From positions 95,527-127,526 of the forward strand of contig NZ_CP045687.1 in the NCBI RefSeq assembly GCF_009601705.1: a stretch of 32,000 bases of DNA, read 5' to 3'. The stretch is from Saccharolobus sp. E5-1-F. Lineage in GTDB: Archaea > Thermoproteota > Thermoprotei_A > Sulfolobales > Sulfolobaceae. Shown piece by piece: positions 1 to 32,000 of this stretch (positions are counted from its first letter, which is position 1; every line of letters starts with the position of its first letter). The position numbers and the translations under genes were made by a program. Under the pieces are notes generated by a model. It did not search any database and was not told where the DNA came from. It worked only from the letters and a program-made list of their open reading frames with translations.

Positions 1-1247
1 ATAAGCCTTATTACGTTATCCCATCGTCCAGCTTTATACACTAGCAATCCACTTTTTAACGCTTCTTCTATAACTATCTTTGTTCCTTCGCTCCAAGGTT
101 CCTTTCCTTCCTTAACTAGCTCTATTCCTACCATAAATCCTAATCCCCTTATATCACCTACATGGAGATTTTCAACTTCCCTTAATTCCTCTAAGATTTT
201 TTTGCCTAACCTATCTACCCTTTGAAGAATGTTATATTTTTCTATAAATTCTAAAGAAGCTAATCCGGCTGCTAATCCTAAAGGATTTCCCCTATAAGTA
301 CCAAGATGAAAGCCAGTAGGTAGTTTATTGAAATCTTCCCTATAAGCTACCATCGAAACTGGTATACCTTCACCTATCGCCTTGGAAATCGTCACTATAT
401 CTGGTTCAATATTTTCCCATTGATATGCCCACATCTTTCCAGTACGCCCTACACCAGTTTGCACTTCGTCAACTATTAATGGAACTGAGTACTTTTCCGC
501 TAATTCCTTAAGACCTTTAAGAAAACCTTTGGGTGGAACTACGTAACCGCCTTCCCCTTGTATTGGTTCTACTAGTATTCCAGCTACGTCACCGCCTAAA
601 TATCCAGGATTCGACATTGCGTAGTCTAATAAGCTTAATATTTCATTTAAACAATCCTTAAATGGACATCTATAAGGATAAGGATAAGGAAACTTCACTA
701 GTCTGTCGTCAAAGAACTGATTAAACTCCTTAAATCTATTAGCCCCAGTTAAACCTAAAGTACCGGCAGTTATCCCGTGATAAGACCCTTCAAAAGCAAT
801 TATTGTTTTCTTTCCAGTGATAAATCTCGCTATCTTCACTGCTGCTTCAACTGCATCTGCACCAGTCGTAGTAAATAATAGTTTAGCCTTAAATCCTAAA
901 GTAGATAATAACTTTTTGCTAAAATTAACTCTAGTCTCCGTTGGTATTTCTAAAGTGTGCCATACCCTTTCCAATTGCTCTTGAACTCTCTTCCTTATAA
1001 AGGGATTATTATGACCTAGATTAACTACTGATATCCCTGTGACCATATCAATGTATACGTTGCCATCAGCGTCGATTATGGTAGAACCTTGAGCTTTGTC
1101 AATTGCTATCTTAAAGTACTTAGGATAGTTTATGGCTGAAGTTTCACTCTCTTCTTGTTCTTTTAGCAACTTAACCGATTTAGGACCTGGCGGGGTAAAA
1201 TTAACTATTGGTGCTTCTAGTATGCTACCGTCTAAATTTTCTTCCAT
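1..1247 (-). CDS. Class-III PLP-dependent aminotransferase (4-aminobutyrate/ornithine aminotransferase-like); C-terminus runs off the window start
   Basis: Own translation of the minus strand from ATG (1247-1245): MEENLDGSILEAPIVNFTPPGPKSVKLL... It stays open for 415 codons to position 3. It is absent from the ORF track because no stop lies in the window. Motifs AFEGSYHG, VDEVQTGVGRTGKMWA and TISKAIGEG (PLP-lysine context) are typical of class III. Confidence 0.85.
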   Translation of the reverse strand, partial: MEENLDGSILEAPIVNFTPPGPKSVKLLKEQEESETSAINYPKYFKIAIDKAQGSTIIDADGNVYIDMVTGISVVNLGHNNPFIRKRVQEQLERVWHTLEIPTETRVNFSKKLLSTLGFKAKLLFTTTGADAVEAAVKIARFITGKKTIIAFEGSYHGITAGTLGLTGANRFKEFNQFFDDRLVKFPYPYPYRCPFKDCLNEILSLLDYAMSNPGYLGGDVAGILVEPIQGEGGYVVPPKGFLKGLKELAEKYSVPLIVDEVQTGVGRTGKMWAYQWENIEPDIVTISKAIGEGIPVSMVAYREDFNKLPTGFHLGTYRGNPLGLAAGLASLEFIEKYNILQRVDRLGKKILEELREVENLHVGDIRGLGFMVGIELVKEGKEPWSEGTKIVIEEALKSGLLVYKAGRWDNVIRL

Positions 1248-1565
1248 ATACTAACTTCCTTGAACTGTTTAAAAAAGATCAACTATCATGTATATTCGGT
1301 CTAAGTATTACCTCGAGGATCAATCTGAAAAGCTGTAATAATTTCTAAAATAGATACAGTTTAAACTAGTACAATCTTTGTTACTAGAAATATGATAATC
1401 TTAAATAATACTAAATAAAAACTGAAGATAGCAATTTAAATTTTCCATTATCCGAAGTTAGGTAGCTTTGTTGAAAAAAGATATCCACATTTACGGGAAT
1501 TTAAATATTTTAAAAATTTGATAGTAGTAAGGTTTTTAAGCACCTTATATACCACACTACTTAAA

Positions 1566-3155
1566 ATGCCAGATAAAAATCAATCTGTTTTCATAAGACA
1601 ATCTTCTGGATTAGTAAGAGAAGTTAGTCCATGGACATCATTTTTCGCTACATTTGGGCTAGTAACGGGCGGAATACCCATATTGATAGTTTCATGGCTT
1701 TATCTTGCTCCGGGCGCAAATTGGACTATATCTTACTTGATATCACTGTTACCTACTTTAGGAATGGCATTTCTTTTTTACATTGCGTCAATTTCAACCC
1801 CTAGATCAGGTGGGGATTACGTATTTCAGGCTAGATCGTCACATTCCTTAGTAGCGTTTGTCAACTATTGGGCCCTATGGATAGCTTTTGCACTGTCTTT
1901 AGGACTATATAGTTATTTAGGTGCGCAATGGTTTGCTTATTTATTTAGCGGTTTAGGGCTTTTTTACAATAATCAAATATTAATAAACTTAGGCTCATTT
2001 TTTACCACAACTCTAGGGAGTGTAATAGTAGGCATAATAATACTTATTATTGGAGCAATTGTAGCCTCGATAGGAAAATATGGTTGGAACTTCGTATTTA
2101 TAACCGGCGTTATATCCATACTCTCGACGATAGTTACATTCGTGGCTTTAGCCTTAATAACCCCTTCACAGTTCTCTAATGCATTATCATCTTTTACTGG
2201 AGTAAATAACGCATACAACGAAGTCATATCCACTGCTACTTCAAATGGCTTAAGTTTTGTATCCCCATTTTATGGAGCCTTCCTAGCAATTCCAGTAGTA
2301 TGGTATTATTATGTATGGTATAATTTACCAGCATCTTGGAGTGGAGAGATGAAGAAAGTAAAGTATAATTCACTATTAGGTATAGTCATTGCAGTATTAT
2401 TCATAGGAGTCTATTATATTCTATTTACCTTCCTTAATCTTCACGCCTTTGGTGAGAGATTCTTAACATCTTGGTCATTCATTTCCGCAAATTCGTTAAA
2501 TAGCACAGTTTATAATGATCTTAGTAGCATGGGCACGTTCACTCCTTTCTTCGCCTTATTAGTAAACCATGATGTACTTTTATACATTATAATGTGGATA
2601 GCTTTCTGGTTACCTAATTTCTACAGTAATCCCCCCTTAGTTGTCTCCTTAACCAGATATCTGTTTGCGTGGGCGTTTGATAGGATAATGCCAGAGAGGT
2701 TAGCTGATGTAAATGAAAGGTTCCATATACCACTAATCTCAACCATAATCACTGTAATTATTGGTTTAATAGGAGTACTACTTTACGCATATTTACCAGC
2801 AATATCAATTGTAGATGTAACAGTGATATTCGAAATAAGCTATGGAGTTTTCGCCCTAACTACTGCATTATCACCTTTCATAAAGAAGAACTTCTTCAAC
2901 AGAGTCGTACCTATTAAAAGTATAAGAAACATTCCGCTAGTATCTTTAATAGGATTTCCTGTGTTTGGATTCCTTCTTTATGCGTTATATCAAACCTGGG
3001 GAAATCCAATATTGCTTCCAATAAACTTCCCTACAATACTTTCATTAGTAATAATATATGCAAGCGGAATTATGATTTATACAATCTCATACATCATTAA
3101 TAAGGAGAGAGGAATACAAATGAACTTAATTTTTGAGGAAATACCACCAGAATAA
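1566..3155 (+). CDS. APC-superfamily amino acid/polyamine permease
   Basis: ORF track 1518..3155. I prefer the ATG at 1566 ([12 protein letters not shown]...) over the TTG at 1518. About 12 hydrophobic helices and a permease-like N-terminal segment. Family-level call only. Confidence 0.7.
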
Positions 3156-3167
3156 CCAACTCCCTTC

Positions 3168-3191
3168 TTTACTTTTTTCATCTTCTTTTTT
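3168..3191 (+). terminator. Candidate archaeal T-tract terminator after the permease gene
   Basis: Two T6 runs (3173-3178 and 3186-3191) lie directly after the stop at 3155. Archaeal termination commonly uses oligo-T. Confidence 0.3.
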
Positions 3192-3233
3192 GATATTTAA
3201 TTTTAAATACAAGTTAATCATATTCTAACTCTT

Positions 3234-4208
3234 GTGGGGCTATTCAAAAGGAATAATCCAGATTCAAACAAGATAGGTGGCCTTAAGATATTATTCACAA
3301 GTGACCTTCACGGTTCTGAAACAGCTTTTAGAAAATTCCTTAATGCGGCTTTAATGACAAAAGCTGATACGTTAATCATAGGAGGAGATCTAGCTGGCAA
3401 ATCGTTGGTTCCAATAATAGATGTAGGAAATGGCAAGTTTAAGGTAGAAGATAAAATTGTGGGAAAAGATGGTTTAGATGAAATTATCAAGAAATACAAA
3501 TCTTCTGGGGTTTATTATACGATAGTTGACCAAAAAGGTCTTACAGAATTGAATGAAAATCGAAAAGCGTTAGATGAGGAATTTATGAGGGTAATACTAG
3601 AGAGATTAGAAGAGTGGGATAGGATAGCCGAAGAAAAGTTGAAGGGAACAAATCTAAAAATCTACACGAACTTAGGCAATGACGATCCCTTATACATGTT
3701 TGATGTTATAAGCAAGAGCGAAAGAATGGTGAAATGTGAGGGAGAAATTGTCAATATAAATGGATACGAGATGATTACTTTCGGCTATGTTAATCCCACA
3801 CCATGGAACACTCCAAGGGAGATGACAGAAGATCAAATCTACTCTAATCTAAAGCAGATGATAGAGAAAGTTGAGGATCCTACTAAGACAATTTTCAACT
3901 TACATGCTCCACCATATGGTACAAATTTAGACAATGCACCATTATTAGATAAAACGTTAAAGCCTGTAGTAAAAAATGGTGAAATAGTAATGACGCATGT
4001 AGGCTCTACGTCAATAAGGAAATTGGAGGAGGAATTTCAACCCTTATTGGGTATTCATGGACACATTCACGAATCAAGAGCATTTGATAAGATAAATAAG
4101 ACTATTATTATTAATCCAGGTAGTGAGTATAATTTGGGAATGTTGCATGCAACATATATAATCTTGGAAGACAATAAGATAAAAACACATCAATTTGTTA
4201 TAGGGTGA
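3234..4208 (+). CDS. Calcineurin-like metallophosphoesterase
   Basis: Ordered motif set SDLHG (DxH), GGDLAGK (GD), LGNDD (GNx), LHAPP and HGHIHES (GHxH). GTG start. Confidence 0.85.
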   Translation: MGLFKRNNPDSNKIGGLKILFTSDLHGSETAFRKFLNAALMTKADTLIIGGDLAGKSLVPIIDVGNGKFKVEDKIVGKDGLDEIIKKYKSSGVYYTIVDQKGLTELNENRKALDEEFMRVILERLEEWDRIAEEKLKGTNLKIYTNLGNDDPLYMFDVISKSERMVKCEGEIVNINGYEMITFGYVNPTPWNTPREMTEDQIYSNLKQMIEKVEDPTKTIFNLHAPPYGTNLDNAPLLDKTLKPVVKNGEIVMTHVGSTSIRKLEEEFQPLLGIHGHIHESRAFDKINKTIIINPGSEYNLGMLHATYIILEDNKIKTHQFVIG

Positions 4209-4285
4209 TCCAATAGTAAATAGTAGTGATATATATTAGTTTAAAGAACTAGTCCAACTTAATTAGCTTTTCGTGTTAGTATCTT

Positions 4286-5617
4286 TTACCCTCGAAATTC
4301 CTTATCTGCTTCCTTTAATATATCATCTATAGCGTTTATACCATCGTCTATCTCCTCCTTATTAATTATTAAAGGAGGTGAAATTATAAACCATGACGGA
4401 CCATTATAAACATAAATATTCTTCTCTAACAGTAGTTTTCTAGCTAACACATCTACAAAAGTAGATCTACCCTCATACTTATCCTCATACCCTCCAAATG
4501 GAGTATTATTCTTATCCTTTACCAACTCAACTGCCCAAAATAATCCAACCCCTCTCACATCACCAATACTTTTATGTCTCTCTTTCAATTCTTGAAGCCT
4601 TTTACCCAAGTAGTCCCCCATTATCTTTACGTGAGATAGAATGTTAAGCCTCTCGTATTCCTCTATTACTGCAGGAATAGCAGACAATGAAACTGGATGG
4701 GCCTCAAAAGTATGTCCATGAGCGAAAACTTCATCTTCAAAGAACTCTCCTATCTCTTTACTCACACCGGTTATTCCTATTGGTACGTAAGATGCGGAAG
4801 CACCTTTAGCAGTAGTCAATATATCTGGCTCGATATTCCATAAATTCACAGCGAACCATTCTCCTACTCTTCCCCAACCTGTCATAACTTCATCAGCAAT
4901 AAATAAAACGTCATTCTCCTTAGCTATTTTCCTCATTAAAGGCATGTACTCTTTAGGAGGAACTATAACACCATTCGTACCAGTTATCGGTTCGATGATC
5001 ATTGCTACTACGTTCTTTTCTTGTTTAATAACGTAATCAACATAGTTCGCACATGCTATTCCACAATCAGGGTATTTTAGCTTAAGTGGACATCTAAAGC
5101 AATAAGGTTCTGGTATCCTCACAACTCCTGGCATGGTATTGGGCTCAACGAACCATCTTCGATAATCTCCAGTCAAGGATATTGATCCCTCAGTAGACCC
5201 ATGATACGACCTATACCTAGCTAAAACCTTATATTTAGGCTTCTTGTAAAGCCTAGCTATTTTTATCGCCGCTTCGTTAGCCTCAGTACCAGAAGTAGAA
5301 TAGAAAAACTTACCAATGCTTCTAGGCATAACCTTAAGTAAAGCTTTTGTCGCCTTTGCCCTAACATCCGCACCGAAAGAGGGATTTATATATTGTAACT
5401 TATCCAATTGTTCTTTTATACTATTTATAACTCTTTCATTTCCATAGCCCAAATTTACGTTAACGAATTGTGAGGAAAAATCCAAGTATCTCTTTCCCTC
5501 TATATCATAAAAGTAGACTCCACTTGCACTGGACACAATTATGGGATCCCAGCCCTTTTGTTTACTCCACGTTTTAAAGGTATGATCTCTAATAATCTTC
5601 TTATACTCTTCTTCCAT
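4286..5617 (-). CDS. Class-III PLP-dependent aminotransferase (omega-amino acid / beta-alanine-pyruvate type)
   Basis: Motifs YRSYHGST, ADEVMTGWGRVGEWFA and TTAKGASA (PLP Lys). The track ORF starts at GTG 5638. The ATG at 5617 (MEEEYKK) lies about 26 nt downstream of an A/T box (minus-strand AAAGTTTATAATG, 5638-5650), so a leaderless start is likely. Confidence 0.9.
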   Translation of the reverse strand: MEEEYKKIIRDHTFKTWSKQKGWDPIIVSSASGVYFYDIEGKRYLDFSSQFVNVNLGYGNERVINSIKEQLDKLQYINPSFGADVRAKATKALLKVMPRSIGKFFYSTSGTEANEAAIKIARLYKKPKYKVLARYRSYHGSTEGSISLTGDYRRWFVEPNTMPGVVRIPEPYCFRCPLKLKYPDCGIACANYVDYVIKQEKNVVAMIIEPITGTNGVIVPPKEYMPLMRKIAKENDVLFIADEVMTGWGRVGEWFAVNLWNIEPDILTTAKGASASYVPIGITGVSKEIGEFFEDEVFAHGHTFEAHPVSLSAIPAVIEEYERLNILSHVKIMGDYLGKRLQELKERHKSIGDVRGVGLFWAVELVKDKNNTPFGGYEDKYEGRSTFVDVLARKLLLEKNIYVYNGPSWFIISPPLIINKEEIDDGINAIDDILKEADKEFRG

Positions 5618-5695
5618 ATTCAATATCTTATAACACACATTATAAACTTTTTACAGTTATAGTTGAAATTAATAAAAAATTGTATATCTCCAATA

Positions 5696-6919
5696 TTATT
5701 GGTGGTCTAAAAGTTCCACAGTCTTCTCAAGAACTCTTAACCCATTTAACATATCTTCATCTGAAGAAAACTCTTCCTTTGCGTGACTAATGCCTAAATG
5801 AGATGGAATAAATATCATACCAACTTTAGAGATCTTAGCCATATACTGTGCGTCATGCCCAGCCCAACTGTACATAAGCTTATATCTCATACCTAACTCT
5901 TTACACGCTCTTTCAATAATAGTAATAACTTCTTCAGAGAAACTCACAGGGTTAGCTGTCCACAAATGTTTATATTCTATTTCTAATCTCTCATCATCAG
6001 CTATCCTCTTGGCAATCTCAACTAGTTCACTTATAGCCTGATCTATCTTATTCTTCTCGACGCTCCTAACGTCAACAGTAAGTCTAACTTCCCTAGGTAT
6101 AGCGTTATATACATTTGGTTTAACGTTAAGTATACCTACAGTTGCCCTTAAGTTTTCCTGTCTCTTTGCGTAATCCCTAACACTGGTTACGAATTTTGAG
6201 GCTCCAACTAAGGCATCCCTTCTTCTATTCATTGGTGTAGGTCCAGCTTGATTAGATTGCCCCTTAAATACTATCTCATATATACTTAAACCAGCAATCC
6301 CTAAAGGTATTCCAATTTGATATCCTTCCTCCTCCAAAACCGGTCCTTGTTCTATGTGAAGCTCTAAATAGTACTTAGGCTTCCTATACATTAATCTATT
6401 ACTCTCATCTCCCATAAAACCCGAAACCCTTAATGCCTCCTCAAAACTCGTATTGTCCTTATCTCTTCTCGAATACACGTAATTTTTATCGAAAACTCCA
6501 GTAGTTAATCCAGATCCTAGAAGTGAAGGTTGGAATCTAGCACCCTCTTCATTCGTGAAATCCACAAGTGTGATCGAATGGTTATACTTTATACCCCTTT
6601 CTTTAATACTCCGTAACAATTCAAGTCCTGCCATAACACCATAAAAACCATCATATTTTCCCCCATAAGGTACAGAATCCATGTGCGATCCAACCGCAAT
6701 AGTTTCATCTGATTTACCCCCTAACTCCCCGATTATATTTCCAGCATCGTCAACCCCTATTTCAACACCTATATTTGATAGAAGTTTTATTAGTTCCTTT
6801 CTAACTTTTATATCATATTCGCTTAATGCAAGTCTCATTACTCCCTCTTCAGTCCAACCTATGTTGGTTAATGAGTGAAAAGTTGTTAAAAATCTTCCTG
6901 GATCCATTAAATAATACAT
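5696..6919 (-). CDS. M20-family amidohydrolase of the N-carbamoyl-L-amino-acid hydrolase / allantoate amidohydrolase / beta-ureidopropionase group
   Basis: Motifs GSHMDSV, TNEEGARF, LHIEQGPVLE and WAGHDAQYM are the hallmark blocks of the Amidase_hydantoinase/carbamoylase (AmaB/HyuC/AllC) family. The start could be the ATG at 6919 or at 6907 (MDPGRF). Confidence 0.88.
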   Translation of the reverse strand: MYYLMDPGRFLTTFHSLTNIGWTEEGVMRLALSEYDIKVRKELIKLLSNIGVEIGVDDAGNIIGELGGKSDETIAVGSHMDSVPYGGKYDGFYGVMAGLELLRSIKERGIKYNHSITLVDFTNEEGARFQPSLLGSGLTTGVFDKNYVYSRRDKDNTSFEEALRVSGFMGDESNRLMYRKPKYYLELHIEQGPVLEEEGYQIGIPLGIAGLSIYEIVFKGQSNQAGPTPMNRRRDALVGASKFVTSVRDYAKRQENLRATVGILNVKPNVYNAIPREVRLTVDVRSVEKNKIDQAISELVEIAKRIADDERLEIEYKHLWTANPVSFSEEVITIIERACKELGMRYKLMYSWAGHDAQYMAKISKVGMIFIPSHLGISHAKEEFSSDEDMLNGLRVLEKTVELLDHQ

Positions 6920-7094
6920 TCATTAATTATAGCTAAAAATTTTTAACGACGTTATTTAGGGGGTTTAATAGTAGTTTCTTCTTCTTTAAAACGAGTAGCC
7001 CTTTCTTCCTTAAGATCTCTAAGGAATCAGCGTACTTAGATCTCAGTGTAATCCTTATATCGTCTACAGAAGTTTCATTATTTGTCTATACACT

Positions 7095-7245
7095 TTCATC
7101 CTATTTAGGTCATCCCGCTAATGGAGTGGAGAAGGATGAACAGCTTTGTCCGGGACTTTGGTGAAGCCCAAGGGCTGAGAATTGGATTCATGAAAATTCA
7201 ATGAACCCTAAATTCCCACAGCATGGTTTAATGTTCATTGAAGAA
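7095..7245. other. G+C-elevated non-coding core inside a 530-bp gene-free gap (candidate structured RNA or decayed gene remnant)
   Basis: By my count 7111..7180 has 38/70 G+C (about 54%) against a background near one third. No ORF of useful length on either strand. Local hairpins: AGCCC-AA-GGGCT (7165-7176), TTCATCC (7095-7101) or TCATCC (7110-7115) versus GGATGAA (7134-7140), and TTCAATGAAC (7197-7206) versus GTTCATTGAA (7233-7242). Confidence 0.3.
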
Positions 7246-7448
7246 AATGTGAATAAGTTTATCAATTGGTTATAGGGTTTAGATAAGGTTGGATTAAATT
7301 TAATGAGTTACTAAGACATAAGAAGGAGAAAAAATAACTTTTAAAGTTTAGTATGTATTCTAAATTTAAACTAGTTACTACGATTCACCCTTTTTTAACA
7401 AACTAGTAAACGTAATAATTTATATATATCAAATTATATTCTCTCCAC

Positions 7449-8707
7449 ATGTCTGGGAATTTAAGATGGAAGATCGTTTTGATTGTGTTTGCGTTAATTA
7501 TAGTAGACTACATAGATAGGGGATTAATAAATACTGCATTACCAGTACTAAAGAGTGAATTTCATATAAGTTCTTTTGAAGCAGGAGTCATAGGAAATGG
7601 TTTCACTTTTGGGTATCTTATAATGAACCCATTAGTTGGATACCTTTTAGATAAATATGGGCCTAAAAGGATTTTCACTAGATTCGCAATCTTCTGGGGA
7701 GCTGTGCAAACTGTTAATGTGTTTGCTTTCTCTGCTTTTTACTTTATAGTAACTAGAGTATTGCTAGGAATTGGAGAAGCAGTTGGTTTCCCTGGAGTTA
7801 CAAAGATAGTCGCAAACTGGTTAAGAAAAGATGAAAAAGCTAGAGGTGGTACGATTTCAGACTCTGGAGTGAATTTAGGGATAGTTTTCAGTTCCTTATT
7901 TATGTTAGGATTGTTTTCAATAATTCCTAGTCGAGAATTGGCATGGAGGTTGGGATTTTTAGTTAGTGGTCTTTTGGCTATAGTTCTCGCTATCGTATTG
8001 GGTCGTCTCTTACACGATTTACCAGAACAGCATCCGAAGATTTCTAAAGAAGAATTAGATTACATCTTATCTGGCAGAGAAAAAGTTGACGTAAAAACTA
8101 AGCTACCATTGTCGTATTGGTTAAGTAATAAGAATTACTGGGGATATATGCAAGGTTTAGGAGCACAAGCAGGAATATTCTTCGGCCTATTCACTTGGTT
8201 ACCTTTATATCTTTTTATGCTAGGCATCTTTCTCTATCCTTTACGTTAGAATATACTGCATTAATATGGAGTTTTGGCTTCATAGGAGAGATAGTAGGAG
8301 GTTATGTTGTTGACAAATTAATTAAGAGAAATCCTAATTTAGGTTTCAAAGCAGGGTTTGCAGTCAGTTCTTTATCAGTTACTATAGGTCTTGCTGCTGC
8401 TACTCTAGTTTCATCATCTGCGGAAGCAGTTGAAATATTGATGATAACCTTCTTCTTCTTAAGATGGTCGGGTATTCAGTGGGCTGCACCATCCTTTTTG
8501 GTTTCCTCTGAATTAGCTGGTCAATTTGGCGGTCATATTGGATTTTGGGAAACTCTATGGGGAATAGTAGTACCAATAGTGTTTGGTGCTACTGTGCAAG
8601 TTACTGGAGCATATCTCTTAGGAATGGAAATTCTGATTGGAATAGGCCTTATATACTTCATAGGTACTGTAATAGTAACTAGTTATAAACAAATAAAGGT
8701 GAGCTAA
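7449..8707 (+). pseudogene. MFS transporter (anion:cation symporter / hexuronate-galactonate-type), split by a frame change
   Basis: Two track ORFs (7449..8249 and 8195..8707) overlap in different frames and together make one 12-TM MFS protein. MFS motif A is present (GYLLDKYGPKRIF). The junction ...FTWLPLYLF / ARHLSLSFTLEYTAL... falls at the T5 run 8212-8216. The downstream frame is -1 relative to the upstream frame. Confidence 0.75.
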
Positions 8708-8710
8708 AAA

Positions 8711-9667
8711 TTGTGGAAAGTATTTTTTCTTAATGGGAATTTCGTCAAAGAAAGTGTTAAAGATGAGCTTCCTAAACCGAATGAAGTAAAGGTTTTTCCT
8801 AAATACATAGGAATATGTGGAACTGATAAGAATATTTACTTAGGTAAAAAGCCTGTTAAGGAACCACTAGTCTTAGGACACGAAATATCTGGAATAACTG
8901 AAAAAGGGGAAAAGGTAGCTATTTTTCCAAATTACTGGTGTGGTTACTGCAATAATTGTAGAAGAGGATTTTATAATAGTTGTAAGAATAAGATATCAAT
9001 TGGAGTTAACGCTGATGGTGGAATGGCAGAATATATCAACGTACCTAAAGATTTCGTATTTAGGATTCCCGACACCTTAGATTTGAAATTAGGTGCTTTA
9101 ATAGAACCTACTGCAGTTGCTATTTCTGCAGTAAATAAAATAGACAAGGGTATAGAGAAAGTAATAATACTAGGTGGTGGTAGTACTGGAGCACTAATAT
9201 CAATAATAGCTGAAATAAATGGTTTAGAAGCATTCATAATAGAGAAGGATAAGAAGAAAGAAAGCGTGCTTAGAGAGAAGGGCTTTAGAGTAACCAGTGA
9301 ATTAGAGTTTAATGAAAAAATAGCGGTTATAGACACCATAAATAGTGAAGAAAGTATTGCATTAGCGCAAACTATTCTCAAAAACTCAATAGCTAGATCT
9401 GAGCTAATAATTACTGGATTAGATAAGGAACAAATTCTTTTAAATAGAGATATTATAGTTAGAAATGAAGTAGTTATTAAAGGCTCAATCATATATAGTA
9501 AAGATGATTTTTTGGATTCTATAAAAATTGTTAATGAAAACAAAGAAAAATTCCAAAAAATAGTAGATAAGGTAGGTTCGATAGATAACATTAATGAGTG
9601 GTTTAGGAAATACGTAATAGAAGAACCTAATATAAAAGTATTAGTAAAAATGGATTCTATTAAGTGA
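8711..9667 (+). CDS. Zinc-dependent medium-chain alcohol/polyol dehydrogenase
   Basis: GICGTD and GHEISG (catalytic Zn ligands), CGYCNNCRRGFYNSC (structural Zn, CxxCxxCx7C) and ILGGGSTGAL (GxGxxG). TTG start with GGTGAG SD at 8698-8703 inside the end of the MFS gene, so it is likely co-transcribed. Confidence 0.88.
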   Translation: MWKVFFLNGNFVKESVKDELPKPNEVKVFPKYIGICGTDKNIYLGKKPVKEPLVLGHEISGITEKGEKVAIFPNYWCGYCNNCRRGFYNSCKNKISIGVNADGGMAEYINVPKDFVFRIPDTLDLKLGALIEPTAVAISAVNKIDKGIEKVIILGGGSTGALISIIAEINGLEAFIIEKDKKKESVLREKGFRVTSELEFNEKIAVIDTINSEESIALAQTILKNSIARSELIITGLDKEQILLNRDIIVRNEVVIKGSIIYSKDDFLDSIKIVNENKEKFQKIVDKVGSIDNINEWFRKYVIEEPNIKVLVKMDSIK

Positions 9668-11066
9668 CACTCTCTTGAGTTTTCCCACTCATGAAAGAAA
9701 ATACCATAGCAATTATTATTATAATAGAAGATATGAGAAAAGCAAAATGTAAACCATTAACAAACGTTACACTTACGTCTCCATTCAACGTTGTAGTTCC
9801 AATAAATATCTCAAATGCAACATTCCTCGGTATACTCAAAGTTGCAACTACTATGCTTAAAACGTAGCTTAGAATAGTGCCTATATTCCCTAACGTTCTA
9901 GATAAACCTGAGACTGAACCGTAATATTCTTTAGGTGCATGAAACATTATAGCAGTTGAATTGGACGGCCAGAACATAGCAGAGCCTATGCCAGTAATAG
10001 CACTAATTCCTACAATTAAATAATAGTTAGTAGTAGGTGTTAGCAAGAGGAAGTATAGGATCAAGGTTATGAAAATAAATATCAAGCCTATACCTGCTAT
10101 TATACCTGGCTTTCCCTTATCCGCTACTTTTCCCATAAATGGGGCTAAAATGCTGGCAACAACATATCCTGGGGTTAACAATAAGGAACTATCTAAAGGA
10201 CTAAGTCCTCTCACGCCTTGAAGATACATTATAAGTAAGAAACTCAAGGAAAGCCCTCCTATCCCTTGAAGGAAATTAGCTAAGAGTGAGTATGTTAAAA
10301 GCCTTATTTTGAATATCTTCAAATTCAATATAGGATATTTACTCCTAGCTTCATTCAACAGAAATAAAGGTATTAGCACTACACCTAGAGCTAACTCTAT
10401 AATATTATCAGTAGAAATTCCAGATGCAGCAATGAACATTAATGATAGTGATATTAATGCTAATAAAATGCCCAGAAAGATTGCTCCTGGGATATCTAGT
10501 TTCGTGTTAACCTTATTGATATCTCTAATATTCATTACTCCTAAAATAACTGCTACTATTCCAATTGGTACATTAATGTAAAATATGTATTGCCAGCCTA
10601 AAAAAGTAGTCAAAATCCCACCTAAAACAATACCCACTAACGCCCCTATGTTCCAGCCTAAACTAGTTATTCCATAAGCCTTTCCTCTTCTATTGGGTGG
10701 GAATACATCAGCCACTATGGATGAACTATTGGCTACTAGCATTGACCCTCCGATAGCTTGTATAATTCTAAATATAATCAACATATCTATATTAGTTGAA
10801 ATACCACATAAGGCTGAAGCTACCGTAAATATTACAAACCCCAAATTATAGACCCTTCCTTTTCCGAATAAATCACCTATCCTACCAGCTTGTGTTGATA
10901 AAACTGAAATAACTATCATGTAAGCTAAAAGTACCCATATTGACGATAATAAGTCGGTATGCAAGCTTGATGTAATTGTAGGAAGTGCTAGTAATACTAT
11001 TGTAGTATCTACTGCAGCCATTAGAGATCCTAGAGTTAATACAAATAAGATGGAGTTACTATTCAT
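9660..11066 (-). CDS. MFS transporter, DHA2 (EmrB/QacA-like, 14-TM) drug:H+ antiporter family
   Basis: N-terminus LGSLMAAVDTTIVLLALPTI, motif A GRIGDLFGKGRVY, about 14 hydrophobic segments. Confidence 0.8.
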   Translation of the reverse strand: MNSNSILFVLTLGSLMAAVDTTIVLLALPTITSSLHTDLLSSIWVLLAYMIVISVLSTQAGRIGDLFGKGRVYNLGFVIFTVASALCGISTNIDMLIIFRIIQAIGGSMLVANSSSIVADVFPPNRRGKAYGITSLGWNIGALVGIVLGGILTTFLGWQYIFYINVPIGIVAVILGVMNIRDINKVNTKLDIPGAIFLGILLALISLSLMFIAASGISTDNIIELALGVVLIPLFLLNEARSKYPILNLKIFKIRLLTYSLLANFLQGIGGLSLSFLLIMYLQGVRGLSPLDSSLLLTPGYVVASILAPFMGKVADKGKPGIIAGIGLIFIFITLILYFLLLTPTTNYYLIVGISAITGIGSAMFWPSNSTAIMFHAPKEYYGSVSGLSRTLGNIGTILSYVLSIVVATLSIPRNVAFEIFIGTTTLNGDVSVTFVNGLHFAFLISSIIIIIAMVFSFMSGKTQESVT

Positions 11067-11150
11067 CGCATCTAAACTGATACATCTTACCTTAAAAAGT
11101 TTGCCTAATAAACGGTAAATCTAATAATTGTTAACGAATTGATTAAATCA

Positions 11151-11534
11151 TCATGTTCCCTTAACACCGCCAGAGTATAATCCTCTTAACATATAATCTT
11201 GCGCCACGTATGATACTATTATGACTGGTAATGATGCTACCAAAGCTGATGAGGCTAATAAGGCCCAATTGACTGATCCTTGACCTATGGCATTTAAGGC
11301 GAAAATTGTTGCTGTCTCACTTCCAGTTGGTGGAAATTTCATCTGATAAGGGGTCTCGCTTAGTACTAAAGGATAGAATAGAAGGTGCCAGGCAAACGTA
11401 AATAAAATTACGAATGTGGCAATTAGAAATGGTCTTGAGACTGGCAATATTAATCTTAGTATTTTGTTCTTCATACCATCAATTTCAGCAGCTTCCTCAT
11501 AAACTTTTGGAAAATCTATGTAAAAGTTAAACAT
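11151..11534 (-). pseudogene. C-terminal fragment of a MalG/CUT1-type ABC sugar transporter permease
   Basis: Contains the EAA loop (YEEAAEIDGMKNKILRLILPVSRP) and the normal C-terminus (...LRGLYSGGVKGT), but only about 125 aa of the expected ~280. A 16-codon TM-like ORF (MKALSTLAIAVIVINV, 11527-11577) abuts it in another frame. No partner permease, ATPase or binding protein is nearby. Confidence 0.75.
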
Positions 11535-11657
11535 TTATTACTATAACAGCTATTGCAAGAGTCGAAAGGGCTTTCATATTTATCAGATACAAATCTACTT
11601 CTGCTTTAAAAAATAACTATAGCTAAAATCAGCCCACTGAAGGTTTTAATCACCAAC

Positions 11658-12287
11658 TCATCTACTGGTGGTTTCCTCATTCTTGTAATATCTTGATTTA
11701 ACCTCATTATATAACTCTCTCGGTGTAGGTATTCTTCCCAACTTGTTAATTAAATCATTGATTATTTGGTTTATAATTTCTTTCACTTGCTTACTTGCTA
11801 GACAATATTCTGGCACCTTAAAATCTGGAATTCCTTTCCCATCATATGAGTTTATTACTTCCTTTTGGTCATCTTCTGTTGCAAATGGATATGAGAGACA
11901 CGCATATGGTTTAATCTTATGAATACTACAAAGCCATCCTTTTTGAAACTGACAAGGTCTTCTTAACAAAAATAAGTTATTGTCCACTTTTTCAAATTTC
12001 TTCAAATCATCCATATCCAACCTATCCCTTAATTCCTCGTAATCAAATCTATATACCGGTACTGGGTAACCAATTTGACAGCATTTCCCTCCGCATTCTT
12101 CACAATATTTCGAAACATCAATAAATTTATTCATAGCAATCTGAAATACCAAAGAGTACATACCATATTTTACTACTGGTGAATGTTCATACTTCTCTAG
12201 AAATTCTAGTACTCTCTCAAAGCTATTCAAATCACCTCTTAAACCTTTTTTGGTCATTAGATTAATCTGATCAACGTTAATTCTCAT
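11658..12287 (-). CDS. YkgJ/UPF0153-family cysteine-cluster (Zn/Fe-chelating) protein
   Basis: CEECGGKCC (CxxCxxxCC) followed by RRPCQF...WLCSIHKIKPYACLSYPF, the characteristic second block of the family. Confidence 0.78.
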   Translation of the reverse strand: MRINVDQINLMTKKGLRGDLNSFERVLEFLEKYEHSPVVKYGMYSLVFQIAMNKFIDVSKYCEECGGKCCQIGYPVPVYRFDYEELRDRLDMDDLKKFEKVDNNLFLLRRPCQFQKGWLCSIHKIKPYACLSYPFATEDDQKEVINSYDGKGIPDFKVPEYCLASKQVKEIINQIINDLINKLGRIPTPRELYNEVKSRYYKNEETTSR

Positions 12288-12403
12288 ATACGTAGGTTGG
12301 AATTTGAAAAATAAATGGTTATCTTAATGTTACCATAGAAATTGAACACTTAAAGTTGTGAAAAAAGAAAACGTTATTTAATTAGGGAACTAAAGAAGAA
12401 GAG

Positions 12404-13312
12404 ATGAGTGAAATATTAGAGCTAATAAATAAAGGGAAATTTGATGAAGCCTTAAAGAGGCTTAAAGAAGAAATGGAGCAAAAGAGAGATGATCCTGAAC
12501 TATACTATTTGATGGGGTTTGTGTATTTTAAAACTGGCAAATATAAAAGGGCAATAGACAGCTTAAGTAAAGCTGTAAGTCTAAAGAAGAATGAGGCAAA
12601 ATATCATTGTCTTCTAGGATATTCGTTATATGAGGAAGGATATAACATTGGCGATGAAAAGTTAATAAGAAAGGCCTTAAAGGAACTTCAACTTTCAGTC
12701 GAGATTGACAAGGATTTACCTAATAAGGAAAAGGAATATCATTACTATATGGCTAACATTCTATATGAACTAGAAGATTATGAAAAAGCTTTGGAAGAAA
12801 TTAATGAGACTTTAAAATTTTACAACTCTTCAGAGGTTCATAAATTGAAAGGAGATATTTTATTTCAATTGAAGAAATACGATAAAGCAATTGAGGAATA
12901 TAAGACTAATTTGAACGATGATAAAAACCTCTATGCAATAGCATATACGTACTTTACTATGGGTAAATATGAACAAGCCCTTGAGTACTACGAGAAGGCA
13001 ATTAGTATAAATCCGGAAGAGCCGTACTATTATGAGGGTAAGGCAGAAACATTACTCTTTATGGGAAAGCTTGATGAGGCTTATAGCACTATAAAGAAAG
13101 CTTTAGATATTGATCCGGATAACCCTCACATTAAACTAACTGAAGTAGAGATCCTAGCAGAGATTAATAGCAAAGAGGCTACAAAAGTTTTAACAGAATA
13201 TTTAGAAGAGATGTATGAGTTTAGAGAAGTTATTTGTGAAGAAATTAAGGTCAGAAAGGTTAAGGAAAAAACTAGAGAACTCTTAGAGAAAATAAGTCTC
13301 AGGTTCTGTTAG
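12404..13312 (+). CDS. Tetratricopeptide (TPR) repeat protein
   Basis: Repeated ~34-aa units with the Y/F..G....A...Y..A pattern, e.g. [25 protein letters not shown] and [28 protein letters not shown]. Confidence 0.85.
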
Positions 13313-14324
13313 CTAAATCGAAAAAAGCTCTCCAGAAGGGATCCTCTAACGGATGCTCTATCTTTACTCTACTCCCATCTTTCTTAATCAACATTACATC
13401 TTCGCTTTGATCTACTATCTCTCCAATTATTTTAGCCTCAATACCTTCTTTACTCAACTCGTCAATTACTTCCTTTCCTTTATCAGTAACTATGATCATA
13501 GTACCCTCACTTATGGACATCCATGGATCTATGTTAACTATCCTAGTTACCTCTCTAACAGCTCTATTAATGAAAAGCCTATCCTCATACACTTTCATAC
13601 CCTTACCACTAGCTCTTGCAACCTCTGTTAAAGCCCCAAAGACCCCTCCTTCTGTAGCATCATGCATAAGATGAATACCAATTCTAGATGCTATTAAACC
13701 ATCTTTCCAACAACTCATTTTCCAATACATATTATAAGCCTCATTAAAAATCTCCTTGTCTAACCTTTGTTTAAAATACTCTGGGTAAAGGTTAGCCAGA
13801 AGAGCAGTGGCTTCTATTGCTGGACCCTTTGTCATTATCACACTATCTCCTACTCTAACCTTTGATGGCATTCCTAGCTTCTCCTTCTCTCCTATTCCAA
13901 ACATTGTGAATCCTCCGACCATTGGATAATCAGTACCTTCATAAACACCAGTATGACCACCAACTACCATTACTCCAATTTCCTTTAACGCTTCATGAAT
14001 TCCAATCCACATCTCCTCAAATTCCTCATCTTTAATTTTAGGTGGTAAGTTTAGATCTATAACAGCGTATTGAGGAGGAATACCAGAGGTCATTACATCA
14101 CTAGCTAGTATGTGTACTGCAAACCACGCTGCTTTCTTGAACCCGAATTGTGGTACTATGAAAACTGGATCAGTCTTTACTACTAAGACTCTATTATCTT
14201 GAAGATCTATTGCCGCAGTATCCACTCCGTGTTGAGGACCAACTAAAACTTCTTTTCGTTTTTCACCAAGATGAGGGTAGATTACTCTGTTAAATACATC
14301 CTCATTTATCTTTCCTAGATGCAT
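13299..14324 (-). CDS. AIR-synthase-related (PurM/ThiL/HypE-superfamily) ATP-binding protein
   Basis: [20 protein letters not shown]...[14 protein letters not shown]-terminus and the VVGGHTGV block are typical of the PurM-like fold. The track ORF begins at TTG 14345, and the ATG at 14324 fits the family N-terminus better. No HypE-type C-terminal cysteine. Confidence 0.7.
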
Positions 14325-14437
14325 TAGGTAAGAAGAGGAATGCAACTTTAAAAAGGTTAAGTAAACAAGTCGTTTCCGTAAATTAGATTTGAATAAAATT
14401 TGAAATCATAAGTAAACTGAATAATATGGTTAAAAAA

Positions 14438-14459
14438 TATATGATACTTCTATCATATA
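14438..14459. promoter_or_regulatory. Perfect 9-bp inverted repeat with 4-nt spacer in a divergent promoter region
   Basis: TATATGATA-cttc-TATCATATA (14438-14446 / 14451-14459), with all 9 pairs verified. It lies between the minus-strand start at 14324 and the plus-strand start at 14547. Confidence 0.3.
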
Positions 14460-14546
14460 AACTTTACATTTGGTAACTAAGTTTACCGATGTTAAGTTGA
14501 TTATATAAGCTTTACTAAGTAAAGTAGTTTTCCAGAGGAAATCAGA

Positions 14547-14948
14547 ATGGATCCGACCCTAGCCTCAATTGGTCTATTAATATTCAGAATACTATATGGG
14601 ATTTCACTAATACCTCACGGTGTGGTAAAGACTAATAAAAACGTGAACTCTCAATTTAAAGGATTTATGAAGCAGTTAGGAGTACCGCCAATATTTGTAG
14701 ATCTCTCAATGTTAATTGAAATTCTAGGAGGGCTTCTAGTAATAGTTGGAGCAATATCGCTAATAGTTTCAGTGGTATTAATTCTGTTCTTTTTAGGTAC
14801 AATAGTAGTAAGTCATAGGATGAAAAAACCGCTAGCTACTGGAATGAATCCAGGAGTAGATCTAGATATATTATTTCTTGCTGGAGCAATAATCTTACTA
14901 TTGCTAGGTCCAGGTCAGTTCGCCATATTAACTGGTCCACAAATTTAA
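14547..14948 (+). CDS. DoxX-family small membrane protein
   Basis: 133 aa and 4 predicted TM helices. The N-terminal LLIFRILYGISLIPHGVVK resembles the DoxX signature. Confidence 0.6.
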   Translation: MDPTLASIGLLIFRILYGISLIPHGVVKTNKNVNSQFKGFMKQLGVPPIFVDLSMLIEILGGLLVIVGAISLIVSVVLILFFLGTIVVSHRMKKPLATGMNPGVDLDILFLAGAIILLLLGPGQFAILTGPQI

Positions 14949-15061
14949 TATTTTTTAACTCTTCAATCTATAGAATCATAATCTCAAAGCAATTATATTA
15001 GGTAAACTAAAAACTATTCGAATCTTAAAAATACCACCTACCTTTTTACTAGGCGATATTT

Positions 15062-16180
15062 TTAGTTTTTCTTTTCTTCCTCTGGAACTATAGCCTTAAC
15101 TCCAATCCCAAATAGCGATTTCACTACGTAATCAACTAATCTTACATATACTCCCTTCTGTCCCATAAATGCTCCACTCTCTTTTTTGAGAGTTATAGCT
15201 AATGAGTTTCCAAGAAAGTCCGCATCTTCAATATGCTTTGATATCCATGGTACTGGATGTATTGATCTAACTAGTTCCTTAAAATCGAGTGATAATTCCC
15301 AAACTCTAATCTTCTTTCCAATGTCTTTCTCAATTGCGTTAATTCTCTCACCATTTTTCCCTATTACTCTACCTGCGCTACCAGTCTTCGCTATTATCAA
15401 CGCATCTGGCACGTTCTCATAATTTATACCTAGTTTCGATTTTTCCGCAGAAAACTCAGTAACTGTTAATATTAAAGCGTCAGGTGCATGTACCATTGTG
15501 GTATCATATATCTTTTTCTCGATTTCACTCGTCTTTCTTGACCTAAGTTTATATTCTAATAAAAGCCTTAAACCCCTCTTAGCACCGCTTCTTACTATAT
15601 CTTTTATACCTAAATCCACGACTTTAGTGTCCTTTTCATCAATTAATACCTCTCTAATTATTGCTGAGGACTCTTGGCCGGCTAATGCTTGAAATATCGG
15701 ATCGCCCGCAACTATTAACCTCGAATCCTTACCGACCCTTATGAAAAGCTCTAGTACACTCTCAGGTTTTAAGGACTGTATATCATCGATAAATATAATT
15801 GAATTATTAAAGGATCTTCCTCTCAAATATCTGGAATCAACAATTTCAATTTTATCGGAATTTATCAGATCATTTAAAACTTTTTCCTCAACAAACCCAC
15901 CTAATACATCTTGCATGTATGCCCTTACTACGTTTTCGTAATCCTCTAACTCTTTTTTGGTAACCTCTTCTTGTGTAACAACGTCCACTATTGGCTTGGC
16001 TACTATTAATTTTTTGTACTTGCCTGAAATTACCGAATCTATACCATAGGCTAGTGAAAACAAACTCTTTCCGGTACCAGTAGGACCGAAAACTCCTACT
16101 ATTTGTAGTTTATCATTTTTTAACGCTGCAAGTAAATCCTCTTGTCCTTTAGTATAAGGTTTAATTGTCTCCATTATCAT
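15062..16180 (-). CDS. PhoH-like P-loop ATPase fused to two C-terminal KH RNA-binding domains
   Basis: Walker A GPTGTGKS, Walker B-like IIFIDDIQ, KH GxxG cores GRVIGKNGERINAIEKDIG and GAFMGQKGVYVRLV. Confidence 0.8.
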   Translation of the reverse strand: MIMETIKPYTKGQEDLLAALKNDKLQIVGVFGPTGTGKSLFSLAYGIDSVISGKYKKLIVAKPIVDVVTQEEVTKKELEDYENVVRAYMQDVLGGFVEEKVLNDLINSDKIEIVDSRYLRGRSFNNSIIFIDDIQSLKPESVLELFIRVGKDSRLIVAGDPIFQALAGQESSAIIREVLIDEKDTKVVDLGIKDIVRSGAKRGLRLLLEYKLRSRKTSEIEKKIYDTTMVHAPDALILTVTEFSAEKSKLGINYENVPDALIIAKTGSAGRVIGKNGERINAIEKDIGKKIRVWELSLDFKELVRSIHPVPWISKHIEDADFLGNSLAITLKKESGAFMGQKGVYVRLVDYVVKSLFGIGVKAIVPEEEKKN

Positions 16181-16214
16181 ACTATTTCAAAAAATAATAT
16201 CTCGATTTTTGAAG

Positions 16215-16940
<726 letters not shown>

Positions 16941-16955
16941 TTAAGGATATAAAGC

Positions 16956-17813
16956 TTATGAGATTTTAAACCTAAAATTGGGTAGTCCCCTTACATTAAC
17001 TCTCGTTGTGAACGTTTTTCCAGCTAATGGATCTTGGCTCTTTCCAGCAGTGGTAATGAATAATTGATTTAACTCTGGAGTACCGAAAGTTACTGATGTA
17101 ACATAGGTTGCTGGAACTTTTATCTCAAAAAGTTTCTTTCCGCTTTTAGGATTCCATCTACTAACCTTTCCTCCACCCCAGTGGGCTACCCAAATATATC
17201 CTTCCTCATCAACTGCCATTCCATCAGGGTTACCCGGTTCATTTCCAAAATCTACTGCAACCCTTCTATTGTAGATTTCTCCTTTATTCAAGTCAAAATC
17301 GAACATAAAGACCTTTCTCACTGGACTATCAATAAGGAACATTTGTTCGTTATCCGGATCCCAACCTAGACCATTTGACACCGTAAGACCTTCTAGTATC
17401 TTAGTTACCTTATTACCATCAAACTTATAGAAATTTCCAGTTGGTTTCCTTTCGTTCATATTCATAGTTCCGGCCCAATATCGCCCAAGCTTATCGCATT
17501 TGCCATCGTTAAACCTATTCGATTCCATTTCAGTTTCCACTTCAGCGTCCTTTTTAATCTCGTTTTTTTCTAAATCTACTATGTAAAATCCATGTCTAAT
17601 TGTAGCAATAACCCTCTTATTATCAATAACACATAAGGATGAGACGAGATCCGGCATTTCATAGAATACCTCAGTACCAGTATTAAGATCGTTAACTAAT
17701 ATTTTCTTTCCCTCAATATCAACCCAAAAAAGTTTGTTTAAATCCTTATCGTAAACTGGACCTTCCCCTAAAACTGCCTTGTAATTGCTTAAGGTAATTA
17801 AATTTGAATCCAT
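16956..17813 (-). CDS. SMP-30/gluconolactonase/LRE-like beta-propeller lactonase
   Basis: [35 protein letters not shown] and [19 protein letters not shown] match the family blocks. Confidence 0.88.
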
Positions 17814-17833
17814 GCTTACTATTTTAACATGTA

Positions 17834-19543
17834 CTACTTTTTATCCTTTTTATCATCTAAGACGTTTGTAAGTGTAGCCTTCATATAATCTCTTTCATAA
17901 ATCACTGTTTTTCCTCTTAGAGCTGAAGCTATAACAGCTAAAAACGCTAAAGACCCTGCAACATAAAATGAAACTCTTAGAGCTTCCATAAAAGGTGAGG
18001 CTATTACATTAGGGAACCAATGCGTCCCTGTTATGACAGCTATTGCAGAAGCAGGAATTGTGTTAACTAGTGAAGTTGGTAGCTGTGAAAGTAATGTTGA
18101 AACGGGATTATAGCCTAGAAAACTAGCAAATATTGCAGCAGTTGGAGGTATTTTACTTAGTAATGGAGCTAGTTGAGGAGCCCCAGCTGCAGTTAGCGCA
18201 TTAGTTAGTACTGGAGGTAATGAAGTATATAAAGTATTAATTATTATAGTGAAGAATATACCAATACTTAACGTACTACCGGTATTAGTTAACATAGCTC
18301 TTATACCTGAGGCTGATCCTCTGTGCTGTGGTGGTGAAGCATTCATCAAAGCGGCCATGTTAGGTGATACAAATAACCCATTTCCAATTCCTATGAAAAA
18401 TATTATCAGAGCAAATTCTACATAATTAAAATTGTATGACAACGTCGTTAGCATTAAAATTCCTATCCCCATTAGTAAGAGTCCGATAGTAGCTAGACTT
18501 CGCGCACCATAACGGTCCGCAAGTCTACCCGCTATTGACCCCATTATTCCGAATCCAGCTAAAAGGGGAAGAAGATATATTCCAGCCCAGAAAGGTGTTA
18601 CCTCATAACTATAGCCATGTAAAGGTAGCCATATAGCTTGAAGTAATAATACCAGCATTAGTTGGAGCCCTCCAAACGCTAGCTGTGCTAATATTATTGA
18701 TATTGCGGAAGACGTAAATGCCCTTATTTTAAATAGTTCTATTCTAAACATCGGGTCTTTAACTTTACTCTCGACAAAGAGGAAACCAATAAACATTCCA
18801 ACACCCACTACGATACTCGATATTACAAATGGATTTGTCCAGCCAGTAACTTGATTGCCATATGGTAATATGCCATACGTTATCCCTAGCAATATTGATA
18901 TAAGAGAAACAGCGTAAAGAATATTTCCAACTATATCAATACTTTGATTCCTATTAGGCTTACTTAATTGTTTTAACGATTTATAAGACCAAATGGTTCC
19001 TAAAATGCCTATTGGAACACTCACTAGAAATACGTCACGCCAGTATATTGAAGCGAGAATTCCACCAATAATTATCCCAGCGACTCCACCAAATATTCCT
19101 ATTACACCGTTTAATCCTAATGCAAATCCTCTCTCATTAGGCGGAAAAGCTTCAGATAATATTGCGGCACTATTTGCCATCAAAAATGATCCTCCTACAC
19201 CTTGAAGTATCCTATAAATTATTAATTGAATTGCAGCTATGTTTCCTTTGCCAGGAGTTAAATACAACAATATCGATGCAATTGTAAAAATTAAGAATCC
19301 TAAATTATACATTCTCACTCTTCCAAATATATCAGAAATCCTTCCTACGTTTACTACTAAGATTGCTGATACTATGCTGTAACCAAATAGGATCCACAAT
19401 AAGTATTGAAAAGAGTTAAATGGATTAATGTCAATACCTCTAAATATTGCTGGTAATGCTATTAATACCACATTGGCATTCATAAATCCCATGAACGCTC
19501 CAAGACTTGTATTAGATAGTGCTATCCACTTGTACTGTACCAT
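17834..19543 (-). CDS. MFS transporter, DHA2 (14-TM) family
   Basis: Motif [14 protein letters not shown], with an N-terminal region paralogous to the 9660..11066 product. 569 aa. Confidence 0.8.
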
Positions 19544-19632
19544 ATAGTTAAAGACTTAACTTTACTTTATTAAAACTTTTGCCCAATAACGATTATGCCT
19601 TCTTAAAAATTCATAAATTTATAATGATTTAA

Positions 19633-20028
19633 TTATCGTTTACTAGTTACCAAGATGTATAAAGTAGTAGATAGTATTATGAGCATAATATCTAGAATAA
19701 AGGCTATTAGAGCAGGTCCAGTAGTTACTGGCAATGGTCTACCTACTAATGGAGCTGGAAGCACTCTGGTTAAAGTGAGCAGCAAATAATTTATCCACCA
19801 ATATATCACTTCTAAAAGATAGATAATTTTCAAACTAAAAAGTCTGAATGAGAGTATGAAAAGTATACCGGAAATTATTGATAGAATTGCATCAAATAGG
19901 AAGAATGCTCTTATGCCAAATGGTAAAATCCGAAAACTATATAATGGTAAATGATCAGCAGTCCACGCAAAACTAATTATTCCCGCAACTACTCCTAACA
20001 CCAATAACGAAATTGAAACTCTCGGCAT
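19633..20028 (-). CDS. Hypothetical small membrane protein (about 4 TM)
   Basis: ORF only. Hydrophobic segments, no recognisable motif. Confidence 0.45.
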   Translation of the reverse strand: MPRVSISLLVLGVVAGIISFAWTADHLPLYSFRILPFGIRAFFLFDAILSIISGILFILSFRLFSLKIIYLLEVIYWWINYLLLTLTRVLPAPLVGRPLPVTTGPALIAFILDIMLIILSTTLYILVTSKR

Positions 20029-20146
20029 ATACCCTTATGAAATTGAATAAATAATAAGATTTTGCCCAAATCTTTAATTAGATTGAAAACACTATTTGGG
20101 AAAAGATTTAAATTAATATAAAAGGGAGGACATTTTAAGTGAGACA

Positions 20147-20365
20147 ATGAAAATAAGTAGAATTGGACTTGTAATACTAGGAATTTCTATAATAATTCTG
20201 ATAATTGGTGGGGCATTTTTTGGAATGGCAGCTACATCCCATCATCCAGCACCTTCGTCAAGTCATATAACAACATATACCACTACTACTAGTACATCAA
20301 CCAGTATGTCATCTTCTACTACTACCACTTCAACATCGAGTTCTAGTGGAGCGGTATGGGGTTGA
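20147..20365 (+). CDS. Small N-terminally anchored protein with a Ser/Thr-rich tail
   Basis: One TM (IGLVILGISIIILIIGGAFFGMAA) followed by a ~40-aa S/T tract (20234-20353). Its stop overlaps the next gene's start by 10 nt. Confidence 0.45.
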   Translation: MKISRIGLVILGISIIILIIGGAFFGMAATSHHPAPSSSHITTYTTTTSTSTSMSSSTTTTSTSSSSGAVWG

Positions 20366-21396
20366 AAAGAAAGCTACTCGTTTTTAGTTTCTCTTTTTCT
20401 TCAATAGGCGGACCATTAGCGTTAGTTGGGCAATTTTTAGAAAACGTAACCCCATACGAAGTAGCTTTATCTATTCTCATATTCGCACCCATTACTTTTC
20501 TTATATACTATTCGATGAATAGAGTATGGGATAAAGGAGGGCTTTACGATTATGTAGTCAAATTTACTCCCAAACTTTCTAATTACTTCCTATACTTCTG
20601 GTTTTTCTCATATTTTCTTTATTTAAGTTATACAGTAGATTATATAGTATATTACATACTAAATCTAGACGGATTGGTAGGTATACTGTTGACAATAGGA
20701 ATAGCGGGGTCTATCGCAATTATAACATTCTTGGATAAGGAGTTAGAATTCCTGCTTATCTCAACTATAATACAAATTTTATTTATACTCCCTATAAATT
20801 GGCATCTTAAACCCATGAACTCTTATGAACTAAGTTTTACTAACATTCTATCTACCTCTCTGTTATATATCTGCATAACCCTTACACCGTTTGTAGGAAA
20901 TGGTAGCAAAGAGGGAATTAATAGTGTAATTCTATCATATGTAATAACTGGAGCTATTCTGTTTTTAGACTCCTTTTTCAACATTCCTAAAATAATATAT
21001 CTTATTTCATCATTTAGTACATTCTCGTTAATAGTAGTAGAATTCTATTCGCTGAAGAGCGTTCTATCGAAATTCAGCGTTAAGAGTAAAAAATATCTCA
21101 TACTAGGGTTCTTAGGATTTACACTCGCAAGCCTAATAAATCCCTACACATATTATATTTATACAATTGTGCCATCTTTGACAGCACTTTACGTGTCATT
21201 AATGATCTTCTTTATCTCGATGATCTTTTCAATTAGAAATGTGCTAAAACTGCTAGGCTTGATAAGTGTAGGATTACTCGGATATGGTCTTTATACTTCA
21301 TTACAACTATCATCCTATTACCTACTTCTAGAACAAATCATTACAATTATTATAATAAGCGTGATTCCGTTAGTTAAGAATCGACTTTTCTATTAG
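20356..21396 (+). CDS. Polytopic membrane protein, distantly APC-permease-like
   Basis: About 10 hydrophobic helices. The N-terminus [21 protein letters not shown] and GGLYDYV resemble APC permease starts. Weak call. Confidence 0.5.
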
Positions 21397-22549
21397 TAGA
21401 CATAGCTAATAGTTTCATATAGAGATAACCGCCCACAGCTTGTAATATACCTCCTATTTCTAATGGTAATGAATATGAGATATCTAATAAGTAACCACTA
21501 ATACCAGAGCTCATTTGTGACAGCCTTGTCGCCAAACCTTGAAAGCTTGAAGCAGTACCAAAATCTTCAGCAGACACTCCTCTAATATTAACTGCACTCC
21601 TATTTGGTGCTCCAATCCCAGCGTTTAAACCCCTTGCGATATATAATCCAGCCGCTAAAGTCAACCAAGGTGAAAAGGCCATCGCAATTAAGAACACACC
21701 ATTCAGTATCCTAGTTATCGAAGCTACCTTTAATGGGTCAAACCTTATTTTATTCGAAAGCAGTGAACCTATTGCAGTCGTTAAATAAGATATTGTAAAG
21801 AGTAATCCTATTTCGAAAGAAGTAGCATGAAAAGCTAACTTATACCACAATGGGAGGAGTGGAATAGCTATACCTAGTCCGAATCCAGTTATTGAGTTTG
21901 AAACTATAACTTTAGAAATGTATTTTATACTGGACTTTTTCATAATCTTAGAAGTCTTTTTAGGCCTCCTAACCTCTTTAACAAAAAGTAATGATATTGC
22001 TGAAGCTAAGAGTAATGCAAATGATAGGAAATATAGTATTCTATATCCCTCAACTGAATTGCTTATATAGGACCTTATTGAAAGGAGAACACTCCCTCCT
22101 ATTCCAGATAAGGATGAAGCTGACATTAGGAAACTTAGTCTTCTTACCCTTTCCTTTTCATCAATCCAATTACTAGCCACCAATGCAGTTAAACCTGGTG
22201 AAAATACTCCTCTTATACCGCCAGCAGTTCCTCCAACTCCCCCTATTATCAGAGCTATAAAGATTAGAATTCGGTTAATCGAAAGGGCAAGCAGTATTGA
22301 TGCAATTGAAGCCAATATTTCTACAAAGATCAAAACTTTTTTGTAACCAGTCCTGTCACCTATCATACCTAGGGCTAGGTTAAGAGCCGATGAAAATCCT
22401 ATTGCTCCTAAAAATATTATTCCTATAATTTCAAGTTTCACACCAATCTCAGATAAGTATAGTGAGGAGGAGAGAGTTATGTAAATTATTCCTATACTCC
22501 TTAAAATCCTTGATAATAGAAGATAAGCATAGCCATAATCGTCTTGCAA
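21374..22549 (-). CDS. MFS transporter (12-TM)
   Basis: Motif A-like [13 protein letters not shown] and 12 hydrophobic segments. TTG start preceded by GGTGAT SD (minus strand, 22555-22560). Confidence 0.7.
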
Positions 22550-22660
22550 AAAATCACCTAATATAAAAAAAAGAATAATTTAGTAGTTTAACTATTTTTC
22601 GTTTTATCTTCTATCCCCAGCTAAATTAAACTTAATAAGGAAAACATTGAGTATTAACTT

Positions 22661-23572
22661 ATGCCATTATGTCCTTCATGCGAAATAAGATTTACCACAT
22701 GGCATGATTTAGCCAATCACATGGATTTTATGGCGAACGTTAAGAGTGACAAATCTCATGTAATGTGGCTAAATAGAAATTTATCAATAAACAGAATGGA
22801 GATTGACGAACTAGCATCTGCCTTGGAAAAGTTTTTCTTAACACCCGACAGCTTATCAATGTGGATTAGGACAAGATTTATAGAGAAATTTTATGGAGAT
22901 AATCCTCATCCCTTTATTGTCGCAATGCAAAATCCTACTAAAGGAGTATTATTAGGCTATGTAATTGAACATCAACATTTTTTGAAGAATTGGGTTAAGG
23001 TATTATCATCAATAGTATTCAAAACTGATAAGGACGATGTCTTACAATATGAACTTGAGAATATCTCAGTTGAGTTTATAGGTTATAATGGTAGACCAGC
23101 TCACTACGAGTTATTGCTAAGGATGGGAGAAGCCTTAGGAATGCCGAGAGAGAAAATATTGTCAACACCACCATTACCCTCTACGCAGTCAGCAATAGGA
23201 ACATGGAGGAAAATTGCTGAAAGTAAAACCTGGTTGGAGACGATGGCAGCAATGCATAGTCTCGAATTAGTAGCTGATAGAAGTTTAGTTAAATATGGTG
23301 CTAAATTACACTATTTTAATCCAGAAATACTTTCCTCTGATGAATATCCCCAGGCTGTTAAGGACTTTTTGAGAGAAGGATATGAGGCTGATGTTTCACA
23401 TGCAGGAGAAGCTCTAGAAATGGTTGAGAAATACGCTAAGGAAATTGAAATGAAGGAAAAAGTGCAAGTTGTTGTACTTAAATCATTTGACGCTTTTTCA
23501 AAATATTTATTAGCTAGATTAGAGAGAGGATTTGAAATAGAACCAGGTCTACTAAAGAGGGTGATTAGATGA
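22661..23572 (+). CDS. PqqC/TenA/heme-oxygenase-like (iron-containing redox enzyme family) protein with an N-terminal Cys2-His2-type extension
   Basis: By-eye collinear similarity to PqqC blocks: [70 protein letters not shown] and [13 protein letters not shown] (carboxylate/His pattern). N-terminus [20 protein letters not shown]. Confidence 0.65.
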
Positions 23573-23889
23573 AGATTATTGTTAATGGCAAAGAAGCAGG
23601 TACAAAGGAAAAAGGTTGTGCTCTATGCGGAGGAACTTGGGGAGATTATTATGAGGATATTGATGGCGAGAAGTTGTTCTTCTGTTGTGATATATGTGCA
23701 CTAGAATTCGTAAACATGGCGAATGAGATTAAGAAAAGAACAAATTGGAGGAAAATTGATGAGTTGATAATAAATGGAAATTATTATACGGGAAGGACGT
23801 GCTCGGCTAAGAATGAAAATAAGGAGTATAAATTTTACGTTAAGTTTAATGACGAAGGAGGAGTAGAGACTTTTAAGGAATTAAGCTAA
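23569..23889 (+). CDS. Small TRASH-like Cys4 metal-binding protein (possibly Ta0938 family)
   Basis: C17-x2-C20-x18-C39-C40-x2-C43 (CALCGG...[12 protein letters not shown]), the same architecture as MerH in this window. ATGA start/stop overlap with the upstream gene and GGTGAT SD at 23560-23565. Confidence 0.6.
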
Positions 23890-24153
23890 TGGTTCACATA
23901 AGCCATTTTCTTTTATCCTCATTTTATTTTTAGGTTCACTTAAGGACCTACAGAATAATTTAACATTATCAGATTTGACTAGACAAAGCCAATACTTGTC
24001 TTCAAATCCATCAGGGGTAGCAGTCAATTTCCACGATATTAATAGTTCCACCTCCTCTATATTCTTGGTGTTAAATTCCGTTGAATAACACCTTGGACAT
24101 CTGGCCCTCTTAACCCAAAACGAATAGCCACAATTTTTACACACATAGATCAA
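23881..24153 (-). CDS. DUF35-type Zn-ribbon/OB-fold protein (thiolase-associated)
   Basis: CKNCGYSFWVKRARCPRC rubredoxin-like ribbon, then a beta-rich segment. TTG start in a TTGA overlap with the upstream thiolase-like stop, and GGTGAT SD upstream. Confidence 0.7.
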   Translation of the reverse strand: MIYVCKNCGYSFWVKRARCPRCYSTEFNTKNIEEVELLISWKLTATPDGFEDKYWLCLVKSDNVKLFCRSLSEPKNKMRIKENGLCEPLA

Positions 24154-25280
24154 GGCTCATCACCGTAAACTATTACAGTTGCTGAATTTCCAAAGCCAGC
24201 CATGCTCAGAGATAGACCAACGCTAGCATTTTTAACTTGTCTACTGTCTGCCTCATGCCTAATCTGTAAAAATGCCTCAATTGCTTGAGCTATTCCGCTT
24301 GCCCCTATTGGATGACCTTTAGAATTTAACCCTCCACTGGTGTTTATTGGCATCTCGCCATTAATCTTTGTGTAATCATTATAATATGCCTTCCATCCTT
24401 CTCCTTTCCTTAATAAACCTAACTCCTCAGCCTCAACTATTTCCAAGACTGTAGCCATATCATGAAGTTCAGCAAAATCAACCTTATCAACCTTAGCCAT
24501 TCTCTTGGCAATTAATCCAGCATTTTTCACTGAATTTATTGATAATATATCCTCACGTTCAGACAAATAAGATGTATCCGACGAAGCCCCTATACCTTTT
24601 ATAAATACGGGCTTTTTGGAAAAACTATATGCGTCTTCATCCCTTACCATAACAATTGCTGCTGCTCCATCACTAATTGGGGTAAATTCGTAAAGGGTTA
24701 GTGGATCTGCTATGATAGGTGAATTCAAAACTTCCTCTAAAGACACTACCTTCTGAATATGAGCATATGGATTTAAAGAGCCATTATAGTGATTTTTTAC
24801 TGCCACTAGAGCAAATGCCTCTCTTGGTGCATTATATCTCCTCATATACTCCTTCGTCATCAATCCTGCAAGTGAAGGTAGTGTTAGTCCAGCAACTCTT
24901 TCTTCTGGCGATAATAAGGAGGCTATTACTGATGTAACTTGCTTGGTATTCCTCTCAGACATTTTCTCAACACCTAAGACTAATACGGTTTTGGCAATTT
25001 TAGAATCAAGTAACGATTTAGCAACCAATATTGCAGAACCTCCACTTCCACTAGTATTATCAACCCTAATTGATGGTACGGTGTCAATTGACAAATAGGT
25101 TGTAATTAAGTTATTTATACCAGATAAGGAGTTGAATTCTCCAGAATAGGTGTTAGAAACAACTACAAAATCAATTTCATATTTTCGTACTAATGGTAAC
25201 GCAGCTTCTCCCGCAAGCTCTAACAAGCTCTCCTTTCTCTTCCCAAATCTGGTTAAGTTTGCATCAATAATTGCAACCAT
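24150..25280 (-). CDS. Thiolase-fold (SCP-x/archaeal thiolase-like) protein lacking all cysteines
   Basis: PINTSGGLNSKGHPIGASG and IRVDNTSGSGGSAILVA align by eye to the thiolase C-terminal and nucleophile loops. The 376-aa translation contains no Cys, and Ser77 (AGT, 25050-25052) sits where the nucleophile Cys is expected. Confidence 0.75.
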   Translation of the reverse strand: MVAIIDANLTRFGKRKESLLELAGEAALPLVRKYEIDFVVVSNTYSGEFNSLSGINNLITTYLSIDTVPSIRVDNTSGSGGSAILVAKSLLDSKIAKTVLVLGVEKMSERNTKQVTSVIASLLSPEERVAGLTLPSLAGLMTKEYMRRYNAPREAFALVAVKNHYNGSLNPYAHIQKVVSLEEVLNSPIIADPLTLYEFTPISDGAAAIVMVRDEDAYSFSKKPVFIKGIGASSDTSYLSEREDILSINSVKNAGLIAKRMAKVDKVDFAELHDMATVLEIVEAEELGLLRKGEGWKAYYNDYTKINGEMPINTSGGLNSKGHPIGASGIAQAIEAFLQIRHEADSRQVKNASVGLSLSMAGFGNSATVIVYGDEP

Positions 25281-25411
25281 TCATGTGAGTTTCTACATTT
25301 AAAATATAAAATTAAACTCTCAATAGAGAGAATATAAATCTAGTTTCCTAAACACAAACAGCTATAGTCCTTGTTAGTAAGAAATGTTTATATTTTTTAA
25401 GAAAGAGTGTA

Positions 25412-25738
25412 ATGATAATGGCAATATTCATAGTTCTTTCAAATCTCACAGATAAGGGAGCTGAGACTATAGCAGATAAGCCAGAAAGAATAAAAGAGGT
25501 AAATGAGGAGTTAGCTAAGATAGGAGCTAAGGTAAAGGAGCAATATGTAGTATTTGGTGATATAGATTTTATTAACATAGTAGAAGTGGATAATGTCGAA
25601 ACGTTCCTTAAGGCATTAATTGAGCTGAATAGCAGAGGTACTGTAAGGACAAAGACCTATTTAGCGATTCCCGTTGATGAGGCGATAAAGGCTATTAAGA
25701 CTACACCACCTATTGGTCATCCACATGAAAAGAAATAA
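25412..25738 (+). CDS. GYD-domain protein
   Basis: About 105 aa. (M)AIFIVLSNLTDKGAETI...KVKEQYVVFGDIDFINIVEVDN...TVRTKTY is typical of GYD proteins. The start could be the ATG at 25412 or at 25418, about 26 nt after the A/T box at 25383-25398. Confidence 0.65.
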   Translation: MIMAIFIVLSNLTDKGAETIADKPERIKEVNEELAKIGAKVKEQYVVFGDIDFINIVEVDNVETFLKALIELNSRGTVRTKTYLAIPVDEAIKAIKTTPPIGHPHEKK

Positions 25739-25741
25739 CTT

Positions 25742-26575
25742 TTAAAGGTAATACATTTTTTGTCTCTCGTATTGAGATAAATATAATAATCTCTCTTTTA
25801 GAGACGGATGAGTTCTAAATGAGAGAACACCTTTTTTATCAATAATAGTATTATTTACAATAAATTCCTTAGCCAGCAATATCTGTATTGGGGGGATATA
25901 TCTCAGCATATTAGTAGGGATGCTTCTACTTAAATATCCAATTTTTATCAAAGAACTTTCTAGCCAATAAGTTATCTCAGGATTAATCTTCACTGCAGTT
26001 AAATCAGCTCTCCTTTCTATTTTTCTATGCACGTAAAAAACTAAAGGCAACAGGATGACTAAATATATTATAAGGAAAAATAAGGAAACTAAAGGCAGAT
26101 AATTGATAAGTGTCGCGTAGATTGAATTTATGGAAAATATTGTAAGTAGCATGACTTCTGGATCATAATTCCTTATATGGGCAATTTCATGAGAGAGAAC
26201 TGCTACTAACTCCTCTGGGGTTAGACTCTCATATAATGGTAAAGTAACTGCGATTCCTCGAAAAATTATATTTCCAAAGGCAAAAGCGTTAAGGAAATTA
26301 TCATTTATAGTATAAATTCTGGACACCTTAACGTTAAATTTCTTTGAAAGATCTTCTACCATTAAGGTGATATCTTGAGAAGCTTTCCTCATTTTAAACA
26401 CAAGTATCATTATAATTGGAGAAATGAGGTACCACAAACCAAATACTAGTCCTATTTGAATTAGAAAGAAATAGGGTATGGTTATATTCATGGATGATAC
26501 TACTATGCCAATTACTAAAATAGAGAAGAAGGATGCTAGATAATATTTCCACCAATATGTGGTTATAGAGTGCAC
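25742..26575 (-). CDS. M48-family (HtpX-like) membrane Zn-metalloprotease
   Basis: HEIAH (HExxH) in LSHEIAHIRNYD, a downstream ERRAD block, and flanking TM helices. The GTG start at 26575 is uncertain. Confidence 0.8.
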   Translation of the reverse strand: MHSITTYWWKYYLASFFSILVIGIVVSSMNITIPYFFLIQIGLVFGLWYLISPIIMILVFKMRKASQDITLMVEDLSKKFNVKVSRIYTINDNFLNAFAFGNIIFRGIAVTLPLYESLTPEELVAVLSHEIAHIRNYDPEVMLLTIFSINSIYATLINYLPLVSLFFLIIYLVILLPLVFYVHRKIERRADLTAVKINPEITYWLESSLIKIGYLSRSIPTNMLRYIPPIQILLAKEFIVNNTIIDKKGVLSFRTHPSLKERLLYLSQYERQKMYYL

Positions 26576-26650
26576 ACATATTATTCACTCTAAAAGTTTA
26601 TAAAACGATAAGATAATCAAAGTTATTACCTAGAGAACTAGACTAACATT

Positions 26651-28426
26651 ATGAAACCAGAAGATTACTACTACTCGATCAAATTAATACCTGAAATAAC
26701 TATAGCGAAGGGAAAATTATTTCACGTAGAGACATGGATAGAAGAGGATAAGTACAAATCATCAATTTATTTGAATCTTCATCGGATAACCTTTCAAGGA
26801 AACGAATCATCTCCAAAGTTCCATAACGATAAGCTTTACTTTATAAGAAATGAGGAATCGAAATCATCCTTACTAGAAGCACAACTCTATGGTGAGCCAA
26901 AAATAGTTTTTACATTTTCTGGTAGAATATTGAAATACGACTTCCATAGCAAGGGAATATTAGTAATAGCAGAGGAAAATACAGATAAGACATTACCGTT
27001 TAGAGCTGAGAAGATAAAATATAGGTTTGATAGTAGAGGCTTATTGAGAGCTAGGCAATCACTTTATTTATTCGATGGTAAGGATTTGAGAAAGCTTGTC
27101 AGCGGGGACTTCGACGTTACAGATGTAGCTACAAACGGCAATAGGATTGTAATTTCGGCAACTAAAGATGGAGATGATTATGGATTAGGAAATTTGTATG
27201 AGGTGAACATAGAAACTGGGGAGTTAAACAGAATAACGAAAGAAGATGGAACTGTTCAAGCAATCGCTATGAATAGCGATGGTAAAATAGTATTTCTAGG
27301 ACATAGGAAAGGACTAACTCCATGGGCTTCTCTCGAAATAATTTTGCCAGAAGAAGGAAAGAGTTACATTTGTGGAAAGACTTGCGGAAATAAAGTATTA
27401 ACTGATTTATTTGATGGTGCAAAGGATAAGATAGTATTCGAAAAGGATATAATACTCTCCTTAGGTCAAGAGGGAGGTACGTCGCATATTTATCAAATCT
27501 CTGATAATAAGGTAGATAAGGTAACTAGCGGAAATATAATGGTAAGAGGATTTGATTATAGTGATGACGAACTAGCCTACTTCTATTCTACTCCAGAAAA
27601 ACCCGTAATACTAAAGTATGGAGATATAGAATATGACCCTAATCCTAACGTTAAAGGATACACTCCAGAGAGAATTGTAATAAACTCTAATGGAATGGAA
27701 ATCGAAGGATGGAGTATAATTAGAGATCCTAATAAACCAACAATATTATTTATCCATGGAGGACCGCACATGGCATATGGGTATGGTTATTTCATAGAAT
27801 TCCAGTTCTTCGTAGATAATGGATTTAACGTAATATATGCAAATCCTAGAGGTAGCCAAGGATATGGAGAGAATTTCGCTAAAGCTTGTGTGGGAGATTG
27901 GGGTGGAAGGGATTTCGAGGATCTAATAAACTTCGTGAATACAATTAAGGAAAAGTATGGTTTGAAAGGTAAATTTGGTGTTACAGGTGGTTCTTATGGA
28001 GGTTTTATGACCAATTGGGTAGTAACGAAGACTGATATGTTTTCAGCTGCCATTAGTGAAAGGAGCATATCAAATCTAGTTAGCATGTGTGGGACTAGTG
28101 ATATAGGTTTTTGGTTTAATATTATTGAATCAGGGATCACTGATCCGTGGAGTGCTGAAGGTATAGAGAAATTGATGAGAATTTCTCCTATTTATTATGT
28201 GAAAAGCGTTAAGACACCTACTATGTTAATTCACGGCGAGGAAGATTACAGATGTCCAATTGAACAGGCTGAGCAATTTTATGTCGCATTAAAGATGCAA
28301 GGGGTCCCAACAGTGTTAGTAAGATATCAAGGTGATAGTCATGAACACGCTAGAAGGGGAAAGCCTAAGAATATGATAGACAGACTAAAGACTAAATTAG
28401 AATGGTTTAGTAAATATCTGCTCTAA
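26651..28426 (+). CDS. S9-family serine peptidase (acylaminoacyl-peptidase/prolyl oligopeptidase type)
   Basis: N-terminal beta-propeller-like region plus a C-terminal alpha/beta hydrolase with GVTGGSYGG (GxSxG), LIHGEEDYRCP and GDSHEH. Confidence 0.88.
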   Translation: MKPEDYYYSIKLIPEITIAKGKLFHVETWIEEDKYKSSIYLNLHRITFQGNESSPKFHNDKLYFIRNEESKSSLLEAQLYGEPKIVFTFSGRILKYDFHSKGILVIAEENTDKTLPFRAEKIKYRFDSRGLLRARQSLYLFDGKDLRKLVSGDFDVTDVATNGNRIVISATKDGDDYGLGNLYEVNIETGELNRITKEDGTVQAIAMNSDGKIVFLGHRKGLTPWASLEIILPEEGKSYICGKTCGNKVLTDLFDGAKDKIVFEKDIILSLGQEGGTSHIYQISDNKVDKVTSGNIMVRGFDYSDDELAYFYSTPEKPVILKYGDIEYDPNPNVKGYTPERIVINSNGMEIEGWSIIRDPNKPTILFIHGGPHMAYGYGYFIEFQFFVDNGFNVIYANPRGSQGYGENFAKACVGDWGGRDFEDLINFVNTIKEKYGLKGKFGVTGGSYGGFMTNWVVTKTDMFSAAISERSISNLVSMCGTSDIGFWFNIIESGITDPWSAEGIEKLMRISPIYYVKSVKTPTMLIHGEEDYRCPIEQAEQFYVALKMQGVPTVLVRYQGDSHEHARRGKPKNMIDRLKTKLEWFSKYLL

Positions 28427-28825
28427 TCAATATCTTTTTCCCATTCCTTATTTATGGCTGAGAGAACGTCCCTCAAAGTAACTACGCCTATTATTTTTCC
28501 CGTTTCATTAATTGCTAATAAGTGAGTTATATTTATTTTTCATCATGAAAATAAAGGTATCTATTAAATCCTCCTCTCCGTTTATAGTAATCGCGTTCTT
28601 AATCATAACTTTTGATACGGATTCATTTTGTGAGATCCCTTTTGCAAGTGACCTTAAAATTATACTCCTAGTTATTATTCCTATAATATTATCTCCTTTA
28701 CTATTGTCAACTATAAGAGCGAAATTAACTCCTTTTTTATCCATAAGTTCTAATGCTTTATAAAGGCTAGTATATCGGTCAATTTTTAAGGGTATAGTAT
28801 TATTGAAGACATCCTTAAGTTTCAT
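28423..28825 (-). pseudogene. CBS-pair domain protein interrupted by a +1 frame change
   Basis: Track ORF 28508..28825 ends ...FIFMMKNKYNSLISN*. My translation of the next frame continues (K)INITHLLAINETGKIIGVVTLRDVLSAINKEWEKDID* to a TAG at 28423-28425. That completes a second CBS motif and a normal ~133-aa length. The switch must lie in 28511-28539, and an A5 (T5 forward) run sits at 28536-28540. Confidence 0.75.
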
Positions 28826-28959
28826 AGATTATTTTTCTCTTTCTAAGACTTAACTTTATTTATCATTAACAATGTTTAACAATTACACTTTATAAGAAGA
28901 AAGTTTAAAAGACATATATAAGGAAAGAGACTATCTTGTATAAGAAAAAAATATATAGA

Positions 28960-29327
28960 TTAACTTGAGCCGGCACCACAACCGCAATATCCATATTCAT
29001 CTATCTCAATACCGCATATTGGGCATACGTAACCGGAGCCTTTTACTTCTTGAGCTCTTTTTCCATATAGCAATAGATGGGGATCGAAATACAATTCCCT
29101 TAAATTAGGTAGAGATTTCTCTTCTTCTGCTGTAATTTTTATATTTATAGCCTCCTTAATTCTAAATTTTAAAGTTTTCTTTTCTAAAGCTTTCTTAGCC
29201 AGTTGTTTAGATGAAATTTTCCCCTAATAACTCCGCTGCGATCTATAATTTCTACCTCTTCATCACTTACATGAAGGGCTATCCCCTCAACTTCTTCATC
29301 TTCATGTAATTTCTTAACTTCTTGCAT
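28960..29327 (-). pseudogene. merI: merI-position gene (Cys-rich C-terminus) downstream of merA, split by a frame change
   Basis: Own translation. ATG 29327: MQEVKKLHEDEEVEGIALHVSDEEVEIIDRSGVIRG..., with a stop at 29184. A second frame open from 29223 reads GKISSKQLAKKALEKK...KGSGYVCPICGIEIDEYGYCGCGAGSS* (stop 28960-28962). It has no start codon for the first 50 codons and is absent from the track. The junction is at GGGGAAAATTT (29214-29224 forward). Confidence 0.6.
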
Positions 29328-29447
29328 ATTGCTATTTATACTGTTTATAGTATTTAAACTTATATCTTCATAACTCCAATAGAAATAGACTTGTTTCTAT
29401 ATGAAGAATTTTTCCTTTATCGCTTAATGAATAGAACAACTAATTAT

Positions 29448-29466
29448 ATAAAAAAGAAAATGAAAT
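29448..29466 (-). terminator. Candidate oligo-T terminator or pause just after merA
   Basis: The minus strand reads TTTCATTTTCTTTTTT immediately after the merA stop (29471-29473). Confidence 0.3.
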
Positions 29467-29470
29467 CAAG

Positions 29471-30832
29471 TTAAACACAGCAACTCATTTTAGTAATATC
29501 ACTGGTGAAAGCTAACGCTATTATTCTTAAACTTTCTCCCATTGTAGGAAAGACGTGTATTGTATCAATTAAATCGTCTATTGTAGCCCTAAATTTAATT
29601 GCTAACGCTGCCTCATTTATCACTTCAGCAGCGTATTTACCAAACATGTGAACACCTAAAATATTCCTAAACTTCCTATCTATAACCATCTTTATCAATC
29701 CATAATCTTCCCTTAATATCCTCGCTTTAGGTATATTACTCATCTTAACGACCCTATAGTCTATATCATAACCTTCTTTAATAGCCTCTAACGCAGTAAG
29801 ACCGACTTTAGCTACATTGGGTTCTATAAACACAGCTTGAGGCACACTAATCATATCAATACTTCTTTTTACATTCAGTATTGCGTTTTCTGCTGCGATT
29901 GAACCTTGTCTTCCAGCTAAAGCTTCCAACATAGGACCACCAATTACATCCCCGGCCGCAAACACATTAGGATTTGAGGTTCTTAATTCTTCATTAACTT
30001 TTATGCCTCCCTTATCGTTTAACTCGATCCCCGCTGCGTCTAAATTCAAATCTACATTAGGCTTTCTTCCAGTAGCCAGTAGGATTTCGTCAGCTTCAAC
30101 TTCACCTTTGTCCGTAACTATTATCTTTCCCTCCTTTCCTTTCCTAACCTCCTTAACTCTCACATTCGTAAAAACTGGAATGTTATCAATATCTTCTAAA
30201 TAGTTTTTAACTGCGAGAGAGATTTCCGGTTCCCAATTTGGTAATATTCTTTCGCTCCTTTGAAGAATTATAGTATCAACTCCTAGTCTCTTGTACATTT
30301 GCGCAAACTCTAACCCTAAAGCCCTGCCACCTATAATAGCCAAGGATGATATTGTCTTGTTTGGTGATAAGGCTTCTACATTCGTCCAAAATCCAACTTC
30401 AGTTAAACCCTTAATGTTAGGTATATCTGGAGAAGAACCTGTGGCTATTATAAACTTTTTAGCCTCTATTATCTCCCCATTTACTTTAATTGCATTAGGT
30501 GAAATGAAATGCGCTTTACCGATTTTTAATTTAACATCATATGAATTTATCAGATCCTCGTATTTTTCCTTTCGTAGTGAATTTACGATTTCAGCCTTAT
30601 CTTGAAAGGCTTTGAAAAATTCTGGAAATAACTTTTTTCCTACTATTTTTGAAGAATAATTGTACAACTCACCTATTCTCAACATTCTCTTCGAGGGAAC
30701 GCATCCTACATTAACACAAGTTCCACCTATTTCTCCATAACCTACAACTACTGGCTTTATTCCTAACTCATTTGCTTTTATTAACGCCGCAAATCCAGCT
30801 GCACCATAACCTATGATCACTAAGTCTTCCAT
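29471..30832 (-). CDS. merA: Mercuric reductase (core enzyme, no N-terminal HMA/NmerA domain)
   Basis: FAD fold IIGYGAAGFAA, redox-active GGTCVNVGCVPSK, HVFPTMGE (His-Glu dyad block), and the C-terminal vicinal Cys pair ...KMSCCV diagnostic of MerA within the pyridine nucleotide-disulfide oxidoreductases. Confidence 0.92.
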   Translation of the reverse strand: MEDLVIIGYGAAGFAALIKANELGIKPVVVGYGEIGGTCVNVGCVPSKRMLRIGELYNYSSKIVGKKLFPEFFKAFQDKAEIVNSLRKEKYEDLINSYDVKLKIGKAHFISPNAIKVNGEIIEAKKFIIATGSSPDIPNIKGLTEVGFWTNVEALSPNKTISSLAIIGGRALGLEFAQMYKRLGVDTIILQRSERILPNWEPEISLAVKNYLEDIDNIPVFTNVRVKEVRKGKEGKIIVTDKGEVEADEILLATGRKPNVDLNLDAAGIELNDKGGIKVNEELRTSNPNVFAAGDVIGGPMLEALAGRQGSIAAENAILNVKRSIDMISVPQAVFIEPNVAKVGLTALEAIKEGYDIDYRVVKMSNIPKARILREDYGLIKMVIDRKFRNILGVHMFGKYAAEVINEAALAIKFRATIDDLIDTIHVFPTMGESLRIIALAFTSDITKMSCCV

Positions 30833-30844
30833 TACTATCCCTTT

Positions 30845-31030
30845 CTAGCAACATGAGGATCCTGCTGCTTCCTTAAATCTAGCCTCGTATTTATCGGCAC
30901 AATGAGAACAACAGAAGTAATGCTCTTTGCCATTGATTTCTCTTACATATATTTCATTTTCAGATAGTTTAACTCCACAATTCTCACATTTCAACTCGTC
31001 TTGCTTTAGATTTAACCTTAGATTAACCAT
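30845..31030 (-). CDS. merH: TRASH-domain mercury metallochaperone
   Basis: C15-x2-C18-x21-C40-C41-x2-C44 (CENCGVKL...HYFCCSHCADKY) plus a C-terminal ...GSSCC. It lies 12 nt upstream of merA on the same strand, which matches the described S. solfataricus merH. Confidence 0.8.
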   Translation of the reverse strand: MVNLRLNLKQDELKCENCGVKLSENEIYVREINGKEHYFCCSHCADKYEARFKEAAGSSCC

Positions 31031-31079
31031 CTTATTCGCCTATTTATATTTCTGATTAGGTAATATATAAATATTTTCA

Positions 31080-31097
31080 TATGAACATATGTTCATA
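31080..31097. promoter_or_regulatory. Perfect 18-bp palindrome, candidate aMerR operator in the merR/merH divergent promoter region
   Basis: TATGAACAT|ATGTTCATA, with all 9 pairs verified. It is flanked by A/T boxes on both sides: TAATATATAAATATTTT (31061-31077) and AAAGACTTATTTCC (31099-31112). Confidence 0.55.
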
Positions 31098-31133
31098 GAA
31101 AGACTTATTTCCGCTTGTTGACATTATAAAAGT

Positions 31134-31481
31134 GTGGAACCTCTTACAAATGAATTAGAATCGTTATTCTCTGCATTAGCTGATGGGACGAGATTAAAAA
31201 TAGTGCTCTTTCTATTAGATAAAGGAGAAGCTACTGTCGATGAAATAAGCAAATCTTTAGGTAAATCGCAATCTTTAATATCTCATCATATGGCTTGTCT
31301 AAGAAATTGCGGAATAGTCAAGGTTAGAAGAGATGGTAAATTTTCATACTATTCAATATCAACACCTGAAATAATTGAGCTAATAAAACTATCTATAAAT
31401 CACGTCAGAAAATACAGCCAATCTATCTTATCTTGTGATGTTCTTGCAGAAGAAAAAGGTCAAGTTAAATTATCTCGTTAG
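31134..31481 (+). CDS. merR: ArsR/SmtB-type winged-helix metalloregulator (archaeal MerR)
   Basis: LFSALADGTRLKIVLFLLDKGEATVDEISKSLGKSQSLISHHMACLRNCGIV is a typical ArsR HTH. Cys55, Cys59 and Cys101 are available as thiolate ligands. It is divergent from merH. GTG start about 26 nt after an A/T box. Confidence 0.75.
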   Translation: MEPLTNELESLFSALADGTRLKIVLFLLDKGEATVDEISKSLGKSQSLISHHMACLRNCGIVKVRRDGKFSYYSISTPEIIELIKLSINHVRKYSQSILSCDVLAEEKGQVKLSR

Positions 31482-31716
31482 AGTACCATATCCGTTTGAG
31501 TTGGTTTGTCTCAACTGTGAAACAAGCTTCTTCTCCCTTTTCTTTGTGGATTAACTGGTGATTTAGAGCCTTAGAAACTGGTATTATCTGATTACATAGT
31601 TTACATCTCAACATGATTTCATCATATTCTGATGATGAAACTCGAGGCAAAAGTGGAAGAATATCTCCATTACCAATTATGGGCAATTTAGTGGGTATAA
31701 TCTTCTTACTACTCAT
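31465..31716 (-). CDS. Small C2H2-type zinc-finger protein
   Basis: RCKLCNQIIPVSKALNHQLIH = C-x2-C-x11-H-x3-H. 83 aa. Its 3' end overlaps merR by 17 nt. Confidence 0.55.
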   Translation of the reverse strand: MSSKKIIPTKLPIIGNGDILPLLPRVSSSEYDEIMLRCKLCNQIIPVSKALNHQLIHKEKGEEACFTVETNQLKRIWYSNEII

Positions 31717-31774
31717 AAATATATGTTTATGAAGAGATCAATAAAAACTTTATTCAATAATTACATGTTAAAAT

Positions 31775-31996
31775 CTAATCTCCACGTTTCCAGATCAATG
31801 CATTGTCACTTTTTCTCCTAATCATAAGTACCCTATGAAGAGGAATCACAATATCTTCATGTTTAAGATATAAATAATTGTTATCTATAGTATAAATCTC
31901 ACTAAACGAAATCTCCTTTAAACCGGTCTCAGTTAGTCTGTCTTTTATCAAAATGACATAATCATCTAAGTTTTCTTCATATTTCCATCTAACCAT
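31775..31996 (-). CDS. UPF0248/DUF504 (MJ1316-like) small protein
   Basis: 73 aa with the ...IPLHRVLMIRR...IWKR C-terminal block characteristic of DUF504, recalled from memory. Confidence 0.5.
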   Translation of the reverse strand: MVRWKYEENLDDYVILIKDRLTETGLKEISFSEIYTIDNNYLYLKHEDIVIPLHRVLMIRRKSDNALIWKRGD

Positions 31997-32000
31997 GTTT

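Follow-up and report, generated by a model that had tools for sequence, protein, structure and literature searches.

The window analysed here is a stretch of 32,000 nucleotides from the archaeon Saccharolobus sp. E5-1-F (NCBI RefSeq assembly GCF_009601705.1, contig NZ_CP045687.1, positions 95,527 to 127,526). Its reverse strand carries two overlapping genes, one for a thiolase-fold protein without cysteine (here the alpha subunit) and one for a small zinc-ribbon protein of the DUF35 type (the beta subunit). The features of the locus are as follows, in window coordinates and in the order in which they would be transcribed.

25298 to 25310, reverse strand: A/T-rich TATA-like box, TTTATATTTTAAA, ending 18 nt ahead of the ATG (read from the sequence)
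24150 to 25280, reverse strand: alpha subunit, a 376-aa SCP2/archaeal-type thiolase-fold protein with no cysteine (Pfam; homology to PDB entries and BktB-alpha; AF2 model and Foldseek)
25050 to 25052, reverse strand: AGT codon of Ser77, at the position of the thiolase nucleophile cysteine (alignment to the cysteine of 6ESQ and 7YVY)
24453 to 24464, reverse strand: His273-Asp274-Met275-Ala276 (HDMA), counterpart of the SCP2-thiolase HDCF motif (alignment to HDCF of 6ESQ)
24342 to 24344, reverse strand: Asn313 of the N-x-S-G-G block, here NTSGG (120 of 120 homologues)
24312 to 24314, reverse strand: His323 of GHPIGASG, a block that begins at residue 322 (120 of 120 homologues)
24186 to 24203, reverse strand: C-terminal loop M360-A-G-F-G-N365, a family signature (SMAGFGNS from residue 359; homologue conservation)
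24150 to 24164, reverse strand: coupling region, with GGTGAT (24159-24164), a 5-nt spacer and a TTG start that overlaps the TGA stop (TTGA, 24150-24153; sequence)
23881 to 24153, reverse strand: beta subunit, a 90-aa compact DUF35-type protein with a Zn ribbon and a small beta-barrel (Pfam zf-ChsH2; homology to BktB-beta; AF2 model)
24088 to 24141, reverse strand: Zn ribbon of the beta subunit, C5-x2-C8 ... C19-x2-C22 (partner alignment)

The thiolase-fold protein and its small partner

Thiolases are textbook cysteine enzymes. The alpha subunit has their domains, with Pfam matches to Thiolase_N (3e-26) and Thiolase_C_1 (1.5e-42) and a top NCBIfam match to PRK06064 that scores under the cutoff of that model. 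Its AF2 model (pLDDT 84) finds its best Foldseek matches in 4YZO, 7YVY and 6ET9, with TM-scores of 0.86-0.91 against 7YVY and 6ESQ. In HMMER alignments to solved archaeal thiolases, Ser77, which lies in the signature D74-N75-T76-S77-G78-S79-G80-G81, stands opposite the nucleophile cysteine of 6ESQ (RVEAACASG) and 7YVY (KIEAACASG), and HDMA stands opposite HDCF or HDAF, with His273 kept and the acid/base cysteine replaced by Met275. The canonical cysteine positions are thus occupied by Ser77, Met275 and Met360, the last being the counterpart of the C-terminal CxG, and the protein has neither a nucleophile nor an acid/base cysteine; the thiolase histidine of HDx, asparagine of NxSGG and histidine of GHP are all kept. 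A preliminary description of this DNA, made from the letters alone, had claimed a 376-residue product free of cysteine, a serine encoded by AGT in the nucleophile loop, HDMA in place of HDCF, a SMAGFGNSA loop and retained N..GG and GHP.GA[ST]G blocks. The translation does contain no cysteine, the three conserved blocks begin or lie at residues 359, 313 and 322, and in the HMMER alignments Ser77 falls on the nucleophile position, not away from it.

The overall lack of cysteine is unremarkable in this genome. At the local cysteine frequency of 0.68%, the chance of finding none in 376 residues is about 0.08, 11 of the 28 other open reading frames of the window also have none, and individual homologues of the alpha subunit contain from 0 to 6. 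What stands above chance is the conserved replacement at two catalytic positions.

The beta subunit scores 27.7 bits against zf-ChsH2 (PF12172; cutoff 23.2), a rubredoxin-like Zn ribbon, which upholds its earlier description as a DUF35-type zinc-ribbon partner. It has no N-terminal helix of the kind found in full-length DUF35 proteins, and its putative OB part, which has no Pfam match, is shorter than a usual OB domain. The AF2 model (pLDDT 86) is all-beta and resembles Trf, BbsA, the DUF35 part of ChsH2 and SSO2064, with TM-scores of only 0.44-0.62. A word-indexed search with the 90-aa protein returned five close relatives, and the partner family was therefore assembled from the loci; the resulting profile matches Trf (6HTJ), 6ESQ_E, BbsA (7PXP_A) and 6OK1_B. 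Some versions of the partner are as short as 69-75 aa, with a putative OB part that is shorter still, and the only invariant cysteines in the partner alignment are the four of the Zn ribbon. The idea that a partner cysteine might supply the missing thiol was rejected, since no others are conserved and both the short partners and BktB-beta of Haloferax mediterranei (see below) lack them.

The two genes are joined at all 53 loci with a detected partner, by an overlap of 1-8 nt (mostly 4) or by abutment, with a gap of +6 in one, and in Halodesulfurarchaeum they are fused. The TTGA overlap and the GGTGAT element noted earlier are both present in the sequence; the reading of GGTGAT as a Shine-Dalgarno sequence is to be taken as putative, because GGTGA also encodes the conserved C-terminal Gly-Asp of the alpha subunit. 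Upstream, TTTATATTTTAAA is a likely promoter for a transcript with a short leader or none.

Conservation and gene context across archaea

Conservation was read in two sets, the 120 closest homologues (down to 57% identity) and 61 loci inspected at position 77 and at the HDM motif. Each of Ser77, His273, Asp274, Met275, Asn313 and His323 is present in 120 of 120 homologues, as are G362, G364 and N365 of the C-terminal loop, in which M360 and F363 are each found in 118. Among the 61 loci, 59 encode Ser at position 77 and two encode Thr; none encodes Cys there, and all have HDM. The codons at this position are AGY (56 loci), TCT (3) and ACC (2); AGY is one base from a cysteine codon, yet no cysteine was seen, which argues for selection for a hydroxyl group. 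The family extends through Sulfolobales, Thermoplasmata, Marsarchaeota and Halobacteria, and across these four groups the thiolase active-site residues are the most conserved of the protein. This survey refutes the idea that Ser77 marks a strain-specific lesion or decaying pseudogene, whose chance is vanishingly small: although AGT could have arisen from TGT by a single point mutation, the orthologues carry Ser or Thr in its place, and the reading frames are intact and partner-coupled everywhere.

A rough neighbour-joining tree, drawn without support values, sets a group with Ser, HDM and GFGN, which includes BktB-alpha, apart from the thiolases with Cys and HDCF. Cys-type relatives keep the asparagine of N-x-S-G-G and have G[TS]G[GA] in the C-terminal loop, as against GFGN. 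In close relatives outside the HDM group the nucleophile position is taken by Pro, Phe, Asp or Glu, which suggests that covalent catalysis at this site is not required across the wider cysteine-less clade.

Considered as a clue to function, the gene context within the window proved uninformative. Nearby genes code for a TenA/PqqC-like protein, a Ta0938-family protein, a protein with a GYD domain, an M48 peptidase and MFS transporters, and no dehydrogenase, hydratase or CoA-transferase neighbour of the pair occurs in the window. Of the orthologous loci in Thermoplasmata, 13 have a gene for a short-chain dehydrogenase that reads in the same direction and lies 38-49 nt upstream. A family III CoA-transferase gene occurs within about 2 kb at 27 loci and directly adjoins the pair at 24 of them, and 10 loci have an Oxidored_FMN/FAD reductase gene, for a dienoyl-CoA-reductase-like flavoprotein. 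These neighbours point to an acyl-CoA pathway, such as a beta-oxidation-like or reverse acyl-CoA module.

Relation to characterized thiolases

The closest characterized relatives are the haloarchaeal-type beta-ketothiolases BktB (HFX_6004/HFX_6003) and PhaA (HFX_1023/HFX_1022) of Haloferax mediterranei, in which, according to reviews of the work of Hou et al. (2013), the alpha subunits are catalytic, with Ser-His-His replacing Cys-His-Cys, and cannot do without a co-transcribed OB-fold beta subunit (PMC7137286; PMC9049629; PMC11205408). The same reviews report that BktB-alpha sets the substrate specificity and that BktB is needed in vivo for the formation of 3-ketoacyl-CoA, the evidence as reviewed being the accumulation of polyhydroxyalkanoate (PHA) in vivo. 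The alpha subunit of the window is 42% identical to BktB-alpha (HFX_6004) over 372 aa (E 5e-103), and the motifs of the latter (RIDQTSSSGG, ELHDMF, NTSGGL, GHPLGASG and GGFGN) match its own. Ser77, His273 and His323 are identical in BktB-alpha and, on the reviewers' account taken together with our alignment, would correspond to its Ser-His-His residues. The beta subunit is more distantly related to BktB-beta (HFX_6003), with a BLASTP E-value of 2e-4 over residues 5-73 at 23% identity.

The window pair shares with BktB and PhaA a thiolase-fold alpha subunit with serine at the nucleophile position, together with the HDM, NxSGG, GHP and GFGN motifs, and a gene for a small Zn-binding, putatively OB-fold beta subunit, whose start shares 4 nt with the end of the alpha gene. 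It differs from BktB in the length of the beta subunit (90 versus 120 aa), in the ribbon, which is CxxC...CxxC here and C..H...CxxC in BktB-beta, and in NTS and HDMA where BktB-alpha has QTS and HDMF. The pair also has no PHA genes nearby, which distinguishes it from both haloarchaeal systems; PHA production is not known from Sulfolobaceae. By sequence comparison, the pair is a further member of the already described and poorly understood Ser-His-His ketothiolase family of the BktB/PhaA type, and not a new invention. The family is evidently no haloarchaeal curiosity: it also occurs in Sulfolobales, Thermoplasmata, Marsarchaeota and others, each time together with a minimal DUF35 partner.

A nearer relative of solved structure is ST0096 of Sulfolobus (Sulfurisphaera) tokodaii (PDB 4YZO), which is 68% identical to the alpha subunit over its full length, has identical catalytic motifs and is the top structural match. 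The entry was deposited as a 'thiolase-like protein' and has four chains of one sequence, which suggests that ST0096 was crystallised in the absence of its partner. A literature search on the 4YZO, ST0096, PFC_04095 and 7YVY structures found no paper, and no function for ST0096. Neither BktB/PhaA nor 4YZO was among the precedents named in the preliminary description.

Two other archaeal systems bear comparison. The thiolase/HMG-CoA synthase/DUF35 complex shares the thiolase subfamily fold (TM-score 0.9) and a DUF35 partner, but its thiolase has the nucleophile cysteine and HDCF, and it is co-encoded with an HMG-CoA synthase that is absent from the window, where no match was found among the scanned open reading frames of at least 100 aa; nor is there a recurrent neighbour of this kind at 60 loci. 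In S. acidocaldarius, working KT/DUF35 complexes are known, and the paper on them counts seven such pairs. The characterized one is likewise a Sulfolobales operon pair of a thiolase and a DUF35 protein, soluble and active only when co-expressed, and it works with an SDR ketoacyl-CoA reductase, the type of neighbour seen at the Thermoplasmata loci. This S. acidocaldarius pair is however a separate paralogue in the saci_1103-1126 cluster, and the orthologue of the window pair lies in another neighbourhood.

Predicted function and mechanism

We consider it probable, at roughly 0.6, that the pair is a beta-ketoacyl-CoA thiolase of the Ser type, in the BktB/PhaA family, with each gene supplying one of its two subunits, alpha and beta. 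The preliminary description had left three options side by side, an aldolase-like enzyme, a Ser-nucleophile variant and a non-catalytic subunit. The 42% identity to BktB-alpha and the grouping with it in the rough tree, together with the reviewed catalytic role of Ser-His-His in that protein, favour the Ser-nucleophile variant.

The two subunits would assemble, probably into an alpha2beta2 complex of the kind known for other thiolases with DUF35. In thiolases the GHP histidine activates the nucleophile, and His323 would in the same way activate Ser77, on which the acyl group from an acyl-CoA or 3-ketoacyl-CoA would be held as an oxyester intermediate. The thioester carbonyl may be polarised by His273, Asn313 and main-chain amides, and the missing acid/base cysteine may be replaced by His273 or a water, so that the net reaction would be the reversible thiolysis or Claisen condensation of short 3-ketoacyl-CoAs. 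An oxyester is a poorer acyl donor than a thioester for Claisen chemistry. Besides this, several observations count against a serine thiolase, namely that no obvious general acid/base takes the place of the lost cysteine, that close relatives do with Pro, Phe, Asp or Glu in the position of Ser77, that the window holds no pathway neighbours, and that the beta subunit is smaller than BktB-beta and shares only 23% identity with it.

A further proposal, which we regard as possible though tentative, is that the mechanism is new for any thiolase, either thiolysis and Claisen condensation through an acyl-O-serine with a histidine base or a non-covalent cleavage of the C-C bond; the Pro or Phe found at the same position in relatives would suggest the latter. 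In Sulfolobales and Thermoplasmata the enzyme might then work in an acyl-CoA pathway yet to be characterised, involving the short-chain dehydrogenase, family III CoA-transferase and flavin enoate reductase, and not PHA synthesis.

The pair might instead be a serine-dependent acyltransferase or acyl-CoA thioesterase, passing the acyl group of a Ser77-His323 acyl-O-enzyme to water or to an O or N acceptor with no C-C chemistry. KAS III-like enzymes with a Cys-to-Ser replacement, such as DpsC, provide a model for this. The loss of both cysteines, one of them the acid/base on which enolate chemistry depends, and the conservation of the Ser-His pair and the oxyanion-hole residues would suit such an activity, as would the CoA-transferase neighbour, which fits acyl shuffling, and the precedent of PhlC, a homologous DUF35-associated protein that is an acyltransferase and not a thiolase. 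This nevertheless seems unlikely, since the closest characterized homologue, BktB, is the enzyme reviewed as necessary for 3-ketoacyl-CoA formation in vivo, and the short-chain dehydrogenase gene that directly precedes the pair in its operon at the 13 Thermoplasmata loci fits a 3-keto- or 3-hydroxyacyl-CoA substrate.

The steroid side-chain retro-aldolases Ltp2-ChsH2(DUF35) and Sal-Shy(DUF35) (PDB 6OK1 and 9MYR) have a thiolase fold without the nucleophile cysteine and depend on an obligatory DUF35 partner. An enzyme of this kind would cleave a 3-hydroxyacyl-CoA non-covalently to an aldehyde or ketone and a short acyl-CoA, with DUF35 shaping the substrate cleft. Foldseek matches to 6OK1 and 9MYR at TM-scores of about 0.8 are in keeping with it, as are the relatives that have Pro or Phe in place of the nucleophile, which suggest a clade needing none. 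In these aldolases, however, the counterpart of HDCF is YDHF or YDCY, whose tyrosine is the base, and it acts with Tyr344 in Ltp2 or Cys304 in Sal (PMC12329534). The alpha subunit has no such tyrosine; it retains HDMA, both histidines and the invariant serine, with His273 present in 120 of 120 homologues and at 61 of 61 loci. His323 lies 50 residues past the HDM histidine, the spacing that separates Tyr294 from Tyr344 in Ltp2 and Tyr302 from Gln352 in Sal, and from this motif spacing it may be the equivalent of Tyr344 and Gln352; the second catalytic residue of Ltp2 would then correspond to His323, and that of Sal corresponds to Met275. The partner is moreover a free-standing 90-aa protein, whereas the DUF35 of ChsH2 and Shy belongs to a MaoC-type hydratase, of which no match was found among the open reading frames of the window, and the similarity to Ltp2 is low and partial (E 9e-18, against 5e-103 to BktB-alpha). 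A retro-aldolase is hence quite improbable, and the Ltp2-ChsH2 analogy put forward in the preliminary description loses its footing.

It is highly improbable that the alpha subunit is a catalytically inert scaffold, or a subunit that binds CoA esters and arranges other enzymes around it. In favour of such a role are the loss of the two catalytic cysteines, the known scaffolding by DUF35 proteins and the annotation of ST0096 as no more than thiolase-like; but the active-site residues are the most conserved of the protein across the four archaeal groups, no second thiolase gene recurs beside the pair at 60 loci, and BktB-alpha is reported in the reviews to determine substrate specificity.

The serine-type thiolase favoured here raises the mechanistic question of how Claisen chemistry is obtained from a serine, in a large and strictly conserved archaeal family that is without both cysteines yet is reported, in the reviews, to form 3-ketoacyl-CoA in haloarchaea. 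With the structure of an orthologue in the PDB, thermostable proteins and existing Sulfolobus genetics, the role of the serine is directly testable. Genes of this kind are as a rule annotated as acetyl-CoA acetyltransferase, and they are treated as ordinary thiolases when the 3HP/4HB cycle, mevalonate supply or archaeal fatty acid synthesis is reconstructed. The orthologue of the alpha subunit in M. sedula is ABP95449/A4YG97, which we take, from the order of accessions, to be about Msed_1290. An identity with the acetoacetyl-CoA thiolase of the 3HP/4HB cycle was rejected, since the characterized enzyme is Msed_0656; Msed_1290 is listed as uncharacterised and is down-regulated in autotrophy.

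The gene pair and its serine position

The pair is made up of the following features of the window:

24150-25280, minus strand: thiolase-fold protein (alpha), 376 aa, 0 Cys in the translation; HDMA at residues 273-276, NTSGG at 313, GHPIGASG at 322, SMAGFGNS at 359
25050-25052, minus strand: AGT codon of Ser77 (read from the sequence)
23881-24153, minus strand: DUF35-type partner (beta), 90 aa, with its TTG start on the TGA stop of alpha (TTGA)
5 nt upstream of the beta TTG start, minus strand: GGTGAT (read from the sequence)

Pfam assigns Thiolase_N and Thiolase_C_1 domains to alpha, and an NCBIfam scan returned no model up to its cutoff. The lack of any Cys, reported in the preliminary description, is confirmed by the translation; as such it is nothing special in the window, where 11 of the 28 other ORFs are Cys-free and the chance of no Cys over 376 aa is ~0.08 at the local Cys frequency, and what counts is the positions at which Cys is missing. 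HMMER alignment to solved archaeal thiolases sets IRVDNTSGSGG of alpha opposite TRVEAACASGS of 6ESQ (M. thermolithotrophicus) and KIEAACASGG of 7YVY (P. furiosus), and HDMA opposite their HDCF/HDAF. Ser77 occupies the nucleophile position in this alignment; this assignment and the replacement of HDCF had both been proposed earlier, as had the retained N..GG and GHP blocks and the SMAGFGN loop, which can be read in the translation. The AlphaFold model of alpha (pLDDT 84) has 4YZO as its top PDB match, followed by 7YVY and 6ET9/6ESQ (TM 0.86-0.91), with SCP2 thiolases, PhlC, BbsB, TbSLP, Ltp2, and Sal ranked lower.

Ser77, Asp74, His273-Asp274-Met275, Asn313, His323, Gly362, Gly364, and Asn365 are invariant in the 120 closest database proteins, which come from Sulfolobales, Thermoplasmata, and Marsarchaeota with identity down to 57%. 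A scan of species-representative genomes gave 57 loci in Sulfolobales, Marsarchaeota, many Thermoplasmata, Sysuiplasma, Pelearchaeum, and Halobacteria, together with one Nitrososphaerales and one Methanomassiliicoccales MAG. Comparison of orthologues, which the preliminary description had called for, found Ser (59) or Thr (2) and never Cys at position 77 in 61 loci, all of which have the HDM motif. In 56 loci Ser is encoded by AGY, a single base from a Cys codon, which, given that Cys is never found, argues for selection keeping the hydroxyl. A lesion in alpha is ruled out by the same counts (Ser77 in 120/120 proteins, Ser/Thr in 61/61 loci). In the Thermogymnomonas acidicola JCM 13583 draft (L051), the thiolase and adjoining CoA-transferase genes are both in fragments, probably due to assembly errors; another record of this species holds an intact 378-aa thiolase (P0066).

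The zinc-ribbon partner

The TTGA overlap and GGTGAT that were taken earlier as coupling alpha to a short DUF35 protein are both present, and beta matches a ChsH2-type zinc ribbon in Pfam. In all 53 loci with a detected partner, a zinc-ribbon ORF of 69-115 aa lies directly 3′ of the thiolase gene, with an overlap of 1-8 nt at its stop, most often 4, or end to end with it, and with a 6-nt gap in one locus. The partner-family profile matches Trf (6HTJ), the DUF35 protein of 6ESQ, BbsA, and ChsH2-DUF35; the all-beta AlphaFold model of beta (pLDDT 86) matches the same structures with modest TM, and suggests a minimal DUF35 with no N-terminal helix and a short barrel. Since the four ribbon Cys are the only conserved Cys of the partner alignment, the partner is unable to supply a catalytic thiol and is ruled out as the source of the missing one. 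In Halodesulfurarchaeum, alpha and beta are fused in one 556-aa protein (L060:6001-7671), which supports a physical alpha-beta complex.

Length suggests the same fusion in a Micrarchaeota protein (P0133, 493 aa) and in proteins with Ser and HDAF of about 500-540 aa (P0140, P0165, P0179, P0183). The closest structure and sequence match of beta is Trf (Sso2509), a DUF35 protein of S. solfataricus named 'translation recovery factor'; it may derive from, or itself also be, a thiolase partner.

Two-subunit thiolases as precedent, and the likely chemistry

The nearest relatives beyond the family, in a search of representatives, also lack Cys at the nucleophile position and include a haloarchaeal subgroup with T-S, HDM, and GFGN. 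In PMC7137286, PMC9049629, and PMC11205408, which review Hou et al. (2013), BktB (HFX_6004/6003) and PhaA (HFX_1023/1022) of Haloferax mediterranei are described as two-subunit beta-ketothiolases with a catalytic alpha subunit, in which Ser-His-His replaces Cys-His-Cys, and a co-transcribed, indispensable OB-fold beta subunit. The BktB genes were found on pHM500; BktB-alpha shares 42% identity with the window alpha (E 5e-103) and carries RIDQTSSSGG, ELHDMF, NTSGGL, GHPLGASG, and GGFGN; BktB-beta overlaps its alpha by 4 nt and aligns to the window beta (E 2e-4). PDB 4YZO, 'thiolase-like protein ST0096 from S. tokodaii', is an orthologue with 68% identity and the same motifs, for which a literature search on 4YZO/ST0096 found no paper. 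A rough neighbour-joining tree unites the proteins with Ser, HDM, and GFGN, among them BktB-alpha, 4YZO, and the window alpha, and leaves Cys/HDCF thiolases outside. BktB/PhaA are thus a precedent absent from the preliminary description, and 4YZO is a solved orthologue structure. By homology, the pair is best read as a new thermoacidophile member of a family already known, that of the Ser-His-His two-subunit thiolases, and not as a categorically new system; of the interpretations first offered, the Ser variant is favoured and the Ltp2-type aldolase is not supported.

The fold, conserved residues, obligatory coupled partner, and BktB homology are established for the pair. Alpha and beta would form a complex in which His323 activates Ser77 and the acyl group is held on Ser77 as an oxyester; the thioester would be polarised by His273, Asn313, and backbone amides, and the lost acid/base Cys replaced by His273 or water, for a net reversible thiolysis/condensation. 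As Claisen donors, oxyesters are poor, which counts against Ser-mediated Claisen chemistry. Just beyond the HDM group, the nucleophile position of relatives is taken by Pro, Phe, Asp, or Glu, and these proteins are still paired with a small downstream ORF, so the wider clade may not rely on covalent catalysis. Because the chemistry is predicted, Ser-His-His is review-based, and these two points weigh against it, an acyltransferase/thioesterase, a scaffold instead of an enzyme, and an aldolase are kept as rivals.

The Ltp2-like aldolase reading is not supported. In Ltp2, Tyr294 of YDHF is the base, His296 forms the oxyanion hole, and Tyr344 is the acid; in Sal, the residues used are Tyr302 and Cys304 of YDCY, with Gly where thiolases have the nucleophile, and YDxF is equated with the thiolase HDCF motif (PMC12329534, the 2025 Sal paper). 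The window alpha instead has HDMA with invariant His273, and its His323 lies 50 residues past the motif, the spacing of Tyr294-Tyr344 in Ltp2 and Tyr302-Gln352 in Sal; from this spacing we infer that His323 is equivalent to Tyr344/Gln352, such that both thiolase His replaced in the aldolases are kept. In the aldolases, a MaoC hydratase carries DUF35 as one of its domains, whereas the DUF35 of the window is a free protein, and a Pfam scan of the window ORFs found no MaoC gene.

A broad bacterial and archaeal thiolase-fold clade (P0136-P0273) lacks the nucleophile Cys, with Pro, Phe, Ser, Asp, or Glu there and HDAF for HDCF; in one Pro-type Anaerolineales member (L008:6001-7541), a 117-aa ORF overlaps the stop. 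The 'putative thiolase' 4U4E of Sphaerobacter thermophilus has YDSF at the HDCF position and G-G-S-S, without Cys, at the aligned nucleophile position, the signature of Ltp2/Sal-type aldolases, not thiolases.

Genomic neighbourhoods

Neighbours of the pair in the window are TenA/PqqC-like and Ta0938-family genes (convergent), a GYD-domain gene (divergent), an M48 peptidase gene, and transporter genes, a context uninformative on function. In Thermoplasmata, 13 loci have a short-chain dehydrogenase gene 38-49 nt ahead of the pair and on its strand. A family III CoA-transferase gene comes directly after the partner in convergent orientation (about 21 loci) or immediately precedes the pair, again on its strand (3 loci). 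Ten loci hold an Oxidored_FMN and FAD-binding reductase, about 553 aa long, and an MFS transporter gene is frequent as well. The set is of the kind found in beta-oxidation-like or reverse acyl-CoA pathways; it looks like an uncharacterised acyl-CoA pathway, fits a 3-ketoacyl-CoA substrate, and recalls the KT/DUF35, SDR, and dehydratase complex of S. acidocaldarius, where a CoA-transferase gene lies 1 kb from the orthologue. The M. sedula orthologue (ABP95449/A4YG97), which we infer from accession order to be about Msed_1290, is not the characterised enzyme Msed_0656, and identity with the 3HP/4HB-cycle thiolase is rejected.

The module order in L020, L025-L029, L033, L037, L038, L041, L043, and other loci is short-chain dehydrogenase, Ser-thiolase alpha, beta, and convergent family III CoA-transferase, with the reductase and MFS genes close by. 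In the window, two genes at 22661-23889 (plus strand) are translationally coupled by a 4-nt overlap. One encodes a 303-aa protein with an N-terminal C2H2 zinc finger (PF16293), a TenA/PqqC/haem-oxygenase-like domain, and a weak CADD-family match, the other a 106-aa Cys-rich Ta0938-family protein; the latter gene shares 9 bp at its 3′ end with the 3′ end of the convergent DUF35 gene. In a Thermoplasmataceae locus (L004), the thiolase likewise has a TenA-like gene about 4 kb away. The GYD-domain gene (25412-25738, plus strand) is divergent from the thiolase gene, and in Marsarchaeota the orthologue has a GYD gene at a distance of about 1.5 kb (L001/L002:10619-10813), a recurrence that may be chance. 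A 266-aa MFS_1 ORF at 7449-8249 (plus strand) is overlapped by a 170-aa ORF without a Pfam match at 8195-8707 (plus strand), and the two may be one transporter gene split by a frameshift.
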